A stretch of DNA of 64,000 nucleotides from positions 8,990,001 to 9,054,000 of the forward strand of contig OU015568.1 in assembly GCA_907165135.1 (NCBI GenBank). Reading direction: 5' to 3'. Positions 1-64,000 of the stretch are shown here, piece by piece (within the stretch, counting starts at the first letter, position 1; the number at the start of each line of letters is the position of its first letter). Source of the stretch: Oikopleura dioica. Taxonomy: Eukaryota; Animalia; Chordata. The notes beneath the pieces were generated by a model. That model searched no databases, was not told the origin of the DNA, and was given only the letters and a program-made list of their open reading frames with translations. The position numbers were made by a program, and so were the translations under genes.

Positions 1-1698
1 GTATTGCTCGTTTCTGGTCCAAATGGTTGTGGAAAACTAACAGCTATAAAATCGGTCTGCCACGAAGAAAGAATCGATATCCAAGGAATGGCTCAAATAA
101 AAGTATAACCGACTCCCATTTCGATTCAAATAATAAATTTGAATTACTAAAATGCCCCATTAAGCCATCATAAGAATATGTGTGTGCAGAAGATTCAAGT
201 ACAGAGGAAGAAAACCTCTTCGACGTCTCCTACGCCGTCTTCCGTGACCCTTCAGCACGCGATTTCATGAGCTTTGTCTACCAAAGAACTCTCTTCCGCA
301 GTGAAACTCGGAAACAACTGCTCGTCATTAAAGAACTGCCCTATTCGCTCGCAGAGAATCCACTAGAATTTGAGAAAATTGCAATAACGCTTCAAAAGGC
401 CCACATCCCTACAATCATAATCACAAATACGCCCCGGCTGTATCCAAATTTGCTCGTCACATTCCGCCATGTACAGTTTTTAAAAGTTGCCGCGACGGCT
501 ATGAAAAAAGTCTTGGGAAAATTCAAGAATTTGAGCACTAAGGACATAAAAGAAATCGTCGATGCAGCGGATGGAGATGTAAGACAGGCACTAAATATGG
601 TCCATTTTAACTCGAGGTAAAAAAATATTTTGAAAACATGGTTGGCAGTGTCAAACTGACGTGTTAACTGTAAATGACTGTTCTTTTAGACGCGTAGCAG
701 GAACAAACAAGGTCACTTGTGAGCAGGGCGATTCAAAGCTGCTCCTGTTTCGTGCGCTTGGCCGAATCCTCTACTCAAAAAGATTAGACACCCGGGAGCA
801 GTCAAAGTTCAGGTAAAAATGTGACAAAAACAAAATTACACCTCGGCTAATCCGCTGTAATCCGCACGACCCCCTTGACCCGGAACAAATTTAGAGCTGG
901 ATTAAAATTTTAAAATTCTCAAATTTAGAAATTTCTCGCTCGAACCGAGTCTTCAGCGGCGCGAACTACAGTATCCAGAGCCAGAAGCACAGTGCCTCAA
1001 TGCAGGATTCATGCCAAGTAGCTTCTCTGAGTTTTTGCATGAGAATCTGCCCAGATATATTCCAGGGGAGAATATGGAGCAATACAACCACTTTATGGAC
1101 GACTTTTCTTTCGGTAAAAATACTCATGCAAATCTCAAACAAATTAAACATAGCCGATCAGTTTTCTAAATTCATGGGCTACGGTAACGATCATTTGAAA
1201 AACTACGAAGCTGCTGTGTCTTGCCGCAGTCTGAGTTTCTGGAACCCCAATCCAGTCAAACCTTCTGGCTTCGGAACCGGAGCCCTGCATAAACCAGCAG
1301 CGATTGATCACAGAAAAAAAGCGCTAGAAAATCGAGCAAAGCTTTGCTCCCATCGATTAGTCAATTTTGATGGTTCCGTGGCGGATATAGCGGCGGATTC
1401 GCTCCCTGGACTGGCGAAAATCAAACCGCAAGCGCTGAAGACCATGTTTTTGGATGATATGGTTAGGTTTCCAATCAGAGCAGGAGCAAACTACAATAAG
1501 CTTCATGAAAATGATGTTGTAAAGTAATAAGTTCATCTGTAGAGAGCAATTTCACTCATTCAAAATTCTAGTGCGGACGATGAAATGGAAGTTAACGTAA
1601 CTCACGCAGAAAGAATTCAAGCAGCAAAAGAAAAAGAAGAGCGCGAGAAATACGAATGCGACGTTCAAATTGATGATACCGATGACTGGAACTTCTAA
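1..1698 (+). CDS. RAD17: Cell-cycle checkpoint clamp loader RAD17 (5' end outside window, multi-exon)
   Basis: Frame 1 opens with VLLVSGPNGCGKLT (Walker A). Later exons give GDVRQALN and LLFRALGRILYSKR, typical of RAD17. The last exon ends DDTDDWNF* at 1696-1698. The first intron 86-174 is GA-AG. Confidence 0.85.
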
Positions 1699-1823
1699 GA
1701 TTCCAAACTACTCATTTTTCATAAAACTACTGAAAAGTTTATTTTTTATTCAAACGATCCAAGCACATTTTTCATTTTTGTCAGCCTGTTGAATAGACAG
1801 TTCAAAATATATAAACATAATCG

Positions 1824-2125
1824 TCAAAGTATTGCTTTTATTCGATTCCGGATGACTGTAAATGCCTCTTTATGTTCCTCCAGAAATTTGGCTGTTCTTT
1901 CTTCTTTGTCAGGTTCATCAGCAGATACTTTCAGCAAAAGAGGGATGATGACAGGAAAGCTAAACTTACGAAATTTTATAATGTATATTCTAGAGGATTT
2001 TTATCGAAGAAAGCATTACCTGAAAACTCGGCAGGAATCTGAAAACTCTTTTTACATACATACGTATTTCCTCTCATTGGCCAAAGAGGCTGAAAAGGGA
2101 CCGGAAATGTAGTGTTCAGCTGTTA
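1824..2125 (-). CDS. Possible small spliced gene of unknown function (start not resolved)
   Basis: Minus-strand GT-AG junctions can join to ...FPVIIPLLLKVSADEPDKEERTAKFLEEHKEAFTVIRNRIKAIL*. No family recognised. Confidence 0.3.
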
Positions 2126-2495
2126 TGAAACAGTGTGTATTTCTTGATCACTTTTCCTGGTAATCTTTTCCTGATCGCGTGTGATAGAACATTGATAATA
2201 ATCAGCAGCTGGTGTCTTAGTGTTGCGTCCCGCCGCGCCGGACCAACCGGTCACATCAAATAGACACTCTGCATTTGACATTGTCCCGTGACATTTTTGA
2301 ATATCCGTCAGCTGCCGATCCGGAGCAGCGTCAGCGTGTGTTGGCAGCTAGTTCTGTCGCCTTAGCACCATCCTGTGGCCAACTCGAGGCTCTATACATA
2401 TCTGGGCACGCGTCCTTGAGGTCATTCACAGCTCATTCACCTCCAGTCAAATCACTAAAAACCTTTTCCAAAGCAGAGATCAAACTTGAAACAAA

Positions 2496-3488
2496 ATGAG
2501 TTCTCTTCCGGTCAGAAAACTTTATCAGAAGATGGGAGAACAAATTGATGCTCAAATTGATGCAGTAGTGCACATCGAAAACTCAGTCTACTTGCGCTCC
2601 AAGTCTATTACAAATGACCAGCTCAGTCTCAAGCATTTCCTGGACTACGCCATCTCGCTTCTTTGTAAGTTATTTTTCAATTATTCTCATTTGCATTCTT
2701 TGCTAAATTTATTTCAAAACAGTTGTCTAATCTCTCATTCAGGCTTTCCGAAATTCGTTGACCAAGACTACGAGCTCCAGATCAAGCAGAACAACACAGG
2801 CATCTTCTACGGCATTGTCACATTTGCTGATTCTCAAGTTGCGCAAATGCTTATCGAAGATCATCCAATTTGCTTCAAGGAAGACCACATTTTCATCACT
2901 TCGGCATATCTTCAGCCTCGCCGAAACATTTCCTCCTGGAAGCAGAACAACGCGAAGCGAACTTCCCCTCCTCGAGTTTCTTCTTACAATTCCTCGCACA
3001 ACCGTCAGTCGCGACTAATGCCCAGCTCTTATCCCGCTCCAATTTCTCCACCAACGCCGACTCGTGCCCAACCAAAGCCGATTTCTCCGCCATCTTCCGC
3101 CGCAAGCTCCTGGCAAATGCCCAAGCCTCGCTTCGCTGACAATCTAAGCGATCTTTCCCGCCGCTTGGACCAAATCAAGCTCGACCAATTTGCGCCAAAA
3201 ATCGAAGTCCACCGCAAACCAGATCTTTTCGATTCCGGCAACTCATCACCGGATGATTTTTCTTTCAATTCTTTCGCCCGCTCCAAGCCTCACCGACGAG
3301 ATGACCAGATCTTTTCTTTCCGATCGCAGATGGAGCCCGAACTTTCATACCCCTTCGGATCGGCTCGCCTTCACTTTCCAAACCCGAATCTTCTCTCCTT
3401 CTCCCGATCTTCATCCTTCAACGACGAGGACGAATCTTTCGATCGCCTATTTGCTCCACCAGCGGAGAGCCTAACCCTTTTTAACTAA
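2496..3488 (+). CDS. RRM-like domain protein with Pro/Ser-rich tail
   Basis: 330-aa ORF containing a likely 78-nt in-frame intron (GTAAGT at 2665, TTCAG ending at 2742). An RNP1-like segment YGIVTFADSQVAQMLI is followed by a low-complexity S/P/R region. Confidence 0.5.
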   Translation: MSSLPVRKLYQKMGEQIDAQIDAVVHIENSVYLRSKSITNDQLSLKHFLDYAISLLCKLFFNYSHLHSLLNLFQNSCLISHSGFPKFVDQDYELQIKQNNTGIFYGIVTFADSQVAQMLIEDHPICFKEDHIFITSAYLQPRRNISSWKQNNAKRTSPPRVSSYNSSHNRQSRLMPSSYPAPISPPTPTRAQPKPISPPSSAASSWQMPKPRFADNLSDLSRRLDQIKLDQFAPKIEVHRKPDLFDSGNSSPDDFSFNSFARSKPHRRDDQIFSFRSQMEPELSYPFGSARLHFPNPNLLSFSRSSSFNDEDESFDRLFAPPAESLTLFN

Positions 3489-3721
3489 TTTCTGTATTTA
3501 TTCATTTTATCCTTCTCATCATTTTAGTCCTCCTTTCTTCATCGAATGAAACTTCATTCCCTACTTCTTTCATTTGTGCCGTGTTTTCCTCAACCCTGTC
3601 TTTATAAAAAATAAAGCCTAAAAATCAACAAGATATTTTTCGAATTAAAATATTTATTTTCCCTTAGGAGTCGAGTTAAAGCATAGAATTTTACGGTTGT
3701 CGTTTTCAACAGAGAAGGTGT

Positions 3722-5610
3722 TTACAACTTAGCAGTGCTTGCGAGCTTGGCAGCGAGTTCGGCGGCGGCTTTGGCAGCAGACTCGTTGACCGTCGAAAGC
3801 TTGAGATCTTTGTTGGTGACGGTCTTGTCTCGGTTCATGTGGGCGGTGAGTTCATAAGGACTGAAGATTTTTTAGAAACCGTAATAAGAGGACTTCACTT
3901 ACTCATATTCGAAAGCAATGTCACCAGTCTCATCGAGAATAGTGGTTCGAACGAAGACATCAGTGACAGCGTAAGGATCGCAGTTCGAAGATGGTCGTCG
4001 ATCCTCAAAGTATCCACAGCCGTGGTCGTCGACGAGTCGAGGAATTCGGATGGAGCAACCTCGGTTGGCAGTTCCGTAGGAGAAGTCCATGACGGAAGAA
4101 GTCTCGTGGAGACCAGTGAGTCGTCGGAGGTTGTCTCGGCCACCTTGTGGATCGTAAGCCTGATTTCATTTAGTAAGTACTTAATTTTTACGAGGCCATT
4201 TTACCTTGATGTGTAGGTTGTGTCGGCCTCGGAGTTTCTCGATAGCTTTGTAGATGACTTCTCGTCCACCTGGCTGTCGCATGGACTCGGTGGAGTAGTT
4301 GACGTGGCAACCAGCGCCGTTCCAGTCACCCTTAATGGGCTTGGGGTCGAAGCTGCAGACGACACCGAAGTCCTCGGCAACTCGGCAGAGGAGGTATCTG
4401 ATATTGAATTGAGATATCTTATGCGTTGATGCTTTCTTACCGGGCCATCCAGAGCTGATCACCCATTTCGATACCTTCGCAGGGTCCAACCTGGAACTCC
4501 CACTGGGCAGGCATAACCTCAGCGTTTGTGCCGGAGATCTGGATGCCAGCGTAGAGGCAAGCTCGGTAGTGAGCTTCAACAACATCTCGGCCGTAGATGT
4601 TGTTGGATCCAACAGCGCAATAGTAAGGGCCCTGGGGTCCGGGGTAACCCTGCTTGGGCCATCGGTAAGGGTGGCCATCAACGTCGAGCATGGTCCATTC
4701 TGAAAGGTGTGTCATTTGGTATCTAGGTCAACGCCCATAATTAGTTTTACGATGTTTCATCATTAGGGCCGGGTTTTAATGAGGTTCTGTTTTATGATGC
4801 GATCTTTCGAAATATGCATTTTTGATGAAACCTGCACCGTATCTCCTTATTTAGATCTTAGTAAACGTCAGGCGCTGTGCTGAGCCGTTATGTAAGTATC
4901 ATGCGCGCCAGTAGCTCTATGTCTGGTGGAGGTGGAGAGTTACTTACCTTGCTCCATGCCGAACCATGGCTTCTCGTCCTTGACTTTTTCCATGACTCGG
5001 GCGCAAGAAGCTCGGTGGTTGGTACCAGCTGGCTTCTTGTCGGAGTCGAGGACCTCAGAGAGGACGAGGATGTGAGGAGCTCCTCGGAAGGGATCTGGGA
5101 AGATTCGAACAGGCCTAGAATATTATAAAAAAGGATAAAGGCAAAGAAACTTACTTGAGGTAGCAATCAGAGTTTGAACCCTCGGCCTGGCCAGTGGAGG
5201 AACCGTCATAGTTCCATTCTGGCAGCTCAGAAACATCCTTGGGGACCTTGGTCAAGGTTCTGGTCTTTCCTCGCATGGATTCACCAGTACCATCGATCCA
5301 GACGTACATGGCTTGGACATTGCCACGGGTGTCCAAGTTCATGTAATGCTGAAGTGCCTAAAAATAGACAAGCGTTAATTTTTCATTGAAAAAGAAGCAT
5401 GAGGGGTGACTGAGTTCAAGTTTAAACACCTCGGGGTCGTTTGTGAAGAACAAAACATATTGAATCTATTGTGAAATCATTTTAAGGCATTCAAAAGCAA
5501 TCGTTTTCATTAAAAAAACCGTCACATTTTCACAAAATTCAAACTTTAGACTTCACCAAAATCGATACTTTCGCCATTAAAAAATAGTAACTTACTTCTT
5601 TGCTTGACAT
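3722..5610 (-). CDS. GLUL: Glutamine synthetase (type II), multi-exon
   Basis: Spliced translation MSSKE|ALQHYMNLD...YVWIDGTGE...[63 protein letters not shown]. Canonical GT-AG introns. Confidence 0.97.
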
Positions 5611-6347
5611 CTTTCTCGAGTTTACGGAATGATAAGGAAAACCGATTCAATCTGAATTATATAGGGTTGTTTTATTGGTACTCTCTAACGCCTGAATCTC
5701 TCGGGGTCGTTGTGGAGTTGTGGTGCCGTCTGAGGCGTATTGTCGAACGCGATCTCTCCGTGGCGATCTGTTGCGTCACGTCGTAGGTTTTCTTTTAACC
5801 AGAATTGATGGTATCGAATGCCCAAAAGCATGCACCGAACGGTTTTCGTTTCAATTCAAATCTGTTTTCCACGAAAATCAGCTTCTTGTTTTCGAAGGCC
5901 GATAGTACCCTTGTGTGGACTTTGACATTAGGGACAGCTGCTAACAAATAGAGTTGAGCCGAGCAAAGTCCGAAATCGGAATAATAATATCGGGATTAAC
6001 GAGAATCAGTGGCTCACAGAGCTCTGGAAATCCTGCATGAGAAGTGTCTGTAAACAAAACAATCCTCATCATAACAATAGTTCCTTAGAATCGACAGTTA
6101 TGTTTTTTAATGACCATCAAAAATGATGGTATAAGTATACTCTTGAAGGTCGATTGCAATTTGAAAAAGGTGAAGATTATCGATAATTGCGCGAAAGCTC
6201 GCAAAAGATCTCAAGATTTGTTATGCCAAGTTCGCGTCTTTCGCTAAGACAAGACAATCCAAATTTCGAATTTTACAAACGATAAGAGAAAGGCATGAAA
6301 ATTTAACTTCTTCTTGCAAATTTGACACTTGGCTCTTTGGTCTTCAG

Positions 6348-7396
6348 AGAACCAAGACCTGACCATGATGACAAGGCTGCAACTGCTCGTTGGCTAATGA
6401 GACGAACTTTTTGGGGCTCCTTATCGACGATCTCCACTCTTCCCGCGATAAAAGATACGGATTTATGGAAAAAAACCAGATCGATAAGTAAATTTGACCT
6501 ACGATAACCTCATGTCTAAAAACAAGCAAAAAATCCGAAAATCAGACAGACCCTTTTCAAATATTATCTCATTTGCGGAAGGATTCCCAGGAAACTCAAC
6601 AGGACTTGCTCGAAAACGAAGAACAAGATCGAACGTGACCTTGGAAAAACACTCAACTTTCGAATCATTCAATTTTTCTGAGCATGAAAAAAGGTCAACC
6701 CTACTTTTTCGTAAGCTCCCTAGACCAAAGCATGGCAGATTTGCGAGCCTTCAATTATGCGTCGCTTGCTGTCTCAGGTAAGATCATCAGTCTTTTTGGT
6801 TCTCATCCTCTTCGTGGGAGCGTCAAAAAAGACTATCTCGCTTGATTGTAGTTATTGATTCAAAACATGTTTTTCAGAAGCCGCTTCGGGCCCATGTGGA
6901 ACTGGCACAGGTATTTTTTTCTAACATAAGGGTAGCATAAGTTTCCTAACAATGAAAACTTTATTTGCAGTCACAAATGATCCAGAAGATCCACGCTGTG
7001 TTCGCTTGGTTTTGAATGGAAGCTGGACAAAGGTACTCTCTATTCACTTTTGACAGTATCTGGGTCGCTGGGGTCTGAGAAAGACTGTCATTTTTACAGG
7101 CTTTAAATTTGATCGTTTTTCGACAATTTTCAGGTCCCTGTTCATTCGCAAGAATGGGTACTCGCCAGAAGAAATCTTTTCAAACACCATCCTGAAATGA
7201 AAGACTGGGAATCAATGGGAACTCATGACTGGTTCCTGGCAAAGTAAGCCAACTGTCATAAAATTTCCAAACAGCATTTTCTTTCAGGCTCGAAATTGAC
7301 CATCTTTGGTTGATTGACTGGTTTGGTGGTGGATACGAAATGCCCCTTTCAGACTACTTTTCCGGTTCCGACGGCATCGGAAACAGCCTAAAATAA
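6348..7396 (+). CDS. CREG1: CREG-family protein (first exon/signal peptide not located)
   Basis: Exons translate to AATARWLMRRTFWGSLSTIS, PFSNIISFAEG, GQPYFFVSSL, DPEDPRCVRLVLNG, LFKHHPEMKDW, DWFLAKLEIDHLWLIDWFGG. This matches the CREG motif order. Confidence 0.85.
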
Positions 7397-8882
7397 AAAC
7401 TGCGATACACTTGAATAAACGTACCATCTAAAAATGGTTTATTGCTATTGTGAATAACAATTTTACGAGGATGCGGTCTGATGACCCACTAACCTGGGCG
7501 GGACCAGTTTTCATTTTTATGAAGGATCAGAAAGCGCCTACTTTTCGAATCGTTAATTCCACCATCTATCATTATTTATCTTCCTTCGTGTCTTTCTCGT
7601 GGGAGTAATAGTCACGAGAAAGATAAAAAATCCTTCGGATTTACGTAAATAAACTAATTACCACTCCGTTGCGGTAAAAAAACAACTCGCAAACAACTTT
7701 ATTTGTTGATTAATACAGGATTGAATAGATGCAGAAATCTCAAAAGCTATAAATAACCGGTAGTTATTAGTTGATAACATTTCTATAAATCATAAAAGAA
7801 GAGGCTATAATTCTTCGTGATTATAAAGGAAATAGGTCAGTTTTGCAGGACCACCATGATCGTTTTCTTTTTTAAATGTGTGCCAAATTGATGTCTCGAT
7901 GTCTGCCAAAAAGCTTTATGGCAATCTTTCAATAAAATCCCGAATTTAATCTCGAAATCGATCATAATTTTGGCTTATTTTGGCCATAACTTGGGATTTC
8001 GTAAAAGTAGGTCACTCGGTTTAGGGTAGACCTTTAAAATACCAAAGCGAGTCTTAATAAAAAGACGGTGACATGTTCATAAATTCAAGCAAAATCAACA
8101 AAGATCATCAACCTATTTCACCAGCTGCGAGTTGCCTTCTGAGCCGGTGGGTGTGTCGCTCAATAACTCTATTAACCTCGATTCACGGGTTCTAGTTGAA
8201 TGCTAACAACATCGTATATTTTCGATGAAAAAACGAGCTTTGATTGAATTCAATGATATATTTTTTCGATAGGAAATGATGACAATAAGTACCAAAAGCC
8301 TATTTAAAGATCTTCGCGGTCTGTAGTCATGGTGGAGTACTTCCTAGTGGAAAAAATCATTTTCCTTTTATAGATTGAATTTATCTTTATCCAGTATGGG
8401 GATATAAATTTTATAAACTCGATTGTAGGGAGGAGTGTAAGTTTGTGTCATCACTGTAGGAAAAAGTTTCACCAGTATTTCTCAATTAATTCTCTTGTGT
8501 TCTGGATCATCCGAATGACCACCAAGAGCTTCTATCCAATGCTTTTATAGCAGCTGTTTTTATTTTTCTTGTCAGGGGCCCCACACGAAGGGTTTTAACC
8601 TTTGACTATTTTTTATTTATGGCAGGGAACACACAAGCAGTCGGTCAAAAATAATTATTATTAGACGCTCCATTAGAGGGTCTTCAATGATTACTTCATC
8701 AAAGACAACTTCAGTCGAACCAATGATGCCAATGGGCTTGAAAATTTGACCCCGCTTCCGACTGATTGAGATCTGAATTGAGTTTTACGAGCGCTAGCAA
8801 TTAGCGGAAAGGGAGATATAAAGCTGGAATGAGTTCGAAATCATTATCAATTTTCAAATACGAAAACTACAAGGAAGAAGTT

Positions 8883-9585
8883 ATGGGCTGCTTTTTGGCA
8901 AAATTGAGCGAAGAAGAGATTCTTGAGCTTGAAAAGAGCACGCCTTGTAAGACGCCCATCCCATAAATTTTATTTCAATCCAAACTTTTAGTCTCCAGGA
9001 GCGAAATAATCGATTGGCACGAATGTTTCTACACTGACAGTCCTGGCGGGGCGATGAATCAATTCGAATTCACGAAGATGTACTGTCAATTCTTTCCAAA
9101 AGGAGATCCAACCGAGTTCTCAAAGTTTCTCTTCAAAAATTTCGACGAAAACGGCGATGGATCGATCGAATTTACGGAGTTTCTGAGTGCGATTTCGATG
9201 ACTTCCCGCGGCTCAATTGAGCAAAAACTAGAATGTAAGCTTCATTTTGTAAAACGGCTTTTGAGACCATCTTCAGGGGCGTTCAAACTGTATGATATCG
9301 ACGGAGACGGAGCAATCACAAAGGAAGAAATGCTTCAAATTGTCAGGGCGATGTTCTCGATGTTCGGAGACGACGCGATCAAGAACTTGGAAGAAAATAC
9401 GCCAGAGAAAAGGGTCGAGAAAATCTTCTCGCTCGTCGACACTGTAATTAAAGACTTTGATGTAAGAGTGATGAGAATTTTTTAAGGATGGAAACGGGGA
9501 TTTGTCGAAAGAAGAGTTTATTCAAGCGGCGAAACTGGACTCGGCAATTGTCAGTGCGCTTTCTTTGTACGATGGACTTATCTAA
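8883..9585 (+). CDS. NCS1: Neuronal calcium sensor 1 / frequenin-like EF-hand protein
   Basis: MG N-terminus, QFFPKGDP, EF hands DENGDGSIEFTEF and DIDGDGAITKEEM, C-terminus SALSLYDGLI*. Three canonical introns. Confidence 0.9.
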
Positions 9586-10265
9586 TCTGGGTTTTTTAAA
9601 TTGCAGTAAAAATTTTACACCTATTCAAGAAAATGATATTATAAAATGACACTTATTTCAATGGTTACAACATCGAAGTAGAAACGGTACATTTGAAAAA
9701 TCATCACTTTATTCGCTGTTCGAGAGATTGTTTTCAATTTCTGAGATAACTCTGAATAAAATAAATAATAACATGCTCCCTCATTGATTCTAACTATTGA
9801 TTTTACGCAGAAAAGTGTCCTTTTTGCGAAATATCTCGAGCTTGAATGTTCCTTCGCGCGGTGATTGGCCGCCCTCGCTTACTTTCGTCAATGATTCTCC
9901 TTGAAAAACGCTTGTGTGAAAAGAAAACTAAAGTTTTTAAAGTTTGTAAATACAAAAATGAATTGAATGCTAAGAGACTGACTGTGCACCTCTTCCTCTT
10001 TCTTCACAATTATTTTTAAAAATGAATTCTAGAGTTCATAGAATTATATGATTGATATAACAAATGTATCTTATAGGGTACTCTTGTTTTCTGTGACAAA
10101 ATATTTGTTAAAAAAATAAAAATTTTATTTTAACAATTGTTACATTTGTTATTATTAATTGATGAGTTCTGTTTACTGAAACTTCAAGTTTCGATCTATA
10201 AAGTATCTCTAGAAAATTCGTGTGCCTGCGTAACTCTTCAAAAAACGGCCCGAGCTGCCGTGAAT

Positions 10266-13200
10266 ATGGACTGGGCTGAGTTAGTGTCCCATATTCGCCA
10301 GAAAAACAGCCGCCACAGAGTTCAAATCGACTCGCGCTGCTTTGACGGGTAAGCCAAAAATAATCCTTCCTAAATCAAACATGAATATTTTATTTTTCCC
10401 TAGCTTGAAAAATGTCGAAATCGGAAAAGAAAGCGCCGTTCTGGCGGCTTCTTTTGCACTCTATTCAAACGCCGGCCTCCGCCAAGATCAATTTGACTTT
10501 TTGCTGAAAATCCTGAACACGAATTGGGGCGATTATGCTGCAATTGGAGTTGTCTATGGACTATCTTCTAAGTCCTTCGATGGGAAACAGTTCATTGACG
10601 TTTCTTTCAACGGAACCAAGAAATATCCTGAGAAAACAAAAGAAGAAAATCCGGATTTCTCGATTCACAGGAAATTGGCTTCCGAATTCTAAAAAATAAT
10701 AAGCTAGATTTATAAAATGTATTATTTAAAATGCCTATAAAAGTCTGAAAGTCTACCGCCGATGGACCGATGTGTCTGAGCCCCATCTCCTTGCATTTTC
10801 GACAGCCCTCATTGAAAAGCTTTCAACTCCTCGAATCAACGCCCTCGTCTATTCTTCCAAATTCCTGACCTACACTTCCAAGACCTTACCGAGCGAGAGG
10901 CAGAATGAAATGTTCACCCACGTCATCAACGCCTTGTCTAAAATGCTCATCGACAACTCGAACATCAACGAAATGAAGAATCTCGGGAAGAGCTTCCTCA
11001 CTGACTTTTGCAACGATGAAGCGTCGATTGAAGGCGTGGCGAAAATGTGCGCCGCTGCGGAAAATGCGGAATACGAAGCAAAGATCTTTGTCATCAGGGT
11101 TAGTGGAGAAACAATCGTGCAGAACCATCATCTTCGTGAGAAAATCCTGCCAATTGTCACTCCCCTCGCTATCGCCACTCTCGCTGAGTGCGACGACGAC
11201 GATGAATCGGATATCCTCCGCGTTCTCGACGAAATCGACAGTTTGAGCATCCAAGAGTTGAAAAACCTCCGCCAGAGCATCGTCAATCTCCGCTTCCGTC
11301 GGAGCGTCTCCTTCAACATCACGCTGATGGAAATCTTCCAGAAACACACTTCTAAATTCCCTCTCGGTCAGTTTTGGAAGGAATTCGGGATCTATGACGA
11401 GTCTGATGAGCGATTTTCCTTCAATATCACCCTCATCATCGACGATTTCATCAAATCTCTCAACGATCCTACCAAGTATGAGTGGCTCCAACAGTTTTTC
11501 AATCTGGCCATCGATGGAATTCTTGCCGGCGCAAAGCTCGACAAAACCGCGCAAATCATGAACATCCTCGCCCTCATGACACTGGAAATCAAAAAGATTC
11601 CCGAAAACAACCTGGCTTCGACTGTCCTCCGAATTTTCGAGAAACTATCCTCGAGTTCGACCTCGATCGTCAATTCTTTCGAAATCCTGAATCTCTTCGA
11701 CTTCATCCTTTCAGAAGAAGACGAAGAAAAGAAGATCCAGAAGTCCTTGTTTCATAAAATCATGGCCGCACGAGTCGATGTATTCGTTGAAAACAAGGTT
11801 CATCTTGAAGAAGAAACTTTTGAAGAACTCAAAGGAATATCAAAAGAAGGATCGACCTTCAAAAAGCTCTCGTACCGTCAAAAGACTGTATGACCGACGA
11901 GATCTTACAGGCCCAGCTAATTTCCATGATCGAGACTGACAAAGACGAAAAGTTCCGGGATTTATCCGCATCAATGCTGAAAAACATCAATCCAGAAAAC
12001 ATCATCCTTTTGTTGCGACTTTCGAGAAAATTGAACATTCAGCAATACCATCCGGTCCTGGAGATATTTGCCAATGATCAAGGGGGAATCGAGACCATCG
12101 ACAGTGTCCTCGACTTCGCCAGTTCGCAAATTGGGAAAGGAGATATTGCCAGTTGGGACGTGCAAACCGCTACGACTCTTGGGTTTTACTTAGCCATGGT
12201 GAAGAATCAATTGAAAAAAGATGATTCCGGGGAGTTTGCGAAAAAAGTCATCGACTTTGGCGCCGCAGTGATAAATAATTACATCGAAAACATCGTTCTC
12301 TTCGCGCAAAAGACGATCGACACTGCTGACGACAACCCATTGCAACTACTTTGCTCGAAATACTTCGATGAACAAGCTAAAGTCTCCTGCCGAACAAAGA
12401 TGTACGAGGCGCAGCAGTGGGGAAGCTACAAAGATACGAAGAACATCTTTAAATTCGACAAATTTGGTCTCGATGGGCTTCTCGCACTCATCAAGAATAC
12501 CGAAAATGTCAAGAAAGATAACGTCATCTCAATTGGCGGAGTTGGTGGTCTTTTTGCGCTGGAAACAGCGGCCGAAATGTTCGAGGAAAAATACAACACA
12601 GAAAAAATCGTCAAAATCACCTTCCAGATGTTTTGCGATTTAATTACAGCATCAATTGAGAAGCTCCAAAAAATCGAGCAGCTGAAAACTGTCAGTGCGC
12701 AAAACATCGACGCCTTGGTGATCGCCGGAGTAAAGCTTGCAAACTCGTCGATCTTCAACAACCTCGAAAAAATTCCTTTGAAGGAATTCACCACTAATGA
12801 AAAAGTAGAATCGTTGCTGAACGAACTGCTTCTTGGCGAACTCATGAAGCTAATCGATTTGAGCCTTGATGAAGGAAGTGTGACGAGATCGTTCATTATC
12901 GGTTCGCATGAAGGAATCCGACTTGTGCTGGATCAGCGGCTTCTTCCTAATCAAACTCTCGTGAACGAGGAAACTGTTCTCAAGATCTTTCAGTACATTG
13001 TCTTGATCACGAACGAATCCTACGGATTAACATGCCAGTTTTTGAAAATTCTCTTGACTCACCGATCTGCTGATGTCACAAAAACTAAGATGAAGCTTCT
13101 CACCGACGAGTTATTGAATCTTGTTCGAGCAGAATCCGCCACCCAAACGGATGTTTCCGAGCTTTTAGAAATTATCAACGCCAAATGCGAACGAACGCTG

Positions 13201-16200
13201 TTAGAAAGCATCGCCACAGAGCTGATCGCGCAAATCAGTAAAGGAGCAACTGCGCATGATCTCAAACAACTTGTTGAAATCGCGAATTTAGTACAAGCTG
13301 ACAAAGAAGAAAATGAATCATTTGGAGAGGGAGAGACTAGTCTAGGATATGGGCATGTCCACATTCTCCGAGAGATTGAAAAAGTCCTGGAAGAGCTCCC
13401 GAAAACGATCGATAAGAATGAAAAGCTCTACCCAGCGTTTGAGTACCTAACTCAACTGTCGATTTATTTATCGATGGACGATGAATCGCGTTGGATGTCT
13501 GATGTCGTGAGTCAATTCACCCGAGGGAAGCAAGACACACCCCGGAGCGAGAAAGCAGCGAAAGATGCGAAACTGTGCACTTATACTCACACGCAGCGCG
13601 AGTTCCAGAGCCAGCATTGGTACCACTGTCACAGTTGCAATATGGTTGACAGCGTTGGTGTTTGTTCTACATGCGCTGTCGTTTGTCATGAGGGGCACAA
13701 CCTGAGTTATGCGAAGCATTCATCATTCTTTTGTGATTGCGGAGCGCAAGACAGAACTCCTGGTCGTCGATCATGCATTGCTCTGACTCCAAGATCCCCA
13801 GGCGTCACTCCTGGCAAAAAGCAGCCCGAGACGGGAACATCGGCAGGTATTTTCAACGCTTCGGAAGAAATTACGCTCAGTATCAACATAACGAATCCAC
13901 TCATCAGAGAGAGGTGCAAAGATGCTCTTACAAAGATGATACCGAAAATCGAAGCTGTCTGCGTCTCACTAGAATCATCCTCAAAAGATGAAGAAACTGC
14001 GGAAGAGAAGGCAAGAGCGCTGCTTGATAGATTCCAAAAGACAACAAAAGCAACAGTGAATAACTATATCAAGGCCGATTTCCAGACCAATCAAGGAGCG
14101 CTGGAAAACGTCAAACCCTCTCTATCTCCTGACGGAAACGAGGCTATAAGAAAAGTGCTTCTTGAGAATTCAATTCACAGAAATTTTGTCGGAGTTCTTG
14201 AAGAAAACCGTGAGAAATACATTGTCGTTCTCCAGGACAAGAATAAAATGTCACTCCTCGCACTTTCCACTCTTCTTTCTCGAAAATCCAACAGCTCCAC
14301 GAACGCTGTCTCGAGGCAGAGTCATTATACAGCTTCATTTACAGTTATGAACGTTCTACCAGCTCCGTACGGTCGATTCATCCTACAGAGTGGAATTCGC
14401 GAAGCAATCATCCACCGAATAAATAATGGTACTTTTGGGGAGAAAATTTCCCTCCATTTGAATACTCCGAGCAATGATTTTATCACTCAAACTCGTTGGA
14501 TTCCTCAACTTCCCGGTTATTTGGCGATCTCAAGCACTAGAAATGTAAAAATCTTCAATTTCTTAGAAGATCCTATGTGTCCACTTTTCAATTTCAAAGT
14601 GAGCGACCAAATTCACGACTTTACGTATTTTTTCATTGGGACCGAACTTCATCTACTAGTCCTTGTTTTGTCAAAAGATGGAGAGAGCGTCTTCATCAAA
14701 AAAGTCACCGACGAAGATAAAGCATCCAAGCATGGAGAAGTGACAATCTCCGAAAAAGTTCAGATAAGAAACGATGTCTTAGTTCCCAAAAACGATCTGC
14801 AGATTTGCTCCAACGGCACGATTTTCTATTCCTTTCAAACTGGAGTTCTTTTCCTTGCATACACGATCGGAAGCACTAAGAAAGGCACCCACAAGAGGCA
14901 AGTTTTCTTCGCTCTTAGCTGCCCTGTTTTCGAAAACAATTGTTGGTCAGTGTCAACAGTCGCTAAAATGCCAGAACTATCCGCTCTGATGAAAGAAATG
15001 CTAACACAAAAAAGATCTTTCGACAAGGACGCGAAGAGCAAGGATGCAGAGGGCTTGATCAAGCTCGCTCCGAATTTTTCTTCTGGGAATACGTCGAGCG
15101 CAAAATACGTTCGTAATCTCCGCGAGGCTACTGGTCATCCTGGTTTGCTCACTGCTTCATACGGCCCACACAGTTTTGCAATTACGTTTACAGAGAGCGA
15201 AATCAACGTCGAATTTCTTGGGGATGTTCGACCAATTCTGGACATTTCCGCGATCGTTCACAACTTTCGCGGTACAGAGAAACCAACGTCGTCGATTCTT
15301 GCTATCGCAGAAGACGGCGCTCTTCGAGGATGGACAATCAACCCAGCGCAAGCAGAGAAAGGCGAGTACTGGAAAAACATGGCTCTTCAAAATACACAAG
15401 TCCCTGTAATCCAAGAAACGAGCAAAGAATACCCGCCCACCTTCTTGGAAGATTTTGAAATCATCACAGACTCAGAGCTCGAGTACCAGTCAAACCAGCT
15501 GCAGCGAGTTTACAATCGCCAGCGTCTTCGTCGATGTCTCGAGCCGGGAAATAACACCAACTCGCATTACGTGACATGGAAGGGTCCCTTCACTCTTTCG
15601 GTGAAAACAGCGAAGATCGTTCGTGGCCTGAGACTTCACTTTGGAGATAATGATGCTCAATCGGCTCCTCATTCCGTCGAGCTCACTCAGTTCAACCGAA
15701 TTGTCACCGTTGGGGACGTCACTCAAGCTCGTTGGTTTGACATTATTCTGACTCCAGAAGAAGCTCTCAATTTGGACGGAAAAATCACTCTAGAGTTCGT
15801 CCCATCTCCAAGTGCTGATCGAAAAATCGTCGTCGACGCAATCAGACTCTACAAAACCAGCCGCAGGGCGATTATGAACGAGAAAAAAACGAAACGACAC
15901 CAAACTCGCCAAGAAGTCGTCCCTCTTCAAGGGACCTCGAGACGATTCTGACTCCCTTCGATGGGCAGCGGTAAAGAGCTACGTATCAGGAGCAAATTTG
16001 GTTACGAAAGCATCTCAGCGCTCGCATTATCTCGAAAAAACTTGGAAATTCGTCGATCCGTACACTGCATCGCCAGTAATGATTCAGCAGTTCAAGGAAA
16101 TCTTGCCCGCAGTCGACTTTGACATGTACTGTGATATTCAGTTAGCTAAAGCGCTCCCTTCGTTCAAAAAATTCGACTGGATGATTTTGCAAACCCTGAT

Positions 16201-19200
16201 TGATCAAATTTACGTCGTCGCGGAAAACCGTCCGGCAAACTTCCGCGGTTATTTCACCAATACCCAGTCTTTGAACGCGTTCAAGCTCATTGCGAAGACC
16301 CTCCACGATCTCATCGAATCCTCTGGTTCTTGCTACAAACCAGATGTTTACCCTCAATGCACGAATTTCCGCGATATAACGAGGAAAATTGTGTTTATTC
16401 TGAGCATGGTGAGTCTTCTTGATCCAAGTCAGCTTGAGAATGCGACGAAATTCTTTGACTACTCATCTGAATCACCTGAAATTGTTCTTGGGATGAAAGA
16501 TGCGATTCTTGAAGCGTTGAAATTTGAGCTTCCTGACTCGGGAGGTGCTTTGACGTCGAAAAACAGCGCAGAAATCATCTGCGTTGAAGACACAAATGAA
16601 GATGGCGATGATGATACTGTTGTCGCCGAAGAAGGGATAATGGATATCGACAATGATGATGAAGACGACGACGATGATGACGACGAAGATGACGACGAAG
16701 ATGAAGACGAGGACGATTATGAAACGGGGACGATTGACGGCGAAGATCATGAGGACGATGATGATGAAGATGATGACAACGATGTAGATATGGAGGAAGA
16801 AGATTTCTCTAGTGAAATCCTCGAAGGCGGCGGAGAAGGATTCCAGAATGACGGAATTGTGGTCGAAATCCCTGGTGACATCAGAGGCATCGATCTTGAC
16901 CGACTTCTCCAGGACAACGACTCCTCAATCGCAGATCTTGCCCTTGCACTATCTATTCAGGCGGATGAACGGCGTCCTGATCCACCAATTAGCCGGCTAC
17001 CCATTCCAACTGTGCCGGACACAATCGAAAGCGACAAAGAACAAGACGAAAATATCCCGAGCACACCTGCTGAAGTAAAAACATCTCCATCAGAAGACCC
17101 AATCTTCTCGAAAGAGCGACAAAGACAGTTCGCTATCAAGCTGATTTCCCAAATCGTTGCTGATGACAAGAATGACGTTCGAATCCAATACCAATTGATT
17201 CTCGCTGCACTGTCGAAATTGGACGTTAATGAGCCAGATGAACTCGATGTGATTGAAAGCGTCATTTCGAGCCTTGTGCTAAAAATCAAGGAGACTAAAT
17301 CATTGCTTCATATTATTATTCTCTCCGAATTCCTCAGATTCAACAATGATTTTACTTCCATCATCTCTCAGCAAATCAGCAATCATGGCATTATCGATAT
17401 TTTCACCAGCTACATTGGAGACAATGTCTCAGTTACGCCAAAGAACTCACAATCTACGACTAAAAAATCATCAGAGCAAGAAAAAGCAGATCAGAAGCCC
17501 TTCATTATTCCAAAAGAATACTCAGCAAACAACAAACTTGGCACTGTCAGCGCCATGCTACGTCTTCTTGAGGCGTTAAAAGAAAGAGATGCTCTTCTTC
17601 AAGTTCCACCGCTGCTGCTTGATCTAGTCATAAAAGTCATCGTCCGCGAGGAATCGTCAAAGTGGTTCATTAATGTCTGCAAGCGTTTTGGTCTTTGCTT
17701 TACGCAGTCGGCTGAAAAGTTCAAAGCTCGCCTCGATCGGGAGAGACTGATCAAGAGCTTCGAAAAACTCCAGGTTTACGCGAACAATGACTCTTTAGAT
17801 CTATCCTACAGTCAGCTCTCTGAGCTTTACGAAGAACTCAAGTCAATTGTTGAGATTGCTCAAAAGGTACTGATGATTTTCGATTCCCCCAACTTACTAA
17901 TTTCTTCCTAGCGACCAGGATCATGGCAAAAATTTGTGGAAAATCGTCCTCATATAATCGAGCTTATCCTCAATCTCCCGACGAACATAGAATGCTGCAA
18001 CAAGGACGTCATCAAGCTCCTTGAAGTGATCGTATCTCCAGTTCAAATTGGCACTCAAAAGTCTCGAAAACAATCCGAGTCGATTTGCGAAAAACGTAAG
18101 CGCTCCAAATCCCAGGGAAGCGCCAAAAATACAGGCGAAAACTTTGTGGACAAATTTCTCGACAGTAAGCGTCCATCGAGCCTCATTTCTCATCCCTTGT
18201 TCGTTCGAAAAAATCTCTTCTCCGAGTCGGAAAGCGTCCGATGGGCAATGCACTCGCTGATGAAAACGCTGTTTGCGGATTGCTCTGATGCTAAAAAGCC
18301 GGTACTCGTCAAGTTTTTGTGGACAATGTTCAACTCTTCGATTCGGTTTGGTCAGCGAGCCATCCAGTACACCGATCTCCTCGGTTTCTTCACGATTAAA
18401 TCTAATATCCCGGCTGAAACGCTCAAGGGATACGGCGATCTTGTTGCAAGAACTTTGAATTCGCAGTTGACTCAACTATCAACACATTCGAATTCGCTAC
18501 TTTACTCAAGACTTGCGGAGCAGCTTTCTTTCGGCGGATTTTATCTTGAATCCCAGCTTTGTCTCTCTTGCAACACTCAGAACGAGGAGTTCACATCATC
18601 AACGATCACGGGCCTCAAGGGTGATACAAAGTACACAACTACCGCTCAGATTTATAAACTCAAAGCCGGCCAGGAAATCCAGCGGGTGAGTATGAAGCTG
18701 ACCGATGTGAAGCGAACGCGACATGTGAAATCAATGACTTTGTATTACACGACAAGAACAAGCATCCCGATTATCGAGCTGAAGAACTCACCACAACTCT
18801 GGTTGAAAGCGAAGACAATCCAACTCTCGCAGGGACAGTCAGAAGTCACTTTCAATCTTCCAGTTTCAATCAAGGCGAACTTCTTGATCATCGAGTTTTC
18901 ATCTTTCTACGACGAGAGCTACTCGATCCCTGAAACGCTTCCTTGCCCTCGATGTTCGAACAATGTTCACACAGATCCAGGAATCTGTGGCAACTGCGGC
19001 GAGAATGTTTTCCAGTGTCACAAATGTCGAATGATCAATTACGACGAGCGGGACCCTTACATTTGTACCCAGTGCGGATTCTGTCGTTATGCCAAGTTCA
19101 GTCTTTCAATGTCATCAAGAAACTGCACCATCGCCGATCCAGTTGAAACAGAAGACGAGCGAAAGCGAGCAGAAGTAGAACTCAAAAAGCAGCTTGTGAA

Positions 19201-22200
19201 AGCTGACGCAACCTGGGAAAAACTAATTGTCCAGCGACGTGAGCTAGAGGACTCTTGCTACGAAATCGAAAACGGCGGCAAAGAGGATTGTAAAAAAGAA
19301 GCAAAGCCCAAGGCTCAGCCACTAGTTACAAAATACAATGAGTGCAAGACAAGTCATAACGATATCACATCAATGATTCGAGCAGCAAATGCTTGCCGAG
19401 AAACACTAGCAGATTATGAGAGAAGATCAAACTTGAATGCAGGGCTGGTAAATTAGCGCACTATTTTCTCTCGAAGAAAAAAAAATTAGTGCACTAATTT
19501 TTTTTAGAGACATTTTCGCGTCTTTCGCGCCTTAAGTGCACTAAAATGACACTAATTTTTCCTCTTGAGGAAATTAGTGACTTTTCGAGAGCTGATCTAC
19601 ACTAAAGACGCGAAAAAAGAGGCTCTTTTTCATCATCCAATGGGCTCTTCCCGGATGATAGCTTCATGGAAGACGATTTTTGTCAGGGAAGAATTTCTTC
19701 AAACTGAAACTGCTAGATATTTAAAAATCAATGCATCATAAATACCACAATGTATGACACAAATTAATTTTTAAAAAATCGTTTTCAGTCCCCCACCAAA
19801 TTAAGTCAGCTAAGGTTATCGATCATCCTCTTTCACCTGAGCGTATCAGTTCTTTGAAACAAGTACTTTTCAGTTTTGCGAAAAAAAATATATATTTCCA
19901 GTGTCCTTATTTGGTAACAAAAAAGTTGAAAGGAATAAAAGTCAACTTTTGTTGGAAATTCTTTTTGTCGAATATTTTAATGATGAGCTAAGATAAGCTT
20001 TGCTAGGGAGGTCTTCTCCCTAATTTTTTTTATCGCAGGGCCATCCGCAGCTGGATCTTCCTGCTTTTCTTCATTTTTTGCCTTTCTTCTCCTTGTCATC
20101 GTCCAACAACTTCTCATCGCTGTCCTCAACAGTCTCTGAAGCTGGAGCAGCCTTGACTGATACGTTCTACTTTCCGGGAACGGTCGAAATTTTTGGTAAC
20201 CCATTACCAATTTTCGGTTTTCGATTATCAATTTATATTTATTTTTTCGCCAAGTTAATGAATAAAACACCCCACAAGTTTTCTATTTTACAGGCGCGGA
20301 GCGCACACTCGCTCTTTGAATGAAAAAAATCGACACTATTTTGGCGAATTTGGTAATGCATTACCAAAATTTGTTATGGGTTATCAATTGGTAATGAGTC
20401 CGACCTTTTCCCCTACTTTCGTGGTCTACGAGCTCTTCTCAGTATCTTTATATAATTCTTTATTCACAGAATCACATATATTTGATAATTTAGAAGGGAG
20501 GTCTCCTCCCAAACTCACGCTTACTTGATAACTGCTAATGAAGAACTCCTCCCAAAGTTTTTTTTTTAGTTTTCTAGGATAAAGCAATGCTATATTTTAA
20601 GAGTAAAATATATCGGGAGTAAATCTGCTTCTAGATCTCCCTTATGATTTTGTTAATTATGAATTATATTAACAATCTGCACAAGGCTGCTCCTGCTACA
20701 GACTTTTGAGGACACCGAAGATTAGTCGAACGACGACAACAAGAAGATTGACAAGAAAGGGAAAATGCAGGAAGAACAAGCTTCAATAAAAAATTAATTA
20801 CTTAAAGAGTCTAAGCTTATCATTCAAATCCAGCACAGAAAGATTGTTTCTTTATATTTATAAAGAAAATTAACAAATGGATTGATAAAGTCTTTTTTGA
20901 CTATATATTAAAATTCACGCCCTCGATTACCCAATCCACTTTATTGAAACTCTTTGAAATTCTAATATTAACGAAGTTTGAAATTCTCAAACTTACGTAT
21001 TCTTCAGAATTAAAGAGCCCGCGCTCATTGGCGGGCCAATCAGCAGCCCTTATTTTCGACACTTTTCGAGACACACGCGAAAGAGACGCGAAAGTCACTA
21101 AAGTCTCGACAAAATAAATTCGCGCACTAATTTTAGTGCACTTAAAATTTTCGACAGATTTTAGGACGCGAATTTACCAGCCCTGCTTGAATGCAGTGAA
21201 ATCAACGCCGAAACTAACTGGGGAAAATGACTCAATTTCGATGTCAAATTGCTACGGCTGTGCTGTGAATGGAGCAGAGAACAATCTCACTCTCGTCCGA
21301 GCTCTATGTCAGATAACATCTGTTCGCGAAGCTCTTATCGCTGACGGCGCCGTGGAAAAGCTTCTCTCATCTCCGCCAAACCTTGGAAGCTCGAATTTAC
21401 GAAAGCTCATCCGAAGAGCAATCTGTCGACTTGTTCGCGGCTCGAAGGAAGCCTCAAAAGAACTAGGAGAACGACTCAAAGAAAAGATCATCTCTCTCGC
21501 CAAGCAAAATCAATCAATTGCACGGCTGGATGTTCTTCTTCGAGAAGATCTTGAGCTCCTAAAGCAATCGCTGAAATATCGAGACTCCGGATGGGAATAT
21601 CGAATCAAAGCGGCCATGGCCATCTTCCTCGAAGCGTCAGAACTCTGTGACAATGTTTCATCTGGAACGACAATCGTGAATGGAATTTTACTCCCTTGTC
21701 TAGCAATTCTCAAGAAGCAAACCAGCAGCCAAGAAAACAACAAGGAGAGCCGAACACCATCTCCTTATGACGTCAATTTCCGAAAATGGGCAGATGGCGA
21801 TCCTGATCATCAATACGAAACCCGCACAACTGCTAGAATCGACGAGGAAGAGGAACCATCATTAAAATCTGTTCCAGAGTCGTACTGGCTGCCAAGACTT
21901 ATGTTCTGCAAATGGTCTCAAGAAGCTAGAATTCAAGCTTGTAATGTTGTCAGCAATTTGGCCAAGAACAGGAAGACCGAAATCATCGATCTAATGGTGA
22001 CTTACTTTAAATATGTCAATGAAGCCGGAGAATATGCTGTTGAGTATCTTGGATTGCTCAGAACTCTGCTTGTAAAAGAACAAGAACTTGCGCCTGGGCT
22101 TTCTTCTTTGTTACTGAAAGGACTTGGCGAGCTTTTGATGTCTCAAATCAATGCGTTGATGAAACAAGAACTTGAATATTCTCAGATGACCACGATTTCT

Positions 22201-25200
22201 TCTAGCACTGACCTTCGAGTTGGGAAAACCCTCGACGCGATTGTCCTACTGCTCTACATCATCATTGATAAATCGAAAGATCTGCCCTTCAAGATGATCA
22301 AGCCAATCCTGCGAGGCTATCTCAGTCTCTGCAGAGTCTCTCTTTACGAACCAAAGCGATTGACGACGCCCAAGATGGTCTTCTCAAGCTCCTTGAGACA
22401 CTGACCTCTGGAGGCGAAGATATTGCACGTGACTTTGTCAAGATTTGCTTCAAAACTCTTTCTCACTTTTCTAAGGATGATTTCCAGGCGAGTCAGTTTG
22501 TTTTCGAGCGACTCTGTAATATCATCCGTCCTGAATCAACCGAGGACGAGTCCTTCCGAGTTCAAATCGACAAAGATCCTCTGCAAGAAGAATTTCTACC
22601 AGGTCGAATGGTCAACAATCCTTATCCAAGTTCGGCCGTTGGAGAAACAATCCGCGATTTGAAGAACAAGATCTGCCGTGATACAGAGCTCATCGCGATG
22701 GTCGACGACGATACGAGCTTGGAGCTATTAGTTTCGAACAAAATCGTCAAACTTGACCTGGCCGTCGCAGATGTCTACAAAAAGATATGGCTTCAAAACC
22801 ACGAGACCAATGTGCCAATGCGAGTCATCTATCGTATGCGAGGATTGATGGGCGAAGCGACAGAAGAATTCGTCGAGACGCTACCGGAAGACGATCAAAA
22901 TGAAGAAGAGATCTTCAAACGAGCATCTTATCTTGCTGTCGATAATGGATTGGAGACGGTTCTCGATAAACTCGAATCCATCCGATCTCTTAATTCTCGA
23001 TCACGACCGCTTCTTGGCGCTGGATTGAAATTGCTCGGATTCTGCGTCCATCTTCGCGTTTGCCGAGACGCACTCGCTGAGAACTCCTCCGCTTCCATGT
23101 TGAACATCATGCTTCAACTGTTGAACATCTGCATCGAAGCAAAAGAAGCAAAACTCGTCGAGGACATCCTAGCAATCATGAATCGAGTTTTAGCTGAAGC
23201 AGCAACCCACGGACAGGAAACAGAAACAGGCCACAAACACGAACTGACGAAGCTTCTTAAGGCTATCGACTCCGAGTTTGTTCAGTCGCGGCAAAATATC
23301 GTCATGTCACTGATGGAAATGATCCCGTTCTTATCATTCGGAGATGAGCAACTCATGGAGCAGCTGATTAACCATTTCGATAGCGTCCTTTCCAACTTAT
23401 CTAGCTTTGACGAGTCTCAAGATGAACAACACAAGATCTACCTCGAGTGCTTCTGTGACATCCTCAAAGGTCTCAAGCCCGATAACCCGGGTGGCAAGCA
23501 TTTGAAGGATCTCATGTACGCTAGAAATTTGCCTCGACAGGCAATCGATTATCTGCGAGCTAAAACACCTTCGGATAAGAATTACGCATCTGATGAATGG
23601 AAAGATCTTCTTGAACGACCCGTTCTTCCATTTATTCTTCGGATTTTAGCTGGACTCGCTACTGGGCATCCTGAATGCCAGAAGCTTATTGGAGAAATGG
23701 TAATTCCTGAGTTGCATCGATTGGAACAAGTCGCTGCTGGCGGAATCGGTGAGTCCTTACAACTCTACTTTTTCTAATAATAATTCAGGTACTCTGGCGG
23801 AGGAAGCTCTCGAAGCTCTCAGAGACAATAGTGATGTTTTCAAGCGCGTCTCTGAAGCCCGCCGGGCCACTCGCAAGGAAAAAGCTAAAGTCGGCAAATC
23901 GCATCGTATGAAAACACTTCTCAAACTCGGTATGGCGGAGAATACCGACGGAACCATCAAAGCTGACGACCGCAAATCCGAAAAAATGAAGCTCGAACAA
24001 GCAGAAGACGGGCCTCTTTGTGTCATCTGCAAAGAAGGATGCCAGTTTGAACCGAAGAAAATCATGTCGATCTACTGTTTCTGCAAGAGAGCTACTGTCG
24101 AGCCGTTTGAAGCGAATTCGAGGAAGACCGTCGGCTTTGAGACAGTGTCCAGCTTCAATTTGATCCACAACGAGTGTCACAAAAAAGCGGTTGTTGCTAA
24201 ACGATCCAGGGATGAGTGGGAGACTTCTTTCCTTCATAACAACAGGTGATCAACAGAAATTTAACTTTAATTAAAACTATTTTAGTACCCGGTGCAACGC
24301 GCTCTTGCCACTGTGGGGCCCTGAAGTCAACGAGTCTGATTTCTCAACCCAAATGGCGAAATTCAACGAGTCTGTTCGCGACGCTACTGGCGTATCTCCC
24401 GATGTCACCTGGCTTATTCACAACATCAAATTGATGCTGCACCGATTTTCAACGAATGGCAAATTCTACCTTGATGCGGGCGGCGGAGGACCGGAGAGTA
24501 ACATGAAATTCTTGCCGCACTTGATTCACTACATTTTGTACACGACTAACACCCTCAAAACTCAGGTAAAAACAAAAATAATTAACTGCTGCTAAAAAGA
24601 TTTTCTTTTCAAGAGCTCTTTGAAAACGCCGATTCAAACCTTCCTGGACGATTTCAACGTTAATTCATCTTGGGCCGTCTCTGGCTACTTCTACAAAGCT
24701 ACATCAGCCCTTATCGTGTTTAGTAAAGAGGTGTGTTTGTTTCTCACTTTTCATTGATATAAAAAATTCTATTAAAGGAATGGATTAAATGCAGAGTCGA
24801 CTTTTTGAAGAAAATGATCATTTGTACCCACATGCGTGAAGTCTCAATTAACCCGAAAAAGGGAGTCACCGAGGCAGAACGAAAGGAACTCCCCTTTGAA
24901 AAGTACAAGCCTACGATTTTGTTCTGGTTCCTAATTGATCAAATCTTGGACAAGCTTTTTGACGAGCAGGCAATTTCTGACAGGTGACCAATCAGAACAC
25001 GCCGCGGCAGTTTTAAACATTGATTTTTAGCGCCGGAGAGGAATACACAGAGAAACTGCAAATGTTCATCCGAAAGAACACTGTTTCTCTTCAGAAGTCC
25101 TGCGAAAAGTTGGTGAAGACATTCAACGAAGAATTCATTGTCGTGGATTCCCTGGAGGAATTCATTGATGTGGCGAGTCTTTACAGCGTAATTGAGCCTT

Positions 25201-25265
25201 CACTTGTCAACGATTCGATTTCACAGATTCCCGAAGATACCACCACTGAAAACTTGATCAATTAA
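10266..25265 (+). CDS. UBR4: E3 ubiquitin ligase UBR4 (p600); interrupted by a transposon and three single-base frame breaks in this sequence
   Basis: UBR box CTYTHTQREFQSQHWYHCHSC...CHEGH...FFCDCG (~13570-13745), LALALSIQ motif, CPRC...CGNCGENVFQCHKCRMINYDERDPYICTQCGFCRYAKF, RMVNNPY...RDLKNKIC, and C-terminal CVICKEG / DAGGGGPESN. Confidence 0.95.
19440..21185. mobile_element. Non-autonomous hAT-like DNA transposon (1746 bp) inside a UBR4 exon
   Basis: Perfect 15-bp TIRs CAGGGCTGGTAAATT (19440-19454) and AATTTACCAGCCCTG (21171-21185). 8-bp TSD CTTGAATG at 19432-19439 and 21186-21193. Subterminal AGTGCACTAA and GACGCGAAA repeats. No transposase ORF. Confidence 0.93.
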
Positions 25266-25394
25266 AAATCCCCACCATTGAAAACTTCAATTTCTAAACT
25301 GTTGTTTACAAGTTCATCCACCACTATTAAATCTTTTAAATATTTATTGCTCACTAATTTTTGCCTTTTAAATGATCCATCCTTCGGCTCTAGA

Positions 25395-26650
25395 ATGACC
25401 GACGCAGGTTACTATCGCGGTACAACCGCTGACCAGGATACGCGATTTGGCGATAAGACCAAAAAGCTAATGAAGACTTTGAAATTTTCTGAAGCATTGG
25501 CGGAACCTGTTGATATGCGGAAAGTGAAGCTGGATGCGTTGAAACCGTGGGTGCACGAAAAATTGACGGAAATTCTCGGCTTCGAAGACGATGTCGTCAT
25601 CGATTATGCTAAGGTTCAAACTTAATTTTCAAAGGCAAATGTAGCAAGTTATTTTGAGTAAAATTTGCACCTAAAATGTAGCTATCAATCAGCTCGAAGA
25701 AACAAACACTCCAGACCCAAAAGTCGTGCAAATCAACCTTACTGGCTTCCTCAACGCCAAGGTAATTCCCCTCCTCCCTCTCGCCAGAATAAAACAACGA
25801 AAATTCGCAATTTGAAATTAAAATTTTAACCTCAGTTATTAACATTTTTTCTTCAGTTTGAAACTGTTCCCAACTGGACCCAGTTGCACTCTCTTTCCAT
25901 ATCGTACTATTCGTTACAGTAAACAGTAATTACTTCTGAAAATGAAATTACTGAGGTTTGTTCGCTTCCCGACAAGAAGCAACACCGCCCGTTTGAGTTC
26001 ATTACTAAACCCTTTTCTTCACTAGAACGCAAGGCTGTTCATGGGCGAGCTCTGGCCAATGTTGGTTTCTGCGCAATCCAATCCTAATGGCATTCCTCAG
26101 GTAAAAAGTTCCAGTAGAGGTCGAAGAGATGAGTGTTTCAGGAATTAATCGACGCGAAAAAACTGGAGCTAGAATCGCACAAAGCTGATAAAGAAACAAT
26201 GAAGAAGTTCCAAAAGAATATTGATCAAATTCAACAACAGATCAAAAAAGGTAACGACGACACTTTTCGCCACTGAAGCATTATCTTTATAAGATATGGA
26301 CGAAAAGAACGAGCGTTTGGAGCGAAGAATTCAAAAAGAATCGCGACGAGAAGACCGAGATAGGAGTAGACGAGATGACAAAGATCGAAAACGATCCCGA
26401 CGATCTCGATCTTCTAGCAGGTATTTTCTCTCTACAACTTTTTTTCCTACAGTTGATTTCTTTCAGAGACAGACGATCAAATCGTAAAGATGAGAAAAGA
26501 CGAGAACGAAGCCGATCCCGCGATCGCAAGTCTTCAAGAAGCGAGAAAAAACGTAGCCGATCGCGGGAGCGCCGCCGGGAACGATCGAAATCTCCCGAAC
26601 GGCGCCGGGAAAAGCGACGCTCGCGAAGCAGAAGCCCACGAAGAGACTAG
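25395..26650 (+). CDS. SRRM1: PWI-domain, RS-rich splicing factor (short SRRM1/SRm160-like)
   Basis: MTDAGYYRGTTADQDTRFGDK...LKPWV...LGFEDDVV...QINLTGFLNAK...ARLFMGELW followed by an RS tail ending RSRSPRRD*. Confidence 0.85.
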
Positions 26651-26863
26651 AGATGACAGAGAGTGTTTTGTTTACGGCCGATAATGACAACAAATCTTAT
26701 TCACTTCTTTCATGTTTCTTTTACCGGTAGACGAAAATGAATTTTCAGTTTCGGCATGTCTGACTGTCAACAGTTATCTGCTCCATCTTTTAGGCCATGT
26801 TTAACTGCCAATTAAACTTTTAAAGTGTATCAAAAAGGCTAACGCTTGTGTGACTTCAGCAAC

Positions 26864-28947
26864 ATGGACGAGATCGTTGCAGAGTTGCTCAAATTACCAG
26901 ATGTCGAGATTCGGAAAAGAGGCCAGGAGGTTGGAGTTAAAGGTTTGCTCTGAAATTCGTTGAATATTGGGCGAAATAGACTTTTTAGTTGGAGTTCTCA
27001 GTGCGATGACAAAGAAGATCGTCGTCAAAAAGATCGCCAAAGTAATCTTCGAAAGCAAGACGTCTTCATGCTCATCAGAGTCTTGTGATAACAAAGAGAA
27101 CACTCCTGCGCCATCTAACAGCGAGGCAAAGGAGGAGCCGCCAAAAACTCCACCTCGAAATCCGTCAGACGGAAAATTCTATGCGATGCGTTTTGAAAAC
27201 AGTGAAAATCTGATTTTCGACAACATGAAAGATTTCAACGAGCACAAGAAAAAGATGAAATCGAGTGCTCCGCGATTCGCTATCTTTGATGAGCGCGAAA
27301 AAGCGGAACTCTGGCTGAAAGGCGTTTTGAAGACGCCAGTTCGACCGAGAGCATCGCGCCCCGAGTTGGCCGTTTTTCGATCACAAGGGCCGAACGAAAG
27401 TCCGTTGCGAAAACCGAAAGAGATAGTGGCGAAAAACTTCGTTGGCGAGCTAAAGTCGCCGTTCAAAGCGCCAGAGCAGCCGCTTTTGAATAAGATCGTT
27501 GCGGAGATTCAAGCGAAGAAGGATTCTGCGTACAATTTTGTGATGGAGGAGGTGATGAAGAATCCTCGTTTATTGATATCGAAAGCGGATACACCAGTGC
27601 CGTACCGTCCTGGTAACTGGTCGAATTTAGGTGAGCCGATCTTTTGTCTGTTGTGGGTTAAAAATGAAATTTAGTTCATATTTGCTGCCAGTACGACGCT
27701 GGAAATATCCTCAACGCGATCTTTTCCCTCCTTGAAGACCACAACTACCTCACAAAACACTATCCTGATGTGCCAAAATCTCTTCTCTGCGAATACTCCC
27801 AGCGGATTGTGAATCTCTATCTTTTTCAAAAACTTTGCGGTCCTAGACAAACCATCACCAGAGGCGACACTCCTCTTCATATCGCCGTCCGAAACAAGTA
27901 AACTGACTCGTTGAGAAATATGTTCATTTTTATTTAGGAGTTTAAAAGCTATTCGCTTTTTCAAAAAGAGAAAGGAATGGGAAACTTTGCGAAGTATGAA
28001 GAACAATGAGAATCAAACGGCCGAGGAAATCGTGGCAAAGGATGAGGAGAGGGCTCCATTGAGCAAAGACGTTGAAGATCTTTTATTTGAGAAGCCCGTT
28101 TGTCTTGCGATCATACAAACGGATGATTCTGCGCCGAGAATTATGACCACGTAACGCCAATCATTTTCTTCCTTGATTTCAATTGTGTTTTTAGCTCTTC
28201 GCTGACGAAAGAGGAACTGATGAACAGTCCAAATGTTCGAGCAGTAGCTGGTCCAATCTCCTCTGCGAAAGCTTCTTCCATCGTGCAATCAGCTACGCCC
28301 AAAAGAAGGATGAACATGCGCTTCGTCCAGAGCGAGAAACAGCGGCGAATCAGAGTCACAGATTATGAAAAAGGTCTTGAAAAGATAACAAGGCCGATGT
28401 GCGTGAAACAAGGAACCGCGTTGCTCGAAAAATGGCCGTTTCTTGACGAGTTCGTCGACATTACATCACCAGAAGGATTGGAGAAAATGAACGAGTACCT
28501 GAAAAGCGGCTCAGCTTCGGGGGGCTCTCAAGCTGATCTGGATTCAACGATTGATATGCTGTGCTCTAATTTCACGGACATGCAGCTTGGAGATGATGAG
28601 AACCTCTTCTTGATGGCAGACAAACCATCGAAAACTGACAGAGATGTTTTTGAAGCACTAAAACAAATTTCAATTAGCAAAGATGTTGTCCGAGCGAAAC
28701 TGAAAGCATATTCTTCTGTCATGTCTTGGTACAATGTAAGACCTTCTCCTTAATTTTTCACCTCATATTTTGTTTTTAGAGAATAGAAGCCTATCCAAAC
28801 GAAGTTCGCGAAAAATGGAAGATGATTTCAAAAACTCGTTCTCAAACTCGATCCAATGGCAACACTCCTATCGCATTTCGCCAGTCCACAGCGGCATCAG
28901 AACTGCCTATCACCGATAATGTTCGAAAGAAGCTCTTCTTCGACTAG
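26864..28947 (+). CDS. ANKLE2: ANKLE2/LEM4-like protein (LEM domain plus ankyrin repeat)
   Basis: N-terminal LEM-like helix pair (LLKLPDVEIRKRG..VGV..TKKIVVKKIAK), FKAP and NPRLLIS..DTP motifs, ankyrin GDTPLHIAV, LEKWPFLDEFVDITS.EGL, PSKTDRDVFEAL. Confidence 0.8.
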
Positions 28948-29102
28948 TTTTTCTTACTGTATATTTTCTTTCATCTCACTATTTATGCTTCCAACATTCC
29001 ATTGATCCTCCAACTCTCACTGACACTGAAAATAAAACACACCACTCAAAGTATAATTTTTATGATATTGAAAGCTTTGTTGGCTTAGAACGAGAAAAAA
29101 GA

Positions 29103-29640
29103 ATGTCTGGAGTGTTGTACGAGGAGATTTTTAACATCAAAGATATCGACCCTGAAGGAAAGCAATTTGAGAGAGTGAAGCGGATTCACGCAGAATGCGA
29201 ATCGAGCAAGATGGAGCTCATTCTTGATGTTAACTCGTTGCTCTACTCTCCTCAGCCTGGTGATAAGGTGCGTCTGATAACTTGGAGTAGTGTTTTGAGT
29301 GACATGTTTTTGTAGTTCCGATTGATGTTGGCGACAACTTTGAACGACGATGGAGAGCCTGATGCTGGTGAATACGATCCACGATGGGAAGAAAAGTCCA
29401 CCAGAACCGCTGCTTTTGACTACATCATGCACGGACTGGTCTACCGGATTTCGGGCGACGAGGCGGACACTGTTACAAGACTGTAAGCCCACTACATCTT
29501 TTCGGTGTAAACCTTTTTATAGAGAGGTGTACATTTCATATGGAGGCCTGCTCATGCGATTGAACGGCGAAGCAAACTCGCTTTCTGAGATCAAAATCGA
29601 CGAAAAGGTCTACCTGCTTCTTAGAAAATTGTCCTACTGA
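29103..29640 (+). CDS. POLR2H: RNA polymerase I/II/III shared subunit RPB8
   Basis: [25 protein letters not shown]...LILDVNS...FDYIMHG.VY...[11 protein letters not shown]. Two canonical introns. Confidence 0.95.
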
Positions 29641-29752
29641 TGCACTGGAAGACTCAGCACCAAGTAGACTACTGTTCACCCTCTACTGCCCTGAACAAAA
29701 CAGTGAATAGAAAATAAAAACTTCGGCAACTGTAATTATATTTGAAAAATTC

Positions 29753-30049
29753 TCAAACAGAAGGAACAACAACAACTGTTTTCTTTCTGCTCCGGCAGTT
29801 GAATAACATCAGTATAACAAAGAATACAAGTATGGCAGAAAAAGCATAAGCAGCGTATAGAAAAATGATTTGTAGAAGATCCACTCTGATTTCCGTCATT
29901 TCTCGGTTTTCCTTCACAGACGCAGCGAAATCGGCATGAGCGAAAGCGAGATGTTCTTCTGACTCAACTAAATTCTCATGTTCGCCAAGTCGAAACTCTT
30001 TGCTAGACTCACTCAAGCTTCTCTCGATTTCTTCAAGAATATTTGGCAT
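29753..30049 (-). CDS. Small single-pass membrane protein, unknown family
   Basis: 98-aa ORF with a hydrophobic stretch IIFLYAAYAFSAILVFFVILMLF followed by basic residues. Confidence 0.35.
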   Translation of the reverse strand: MPNILEEIERSLSESSKEFRLGEHENLVESEEHLAFAHADFAASVKENREMTEIRVDLLQIIFLYAAYAFSAILVFFVILMLFNCRSRKKTVVVVPSV

Positions 30050-31548
30050 TTAGCAAAAAAATCAATAGATTTCTTTTCGGAGGAAAACAAGGGTTGAGGA
30101 TGACTTCCGATTTGAAAGTTGTTAAGTACCTCAAAGGTTTGATTATTCGCGCTGCAGTTGTTTTGGCATATTCACCAGAAGGTAGAATAAGATTTCATTT
30201 ACGTCAAAGATTCGCATAATTTATAGCTCCAGAGTGTTCTAATCCCGAGGGATCAAATTGAAAATTTCAAGGTTATTTGACTTTCTATTTTTAGGGAGGC
30301 GGAAAATTTTGCGAATTCGGGCAGTCCTAATTCCCGTGTGCCCAAAAATAGGTGCCAGGCCAAACGATATGAAGTGATAAGCCTCTGTGATCGTGTTTTG
30401 CCGACAAGTGTCCGCTTGACTTTGCACAATTCTTCCAAGCTTCCCTCATCAATTTGATTAATCGATGGAAATCTCCATCAAAAGCTGTTGCAATAAAAGC
30501 ACATAAAAGCTGTATGAATAGCTCGGATCGTTATAGTGTTAAGGGGAGCTTCCTTTGTGGCGTGTCGAATGCGAGCCTTTGGCGAAAAATGCGGTTGGAA
30601 AAGAACTCTTTTGGCAGAAGCGGCGCATCATTTGCTCTCGCCGCCGTGAACTTTTCACTTTATGGCCGCTCAATACCATTTCTGCAATAGAATTTTGAAA
30701 GCAGTTGCCAAAAAACATTGAGAATTTTGATTATTGAGACATTTCGCTAAATTATTCTAAGACGCGGAGGAAATAAGAGAAGGGGCGGATCCGGTTTGAT
30801 CTGATCATAAAGGTAATTTATTAATAACAAGTCTCACAATTTTTTTATCGAGAAAAAGGAAGTTACAGTCCCCGACAATAAGTTATTGATAAGAAGTTCA
30901 ATAAGAATTACAAACAAGTTTTCGAGGATAACGATATTTACACTGGTGCCAGAAAGTGTGTCCCTCCTTGAGAAATATTAAACTGTCAGAGAAGAAGGGA
31001 ACAGTATTTAATCCGTAAACAAGGTCCTGTCAACGAGGCTTATCAACTCGCCCGATACTTTCATTCTCGACTTCCGCCATTTGAGCACCTTCAGATTATC
31101 TTTTTTACCGAAAGTACCCTTAGCTTCAAACAAAAATCGAGAGACTAAAATAGAGAAAAAACTATTCTTCTCGTATGAAAAGAGCGAAAAAACTCAAGAG
31201 TAACAAGTAAGAAAACCGGTCAATTTAGAACATCCTCTGATATGCATGTTTCCAAGAAAAGCGGGCGGAAGGTGTAAACTTAAACGTTAGGTGTTGACCC
31301 CTTTGAAATTGGCAATTGTGGCAGCTGCGGGCATGTGACGGGTGTCAGGCTTAGCGCCTGGGGCGCGAGTCCAAGGGCACCGCGCTTTAGCACTGTATAA
31401 AGTCTCCCCCGCGATTTGCTTCTCACAAATCACAAAACCTAAAATCTCCAAAACAACCTTTCTAGTGAGACAAAAACGCAAAAAGAGACGCATAAAAATT
31501 TTGGAAGAACCTTCAATTTACGAAAAGCAAAGTAAGAAAAGCCCGGAA

Positions 31549-32992
31549 ATGTCGCTCGGCCCTCAACAAAAGGACACTACCATGACGAAGATCTTCGTCG
31601 GTGGACTTCCTTATCACACGACTGACGACTCCCTTCGACAGTTTTTCGAAGTTTATGGAGACATAGAAGAGGCGGTTGTGATTACAGATCGACAGACTGG
31701 AAAGAGCCGAGGATATGGATTCGTAAGAAACTCTTGAGTATTCTCTGGATAAAGCTTATTTCATACTAGGTTACGATGGTTAAAAAAGAAGACGCCCAGA
31801 AAGCGATTCAAGAACCCAACCCAATTATCGATGGTCGCAAGGCGAATGTGAACCTTGCTTACATTGGCGCTAAGCCCAGGCTCATGCAAAGTAAGTCATT
31901 CAAATGAAAGTTCTTCCTTCAGTAACCCCCTTTCTCTAGTACCACTTGGCGGCCTTGGAGGATTGTATCAATCAGCAGCGATGACTCCACAGAGCCAAAT
32001 GATGGCTCAACGCGGCATGTACACGACTATGCAGCAACAACAAGCTGCTTTGCTTCAAAATGCTGGGTAATTTTCATCAAATTTAGAATTTTAAAATGAA
32101 CACTCCGGACTCAAATCACCTTTTTAGCTAATTATTATTGACTGAAAATGTCGGCGTTTTCAGTCTCTTCAGACAGGTTCGCTCAAATTGTTGGTGTCAG
32201 ATTTTCGTTTATTTCATTATTGAGTGTATTTGTTGTTATAAAAAATACCGTTTTCAATTTATTTTATAATCGTTGATTTCAAAAAATCATTATTTCAAAT
32301 TTTATCTTTTGTGCACTTCCGTTTTTGCGTTGTTGATGTTGGAGCAACAGTTGAAAAAAAAGGATTTCGTGGGAAAAATCACAAGAATTTATCGGGTTTG
32401 AGAGGTTTTTAAAACGCAAACCGTCACAACTACAAGTTACAACTGATTGTTTTGGCGTTTATTTATGTAGCCTTAGGATAGGTAGTTTAATTAATCAGTG
32501 ACCATGTGTTTTGCTGAATATTTAATCGTTTCGTTTAGATTTCAAATGGCTTATGGTTACCAGCCAATGATGAACCAAACTGCTCTTCTTCAGCTTCAGC
32601 AGCAACAAGGTAAGACATCAACCCTTATTTTCAATTCTAAACACGCTTTATAGAGCTTTTGGCAGCCCAGCTGGCGATGGACCCATCCGGCTTGATGGGC
32701 TACATGGACCCGACTCAAGCTTATCAGCAAGCGGCCCTTTTGCAGGTGAGTTTTTTGCTATAAAAAGTACGCAAAAAGCTAGCTCGCAGCTTCTTTTTGC
32801 CTACAATTTGCAAAAACGGACTAATTCAAGTTTTAGCAAGCCCAGTTCGCGGGCGGGAGTCACCTGTCCGGCTCCATCGGCGGGCTCCATCAGTCTGCCG
32901 CAGTCGGTAGTCAGCAGTCAGCCGCTCAAGCGAGCAGCCAAACAAGCGCGTCCGACCAGTCCAACGTCCTCAACCGGGGAGGATCATTCTAA
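31549..32992 (+). CDS. RBM24: RBM24/RBM38 (SEB4/SUP-12) family RRM protein
   Basis: [19 protein letters not shown]...[19 protein letters not shown]...[21 protein letters not shown], then Q/A-rich exons ending NRGGSF*. RBM24 and RBM38 cannot be told apart here. Confidence 0.88.
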
Positions 32993-33191
32993 TCCGGCGT
33001 CGAAGCGGCAACGCACCTCCATCACCATCAATTCTCAGACAAACGAAAACACAGGAAACTGATCTCTTCATCCTTACTACGCGAAAACAAAACACTTTAC
33101 CCAAAACTCCAACTCTTTATCTATTTGTACAAAATACGCGACAAAAAATAAAAATGCAAAAAATCAACTTTATTTTCAATCTCTTCAGTCT

Positions 33192-34060
33192 CTAATGATA
33201 AGTTTCAAAGCTTTCGAAATCGGTTGGGCAGAGTGTGTTCTCCTCAATATGCGGAATCTTACCCACTTTTCTCGGAGTCGCATAAAGATCGGAATCTGAC
33301 TCGGACGTGGTAGTCGTTGTCATTTTTTCATAAATGTCGGAAATGGGTGCAAGATCTTCATCGAGAGAAATCGGTGCTTTCTGCGGACTCTCTATAATCA
33401 TTTTTTAAAAATAGCTCTAATAGCTCTGCAGGGCAGTTTTTCCTACCTTTGATTACATAACTCAATTTAGGATAAACTTTTTGCGTTTCAAAAGTTATTT
33501 CTGGTGTCGTCGAGCCTGTTGCTGTTTCCTCCTTGAAAAGATTGTTACTTTAATTGAGATAGTGTCTCTCTTCTTACTGTTGGAGGAGGCTTGCTGGGAA
33601 ATGAGGGAAAGACAGTTTCGATGACTTCAACTGGCTCTTCGAGTTTGGCGAATTCAGGTTGAAAAAACCAGCCGCCACTCTTTTCCCTTTCTTCGTCGTA
33701 TTCCTTATGCGGGGCAACGGAATCAATGCGGATGCTAAAATTAAGGGTAGAAATCCAGTGTATCGTATAAATTTATTCGATTGTTACCATCTATCCTGTA
33801 CGCATACGAAGAGAACGATGACCAAGATCATAAAAATGGCGACTGCTAGCGCGATAAATCCAGACTTGGCTTCATTACTGAGAGTGCAGTAATAGTCTTC
33901 TGGGACCAATTTGATAAGGTCCGACTTTTAAATTTTCAAAATAAAGTGTATTTCTATGTGTATATTAGTTTATTTGAAATTTTCCTTTGCCGTGTAAATT
34001 GCCTGGCACTGTTGAATATTAGAGCAGGTACCATCGCAAAAGTCATTATCTAAAATTTAG
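33192..34060 (-). CDS. Putative single-pass membrane protein (5' end unresolved)
   Basis: Minus-strand exons DNDFCDGTCSNIQQCQ (GC donor), SDLIKLVPEDYYCTLSNEAK-SGFIALAVAIFMILVIVLFVCV, and a cytoplasmic-type tail with DLYATPRK. Confidence 0.4.
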
Positions 34061-34465
34061 ATTCTAAATACCCGATCAAATCGAAAAAAACTCTTAGCTT
34101 ACTGATATGAACAAAATAAGACGGTACTTGGCCCATTTTTTTCTCTTTTTCAACTCCCGCGTCACGAAATTCTTGCGGCTTACTCCCAAAAAGTCAGGGG
34201 ACGTTTTTACGATTTACTGATCAAGTGAATATTTCTTCCTACAATGGGCGCGAAAAAGAGTGCTTCATTGATCATTGTAAACAGTTTACTCTCATTCAGA
34301 ATCATTAGATGATCATATTGATTTCACGATTTTTAAACTGTATTGTAATTCAATGATATTTCAATAATGGTAGTCTCTCGCGTTTTTAAATTTGATCGGA
34401 TTGTATTATTTTTATATTTTCAGGAAGCAGAATAGTAACTCGGAATTTTGGCAGCTTTTAATTCT

Positions 34466-36263
34466 TTAAAAATACTTTTGCAGACGCTTGAATCGCGGAA
34501 AACAGTGATCCTTGTTTGCGCCCTTGTCAGTTGTAGCTTCTCGGTTGTCGATGTACTCAAGATAGTCACTCAAGTAAGAATCTAAATACCCAACGAATTT
34601 CTGATATCCTTCTTTTTCGTAAAGATTCTAAAAAAATTCTCGGTAATCTTATAAATAAAAAAGGTGGATTACATCTTTTTCTTCAGGATCCCTCTCCAAA
34701 TTGTGAAGACTTTTTAGACCGGGAACGTATTTAAACTGTTCTTTTCGAAGTGAAGCATTCAAGCCCCTGATATTCGCATGCGTCATTATCGGAACTTTCT
34801 TCAGTTGTTCTTTTGCCTCTCCGGTTTCTAAGTATCCAACGAGGCTTCTACTGTCTGGAGCTTCGTTGCAGTCTTTTTGGTAATTTAATAATGATCAAAA
34901 GCGACAGTTTTTTTGTTAAATTTTATCACCTTCCTAATTCATACTCGATCAACTCCGCGAGAGTAGCGTAAATGTCCACAGTAGAAACTGGTACTTTCGG
35001 ATCATGAAGAACTTTTGGCGAAAAGCGTCTTGGATAACGCCATAAAAATGGCGTTCTATGGCCTGCTTCTCCTTGGCTATTCTTCGTGCCCGCCAGTTCA
35101 ACTGTTCCGTTGGGAAGATCCAGCTGCCGCTGATTGTGGCCAAAGCTAGCGAGAATATCTTCCGCAGAGATGGCTGGTCCGTTGTCAGTCATAAACATGA
35201 CAAGCGTATCGTCAGCAATACCATTTTCTTCCAACCTATTGAGAATTTTTCCAACGATTTCGTCCGCTTCCCTGATCATTTCACCCAAGTTGCCAACTTC
35301 TGTTTGATTTCTGAATCGCAAAGGGGTGTTAAAGGGACCATGACCAGATCGCATTCCGTAGTAGACGAAAAACTCTTCGTCTTGATTATCATCAATAAAC
35401 TTCTCAAGCTTGGGAATGGTCATTTCTTCGGCATAACGAGTGTCATATGATTTCATAGCGACTTGTTGCCGAGGAAAGTTGCAAAAGTAAATTGGTAAGT
35501 CTTCGCTTTCAGAGTCAAATTTTTCATCTTGCCTAGCATCGCCCATGTAGCCAGTAGTGGGGAAAGTGGTGCAGCCTCCGGTCTCTGGGTTGTAGGGTTT
35601 CGGTGCATCTTCTGGCGTTGTCTCGGGGTATGCTTGTTGTTTGAACCAAGTGTCGACTGGCTCGATTCCTTTTCCGTTCTCGTAGAATCCTCCTGGCTCG
35701 CAGCAAATGAAGCTGTTCGTAAAGGAGTAATCGTAGCCGTGGTTGAGAGGACTTATTTTTTGCTCATAGATGCCGGGCTTATAGTTTGATGTGCGTAGAT
35801 TTCTGAAGCTCCTCCCGAGCCCTTTCATTTCTGCGTGGAATTCGGCGTCAAGAAGTCTTCTTGTTTGAGTTTCCTCGCGAGTTTCGTTTTGATTCACGAG
35901 CCAGTAGCTCAATGGCTGGAACTTGCCAAAGATTCCCGTCTTGTATCCTGATTTTTTGAACATCTCTGCCAACTGAGGCTCGCCAGGGAGAATTTTTCGG
36001 TACTCATTGTCTGCCATCGCGTATCTTCCGGTCATGAGCATGTACCTACTTGGTGAACAGCGACTTGAGCCATTGTGAGCATCGAGAAATTTGACCCCTT
36101 CGTTGCCAAGTCTGTCAATGTTTGGCGTTGGTACTTTCGCTTCTCTGTTGTATATTTGGAAGTCTCCGATTCCGAAGTCATCGCAGTTTAAAAGGATCAC
36201 ATTTGGTCTTCGGGCTTTATTCTCTGCTATAGAAAATGCAATCAAACTTGAAAAAAGCTTCAT
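34466..36263 (-). CDS. Secreted formylglycine-dependent sulfatase (arylsulfatase-like)
   Basis: Signal peptide, RPNVILLNCDDFGIGD, PTPNIDRL, catalytic CSPSR..LMTGRY, FMTDNG, K...GEAGHRTPFLWRYP, VSTVDIYATLAEL. Downstream exons CNEAPDSRSL and LHNLERDPEEK. Confidence 0.92.
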
Positions 36264-36559
36264 TTTAGGGCGTTTATTAATTAAAAATGAATCGGGAGCT
36301 CATCATTGAATTGAACATGGATCGCCTGAAGCCTTCTAGTGTTTATCTGAAAATAAACTTTCATTTCCACCTCCCATTAATATTACTTCGAAACAAATTA
36401 TGTTATACTAAAACTAATTATAATCAAAATATCGATGCCATTTCAACAGATTGAATGTAATCTCGTCCGATTCATGCTTCTATTTTAAACTGAGTTGAAG
36501 GGCAGATGGGCTTGAAATAATCCCAGGGTACGCGTCTTCTTCGTAGAAAGACGAACAAA

Positions 36560-37210
36560 TTGAAAGAGTGGATGAGTGAACAAGAGAAAAGATTGTCGAG
36601 ACCAAGCAAAAAAATGGAATATTTTTCTGATGGATCGGAGGAAATTGTAGCTGAAAAAATAAAAGACGAAACACTGCAAAAAGTTAAATGCTTGGAATGT
36701 CACTGTGTCGGCGCTGTGATGAAGACGGCTGAAGGGCTTGTACTTTCTCCAGATACAGTAAAAAAGACACTGCTAGAGCTCGATGGGGGAGTTTTTATCC
36801 CAAGTTTGAAAAAGCTTGAACCTTCTATGAAAAATGCTTTTCAACGAGCAAAGGACTTTAAAAAAGGCTTCAACGAATCGGCGAATAATAACCAAGATGA
36901 TGATATCGAGACTGGATTCATCAAAAAGACAGGCCGTAGAATCCAAAGTATCAAAGAGAAAATCAACAGGGGAATCGAAAATGCTAGAGACGCAAAGAAA
37001 ATGAATATTGGAAAAGTCATAGACAGAGAGAACAAAAAATCAGCAGCGCCTGAGAAATTCAAGGGCTTGTTTTCGGATGAGTATCAGGAAGAGAGGTTCT
37101 GGAAATCTTGGAAGCGCTTTGCTCGTCAGTAAGTACTGTCATCATAAAAGAAGCAAAATGTTTTCGATCTGACATGCTCCTTCTTTTTCAGTGGGAATGG
37201 TACGCATAGA
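36560..37210 (+). CDS. Uncharacterised charged/coiled protein
   Basis: 190-aa ORF, probably followed by a short terminal exon WEWYA*. No family recognised. Confidence 0.4.
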
Positions 37211-37225
37211 CAGTTTGCAACTTAC

Positions 37226-40200
37226 ATGGTTCTAGGATGCATTTTCTGGACCATTGTCATCCTCATTGGTAATCTTTTCGGTTCAAAGTCGGTTCAATAG
37301 AAATCTCAGCAAATTATTATTCGATGCTGGCATCTCGTATTCAACCAACTTACTTGACAAATGTCTGCCAAGCAGGCTTCAAAAAATGCCTTCTGAATAC
37401 TGACATGGACTACTGCGCGCATCTTCTTCATGACTGTGTTGGAAGCAAGAACTTTACTCAACCAGTGGAAATCGTCTTACCAGAAAGACCAAAGGAACTT
37501 TCCTTAGAATTTTCTGAAAAAGAAAATGAAATTAACGCGCTGCGATGCAAAAAGCAAAAGTTCTACGATCGTTTCATTTGTCGCCATCTTTGCTCCCAAT
37601 CGCTTGTTTTGCAATCGAAAAGAAATATAGCTTTCAGCCCTTGTGAATTAATATGCTTTGAGCTGACGAGATCTTATGACTTTGCTGGAGAAGTTTGCCC
37701 ATTTGAAAAATATTGCCAAAAAGGATGTCCTTGTCCTTTTTATCAGTGTGAAAAAATTGAGAATGAGCAAAGGCTCACTCCTTTTTGGGACCTGAAAAAG
37801 ACTAAATTCGCTAAAGGAAAGTTGGCTCAGGGTGATTTTCATTAGCTTTTGCGCCTTAATTTCAACTGTAAAAGATCACCATAAGACGGAGGAAGGCATC
37901 GGATTGATCACCAAACGACAAGAAAATCGTGATGGTTTTGTTCAATGGAAGAGGTTCCCGCTTATTTTCTCTACTTTTGAGGCTCTGAACAACTCAACTA
38001 GTACTCACTTAGAACTACAGTGGGTATGGTCAATTTAGCAGCGATCAAATTAGCAGATTTTGCTCAAAATCGAAAAAATTTTAAAAATCGTTATTTTCCC
38101 GGAAAAATTATATTGGCCCATATTTTTCTCGAGTCGGCAACTTGCCACTTACCAACTTGCCAATGACAAGTAAAATGGCAAGTTTGTAATAAAATACTTG
38201 CATTGCCTTGTCTTGCCGAAGGAATTATCCCGGAAAGCTGATGGCAAATTGATGGCAAGTTAATGGCTAGGTCTTTTTCCCTTGATTTTTATGAATAGTT
38301 CATGCTCAAAAATCATTTTCTAACGTAAAACAAGTCGTTTTCACAGAGAATTAGGAACAAGACAGTCGGAGAGTTGTTGAAAAACTACTCAGAGACCCAT
38401 CGGGTCAGACCTGAAACTCACTCATATAATTTATAACTTAACAACAACAATTTGAGGAGTAAACCAAGAAAAAGAAGAATTAAGATAGGACGAGACACCA
38501 AATGAGCGGGTAAAAGAGTACATGACACCAAAGGAATGATTTTGATGGATAGGGTTTTGATAGGCCGGTAGGCCAAATAAAGCAATCTTGTTGGCTCCGA
38601 AAAATCGCTTCCTTTGGTGTACGTTACTATATTACTCACTCATATAGTATGTCGTCTTATCTAAATTGTTCCTTTTCTTTGTTAGTACCCAATTTGATGA
38701 TTTGAAAATTTTGTTCTCGAAAATCGGATTTTTGAGAAAATGGTCAATTTAGCATATTTTGTCGAAATCTGCCAAAAAAACCACCTGCTAATTTGACCAT
38801 ACCCACTGTAGTAATGCAGGACACACTTTTTCCTCATGAATGTTTTTATATCCAACTCTTGACTCAATTAATTTCTTAACAATTAAAAGCAAAACAAAGT
38901 CAACAGGCGCCGCTTTTCTTAATGGAACACATTATTTGGTCGATGCAAAGGGAAATTTGATGAAGATAAATGAAGCCGATGCACCTTCGCTCCTTTCGAC
39001 TTTCATCCCTAATCGACAGTTTAGAAAGTAAACTTTCCTTTTAGACATTTTGAAATATATTTTTGAAGAACAGGATTTTTTGTTTTTCACTTCGGTTCGT
39101 CTATTGGAACGCATCAAATCGAAGTTTTAAGAAAAGAGAAGGACGTGCAGATTTTCCCAGTTGTTGTTATTTGAGAACGGTCTTAGAATCGATTTGACAA
39201 TTTTAGGATTCTTAAATTTCGAGCGTTCTTGACCATAAAACAGCTCACCCACCGGAAGAGTCGACAAATGCTTTTACTACGCGCCGGAATACAACTTGAA
39301 CCGTTTCGAAGAAGGTCATGGTTTCATCGCTAGCAATCATTTTAACTCGAAGGTGTCGTCAATCAGCTTCAACGGAGTTTTCAATCTGATGAGTATCAGG
39401 CTCGGTGACCGATTTATCAAGCTTTCAACGACTGTGGCACTGAATTGGATCAGTAAAAGTGTAGAATTCGAGAAAGGATGGCGAAAAGACGAAATTGCGT
39501 TGCCAGTTGAATTTAAGGATTTAGACCCAGTTCATGTTATCCCCTTGATTGACGTTGGACGACTTATGCTTCTTCTGGTGACTAGAAGCGTAGTCCTTTC
39601 AAATACGTTGTACTCACTGTTACTGGAAGCAAAGGGAAAGTTTATAGTCCTCGGCAGCGAGTGGATCGGCTCCCTCGTAAATTACGAAGAGCAGTCAATT
39701 TGCTTCTCAAAATTATTTTCTCCGGATGATCTTTTACACCGATCAGGATGGAAACATAAACGACGAATGCGAATATTTCAGCAATGGAGTCATCAACAAC
39801 GAAAGGTTTTACATCCAGAACTACGTTTTTGACGCTACCTTCGAAATCGAGTTCAACTTCGATCTCATCGAGCTCGAGTTTGTCCAACAAAAAGCTGCAC
39901 GAAAAATGCTCGTGATGAGCAATCCCTTTTTCGCGTTTCACGACGATGTGCTCCCAGCTTTTGCAAAAAATGCTGCCTCGCAACCTAATTTTCCCCAAAT
40001 ACCAAAAAGAATCTTTGGCAAGCACCCATTTACCATTGTTCCGGACGATTCCTTTTCTTCGCTTGCTCATTTGAGGCATATCTCTACTTTTGAATTAAAA
40101 TTTGATGAATCTGAAATTTGGAGTCTTGAGTTTGAAATGCAGGTATGAAAGAATTTTGCTGAAAAAATACTCTTTTTTTCAGCAAAAAAGAGCCATCAAA

Positions 40201-41500
40201 ATCGGACGGAAAATGATCGAGTGCCAGTTCTTCAATTTAAAATCGTTCTTCACCCTTGGAACTTTCGCAAATGGTTCATTTTTGCTAGAATCTGACTTCT
40301 TCCGTGAAATTCTCATCTTGAAGGGAGACTTTCGTCATGGAAAAAAGCTTAAAATCGAGCTTTTTGAAAAAGATTCCGTATTGACGATTTTCGATGTTTA
40401 CGAAGATGGCGTAAAAATTGCATCGATGAATGTAGTGCCTGAATTTAAAGTCGAAGAAAGAATGAAATTACGGGTTTTCAAGTTCGACCGTGATACAGAA
40501 ATCAAAAGCTTTATTTACTCGTCTGAACTATCGACGAAGATCAATGTTATTCCCGATGGTTTATGGCGAAACTATAAACCTTACACGCTGCTTGCCGATG
40601 GATCGATTAGCACAAATTTGCATTTGAACATTCCCGAAGTCGATGACCGAAGGCATTGGTATCTCAACAACGCAAAAAGCGCTTTGCTCAACGATCAACT
40701 TCACTTCTTCGGAGGCGGTTATAATTCTAGCAAGGTAATCAACAAGTGTTGAAAAAATATTAATGCTGTTTACTGTAGATTGTTCGATTAGACGGATGCG
40801 AGTTCACGGAACTAAATGTCAAACTTAACAGAACTTATTGGTTTGGTCATGCTGCTCTCACCATTGAGGACGGCAGCGAAGGTTTTTTTACAAAAAAGAA
40901 TAGTTTTTATTACCTTTTTTAGCTTTGATTTGCTTCAATAATGACAACGATTTATATTTTGGCATCGGTCAATCTTGTGAGCGATTCGATGGGTTTACTG
41001 CAACATCTACTTTTGGAACAAAAAAAGGACATTTGCACAGTGGATTCGCCCTTTACAACAATAATCCGACTGTGATAGGAGGACACGACGCGAGAGGAAG
41101 AGTTGAGATGATGACAGAAGACGGCTGGAAATCTCTGCCAAAGCATCCAAGGTAGAAAGGAGCTAAATAGACTCGAAAAATATATAACTTCATTAAAGAT
41201 CTATAGAACATGGAACCACTGCACTCGGGCTTCCCTCTGGAGATCTTCTAACAATTGGTGGATTGGATGATAAGCTTGATTGCCGACTTAATGAAATTTG
41301 GCGATTGAGGAAGAAAAAGTGGTCTCTTATCGGCGGCTTCCCAAAAGTCAAATAATTTTATTAGTATTTTTTTTTAATTTTATTGCCTTAGTATATTACT
41401 TATTCGTCACTTTTATTGATGGACTCAACAATTTTCGTTTTCCCTGGGCAGATATTTGGTGATGATCATCCTATTCAACGAATAATTCTAGGCGAGGTTA
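37226..41500 (+). pseudogene. Lineage-specific secreted Cys-rich / kelch-like propeller gene(s), disrupted by a MITE and frame breaks (may be functional if the breaks are assembly errors)
   Basis: Signal-peptide-like start, Cys-rich CPFEKYCQKGCPCPFYQCE, later LHFFGGG, ALICF, CERFDG, PTVIGG, GWKSLPKHP repeats. The frame changes without splice sites near 37295, 38845 and 39690. Confidence 0.5.
38018..38808. mobile_element. Non-autonomous Tc1/mariner-type element (791 bp) inserted in coding sequence
   Basis: TIRs CAGTGGGTATGGTCAATTTAGCAG and CTGCTAATTTGACCATACCCACTG (one mismatch). TA on both sides (38016-17, 38809-10). Internal TGGCAAG/CTTGCCA repeats. Confidence 0.9.
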
Positions 41501-42049
41501 CCTCTAATTATGTTTTGAATTCTCAGATTTATTTAATACCTTGAAAAAGATTCTGAAGAAAATTTTTTGTCAGCTGATATTATTGCAGAGCAGGGTCATC
41601 ATGGATATGGACCGCATGTTTTCGTTACTTCTTTCGATTATTGTACTTAGACTTTCTACTATCTATCAATTAAAATAAATTTCGTAAATTCTTCGTAAAA
41701 TAGTGCCTTGACATTTACTGACACGATGCAAATACTAATTACGGCGTTGCAGTACCAATTTGACCTTAGAAACCAAATCGAGTCGAGCAAAAACGCAGGT
41801 ATATTAATCCAAACAGAGAAAACCAATTGATGCATTTAGAACTTCCTATTTTAATACCCTAATTGAAAGCAAGTGTTTGAGCTTGCCCTAGTGACGCCTC
41901 ATTTGATCAAAGCGAATCGGTCTCAATGGAAACAATGAATATTTGATCAGCAGCTATTCAGACAAAATTTGCCTATTCTCGACGACATTTTAAGACAAAG
42001 CCGAGAGCAAAGCGAGATCCATCAGAAACAGAGAAAATTAAAGATCGAT

Positions 42050-42344
42050 ATGGACGACAATTTTGAAGTTCCGGAAGAGTTGCCTAAAATGCTCAAGGCT
42101 TATGCCAAGGTATTTTGAAAATTCTATTTGCAGAAAATAATTTGCATAGAGACACGTTTTATATCTGTTTGGTCAGCTCATTTTCTATGAGATAATGAGC
42201 TCGTTGATATCAAGGAAGACTAACAGCTATCAAATCTAGGCAGCGATTCGAACTGATCCTGAAGACTTGCTGAAGTGGACCGCTGAATACTTCCGCTGCC
42301 TTTCGGAAAATGAGCCAGTGCCGTACAAGAAGAAAGTCGTCTGA
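42050..42344 (+). CDS. 54-aa ropporin-like RIIa dimerisation/docking-domain microprotein
   Basis: Two exons with one GT-AG intron: MDDNFEVPEELPKMLKAYAK|AAIRTDPEDLLKWTAEYFRCLSENEPVPYKKKVV*. Resembles the ROPN1/ROPN1L N-terminus. Confidence 0.7.
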
Positions 42345-42396
42345 ATAAACCCACCTTTCCTTCTCTTTTTCTAACCAAATAAAGCCTTAAAAAATA

Positions 42397-42412
42397 TCTC
42401 TCTCTCTCTCTC
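42397..42412. repeat. (TC)8 microsatellite
   Basis: tctctctctctctctc, between the convergent 3' ends of the ropporin-like and SLC34 genes. Confidence 0.8.
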
Positions 42413-42531
42413 TTTGGGCAATCTCTGATAATTTATTAAAGCTAAATATACAGAAAGAATTCAAAAACAGCGAGATATATTAATTCCAAACTATAAAAAG
42501 GCAATTGAGACAAATTGTCTCAGACAATCTA

Positions 42532-44903
42532 CTAGATCAGGTGTTCAAAAGTCAGTGGCAAAGTCATCGCCGTGCTCTTCTTTTTTCTCTTCCTCTTTTT
42601 CGGTGTTTCGTTTGCTTGGTTTTTCGCCGGTGGCTTGGTACTCCTCATAGGCCTCATTTTCGACTGCAAGATTTTCGTTTTCATCTAAGTTTAGGTCTTC
42701 TTTTTCCTCATCTTCTTCTTCATCATGTATTTCATTCGGGGTACATCCGCTAAATCAGTTGCTTAGTGATGATTTTCTGACTTTTACTTACTAAGCTTCA
42801 AAAGATCTGCAATAGACCGGTAAGCACTTCCAGTTTTTCCACCATTCTGGTAGGAACTTTGGATGCTTTTGCTGAAGCCAAGTTATAGTTGCGACGAAAA
42901 TGAAGCCACCGGCAATAAGATACATAATCACTATCAAATGAGTGAGATTTGAAAGGAATTAAATCGTCATTTACCGAAAGAAGTGATCCATCCTTTGTCA
43001 CTGTCCAAGGGGAAGAGCGAGATAAGGAATAAAATAAGAGGTAGAGCAATGAATGCAAGAATAGTGTACATAATCGACCACCATCGATATTTACTGGCCA
43101 TTTTTCCTATCCAATTCGACGCTTTTATCACTGGAGCACGAGTAATCGGAATCAAAAAGAACAGGATAAAACCAAAGATATTGAAGAACATATGGGAGAG
43201 TGAGACCTAGAAGGGTTTTAATATTACTTCATGCAATTTGTAAAAACTAGAGTTGAAATTACTGACCGCTAGAGCATCGTGGAAATTGCCACTTGCGTTC
43301 GCAAAGGCAGCGATGAGTCCAGTAATCGTTGTACCGATATTAGCGCCAATGGTGATCGGATAAGCTCGGTCAATGCTCACAACACCGATTGCCACAATCG
43401 GTGTTAAAATGGCGAGAACGATTGAACTAGATTGGACGGCAATGGTCAACACTAAGCCAGCGACAACGTAGAGATATTCTGTAAGCCAGCCGAATGGGTA
43501 TGGAAGGTTTTTGTCAATATTGTCCTTTAGTACTTGCTGAATTGATCCTTCAAGGACCGACTTGAGGCATTTGACAACACCAACGAGCTAAAAATATTTT
43601 AGTTATTTCATACGTTTACTATTCGACTAATTGTTTTGTATAATTAAATTCATAGAATGTACAAATTTTTATGTTCTAAGGGAAACATACCGCGCCATAC
43701 ATGAGGACAAACGCAATGGCAAAGCAAATACCACCGATCGCTTCGTCAGACATGCACGAATTAACAAACATGTGTTTTTCTTTCTCGATGCAGGAATCTG
43801 TGAACTTGACGGAAAAGGTCTCGTCGCTAAGGTAATCGCCGAAAAAACAGCAGTATCTTTCTCCAGGAGTCATATATGTTGATCCATTCACTGGAGGACA
43901 ATTGCTGTCGTCCGGATAAAAACAGGGATCATGCTCTGTTTCATTAATAGCAGTGAGGTTATCTTTGCAATATTGAACGAAGCTGCCATGGTAGTCTTTT
44001 TCTCCAAGGCCAGCCTTGTTAATGACCAAAATATACTGTTGAATCGGCTCTGTAATAACGGCAATAGGATCGAAACCAGTATCGTGGTGCTCACATTCAG
44101 GTAAAGTAGGGTCTTTCTGACACTCTTCAGGTGGGTAAGGTGCGAGAGCTGTAACAAACATCTCCATGAGGTCGAACCAAATTTCTAACGGGAATAGAAC
44201 AAGCACAATAAGATAATCGTAAACTGCTGGAATCGCGGCGCAAGCCATACCGGCTTTGAATTCCCTTGGTGTGGCTACATTTCCGAAAGCGACAAGAGTA
44301 CTAGGAAAAACTCAGTTTTGAGCTTCAACCATAGATCAAATTTTAAATCTTTGGCATTCAATCATCATCGATGTCAAAATATTATCCAACCGACAGTTTA
44401 TGATTGATGCATAAAGAATTATTACCTCGTTATAGAAGTTCCAACGTTTGCTCCATAGATACAGTAAATACCGACTTTAACGGTAAACAATCCTGATCCA
44501 ACAAGTGTGATGAAAATTGAGGTGGCGGTCGAAGACGACTGGCAAAGGACTGTCAAGAGAATTCCCATGCAGAGGCCGCAAAATGGGTCTTCTAGATATG
44601 CTTCCGCATGTTCAATCACTAAAAGACCATCATTTACTCTCTGCCTGGGCATCATACCTTCATTCAAAAATGCACCACCAAGAACTTGAAAAGAATCAGA
44701 CAATAATCCAATCGCGAAAATGAAGACATAGACGAACCAAATAGCCAAGCATATTTTGATCGTGTTTATTAGCCAGGTCATATATTTATGTTCATTTGGA
44801 GGGGGACTCTCGTTTGAAACTGAAGATCGTTTGGAAGAATGTTTCGAAGATTTTTGGATCCCATATGAGAAGGATTCTCAACATCGAGGGTATTTCTTCC
44901 CAT
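42532..44903 (-). CDS. SLC34A2: Sodium-dependent phosphate cotransporter, SLC34 (NaPi-II) family
   Basis: FAIGLLSDSFQVLGG, GILLTVLCQSSSTATSI, GANVGTSIT, TIAVQSSSI, YPITIGANIGTTITGLIAA, KYRWWSIMY. Start and end coordinates are approximate and the paralogue assignment is not certain. Confidence 0.9.
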
Positions 44904-45913
44904 TTAGGGCAACTGAGTGAAGGGCTATCTCTCGAAAATATTTTGGTGGATGTTCAAATTTCGGAATTCTAGTTTCGACTAGATCTCGATATCTTGGTAA
45001 GCTGTCTTTATATAGCCCCTGGTGTTGACCAAGAGATGCTCCCCAAACTTCAGGGCGCTCTTTTGAGGAAGGGCGCTCTCGATAGGACAACTCAGCAGAA
45101 AACAACTGGAAGCTCCTTAGAATTGGTGACCAGTTGACAGTACTGAGCGCCTTTGTGAACAATCACGGGGCCAAAAAGGAGTGACTAAACCTTAGAATAT
45201 CTTGACTCATTAAATTGTACTCAAACGACTGTAAATGACCTACCAACACAGTTGACGCCAGTAACGATGGCTCCATATTGAATAAGGCCTACTTTATCTT
45301 TATCATGAACTTAGACATCGGAATATCACAACGGTAGGTTCAGATGCCTTTTCCTAGAGCCAAAGTGCAAATTCTTAATCTTTCACGAGGATTTATTTTC
45401 CCGGGATCGATATAAATTCAATTGCCGGACAAATAACACCACCGCCTCAATTCCAGCTGCATTCCCGTTACGTTTTTACGACGAGTTATTACTTTCCGAA
45501 GTGGAGACACCACACATGTCAATGAAAATTACTGCAAGTCAATGACTTTTGGAAGGATTAAATCACAAGCAAAAGATCACCAAAAGTCACATAGACCCGC
45601 CTTAGAGATAGGGACAATAAAGATAGATCGACAAGGCATTGATCTTTATTGGCGGCGACATCCGTCCGAATAAAGAGTGTATGAATAATTCTTGAGTTCA
45701 GTTTATTAAACCATTCATTTTTCGTTCGAATCTCGCCCTTTAACGCCCCTAGAAATCAAGTTGAATTCCTAGGGGCGTAAAGAACAGTGATGCATACAGA
45801 TAACAACGTTGAGTGCGAGGAACATTACGGGAAGTGAACTTCGACAATTCAATTTAACCTAATAATGGGGCTAGAGCAGTTGGTTGTTGTTGATTATTGG
45901 ACTTGGATAAAGT

Positions 45914-47815
45914 TTACTGGCTCGTGATGACTTTTTCCATTTCGATGAATTTGTTGATTTTTCGGATGAACTGTTCACCGTATCGAGATCCGACTCGAGT
46001 ATCAGCAATGTGCACCATCTTGTCATCAATGAAAAAGTCGACTTCGGGGTGGAGGAAGTCATCGGCGGTTTCAGACTGCGAAGAGGCGTTCTTGAGCTTG
46101 TACTTGGCCGTCATCAACAGTGATACCAATTCGGGCTCTGAAGACGATTAGGATTCCGAAGATGTATGAAATTAGCTTACCAGTAACGTCGAGGAAACCA
46201 GCGAGCTTGGAAAGAGGCATGGTTGTGTAAAGCTTGAGATATCTTCTAGTGCCAGGAATTTTTGATTGAACTTCGAGCTCGTCTTCCAAGACCTTCCACT
46301 GTCTAACAGTTGGCTCAAGATGAGTATTGGTGAATGGCGGGACGATCGCTGGTGGAGTCGGACTCACGAATTTTGGCGAACAGAAATTGAAAATTTCCTC
46401 AAAGATCTTGACATCACCGTCTTAAAAATGCCTGGTTAAATAGGAACAAAAATTTTATATTTTTGACATAGAATCCCCCATTGGCGCGCCCACTTTTTCA
46501 AAGATCAAGGTCGACAGTCATCTTACCTTGCATTCTGTTGAGTTTGTCAAAGGTGACCTTTTCTTTCATGCTTTGCTCGAGCGATTCGTCGATTCGGCAG
46601 GGGTAGAGTACGATACACATGGCGAGCATGTTGAACATTTTGTCTTGCATCTTGTTAAGCATATCGTTTTTGTACTGAATCTATGATTAAAATCAGTTGA
46701 AAACCGGGCAAAAGCACCTGTGATTCCTTGTTCAAGATCGTTTTTCGTCCTCGCTCAATGTAAAGAAGAACCTCCTGGAGAGCATCAATAGCGTCTTGGT
46801 ACTTTCGGGTCATGATCTTGCACCAGGCTTCGTAATAATAAGTAGTAATGAGGCAATCAGCAGCGTCAGAAGCAGCGGTAGTCTTCATTCGCAGCGAGAC
46901 ATTTTCAATCGCTTTCATGGCCTACAAATCCAGATTAAACAAAGCCTGACTTTTTGGATTAATAAAATTTTACATAGGCCGGAAACGACGCTCTGAATTT
47001 CCCTCAAAGTTCATTCTACCTGGTGATAATCGCCAAGCTGGCACTGAAGTCGAAGGAGCCCAATGAGGGAGAAATAGCCGAGCATTTTGTAAAGCTGCGT
47101 TTGACCAAAAATACCACCGATATCGTGAACCTCATCCATTGATTTCTTCTCGTTGTAGGCGCTCAACTGCTGGTTGATTCGAGAAGTACTGACAAGAGTT
47201 TGAAGAACATTGAGAACGGAGTGAACTCCCCAAACGTTTTCATCAAGAGCGTCCGAGATAGCAGTGATTTCTTCCTGGCTCTTGGACTGGAGTTTGGATC
47301 GGTATTGAGAGTAGTTCTGGAATTGGTAGATGAACTCGTCGATGATGTCCCAGAGCCACTGATTTGGGAGTTCCAATTGCACAGGCTGGTTGTCTTCTGG
47401 ATGGAGGATGTAGTTGAAAATCTCGCAGTAGTTATTGAAAGAATCAGTTCGATCTTGGTGGCTTGGCCCGTTTTGGAGCATGTAAACGTGGCGGAAATAG
47501 AGCTCTGATGATAAGAGTGAGTCAAAGAGTAGCGATCTTGTTGATACCTTTGTAGAGGAGAATGAAGACTTCGTCGGGACCGAGAAGCTCTTCAACTGCT
47601 TTCCAATGTGGCCAAGCTGTGGTCTTGTAGTAGCGCTCGTTGATCTTGTTCCAATCGGTTTCGTAGTTCTAAGATATGTAAAACGATTGTCCCTAAGAAA
47701 TCAATACCTGGAGGATTTCATCAACATTTTGTTGATCAACAGCCTTCTGGAAGCCCCGAAGGTAGCTTCTCACAGAGTCGGGGATGTCAGATGAATCGTA
47801 CTCGAAGCTACCCAT
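45914..47815 (-). CDS. EIF3L: Translation initiation factor eIF3 subunit L
   Basis: LLYKELYFRH, SFNNYCEIFNYIL, LELPNQWLWDIIDEFIYQFQ, LYKMLGYFSLIGLLRLQCQLGDY, YLKLYTTMPLSKLAGFL, EVDFFIDDKMVHIADTRVGSRYGEQFIRKINKF. Confidence 0.97.
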
Positions 47816-47941
47816 GCTAGAAACAGCGAAAATGAGACCACTAATGATACGCAAAATATTATCCGTTAATTGGAGTTCAAAAAGTGATGTATGAACAAGA
47901 GGAGTGACAATTTGAAATTTCAATTTTGAAGCAGTAAAGTG

Positions 47942-50538
47942 TTAAAAATCTTCATGTCCTCTGTAGACGCTATCCTGCTTATTGTAATATCCCTCAAATA
48001 AATCCAAGCCCATAAGCTCAAGAATCGAGTTATTAATGAAGCCAATGAGTTCTATTTGGGTCATGGCTTGGGCGAAGAAAGCTTTTTCTTTAGCATCTTT
48101 TCCCTCTTCGACCTTGAGCTCATAATATTTTCGGGCTTCGTGGACATCATCTTGTATGAACCTCATATAACTTTATTCGAGTTTAAAATCAAATGCAGTT
48201 GCTATATTCGCCTCCTTGAAGATGATAGAATAATTTTAAACCGTGCCTTATACAGCCAGCTTTATATCGCTTTTGAATCTGATTGTGTAATTCTAGGGAT
48301 TTTATCAAGTTCAATACAGGAATCACAAAGTCCGCCTTCGACGCTAATTCAGCCGTATCTTCTAACAATAGTCGATTCCAAATAAGTTCTTGGTCGATTT
48401 CTTGGCCAGCTGGAGAGAGAAGGAAATCTTTGATCCTGGGAATTATGAATGATGCAACTTTTTGCGGGCAATTTGGTGTTAGAGTGCGGAGGAAGAGGCA
48501 GTACGCTGCACGGGGGTGTAGTTTCTCGCAGGCGAGTTGGAGGACTGGAATGGTCAAAAGGCGGATACTTCGACTGTTGAAAAACATGGCTACGTTGCAC
48601 AACGCGTCCCAGAAGCTAAAAATGCTCTCCTTTGATTTCGAAGTTCATTTTTATGAATTCTCACCCGACGTCGTAGAGGGAATGTCCTGATCTTCTGAAG
48701 AGTCGCTGTAAAACGAGAATCGCAGCTTGGACGAGGAAACTTTTGCTACCTTCGAGACATGCAGTGATCAGTGGCGACCACCGCTCAAGCAGGAATTCAT
48801 ATCGGCAGACATAATAAAGCGGACTTTCCAACAGGTGGACGATTAGACCTTCGACTTCGCACTCGAATTTGAAAATCTTACTGTAGTTTTGTTTCATTAG
48901 CGAGGTGAGGAAAAAGTCATGGCATCGGAGAGTTTTCGAGCATTCCATAAACGCATCAAATGTATCGTTCCATTCTCGATCATCAATGAATTCTGGCTCC
49001 GAGAAACGACCGATGACTGGGTTGTCGAAGTTACGCAGGACAGACTGAAAAAGGGATTAAATCGCAAGAAAAAGGCCCGACCGAGATTTGAACTCGGGAT
49101 CTCCTGATTACTAGTCAGGCGCTTTAACCAACTAAGCCATCGGGCCTGGCTCTCCCGCTGCGCTTATCACGTTATCAATTGATAGGGGCGCTTTAAGATT
49201 TCTTTTGAAATTTATGTTTTGACGAATTACAGTACACTCGCACAATTTGGCCCCGCACAATTCGGCCCTTTTTTCGAATTTCGCTAAAACGTTAGAAAAT
49301 CGCACAATTTGCCCCCCTGACCCTAATTTCTTCCTTGGCTTGGTTTTTCTCTCCTTCATTTTGAAAAAAAGCGCAAAAAATTATCTATCTCTAGGTATCT
49401 TACATCCCTTTTTGAGGATCAGAGTGAATGAGTGTGCGTGTTTAGCAGATTTCAAAAATAGGAACGAACTGAAATCCATTCATAGACAGGCTTTCTTGTC
49501 ACCTTTAACTTCACATGACCAACACTTCGACTATTCGGCGATGATCGGCGTTTCGACTCAGTTCGAGTGAAAAAGGAGCGATTCAGTGGGAAAGGAGCAT
49601 CATTTCCTATGAGACTATCCATTCGATTTTCACATCAAATTTTAACACAAGAAACAAAGTTTACTAGTGTTTAAAAGACACACAATTCGGACCCGCACAA
49701 TTCGGCCCTTTTTCGACATATCGCAAAAACAAAAAAGGGCCAAATTGTGCGAGTGTACTGTATAACGATACAGGGCCAATCAGATGGCTGGATAGAAATG
49801 TTTGTTATCGTTAAAAATATTGTAGAAAACTTGAGTTTTACCTCAGATCCAGGAATCTTGGCAATTCTGATGATGATCCCATTGAGCAAATGAAATATCT
49901 CCTGCTTCATATCCTGCCAGGGTCGAAAAACCGTCAAATTATCAACAATGATCGCAATAATTTGTAGCTGACTGAGGATCGCTTTGGCAAAGGGGTGATT
50001 TTTAATGAGGAGTTCTTTCATTTTTGCAAGCGGCATTTCTTCCGCGATGTTCAGTCCACTTGGATCAGCAGTCGAGACTGGCATTTCATCCGTATCCTCT
50101 ATCCCAATGAGGCGGTACTCTTCGTTGAAACCGTAAAACGACGACAGAATCAAACTACAGTTGTACATCGATAAATCATGAAGTAGCCCTTCTCGAATGG
50201 CGATATTGAAGTAAGGAAGGACAGCTGCACACAAGTCCATTGGATCGGCCATTTCGAGAAGCCGAAGCATCGTTCCTCCGTCAAGCCCGTTTGATAAAAT
50301 TCTGAGAATATCTGGCCATTCGTCCTTGACTTCGGCGAATTTTTCGAAATCACTGTTGACTTTTTTGATGAGGTAGGGAAGTGTTTCGGACGCCACCAAT
50401 CTGCATCTTTTCTAAAACCATGCTATCAAAGGCAAAAAGGGCTTTCCGATTCGTTACCTTTACAACAGGATCACCAAGAAATCTCAATAGCGTGGCAGGA
50501 TCCTCTGCCATCGAATTTATCTGGTCGATTAGCGACAT
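47942..50538 (-). CDS. Uncharacterised helical-repeat protein (weak TTI2-like impression only)
   Basis: Several minus-strand ORFs join by canonical introns (e.g. DPVVK|[13 protein letters not shown]). One intron holds the MITE and tRNA-Thr. Family not established. Confidence 0.55.
49073..49146 (-). tRNA. tRNA-Thr(AGT)
   Basis: GGCCCGATGGCTTAGTTGGTTAAAGCGCCTGACTAGTAATCAGGAGATCCCGAGTTCAAATCTCGGTCGGGCCT. Full cloverleaf, anticodon AGT, followed by a T-run terminator. Confidence 0.97.
49230..49760. mobile_element. Tc1/mariner (pogo-like) MITE, 531 bp
   Basis: Perfect 24-bp TIRs CAGTACACTCGCACAATTTGGCCC and GGGCCAAATTGTGCGAGTGTACTG, TA TSD, subterminal GCACAATT(C/T)G repeats. Confidence 0.92.
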
Positions 50539-50653
50539 TTTCTCCCACTTTTTCCTTATACGAAATCAGAAATATCTCTCTGAAAAATTAACTTCTAGCT
50601 AAGTGATTGGTGGAACCCATTTATTGTACAGATGATCCCAAGAAAAAGAGATG

Positions 50654-50727
50654 CGTCCCTAGCTGGGATCGAACCAGCAACCTCTCGATTAACAGTCGAA
50701 CGCGCTAACCAATTGCGCCATAGAGAC
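50654..50727 (-). tRNA. tRNA-Asn(GTT)
   Basis: GTCTCTATGGCGCAATTGGTTAGCGCGTTCGACTGTTAATCGAGAGGTTGCTGGTTCGATCCCAGCTAGGGACG. Anticodon GTT, downstream T-run. Confidence 0.97.
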
Positions 50728-50905
50728 AACTGATGGGCAGTGGAAAAATGGGGGATTTAAAATCGTGGAAATCAGAAGGGTGGCTTGAGAGGGAAATAAT
50801 CGGGCTTTCCAACCAGCATTGAGTCAAAAAATTGGCATAAATGAAGATTTTTGGGTAAATGGCGGCATTTGCGAAGGAAACAGCAGCTACAGAAAATATT
50901 CGACT

Positions 50906-52926
50906 TCATCTGCTAGTGATTCGCAGAAAAGATCGTTTCAGCTTCCAGAAGTCTTCTCCTTTGAAAAATCTCTTCTCGTTCCTTACCAACCGAGAATAAA
51001 CAAGACGAAAACACTTGTGGAAAAATTCTTCTGGGCATCGAAATTCGTGAATCTGGTCATTTTGAAGATGGACATGCTTTCTTGTGGCGTTATAGCAGCG
51101 AGCGATTTCTTGGAAAACAGCGAAGACGACTTGTTTCGTGGATTTTTCATCAAGCTCAATTATGATCTTTTGGCAAAGACATCTGTTAAGTTTATTTTTG
51201 GCGAGAAATTGAAAGTAATTGATTCTTTCTCGCAGTGGTGCTTTCATTCGTTTGGTGAAGTCTGGGTCATACCGACGGATCTTCTTCGTCACAGCATTTG
51301 TGGTGAGGTTCTTGTTGTATCCGAGGAAAGTGATTTCTTCGAGGGAAAGGCCATGCATAGGAAGAAGCGGTTTCAGCGCGTCGTAGAAGGTGGAGATTTG
51401 CTCTTTAGATTGACCATGAATCAAGATATCGTCCATGTACTGGATTATCTGAAGATCCGGGATGTTTGCTTTCTTGTAAGCCACATTCAGCGTATCTTTT
51501 ATGTACAACTCCGCCAGGGGAAAAGAAAGAGGCGAAGAATGAAGGAGAAAACGCGTCGTATAGCACTTTTTCCCCCATCGAATCGGAGTTTGTTTCAAGA
51601 ACTCAAACAGCTTTTCAATGTCTCGTAATCGGAAACATTTGTATTCTTCCTCGTCGAAGATACAAATTTCTTCTTTTCTCTTGTATTCAATTTTACCGGA
51701 TTGTTCGCTTCTTCTGAAGAAAATCCATCTAAATTTATCTCGCTCCTCGACTTCTCCAAAAAAATTGTTGAGTTTTCCGAGAAAGAAGTTGTATGCTTTT
51801 GACGCTAGAATCCCATCGTAGGCTGATTTGACGTCTGTCTTTGCGAGAACACAGGAAGAAGTGTCAATTTTCTGCATGAATGGGAGAACTTCCGGGAGAG
51901 AAATTGACTTTATTCTTGTGATACTGTCGGTAGCAGCAATCCATCTGATAAATTGAAGCTTCGCGGAGAAGATTTCCTTGATTTCATCCTGCGAAGCGGT
52001 TCGCTCCCTAATTTTCATGTTTTCTGAGTCTCTGTAAATAACCAAAGGGCGTTCTACTCGCAAAAGATGCTGCTTCAGTGGGGCGACGAGTCTGAATTTC
52101 TCTCCACTTGGAATAAAGCCGAAGTTGGGAATTTTGATGCCATGTTTTGTCATCGATTTTACTTTCTCTTTTGACACTTCTTGAATCCACCCTTTTTCGA
52201 TTCTTGATTTGAGATGATTTTTGACGAGCTTGTTCCAAGTCTGGCGCTTGAAGACAAGAACTTCGTTCTTTTCCCTTGTGACGAAGAAGACCTTCAGAAA
52301 CAAATTCTTCATGAGCTTGAACATGCTATTCAAAAAATAGGCTGTCAGATCTTCCTTTTTCTGGCTCCTCAGTTCATGCAGTATCGCTATCTCTCCTAAA
52401 TACAGTAAATTCTAGCAAATATAAACATCGCTTTACCTATGGTCGTCTTTTCCAGAAAGATCGTCGCACAATCCCAGTCGTCAGAACTCCAAAGAGCACG
52501 ATCGTTAATAATTCTCTCAAAAGTTCTCCAAAAAGATCGCTTCAAAGTCAGCATCCATTTTCCAAAGACTGCTTCGTACACAGGTTTGATTGCAAAGACT
52601 GCGACTGAAACGGGAATCGAATCGTCGGCGACTTTTCCACTGTTGGACTTTTTCTTCGTCGATTTTTGAATTCTAGCAGAAATCTGCTTGGTAAATGCGA
52701 ACATCAACGGACAAGTATCAGCTTCAACGCCTGCTCTCATTTTTAGTCGTCTTTCATCGTATGCCTTTTGCCAAGAATTAACACAACCCTGAAGAAACAA
52801 CGGTAAGTAACAATATTGATGAAGGAAAAGAACCTCAATGACGTGTTCTTCGTCCATAACGTCTCGGAATGAAGATGACTCCCTCTTACTCAACGCAATC
52901 TGGCCAGAGCTACCAGAACTTTCCAT
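50906..52926 (-). CDS. TERT: Telomerase reverse transcriptase, short and highly divergent (two exons)
   Basis: QFP-like segment (VYEAVFGKW..KRSFWRTFERII), T motif (FFVTREKNEVLVFKRQTWNKL), motif 1 FGFIPSG, motif 2 FRLV, motif A KTDVKSAYD, degenerate B' FLLHSSPLS...ELY, motif C QYMDDILI, motif E TFLGY. One GT-AG intron near 52390-52430. Confidence 0.8.
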
Positions 52927-53599
52927 TCTACTTTTGTTATTTTTAGGAGAATGACTTTATCAAAGTTTAATTCTATTTATTTTAATAATGGCTAGAGTGA
53001 GATAAAAACAGAAATATAGAAGTGTGCGACTCGTAAGAGCCGTCTGGTTGAACCTGAGGAAGAAAAGGTAAATTGTATTGGCACATTGTAAGTGAACTGA
53101 TAAAAGATGCATGCGATTACAGCCAGAGCTGGCGGTCTCGATGATTTTTAGAGAAAAACTCGGAAAGGCTAGCCCTAACTGTAAATTCAAGAAGTGATGG
53201 AGGATGATAAGCTGCGTTGAAATAAAGATTTTAAATAAAATGCTATTGAATTGACTTGCTGAAAAAACTCTTAAGTCTAGTTAAATTCGTTGTTGTTCAG
53301 GTTATTGAGTGGGTGAATGTGGGTGGTTTTAACATTCTTTGTATTCGGTTTCAGGAGCACCAATAGTTCAAAGCGTGAAATTCGGAAATAACAGAAAGTT
53401 TTTATAGTTGTTATATACAGAAGTCTGTCTGCTACAAATACAGAAGTTACTAATATACACGAAGGTCTTTTGTCTTTTCTTCTACTTCATTCATGTCTTT
53501 TGAGAACATCAAAGTGCCATCATCGTCGTAGATGTCTTCGATCGGCTCGTTATTATTTTCTTAAATTCGAAATTAAAAGATTTATCAGTGCGAAATAAA

Positions 53600-55695
53600 T
53601 CAACTTTCTCCGTCTTCGTCATCATCTTGCGAAGCGAGGCGAGAAGCAGGTCTGGAGTTGAAGGGAGAAGCGGCAATGGACAAATTCGCAAGAGAAGGCG
53701 TTCTTTTAAAAGCACCCATTTTCGCTCTATGCAAGAGCTCAATTTCTTCCTGGATATTCTGAATATTTCTTTGAAAACTTCAAAGGATTTTGCGAAGTAC
53801 CTCTGGAAGGACACGCGCGAGGGCGAGTTTTCGTGCTTCTGTGTAGTATCGTCCGAGGTTTTTCCAGTCCAAAAAGTCGGAAAGTCTTTCCGTTCGGTTT
53901 CGCTGGATGATTCGCTGGCGACGGGTTTGTTTGCAGAATCCAAGCATGTTGTCTGCCAGGTCCTCTGCTGCCTTTTCAAAAGCCTAAATGATCATTTTAT
54001 TGAGAAAATAAGAAGAAAAGCATACCGGGTATCGTCTGTCAATCACATAAGTTCCATATTGCCAGGCATTTTCGATGTGTTCCTCCATCCAGCAACCGTA
54101 ACCAGAAAGATTTGTCGTTACAGAGGGAATGCCCATAACAGTACACTCAGCAGGAGTGTAACCCCACGGCTCGTAGTAGCTAGGGAAGACGCCTAAGTGA
54201 CAGCCTCGCGCGAATTCCATGTAGTCCATTGGTAAAAGAGGATTTGTCGGCTTGAGGAACTCTGGATGGAAAATAACCTTTACGCGATCCCACCAATTGT
54301 TGTGAAGCTTGCATTCACGTAGTTTGCTCAGAACGGGGTCTTTTGCGTCGTTGACGAGGTTGTGGGTCGTGATGGGAGGGAGAGGCCGACCTTCTGCGCC
54401 GTAGACTTTTGATTTGATCTCGTACATGTCCTCGTCGCCGATAATTTCTGAGGCTTCTGGAATATGACCCTAGAGAAGGAAATTGAAAAGTGATAACTAA
54501 AAGCTTTCTTTACCTGTGTAACAGATTTGTAAATCCGTTGGCCGATGCGTTCCTGCAATTTTCTCGTTGATTCTATAAGTGCTTTCGACTGGCTCTGGCC
54601 TTCGAGGGATTCCACATTGAATGAGTTTGTCTTTCCGTTGAAGATCATGAAGGCAGCAACAGTAACGTCGCTCTGCTCGTCCATTAACTTTTTGTTCAAT
54701 CTAGCGAGCGCTTCAATGAAGAGATCGATGCCCTTATTTCTGTATTCGTATCGGCCAGCAGTGAACATGTAAATCGTGTTATCCAAGTCAAAGTCCAGAT
54801 GACCGTAGAAATGGCCTTGCATGAACTGTTCAATCTTTTCTTTCGACTTCTGATGCTGCGACTGAAACTCGTGGGGAGCCGACCATCGCTTCACATTCAG
54901 CCCGTTTGGTGTGATTACATCTGGCTTTCGCTTCAACAAGTGTTCGGCCTCGTCTGCTGTGATTTGAGAAACGGCGGTGAAAACATGTGAAAGCGATGCA
55001 GCGGCGCGTTCGATGCAATATCGATGATAAATTTGTCTCCTTCCTGCTTCGTAATCAACATCAACGGTGTGGAGATTCGTGTAGAAGTCGAAGGCGGGAT
55101 CGGCGCAGAGATATCTGCCAAGAAGAGTCGCGTGTGTTGTGAAAATCGTCGCAACGTTAAGCTTTCTTATTCTCGCCATGATCATCCCCACGGAAGCGAG
55201 CCACTCGTGGAAGTGACAAATAGTCAGCGGAATTCGATCCTCGTTGGCGAGTTTGTACTGGTGCAACCACTCGCCGATGAACCACGCGCAAACAAACCCG
55301 TAGAGGATCGTATCGTTGTATTCAATATCTTCGAATGGTCCATTGATCTTTGTTTTATCCGCGAATTCTCGACGCCAACCGTCCAAATATCCGGCAACGG
55401 ATGGAATGTCAAAGAGCACGACTTGTGGAACGCTTTCAATAAGCCATTTACCAGTTGTTACACCGACGCCTCGCTCTCGCATCGCTTCGATCGTTCGCTG
55501 CATGATTGGATTTTGTAACTCACATTGTTCAACTTCTGTTCTCAACGCTCGGTCGTTTTTCTTGGCACCAAAGAGAACATAATTGGAATACCCCAACTCG
55601 TCAACGCTAACGGGTGCTTTGGACTTGATCACTTGGTAGATGCCGCCGACTTTGTTTGCAACTTCCAACGAAAACTCGAAGGTGAAGTATTCCAT
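53600..55695 (-). CDS. GYS1: Glycogen synthase
   Basis: [97 protein letters not shown]. Orthology to GYS1 versus GYS2 is not resolvable. Confidence 0.97.
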
Positions 55696-55860
55696 GTTTA
55701 GCGATTTCTGAAAAGAAAAAGGGTGGAAAAACATTTTCTGAAAGGCTTTCTATGTTCATATTGCACATAATAATATATGAAGGCAAGGTAACGAAACTCT
55801 GAACTGTAAAAAAGATGATAGAAAGGGGGATGAATAGATATGGCGATTTTGAATAAAATT

Positions 55861-58756
55861 TCAGTCAAGAAGTCCCTCATCAGGTTCATCTGGTAAAATG
55901 GCGTTCATTGCTTCGTGAGGATTTTCTGGGTGCGTTGGGTAGTTGGAACCGTGAAGTTCAGGTTCATAAGTCACCAATACAACGCTTGTCTAGAAACAAA
56001 TTTTAGCGTAATTGTTACGTAACAGCTGATTATTCAATAATCAACTGCGAAAGTTTATTACCCAGACGTGGAGCATGATCATGTATACGAGCACGAGGAG
56101 TCTGACTGTTGGATACCGCTTCAAAAGAACACCAATTCGGATTGATAGTTTATCGAGAGCTCCAACAGCGCGTTTAATTTTCCCGACGGCGTCGTCGGTA
56201 GAGTCGGTGATGAGGGATTCGGCGTCGATTTCCACGTGACCGCGTTTTCGAACGACTGGCGAACTGTTTTGTGTGTGATTCTATGGATGTTATTTAACTA
56301 ATTGACAAAAGGAAATGGTCGCTGTAATCAAGAAAGAGTACTTACGGATCGCATTCTCGTCCTTTCCAACTCCAGCGAAAGAGCTGATTTATCGGACGAA
56401 AGTGCCTCAATTGTCGTTTGTTTCTCAATCAGCGTATCTGTCAGCGCTCTCAGTCTCTTTTCCAGCTCTGCGTTTGACGCGTGCGACATGACTTTGCTCC
56501 TCAGTCGGCCGATCTGAATTGCCAATTTTCATCGAGAAAAATGTTATTTCAACCGAAAAAGGAAATTAAAGGTGAAATATAGAGCGATGTTCTTTTATAA
56601 AGGAGTCCCTGGCGCGAGAAAACGCGTGATGGTTAAGTCACAGCCATGATTTGTCCAACAAAAAATGAGGTGTTATGTAACTTGCTCTATCCTAGAGACA
56701 TGTTACGATACGCCCATTTTTTGTGTTATAGTAAGTTACGCGGCTACATAATGAGCTCCTTTAATACTATTAAAACTTGATGAAATCAACGAGGATATTA
56801 TATTGTAATTTGATAGAAACGCACCTCACGATCTTTTTCAGCCGTCAGTCTGCTCAGCTCAAGTCTAGCTGCGTCATTCTCGCGCTGGCTCTGCCCTAGT
56901 TCTAGCCTCAGCCGCGCTAGCTCTGGCGTAACTTCATTCAGCCTCTGCTGACTGTGCTCGAAATTGACTTCCATCTCGCTATAGCGCGTCACTAGAATTC
57001 CTAATTAACACATTTACAAAGTGATGAGATTCTTACTGGATTGTTCAAAGTCCTCAGCTGCTTGAGACTCAGCTTGCTGGAGATCTGCGCGTAGGTCTTG
57101 AATCTGATGATATTTTTACTTCTTTGGGCATCGGAAAAAGAACTTACTTGAGTTGCGAATGCTCTGTTTTCATCCTTTAGCAAATCATTTTCATGTTGAA
57201 GCTCTTCTAGTTTTACGCAGCGAGCTGAAATAAAACATAATTACTTTTAAAAATCATTTCTTGTTACCCTGGTTTTCAGAAGAAACTTCCGATTCTTCTT
57301 TTTGCGCATTTGGATCAGAATTTTTCAGCGATTCGATGAGCTTCTTCTTCGATTGAAGAATTCGCTGCGACTTGACCTTGTATTCTTCAAATTCGACTTG
57401 GATCCGTTCCATGCCAGTTTTGAACGTTCTCGCCTGTGATTGAGCCTCCGAACTTTTAGTTCGTTCTTGCTGGAGGAGAATTTGAGCTTTGGCAAGAGCT
57501 TCTGAAAGCGTTGACTTTTCGATTTCCCATTGAGTCTCCCGCTCGTCGATTTCCTTGGCGCGGGTTTCTTTTTCTTTCATCGCTACTGCTTCAAAGAAGA
57601 TTTATTTTTAGATAAGATCAGGGAATATGCATGTAACATGCAGCATGTTTCACCATGCGAGATCGGAACAGCTGAGTAGGTTCGAATTCTCATATTACCA
57701 GCTGATACGGTGAATAAGTAACTCGAACAACGATAGTCGTTAACTTAGAGCTCAAAATGATTCTTTATAAATGACTCTGAAATTCAGAGTCTGAATCTTG
57801 ATTTAGACCTAGTCCTCTCCGAACTCAATACGGTAAACTAACAGAATAATAAATCCCTTTCCTAACTCAGCATCTTTTTCATCAATTTCACTTTGTCTTC
57901 TCCTCTGCAACTCAGAATTCGTCAGAGTCAGTTCCCTTTCAGTCTTCCTCTGAACCAGGGGTGGATATTTTGAAATCAACCATTATTCCATTTTATTCTA
58001 GAGCAAATTTGGCTTGATAAATCGGCTTGAAATTTCGCATGTTATCATCTTTTATATATTCGAATCAGTCCTGAAAATTTCAGACTGATTCATCAAGCCA
58101 GTTTTGCTCTGGAAAAAATGGAATAATGAAATGATTTCAAATTATCCACCCCTGCTCTGAACATCCATGAGCCTTGAAATCTCCATGTTCAACGAGTTCA
58201 TTTCCTGCCGCAAAAGTTTGTTTTCCAACTGAAGGTCCATCGGTTCATCTCGTCTTTCTCCAACAACGGATCCAGGGGCAGAGACGACTTCGAATTCGCT
58301 ATCGTTGCCAAAGTTTGTTCCCGGGGTTGTTCTACCACTAGGCGGCGTTGGAGGCTTCCGGAGAAGATTCATTCCGGATTCGGAAGATTCATCATCGGAA
58401 TTTTTATCTTTTTTCACCGGGCGGCGAGGGACAGGAGACATCCTAGGTGAACCGGTCAGACGAGAGGGAGAACTGGTCAATTCTCGGTCAAGCCGGAGAT
58501 CCCTCGAGCTGTTTCTTGAATGCTTCGGGCTTGCGGTCCTGACCGGTCCGAACGAGCGATTCATAGATGTCATTGAAGCGGACCGGTCCATCCCACCAGA
58601 GAGTGGAGGAAAATCAGCATCGGACTTTTCATTTTCTCGCTTTTCCTTTATCTCCTCGATTTTTTTCTCCGCGGTTTCAATCGCTGCACCCGCTTGCTTA
58701 TCCAAATTATCCAGGAGTGCCTCACCCTGCTTGGCCAGATTTGAAAGCCATGACAT
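55861..58756 (-). CDS. GOLGA5: Golgin-84
   Basis: N-terminus MSWLSNLAKQGEALLDNLDKQA, long coiled coil, LEKRLRALTDTLIEKQTTIEALSS.KSAL..ELER, C-terminal TM RYPTVRLLVLVYMIMLHVWV then VLVTYEPELH. Confidence 0.9.
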
Positions 58757-58877
58757 TCTACGATTTTTACAACTCAACAATGGAAAGAGACATATGTCCT
58801 ATAGGATTTTTTAAAATAAATAGTAACGAAGAGCCAGCATTCAGTTTGTTGAACGGAAGCTGGAACTTTGTTTAATT

Positions 58878-60335
58878 TTATTCAGTCTGGAACAAATGTG
58901 CTCGCGGCGAGCTTGGAACAGCGCAAGATTTAGTGAAGAAAGTTTGGCTCGGTCGAGCGGAGTTGATGATGCAAGAGGTGAAACTTGGGGATTGCCAGAA
59001 GGAAGGGGAATCGACGAAAATGAAGCATCTCCACTGCCGAAAATCAGCTCTCCTTCGACACGGGAGGATCTTGGGGTTTCGTACTTTGTGGACTTGCCGT
59101 GAAGAATGATGCTATCGCCTTAATTGGGGTCGACAAGGGGTCAATGAATGACCAGTTGGGTCTGAAAGAAGGGCTCTAGGATACTGAGAATTTCTTTAGG
59201 CAGATAACTATCAAGATTGACAGAGAAAATCTTGAAAAACAAAAAATTTAGAGCCCTAAACTGAACGGAATGTGTGTCACCGGTTTCAATGGGGTAACCG
59301 AGATACCAGCACTAACTGCTGGGATCATCGGGAGAGAATGAACCCAATTTTGAGCAGGAGAAGGGTTTTCAAAAGTCAGGGGCGGGGGAAAAGATTCTTG
59401 TAGACCCGTTGCGCCTGAGAGACAAGACCGCTCGCTCACTTCTTCCTCGACTTCGACGATTTCGACGGATTCCTCTTCTGAGTTCTGCTCGGAAAGGGTA
59501 GTTGAAGAAGGTGCTGGAGTGCTAGGACCGGGATATTCTCGTTGTCGAGCGAGAATTTCGTTCGCTTTTGCGTCAATTGCAGCAATGCGCTTATCCATAT
59601 CTCGGAGTCGATCTTTCTGAAAAAAGGATGAACAATTTGAAATGTCTCTAGAATAATTTATTTACCGAAAGATCAGAAGAAGATGTCGCAATATTCGTGC
59701 TCGTAGCGATCATTTTGTCGTAATGGGTGAATTTCTTCATCATGTTCAGGCTGCTGTTTCTCATCGAATCTCCCTGAAAACTCACAATTAATTCCGACAA
59801 AAAGGGAGGAAACTTACGGTTCGATCGATCTTGTCCTTGAGCGATTTTCTATCAGAAAAAAGGTAGCCGATTTTCTTGTGGGTTTGTTCCACTTTTTGCT
59901 CGACCGTGCCGATTCGTTTCTCCACATCATCGAGTCTTCTTACTTGATTCAGAAGACCTTTTGCAGCTTTGTAGCCGACGCTTACGGCGCAACAGGATAC
60001 AACTAAAAATTTTTCTTTCAAAAATTTGAAACTTTTAATGAATTTCCCAATAAAATTGGCGTAACTGGGAGATTTGATTGCTCCAAAAATTTTATGTATG
60101 AACACCTACGTATTTTTCAGTCGCAAGCCAAGCAGATCAGCATATTTCTTCAATTTTGATTGGATAAAGTATAATTTATCTTTTTTCATTAATAGAAGCT
60201 TAGAATCAGTAATTCTATTATTAAAACTAACAATTTATGAATAAAATTACAATAACGAATTATATAAAAATAACTATTAAAAGACTTACCGTAAGGAAGT
60301 ACCTCTGCAGCCAGTTTCACGTCGCTAAGTTCCAT
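58878..60335 (-). CDS. Uncharacterised multi-exon protein (short hydrophobic segment, coiled coil, Ser/Pro-rich tail)
   Basis: Minus-strand exons with GT-AG boundaries, e.g. AVSVGYKAAKGLLNQVRRLDDVEKRIGTVEQKVE and IAAIDAKANEILARQREYPG. Boundaries approximate. Confidence 0.45.
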
Positions 60336-60607
60336 TTTGAAAATAATGAAGTTGAAATTCGAATTTTGCCAAAATACATTTTTTCCCAAACATGTTCTAG
60401 AAAACACATTTTATAAAAAAAATTTAGCACGGCTAAATTCTCGTTTTTTTCAGACAGAAATGTCTCTTGGAAGCTCATGAAGAAAATACCTAACTGTCGT
60501 TTAGGGAATTGGGGATTGGCGCATAATTCGCTATTGGGCGGCTCCGCGGCGAATAAACGAGCGTGAGAGAAATTCCATTTTGTAGGAAATTCTAGCGCAG
60601 AGGTAGA

Positions 60608-62723
60608 ATGAGTACAGATTTCATCAGAGAAAACTTGAAGAAAAGAAAACAAAGATACGATGTTTGGCTGGAACTTATTGAAGAACTAAATGCTGCGCAG
60701 AATAGGGCTGATAAGTGAGTAAAAACGAATTCATATGCTAATAAATCGTAATTTCGGTTATTTTTTGTCACAAAAAGACCCCTAAACACAATTTTTAGAT
60801 TCGAAGAGGAGAAAACGCAACTAGAAAAAGTCCTAGCCGAAGAATCACGCTCATCCCCTCGCGAATCTGCAGTTTCTGGCGAATCTGACTCTGTTAGATC
60901 TGCGCGAATTTCCCATCTCGAGCAAAAATGCTTCAATCTCCAAGAAGAACTGACCGAGCTTCTCCGCTCGAAAGCGTCCACGGCCGAAGAATTGTCGCGA
61001 AAAAAAGACCTCGTTTCCGAACTCGACGATAAGCTCCGCCTTTTGCAAATTGAAAATGACGAGAAAAACATGAAACTTCAAAATTACCAAAACGGCGCGG
61101 AAAATAGCGAAGAAGCGATTCGCGAGCTAAAACGAAATCATCAAGTGCTTCTCGACGAACATGCAGCTTTGCAGCTTGCATATTCGCAACTGGAAAAACA
61201 GTGCGAAAATTTGAGAACTGAAAACGGTCATTTGACGAAAGAACTACTAAGGAACAGGGTCAAAATATCCAAAACACGGGAAAACGCAGCAATAACTATT
61301 TTACAAAAATAGTTATTTTTGTAAATTTACAAAAACAACCTGAAAACCGACTAATGACTATTCAATTTTTGACCCTAGAATCAGGGCGAGAGAGCAAATA
61401 GCCGAATACGCGAATGCAGAAGCAATAGCTGCCGCAAAATTGAAGGATTTGCAGAAAAAGATCGACGCAGAAAATCTGATCCGAGACGCGACTAAAGGAG
61501 TTCTACCGGATGCGAAAATAACGTACACCGCTAGGAGCTCTCCGCCGATCAAGAAGATCAATCAATTCGAAGCTAACAATGGAGAGGTCTTCGAGGTCAA
61601 GTTCAGTCCTGACGGGGCGCACTTGGCCACAGCTGGCGAAGACAAATGTGTCAATATTTACAACGTCAGAAATCCTGCTTCGAGAATCGAATCCCCTGTT
61701 CTCACACTAAAAGGTAGATTTCAAAAAATCAAATTGGACGAGAATTGATTTGAATAAATTCAGGTGCAAATGCTGCTATTACGAGTCTCAGTTTTTCAAA
61801 GAACAGAAGACACTTGTTGGGCTCGTCGAATGATCAAGCCGCGCGAGTTTGGGATCTGTCCTCGGGCAAGATTGTTCAGTCACTTACCGGCCATCAGGTT
61901 CGATTTTTATAGGGAAAGAAAAGAAATGATTTGTTATAAAAGAGGCCTCTGTAAAGTCGGTCTATCATCCTTTCCATTTTTTCTTTCAGGGACCTGTAAC
62001 TACAGCACGATATCTAACACAAAGCACGGCCGTGACAGGCTCACAAGATCGTACAGTTCGACTTTGGGATTTGACGAAAACCTCGTGCACAAAAACCCTC
62101 TGGCCTGGATCAAAGGTAGACCCGCCTGTTTTATTTGATCAATCTTCAATTAATGCTTATCCAGTGCATCGACGTCTGTAACGGTTCGATGGACGGTTCA
62201 CTCATCATGTCGGCGCATTACAACAAACAAATTCACGTGACGGACATTCGAGCTTCGGCAAAAGATGAAAAGCAAGTGATCAGTTTGTCTGGTCGACCGA
62301 CCGGTATTGCTGTTCCAGCGGATTTTGGTCAGTCGTTACTGGCATTGACGCGAAACAACGACTTGGCGGTCATTGATCTAAGACAGATGCAAGTGCGAAT
62401 AACACTCAGCGATCTTCAGAACGACTTCAGAGTTACTGCTGATTACTCAAGATGTTCTCTTTCGGTAATTTTCTAAATTTCTGCGATCAGCGAAAATAAC
62501 TTCTTCTTTGAACTAGATCTGACCTCTTTTCTTTTAGCCTTGTGGAGGACTAGCACTGGCAACAGGTCAGGATGGGCGAATCTCCTGCTGGGACGTAAAT
62601 ACAGGAAGACTACTCGACGGAGCAAATGCCGAATCCGCCGGAAATCTCATCTCATGCGACTGGAGTTCCCGCCTCGTTGCCACTGGTTCCAAATCAAAAA
62701 CTGTCGTACTTTGGTCCGATTAA
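60608..62723 (+). CDS. ATG16L1: Autophagy protein ATG16L1 (coiled coil plus WD40)
   Basis: N-terminal helix, ATG16 coiled coil (LQEELTELLRSK), then WD40 repeats (EVFEVKFSPDGAHLATAGEDK, LGSSNDQAARVWDL, SAHYNKQI), ending VVLWSD*. Confidence 0.82.
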
Positions 62724-62871
62724 AGTTCAAAAATTGAAAAAAAGAACATGTTACCCTAACTAAAATTTCACTGAAAAACTATTTTCAAATCAAAAAACTT
62801 TCTTCAAAAATTCACATTCATCATTCAAATTTAACCTCCATTTTGTTGATTAACATTGCATCTGATTTAGA

Positions 62872-63404
62872 ATGGTTATTCAAGCGAATGGAATCGATTA
62901 TCACGCTATTGAGATACAACTGGACAATACCATCTTTTCAAGTACAGTGTTTCTCTTGGATTTTTGGCTAAATGATGATTTCTAGAGGAAAAAATAGAGA
63001 ACACTCCATCGCGAGAAGACGGAATCGACGAAGAAACAGAAATTGATTTACGAAAAATCGGAGCGGAGTTGATTCAAAAAGCCGGGATTTACCTCGATTT
63101 ACCGCAAGTAGCAATCGCCTGCGCTCAAGTTATTTTCCAGCGATTCTACTTTACGAAAAGTTTGGTCACGTGTGATGTTTGCGTCGCGGCAAAAGCCTCC
63201 ATATGGCTCGCCTCGAAGATCGAAGAAGACGTCCGGCGGCCACGTGACGTGATAAACGTCTTCCATATGTTGGAGCAGCAGCGGCTTGGAAAACCCTGCA
63301 TCCCGATGGTCTTCGATCAAAAAGGCTTGAAAGTCTATCACGAGATCAAAAAAGACTTGATAAAAATGGAACACAAGATCCTTGCCGAAGACGATTTCAA
63401 ATAA
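62872..63404 (+). CDS. CCNL1: Cyclin L, N-terminal cyclin box only (3' part not visible)
   Basis: TPSREDGIDEETEIDLRKIGAELIQKAGIYLDLPQVAIACAQVIFQRFYF...WLASKIEEDVRRPRDVINVFH...LIKMEHKILAE. Similarity stops abruptly after ILAE. Confidence 0.85.
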
Positions 63405-63778
63405 CTCGTTCAAAAATTTTTTTTAACACACCCTTTTTTTGTGCTCATTTGAAAGAGCGTGAAAAACTGGTCCAGAAAATGCTGGTCTTATCATCGGTGA
63501 CGTCACGAGTGGCGCGCGGGCGCCCCCTAAAGGTCTAATTAGGTCAATTGCGGGCTACGCGATTTCTCCGGTCATGCATATCGCACATGCATGGTTAGCA
63601 TCTAGAATTGATCGTCGTGAGCAGGGCTACATGCCCCGGCCAAAATCGTCAAAATCGGACCACGTCTTCACCAGCTGGTTGACCGGCAAATATCTCAAAA
63701 TGACAAAATCACTTACTTTTGATAAAGGCAACCTACCGATGGAAGTAGGGGGTGGCCCCGGACTCGAGCCCGAGTTAC

Positions 63779-63981
63779 TGCCGTATTCGGCCACTTAGTG
63801 CCGGAGGACCTCCCGGAGGACTCCTCTGCTGGAAGAAAAGCTGCTGGAAGACTTATATTGAAAAATATAAATACAAATAAAATTTAAAGCCATGATTGGC
63901 TAGTAATTGCCGTATTCAGCCACTAAGTGCCGGAGGACCTCCCGGAGGACCTCTCTGCTGGAAGAAAAGCTGCTGGAAGAC
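63779..63981. repeat. Two ~74-bp GC-rich direct repeats with a 129-bp period
   Basis: TGCCGTATTC(G/A)GCCACT(T/A)AGTGCCGGAGGACCTCCCGGAGGAC...CTGCTGGAAGAAAAGCTGCTGGAAGAC at 63779-63852 and 63908-63981. Confidence 0.85.
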
Positions 63982-64000
63982 CAATTTTTAAAAATAAAAA

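Follow-up and report, generated by a model that had tools for sequence, protein, structure and literature searches.

A young hAT-type insertion in a UBR4 coding exon of Oikopleura dioica: candidate intron or disrupted allele

The locus

The window, which is the 64-kb stretch of Oikopleura dioica DNA analysed here, carries UBR4, a large ubiquitin-ligase gene. Three Pfam domains identify the gene: zf-UBR (PF02207), the UBR4 domain (PF24079) and E3_UbLigase_R4 (PF13764, 3e-115) follow each other on consecutive exons of the + strand, in the order that is typical of UBR4. UBR4 proteins of 4.9-5.5 kaa are collinear with the window in tblastn alignments. One coding exon of the gene is split, and its parts are as follows.

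17912 to 19439, + strand: upstream part of the split UBR4 exon, ending ...YERRSNLN + G (stop-free frame, homologue alignment)
19454 to 19456, + strand: TAG stop, in frame if the inserted DNA is retained (...NLNAGLVN and stop; open stretch 17912-19453)
21194 to 22401, + strand: downstream part of the split UBR4 exon, AVKSTPKLTG...CYGCAVNGAEN... (homologue alignment)

The PF24079 domain occupies residues 397-505 of the upstream part. Deletion of 19440-21193 (1754 nt) joins the two parts into an exon of 912 codons that has no stop and reads ...RRSNLNAVKSTPKLTG..., just as the preliminary description had written for removal of the element plus one copy of its target site duplication (TSD). If the element is retained, translation would halt five codons into it. 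The alignments of five distant UBR4 proteins continue across the insertion site; it falls in a linker rich in indels, with a conserved block on either side.

Anatomy of the element

The inserted DNA is bounded by perfect 15-nt inverted ends (terminal inverted repeats, TIRs) and consists of the following features, listed without a strand where none applies.

19440 to 21185: non-autonomous hAT-like transposon, 1746 nt, 36% GC (sequence, repeats, depth in DNA runs)
19440 to 19454, + strand: left TIR CAGGGCTGGTAAATT, 15 nt perfect, imperfect to 19475 (repeat search)
21171 to 21185, - strand: right TIR, exact reverse complement of the left TIR (repeat search)
19432 to 19439: left TSD copy CTTGAATG, 8 bp (single copy in empty-site contigs)
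21186 to 21193: right TSD copy CTTGAATG, 8 bp (sequence, repeats)
19449 to 19547: left subterminal repeats with AAATTAGYGCACTA-type motifs and a local palindrome at 19478-19505 (repeat search)
21084 to 21151: right subterminal repeats, complementary to the left set (repeat search)
20049 to 20155: internal inverted duplication, arm 1, with ~75% identity to 20682-20782
20682 to 20782: internal inverted duplication, arm 2 (repeat search)

The TIRs of hAT transposons are short (about 10-25 nt), start with YARNG and are accompanied by subterminal repeated motifs. Here, the perfect TIR opens with CAGGG, and subterminal inverted and direct repeats with TTAGTGCAC-type motifs are found at both ends. 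The inverted repeat continues imperfectly to 37 nt (81%). The TSD has the 8 bp of the hAT superfamily. The direct repeat flanking the element is 11 nt long (CTTGAATGCAG) rather than 8, because the element begins with CAG and the host resumes with CAG, and an 11-bp duplication of CTTGAATGCAG is also compatible with a single copy. The preliminary description had read the TIR as opening CAG/GGCTGG (a slash marks a splice cut, here and below) with CAG in the host after the right TSD, and the 11-nt repeat bears this out. With one copy to go by, a Mutator-like element (11-bp TSD, ends GGCTGG) is possible, but the CAGGG (YARNG) end and the architecture of the subterminal repeats make it the less favoured reading. 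Judged by its sequence architecture, the insertion is a non-autonomous hAT-type DNA transposon. Its position inside a UBR4 coding exon, proposed earlier, agrees with the TSD, the TIRs, the reading frame and the Pfam domains.

None of the open reading frames of the element matches a Pfam protein family, and the element has no coding capacity. The transposase of hAT elements, which has a DDE/RNase-H fold and a C-terminal hAT dimerisation domain, is supplied by an autonomous partner. Within the 64-kb window, no autonomous partner with the same ends was found, and the only two perfect matches to CAGGGCTGGTAAATT are the ends of the element itself. A further match to the TIR at 58140, with three mismatches, is at chance level (1.4 matches expected). 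The two ends can pair with each other in RNA: the pairing energy is -98.8 kcal/mol vs -65.8 +/- 4.5 for shuffled sequences (z ~ -7).

Polymorphism and copy number

The empty site with a single CTTGAATG, which the preliminary description proposed to look for in other DNA, is present in two public runs. In run X1, the empty site has a depth of 108 vs ~140 in the flanks. In run X5, there are two distinct empty-site contigs with depths of 51 and 50 vs ~50 per haplotype. In both runs, the empty site has close to the full depth of a single-copy sequence. These contigs skip exactly 1754 nt, leave no footprint and carry one TSD copy. The insertion was found only in the window, and all other haplotype reads represent the empty site. 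The sister lineage is also uninterrupted here: its metagenome contig L001, with 75% nucleotide identity and aligned from 21223, and its protein P0170 read ...YERRSNLAAVKS.... The insertion is young and polymorphic, and other chromosomes of the same lineage, as well as the sister lineage, retain an intact exon.

The element belongs to a multi-copy family. In the two DNA runs, it is covered 15-60x as deeply as its flanks, which corresponds to tens of copy-equivalents. Other copies are seen as joints of internally deleted and rearranged derivatives, including joints between opposite strands. This depth, the deletion derivatives and the exact empty site in two runs are what is expected of a mobile hAT element. 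The perfect TSD, the perfect TIR and the exact, footprint-free empty site in other DNA lie well outside what chance would produce and rule out an assembly artefact. An origin of the empty sites by excision is rejected, since they are free of footprints and the exon is whole in the sister lineage too. In the presumed source assembly, the reference individual is reported to be 3.6% heterozygous, and its haplotypes were merged (PMC8008620).

Candidate splice sites at the ends of the element

The clear UBR4 introns in the window are GT-AG introns of 40-46 nt. It had been claimed that other introns of the window need non-GT donors. At the sites that can be judged, this does not hold: the clear introns use GT, and at 22330-22346, where 17 nt stand against 6 homologous residues, the frame change is a 1-nt indel, not an intron. 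Further frame changes at about 11.85 and 15.9 kb lie outside that judgement. An ab initio splice-site matrix derived from the window was discarded as too contaminated by antisense and chance pairs of open reading frames; the likeness of donors was judged by eye against clearly real introns. Three sites matter for the removal of the element.

19448 to 19449, + strand: GT of a consensus-like 5' splice site in the left TIR, CTG/GTAAAT (sequence)
21179 to 21180, + strand: AG of a 3' splice site in the right TIR, AATTTACCAG/CCCTG, that is, TTTACCAG/ ending at 21180 (sequence)
19443 to 19444, + strand: GG taken in the preliminary description as the donor of a scarless intron 19443-21196 (sequence)

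The GT at 19448 resembles the clear donors of the window (GTAAG, GTAAT and GTGAG). In an in silico enumeration of GT-AG pairs near the ends of the element, only 19448..21180 is in frame and free of stops. Among frame-preserving sites drawn from the element and its TSD, this pair adds 21 nt, and GG 19443 with AG 21196 adds none. The left TIR would provide the donor CTG/GTAAAT and, since the ends are palindromic, the right TIR would provide the acceptor TTTACCAG/; an element in the opposite orientation would offer the same pair. Of the element, the mRNA would then keep 8 nt from the left TIR and 5 nt from the right TIR, followed by the second copy of the 8-bp TSD, with the predicted junction ...AATGCAGGGCTG/CCCTGCTTGAATGCAG.... 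This 21-nt scar (8+5+8) would be read as seven residues, AGLPCLN, in frame and with no stop. On the alignments, seven extra residues in the length-variable linker of UBR4 should be harmless. Pairing between the ends of the element in RNA may bring donor and acceptor together. The 13-nt TIR core of the scar is free of stops whichever of the three phases and two orientations is taken. An insertion spliced in this way would belong to the introner type and leave a codon scar, unlike the scarless GG-AG intron. Against such splicing, the candidate intron of 1.7 kb is AT-rich, has ~35x the usual intron length here, and contains AATAAA motifs.

RNA and protein searches

RNA reads were placed on a 5-kb stretch of UBR4 exons at an identity of at least 90%. 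The bulk RNA-seq runs X18 and X19, which carry the same species label, gave 2 and 3 reads, none of them near the element. These runs presumably come from a diverged cryptic lineage, because the sister-lineage contig is only 75% identical in DNA. In the metatranscriptome runs X9 and X11, 7-9% of the words are present. Word-indexed protein searches and an exhaustive search of representatives found no junction-spanning protein of the same lineage; the nearest proteins to the junction, P0170 (90%) and P0085 (87%), both belong to relatives. Searches of JGI metagenomes for the junction, scarless or scarred (gap 0-30), and for the TIR returned 0 matches each. When published gene models were sought through exact open reading frames of the window, 0 of 4 were on record. 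Since the empty site exists as DNA, reads across the exon-exon junction are informative only from genotyped RNA. Of the earlier proposal of intron birth caught in the act, the recent insertion stands, as does its removability in principle as an intron; the birth of an intron is not separable from a plain disrupted allele.

Weighing the explanations

From the splice signals in its own ends, we tentatively favour removal of the element as an ordinary GT-AG intron, which would make the insertion allele tolerated; we put this at somewhat below an even chance. Several points weigh against it. The choice of acceptor is not guaranteed, given the upstream AGs at 21136, 21157 and 21164, all of which shift the frame when joined to GT 19448; the last of them lies in a better-looking TTTTAG. 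The perfect terminal stem could equally mask the splice sites. An in-frame length arises by chance in 1 of 3 cases, and several combinations of sites were examined. Other haplotypes with only the empty site also fit a deleterious recessive allele. Such an allele would be a plain loss of function or a strong hypomorph, in which the element, retained or spliced out of frame, leads to truncation or decay of the message. It would persist only as a very recent, heterozygous variant, and the assembler would have happened to keep the haplotype with the insertion. We regard this as a serious contender that also falls short of even odds, and an intron being born and a heterozygous null allele are about equally likely. 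In most organisms, a transposon in an exon makes a null allele. The near-complete depth of the empty site in both DNA runs with no second carrier, the in-frame TAG on retention, the frame-shifting AGs and the merging of haplotypes in a highly heterozygous reference individual all speak for the null allele. However, the ends of the element hold a consensus-like GT and an AG whose joining would, in both orientations, bring back the reading frame at the price of a 21-nt scar free of stops. The linker at the insertion site is tolerant, and introns of transposon origin are a known feature of the genus and its relatives.

Mixed, leaky splicing like that of maize Ds and Ds1 may also occur. It would yield both in-frame and out-of-frame mRNAs and a partly functional allele, for instance by GC 19439..21180 (+12 nt) and by GT 19448..21164 (frameshift). 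Twelve in-frame, stop-free G(T/A/C/G)..AG combinations lie within about 90 nt of the ends, and the hAT elements Ds and Ds1 offer several terminal donors and acceptors and are alternatively spliced from exons (PMC5395267). The majority of the candidate sites here are non-canonical and weak, however, and we consider leaky splicing improbable. Least credible is the GG...AG intron 19443-21196 (1754 nt) of the preliminary description, which would restore the mRNA without a scar and give exactly the protein of the empty site. Its arithmetic is right: among the 12 equivalent cut registers that the 11-nt repeat allows, only 19443..21196 ends in AG, and it starts with GG. In O. dioica, about 11-12% of introns are not GT-AG (PMC8008620; PMC7072748), but this documented excess is mainly GA-AG (PMC7072748). 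The use of the intron is another matter. The donor CAG/GGCTGG agrees with the consensus at G+1 and G+5 only, without the A+3/A+4 of local donors or the GTAA/GTGA core of the window introns, and does not offer the recognisable donor context of a non-canonical G(A/C/G)-AG intron. The strong GT donor is 5 nt downstream, and four AGs lie within 60 nt before the acceptor at 21196, one of them 16 nt upstream. The supposed non-GT introns of UBR4 that were invoked in its favour are at least partly indels, and scarless junction reads would be identical to those of the empty allele, which is present as DNA. This scarless route is formally possible but is the weakest option, and we hold it to be very unlikely.

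Comparison with known systems

The introner mechanism is said to have been first demonstrated by Huff et al. in 2016. In Aureococcus, an introner carries both splice sites within the element and adds 12 nt, namely 4 nt of its own and the 8-bp TSD (Gozashti et al. 2022, PMC9860276, Fig. 2F). The insertion in UBR4 shares several features with these introners: it is a non-autonomous DNA transposon, has an 8-bp TSD and landed in an exon, and its presence or absence varies between isolates. Its candidate splice sites likewise both lie in the element, and the predicted mRNA would keep element bases plus one TSD copy in frame (21 nt, compared with 12 nt in Aureococcus). The Aureococcus introners have documented splicing, hundreds to thousands of copies and lengths of tens to hundreds of nt. 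In contrast, the window has one copy of 1.7 kb with hAT-type ends in an animal host, and its splicing is a prediction from the sequence.

Introner families have also been tabulated for a TARA metagenome-assembled genome (MAG) of Oikopleura sp., whereas O. dioica (OdB3) was screened and is not among the introner-bearing genomes (Gozashti et al. 2022, supplementary table). The MAG belongs to the same genus, and its repeated intron families have ~37% GC and mostly GT donors. They differ from the element as annotated introns of ~200 nt in an Arctic MAG, with unknown TSD and TIR status; the table describes neither hAT ends nor a 21-nt scar.

The ends of Ac/Ds begin with CAGGGATGAAA. The maize hAT elements Ds and Ds1 are spliced from exons (Wessler 1991, as cited in PMC5395267). 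Like the element described here, they belong to the hAT superfamily by the type of their ends, and their splice sites cluster in the termini; as far as the cited account goes, splicing takes out the greater part of an element inserted in an exon and leaves small changes. According to the same account, their splicing is alternative, for the most part imprecise, and results in alleles that are mutant or leaky. For Ds, it speaks of donors only, and it describes no symmetric GT/AG pair with a fixed in-frame scar.

Another appendicularian, Fritillaria borealis, has non-canonical introns derived from MITEs (Henriet et al. 2019, as summarised in PMC11282704; PMC13326754). In these summaries, the lineage-specific introns carry transposon TIRs, and a permissive spliceosome is proposed. 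The introns are there given as mostly AG-AC or AG-AT and as dependent on diverged U2AF paralogues. In the window, by contrast, the clear introns have GT-AG ends, and the best candidate route for removing the element is likewise canonical.

Implications

The origin of new spliceosomal introns is a long-standing question. Introners supply an answer for algae and protists above all, and hardly any for animals. Among animals, Oikopleura is the classic example of massive and unexplained intron turnover. Introns made by transposons, including those with a codon scar, are already known. If the UBR4 allele is merely broken, the insertion is an ordinary transposon polymorphism, and it would warn that single-haplotype assemblies of highly heterozygous animals hold disrupted essential genes. 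If the GT-AG route through the TIRs is used, intron birth would be ongoing and segregating in a chordate that can be cultured in the laboratory, where it could be tested directly. With an active hAT family in O. dioica, any exonic copy, in either orientation and in any phase, could become a spliceable intron with a fixed 21-nt scar free of stops, a generalisation to which we give not quite even odds. Such a family would be a concrete source for the rapid intron turnover in the O. dioica lineage.

The Insertion in UBR4

UBR4 is encoded on the plus strand from ~10.7 to 25 kb, and full-length UBR4 proteins of 4.9-5.5 kaa align collinearly to the window. Pfam recognizes the UBR box, the UBR4 domain and E3_UbLigase_R4 (3e-115), with the UBR4 domain spanning residues 397-505 of the exon portion preceding the insertion. 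This coding exon, whose frame upstream of the insertion reads ...ADYERRSNLN, carries a recent, segregating hAT-type insertion. The features are as follows.

19440-21185: hAT-like element, 1746 nt (sequence reading of 19200-21500 and repeat search)
First 15 nt from 19440: left terminal inverted repeat (TIR) CAGGGCTGGTAAATT, with its exact reverse complement at 21171-21185
20049-20155 and 20682-20782: internal inverted duplication of the element
17866-17911, 23749-23788 and 24246-24285, plus strand: clear GT-AG introns of UBR4, 40-46 nt

The sequence reading and the repeat search bear out the ends and the target-site duplication (TSD) given in the preliminary description. The TSD CTTGAATG stands on either side of the element; the direct repeat reaches 11 nt solely because the element starts with CAG and the host resumes with CAG. 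Deletion of 19440-21193 yields a stop-free exon of 912 codons (...RRSNLNAVKSTPKLTG...), confirming that the frame is uninterrupted once the element and one TSD copy are removed.

Perfect matches to CAGGGCTGGTAAATT occur just twice in the 64-kb window, at the two element ends. A third match at 58140, with three mismatches, was dismissed as chance level. The inverted repeat runs on imperfectly to 37 nt (81%), and past the TIRs each end has subterminal blocks complementary to those of the other, as well as repeats of TTAGTGCAC-type motifs. The ends of hAT elements follow a YARNG pattern. Judged on end structure and TSD, hAT is the best superfamily assignment, because the TSD is 8 bp, the short TIR starts with CAGGG and subterminal repeats are present. 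The element is AT-rich (GC 36% vs 42% for the window). None of its seven ORFs of at least 60 codons has a Pfam match, and it is therefore considered non-autonomous. The 64-kb window contains no second copy.

Empty Sites and Family Copies

Logan contigs of two public DNA runs, X1 (organism A) and X5 (labeled organism B; most contigs 95-100% identical), were placed on 17600-22600. In both runs, contig joints skip exactly 1754 nt (19431/19432 to 21186/21187; 10-11 letters fit both sides), which is the empty site that the preliminary description suggested seeking elsewhere. X1 has one empty-site contig, at depth 108 vs ~140 in the collapsed flanks. X5 has two distinct ones at depths 51 and 50, with nearby depth of ~47-53 per haplotype, so both X5 haplotypes appear empty. 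Since these sites have no footprint, they are pre-insertion alleles, and their origin as excision products was rejected. Between X1 and the window, 6 of 1397 flanking positions differ, and X1 is thus not the sequenced individual. At most 60% of the sampled words are present in any one run.

The element has 15-60 times the depth of its flanks, with more at the termini than centrally, and element joints reveal internal-deletion and rearranged derivatives, as is typical of an active non-autonomous family. The window copy differs from all or almost all contigs of the family at no fewer than 20 listed positions, a private divergence of ~1%. Several internal deletions of 246-463 nt are also seen in the family. 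Some contigs connect 19988/20026/20052 with 20805/20694/20778 in opposite strand orientation, so in some copies the internal inverted duplication is rearranged (foldback-like variants).

The Insertion Site in Relatives

In a sister lineage, the UBR4 protein (90% amino-acid identity; ENA metagenome contig L001, 75% nucleotide identity) is uninterrupted: ...YERRSNLAAVKSEMKL... The alignment of five distant UBR4 proteins also spans the site, which lies in a linker whose length varies greatly and which is flanked by a conserved ...EL..YD... block and a CYGCA block. Small insertions should be tolerated here. A more distant relative (49% identity) carries a separate 57-nt GT-AG intron in the same linker (L002:2784-2841, ENA ERZ27288795 contig), ~17 codons downstream of the insertion-homologous position. 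The position differs, so intron positions in the linker are lineage-specific. Separately, the sister contig is short of 10 nt of coding sequence at L001:631 (window 21376-21385; …SSP|GSSNLRK…). This shifts its frame, and the gene caller split the ORF there; the cause is misassembly, a very short intron or a genuine indel.

Possible Routes of Removal from the Transcript

Every pair of a GT, GA, GC or GG donor with an AG acceptor that keeps the frame open was enumerated within ~90 nt of the element ends. The preliminary description proposed a scarless intron from GG 19443 to AG 21196. The arithmetic exists, and this is the sole AG-ending register of the 12 permitted by the 11-nt repeat. However, its donor, CAG|GGCTGG, has just G+1 and G+5 in common with the local donors GTAAG, GTAAT, GTGAG and GTACT, and a GT donor, CTG|GTAAAT, lies 5 nt downstream inside the left TIR. 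We regard the scarless route as very unlikely. Owing to the palindromic nature of the two ends, AATTTACCAG|CCCTG stands in the right TIR, and GT 19448 with AG 21180 is the sole in-frame GT-AG pair enumerated. Through these TIR-encoded sites, the element would be removed from the pre-mRNA as a canonical GT-AG intron, which would leave a scar of 8 + 5 + 8 = 21 nt in the mRNA, read as AGLPCLN. The element-derived 13-nt core of the scar has no stop in any of the three phases in either orientation. Joined instead to AG 21136, 21157 or 21164 farther upstream, of which 21164 stands in TTTTAG, the same donor shifts the frame each time. The predicted intron is ~35 times the usual length, and an in-frame length alone has a chance of one in three. 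The RNA ends of the element can pair extensively (-98.8 kcal/mol vs -65.8 +/- 4.5 in shuffles); in the resulting perfect 16-bp helix the cut sites come to lie within 2-3 bp of each other, which could help juxtaposition or hinder site recognition.

Canonical GT-AG removal with the 21-nt scar is tentatively the best single mechanism. Nearly as likely is a heterozygous allele that is simply null or hypomorphic and was kept by chance in a haplotype-merged assembly. A retained element brings a stop five codons in (…NLNAGLVN, TAG 19454-19456), which would cost the C-terminal third of UBR4, ligase domain included. Mixed Ds-like processing is improbable; in maize, the exonic hAT elements Ds/Ds1 are spliced through terminal sites (PMC5395267).

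The preliminary description also invoked permissive donors. Published introns of O. dioica agree with this: the Okinawa assembly has 11% non-canonical introns and a median intron of 49 nt (PMC8008620), and non-GT-AG introns amount to ~10-12%, chiefly GA-AG (PMC8008620, PMC7072748). Taken with these figures, the short introns of UBR4 fit an O. dioica genome. The frame changes in UBR4 that presumably prompted the idea of non-GT introns are, however, poor evidence. Alignment with homologues assigns 17 nt to six residues at 22330-22346 (GYLSL-RKLVVQ-RTK vs GYLSL-CRV.SL-RTK). An intron was rejected for want of room; the homologues can be fitted only by adding one base to the TCTCTCT run, and a likely cause is the loss of 1 nt from the assembly or, alternatively, a frameshift allele. 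Relative to the window, the X1 contig for 21358-22600 contains a single gap. Two more frame changes (~11824-11890 and ~15878-15948) lie amid long open stretches with overlapping frames, and neither contains AT-rich, intron-like sequence. GT-AG introns would be implausible fits, at 23 or 104 nt for the change at 11.85 kb and, with poor ends, at 58-61 nt for the one at 15.9 kb. These are either non-canonical introns or indels, and one adjoins an A7 run.

Transcript Searches

The bulk RNA-seq runs X18 and X19 (same species label, raw reads, ~1.5-1.8 Gb each) gave only 2 and 3 reads at ≥90% identity over 5 kb of coding exons and are thus uninformative on splicing. The scarcity probably reflects a diverged cryptic lineage. 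Since the runs are near-empty on a conserved gene, the species label probably spans lineages whose divergence defeats cross-mapping, a point to consider whenever public Oikopleura RNA data are reused. A near-identical junction-spanning ORF was not found in protein collections, and JGI metagenome scans gave no match to the scarless or scarred junction or to the TIR. Splicing would not be proved by a scarless junction in RNA of ungenotyped animals, since the empty allele is present in DNA.

Transposon-Derived Introns

Intron creation by transposons is already established, and introners of Micromonas and Aureococcus were reportedly described by Huff in 2016. Gozashti et al. (2022) surveyed introners in 3,325 genomes (PMC9860276). 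In Aureococcus, one family brings both of its splice sites and lengthens the mRNA by 12 nt (4 nt plus the 8-bp TSD; PMC9860276), the same logic as the 21-nt scar predicted here. The supplementary table of that survey lists at least three families of introners for a TARA MAG of Oikopleura (PMC9860276). In Fritillaria, also an appendicularian, MITE-derived introns have inverted ends (PMC11282704). The literature searched contained no published description of hAT-derived introns or of this TIR in O. dioica. If spliced, the element would be a still-segregating transposon-made intron in a culturable chordate, and would be notable on both counts.

Follow-up and report, generated by a model that had tools for sequence, protein, structure and literature searches.

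The interrupted UBR4 exon and its insertion

The stretch of DNA analyzed here (64,000 nucleotides, hereafter the window) contains a UBR4 coding exon that is interrupted by a noncoding element (Table 1), in a surrounding region that consists almost entirely of coding exon. The upstream part of the exon encodes the Pfam UBR4 domain PF24079 (E 1e-11). In homology searches of the host gene, which were run exon by exon, approximately 20 UBR4 homologues from a representative library aligned on both sides of the element with residue numbers that are nearly consecutive; their alignments end at about 19423-19447 and restart at about 21196-21250. In one homologue (P0012), for example, residue 867 falls at nt 19447 and residue 873 at nt 21220. 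Since the homologue alignments drop out over a variable number of residues right at the insertion site, the element lies in a poorly conserved, variable linker that follows the UBR4-like domain. Near-identical pieces are present in marine plankton metatranscriptomes, and these, like the ORF-inferred introns of about 45 nt, are in keeping with an origin in the Okinawa Oikopleura dioica assembly (PMC8008620).

The upstream frame enters the element as part of ORF 17936..19456 and closes at a TAG (19454-19456), 15 nt beyond the insertion point. An unspliced reading would stop at this TAG, and the resulting protein would be without everything encoded downstream of the insertion.

Table 1. Features of the interrupted exon and of the inserted element; positions are those of the window.
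Feature	Position	Strand	Evidence or remark
Interrupted UBR4 exon, upstream part	17936..19439	+	open frame; Pfam PF24079
Interrupted UBR4 exon, downstream part	21194..22401	+	open frame, running to 22404
Non-autonomous hAT-type transposon (assigned from sequence), noncoding, 1746 bp	19440..21185	.	TIR + duplication, no ORF >97 aa
Target-site duplication, left copy CTTGAATG, 8-bp	19432..19439	.	8/8 identical to right copy
Target-site duplication, right copy CTTGAATG, 8-bp	21186..21193	.	exact match to left copy
Left terminal inverted repeat (TIR), perfect 15-nt part CAGGGCTGGTAAATT	19440..19454	+	holds candidate donor GT at 19448-19449
Right TIR, perfect 15-nt part CAGGGCTGGTAAATT inverted	21171..21185	-	candidate acceptor AG at 21179-21180
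Palindromic subterminal motif TTAGTGCACTAA	19486..19497; 19533-19544; 21133-21144	.	degenerate copies at 19453, 21119
Branch-like CTAAT (21127-21131) and competing AGs ending 21136, 21157, 21164	21127..21164	+	
11-nt direct repeat CTTGAATGCAG	19432..19442 and 21186-21196	+	allows GG..AG intron 19443-21196 (1754 nt)

From position 19440 the element reads CAGGGCTG/GTAAAT, and at its other end it reads ATTTACCAG/CCCTG, with 21185 as the last base (slashes mark candidate splice cuts). The two ends are perfectly complementary over 15 nt, after which the complementarity continues imperfectly to about 37 nt (81% complementary); a 14-mer of the TIR has exactly two occurrences in the 64-kb window, one at each element end and inverted relative to each other. 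Motifs of the TTAGTGCACTAA type lie near both ends, with three matches against 0.09 expected by chance, and a second short motif, AGACGCGAAA, has three occurrences in the element. GC content is about 35% in the element, compared with about 45% in the flanking exon. The open reading frame listing shows no transposase ORF in the interior, where the longest ORF is at most 97 aa, and the cargo gave neither a Pfam family at the curated cut-off nor an Rfam match.

The ends of Ac, hobo, and Tol2 define a start consensus of (C/T)A(G/A)NG for hAT TIRs, and the CAGGG with which this element begins fits that pattern. Because an 8-bp duplication, a CAGGG-type TIR, and subterminal repeats are found together with the absence of a transposase, the element is, as judged from its sequence, a non-autonomous hAT-type transposon. 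The transposition signature, that is, the duplication together with the TIR, is present. The original prediction of a hAT-type insertion in a UBR4 coding exon is thus borne out by the TIR, the duplication, the flanking frames, and the UBR4 homologues.

Two further structures lie in the interior of the element: an inverted duplication of about 107 nt with 75% identity (20049-20155 and 20682-20782) and a small palindromic TTGGTAA...TTACCAA motif pair (20188-20213 and 20347-20372). From the sequence, the inverted duplication and the motif pair suggest a composite or nested structure of the element interior.

No second copy of the element is present within the 64-kb window. A near-match to the TIR at 60703 (TAGGGCTGATAAGT) has no inverted partner and was put down to chance. 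Nine JGI metagenome loci that match the exact TIR pattern were rejected as family copies; in BLAST comparisons none of them resembles the element.

The uninterrupted form of the exon can be read in relatives, two of which supply independent empty sites. A plankton RNA contig of 254 nt, approximately 7% diverged, joins 19432 to 21187 and skips exactly 1754 nt, the length of the element together with a single duplication copy, and it carries no scar; at the joint, 10 letters fit either side. This contig is the sole junction record, and what it shows is the empty site in a diverged animal; neither a read nor a contig joins 19447 to 21181. An ENA contig (L010, 1-1264, assembly ERZ27288961) covers the same UBR4 region with about 75% nucleotide identity and 83% identity at the protein level. 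It is uninterrupted at the site (...ADYERRSNLAAVKSE...), where it and the corresponding protein P0164 read ...RRSNLAAVKSE..., and a 59%-identical relative, protein P0062, is also contiguous across the site. Word-index protein searches found only P0164 and P0062 to span the site. A search of representative proteins returned nothing above 60% identity except a 109-aa fragment (P0065, 87%) that ends short of the junction, and the protein libraries searched contain no full-length protein model of the UBR4 gene from the source species. Since the site is empty in relatives, the UBR4 exon was formerly continuous, and the insertion is young or lineage-specific, belonging to this lineage or to this individual.

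Three raw RNA runs that bear the species label gave 0-1 reads at 90% likeness over 5.6 kb (17400-23000), probably reflecting a lineage that is too diverged. The label of these runs evidently covers lineages too diverged for read mapping, and the gene is of the large housekeeping type. The divergence of L010, for its part, shows how deeply split the Oikopleura dioica-like lineages are and why reads that share a species label may fail to map.

Splice-like signals in the terminal repeats

The left TIR contains a GT and the right TIR an AG that, used as donor and acceptor, would leave a short in-frame remnant of the element in the message. When 19447 is joined to 21181, 8 + 5 + 8 = 21 nt are retained, and the joined frame, ...RRSNLNA-GLPCLNA-VKST..., is free of stops. 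Both copies of the duplication are read in the same frame because they lie 21 nt apart after splicing. Each possible donor (GT, GC, GA, or GG) between 19425 and 19474 was paired with all AGs between 21100 and 21199. In the donor interval the only GT is the one at 19448, and of the GT-AG pairs near the element ends none but 19448/21180 stays in frame and avoids a stop; with AGs ending at 21103, 21136, 21157, 21164, and 21196 the same donor leaves scars of 98, 65, 44, 37, and 5 nt, respectively, all of them out of frame. The claim of a GT donor at 19448 and an AG acceptor ending at 21180, with the 21-nt in-frame scar GLPCLNA in the predicted product, therefore agrees with both the sequence and the enumeration. 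In silico, the length of the mRNA would change by zero or by a multiple of three through either the 21-nt scar or a zero-scar GG..AG intron, which is considered below. The right end of the element had also been described as open in the UBR4 frame back to 21136, as the ORF listing confirms; reading the sequence itself extends the open frame to 21118.

The arithmetic was claimed to be alike in both orientations, and it is. Every base involved lies in the outermost 15 nt of the TIR, where the symmetry is perfect, so an insertion in either direction would leave an identical scar of 13 nt from the element. The companion claim, that the design works in all codon phases, stands only in part: the frame is always kept, but the scar is stop-free in 11 of the 12 combinations of codon phase with the base that opens the duplication. 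The lone exception is a scar that starts at codon position 2 with a duplication beginning with A, which creates a TGA.

The general donor consensus is CAG/GTAAGT. The context of the candidate donor, ctg/GTAAAT, agrees with this consensus at 7 of 9 positions. On the minus strand of the window, an intron of 49 nt deduced from ORF logic alone (59665-59617) has the same GTAAAT start and ends with TTTTTTCAG.

The candidate acceptor, TTTACCAG/CCCTG on the plus strand, is pyrimidine-rich and has no T-run directly before its YAG, while the clearer ORF-inferred introns nearby have acceptors with a T-run (TTTTAG, TTTTCAG). The list of local introns was selected by length alone (35-65 nt, with a unique solution) and is mixed, so its use is qualitative only; the ORF-inferred introns of the window are about 45 nt long. 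Splice weight matrices were also trained by unsupervised EM on GT..AG candidates that join ORFs, but what they captured was coding-like motifs, and they were discarded.

A branch-like CTAAT does lie upstream of the acceptor, as predicted, but its position is 21127-21131 and not 21126-21130. The AG at 21136 follows it by just 5-6 nt. Two of the AGs that compete with 21180, CTAATTTTAG at 21136 and GATTTTAG at 21164, form TTTTAG and are, in this qualitative comparison, closer to the local acceptors than 21180 is. That two of the three AGs between the CTAAT and 21180 resemble local acceptors counts against splicing at 19448/21180. Read from the sequence, the reverse orientation presents a run of nine Ts and then earlier AGs ahead of the CAG of the TIR; the arithmetic is therefore symmetric, but the choice of sites is not necessarily so.

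The element ends can also pair with each other. As RNA, 19425-19500 and 21120-21200 can anneal into a duplex (-61 kcal/mol); the candidate GT and AG both fall in its perfect 16-bp stem, where their cut positions are staggered by 3 bp. According to this model, pairing of the ends could hinder access of U1 and U2AF, or it could instead bring the element ends together in this animal. With competing AGs, a possible zero-scar GG-AG route, and a stem that would bury both sites, more than one splicing outcome is conceivable.

Explanations for the insertion

We favor, with a probability of roughly 0.45, the explanation that at least some of the UBR4 pre-mRNA loses the element as a new 1.7-kb intron through 19448/21180, the ability to be spliced being a by-product of its TIR. 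A non-autonomous hAT transposon would have inserted recently into a formerly continuous UBR4 coding exon of an Oikopleura dioica-type genome, and the ordinary spliceosome would now remove it by joining the GT in the left TIR (19448) to the AG in the right TIR (21180). Such a splice would add GLPCLNA and would be the sole canonical in-frame route. We infer both the splicing itself and this choice of sites. The splice-like character of the TIR would be a by-product of chance resemblance in a very gene-dense genome, which is how maize Ds1 and the algal introners behave, and we would not call it an adaptation that has been demonstrated for the family. The proposed intron would be long for this animal, at 1.7 kb compared with a median intron of 49-bp in the source genome assembly (PMC8008620).

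A serious rival, which we nevertheless hold to be doubtful, is that the window records a broken allele: a very recent deleterious hit on one haplotype of the sequenced diploid animal, kept when the assembly was merged and not productively spliced, with the signals in the TIR a coincidence. A null allele of this sort has to be taken seriously because the region is near-continuous exon, in which a random insertion would often land in an exon, and because the assembly merged the haplotypes of a single male (PMC8008620). Neither of the relatives in which the site can be read has the element, and the perfect duplication and 15-nt TIR fit a young insertion. How readily coincidence would supply the splice signals depends on how narrowly they are defined. 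Among simulated random 15-nt TIRs with a hAT start, 10-13% contain some GT and AG that give a scar of 3n nt, as a broken allele would allow, but only 0.5-0.8% combine a GTRA donor with a YAG acceptor and also give a 3n scar, which argues against coincidence. For a single family we regard this rarity, a result of simulation, as suggestive; across many families and the thousands of windows that were read, it is weak evidence. The same rarity bears on the opposite proposal, namely that a selected introner family has shaped a symmetric TIR to hold donor and acceptor, so that exonic insertions become harmless seven-codon additions in either orientation and any phase. The design holds in silico and has an exact precedent in Aureococcus (PMC9860276), but one combination of phase and duplication yields a TGA and the reverse orientation places a T-run and earlier AGs before the CAG of the TIR; on balance we consider selection of this kind unlikely.

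The remaining candidate is an intron that leaves no trace at all. The triplet that follows the duplication happens to be CAG, which is also how the TIR begins, and the element is consequently flanked by an 11-nt repeat, CTTGAATGCAG. A noncanonical GG..AG intron running from 19443 to 21196 would restore the original mRNA exactly, with a net change of 0, in frame and stop-free. In the Okinawa assembly, 11% of introns have ends other than GT/AG (PMC8008620). The donor that would have to be used (cag/GGCTGG), however, agrees with the U1 consensus at no positions other than +1 and +5, with a canonical GT 5 nt downstream, and the acceptor, TGAATGCAG, lacks a T-run. The plankton contig has exactly the joined sequence that this splice would produce, although an empty allele predicts the same sequence; with the contig approximately 7% diverged, a lineage without the insertion is the simpler account. 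We therefore judge zero-scar splicing quite improbable, the least probable of the explanations considered here.

Relation to known systems

Introns turn over rapidly in Oikopleura; where the new ones come from is unsettled. Transposon-driven intron gain is documented mainly in algae, in protists, and in Fritillaria, the sister larvacean. Sitting in a gene that looks essential, and with the empty site intact in relatives, this young transposon provides material in which to watch the birth of an intron in an animal. If carriers of the insertion splice at the TIR sites, transposon-driven intron gain extends to a laboratory chordate, and if the family should prove to be a selected introner family, it would be a directly observable source for the fast intron gain of Oikopleura. 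If carriers do not splice, the locus holds a fresh deleterious insertion, and its splice-like TIR is a coincidence.

By analogy with the systems described below, the element is a candidate for a newborn intron, and introns of this kind are familiar from algae and maize. The principle of a transposon that carries its own splice sites has already been published, and what we describe is not new in kind; for Oikopleura dioica, a full-text literature search turned up no description of introners. Introner elements of Aureococcus are reportedly the subject of Huff et al. 2016. The Aureococcus introners carry both splice sites, and there 4 nt of the element plus an 8-bp duplication give 12 nt, or four amino acids (PMC9860276, Fig. 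2F; Gozashti et al. 2022). The principle is that proposed for the UBR4 element, likewise a DNA transposon with an 8-bp duplication, whose candidate splice sites are internal and whose scar would again be divisible by three (13 + 8 = 21 in the present case). The Aureococcus introners, however, are short and high-copy, they reside in an alga, and their splicing and family membership have been shown genome-wide, whereas the UBR4 element is a single 1.7-kb copy in an animal, with a predicted seven-codon scar.

Maize Ds1, as summarized in PMC5432752 (citing Wessler 1991), is spliced from exonic positions by way of donors 12, 22, and 33 bp, and acceptors no more than 24 bp, from its termini. In that summary Ds1 resembles the UBR4 element in being non-autonomous and of the hAT type and in having an 8-bp duplication; when exonic, it offers terminal splice sites (within about 35 bp), and most of it is removed from the mRNA. 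There are differences as well, in that Ds1 gives several alternative products, many of them out of frame, and its sites work in one orientation only; it is not described as TIR-symmetric or as leaving a fixed in-frame scar.

Two further systems are represented here by what PMC11282704 relates of them. Micromonas introners take one splice site from the element and the other from the duplication and leave the mRNA unchanged (PMC11282704), and in this they resemble the zero-scar GG..AG route of the UBR4 element. They differ, as portrayed there, in having a 3-bp duplication, in being short, in occurring in an alga, and in that their splicing has been demonstrated. Closer to Oikopleura, the larvacean Fritillaria borealis has lineage-specific, MITE-derived introns with TIRs and target-site duplications (Henriet et al. 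2019, via PMC11282704). Fritillaria, too, is a larvacean tunicate in which, according to this source, TIRs and duplications point to transposon insertion as the source of introns. Its introns are characterized there as short and mostly noncanonical (AG-AC, AG-AT), with U2-type spliceosome involvement shown, whereas the UBR4 element offers a candidate canonical GT-AG pair.
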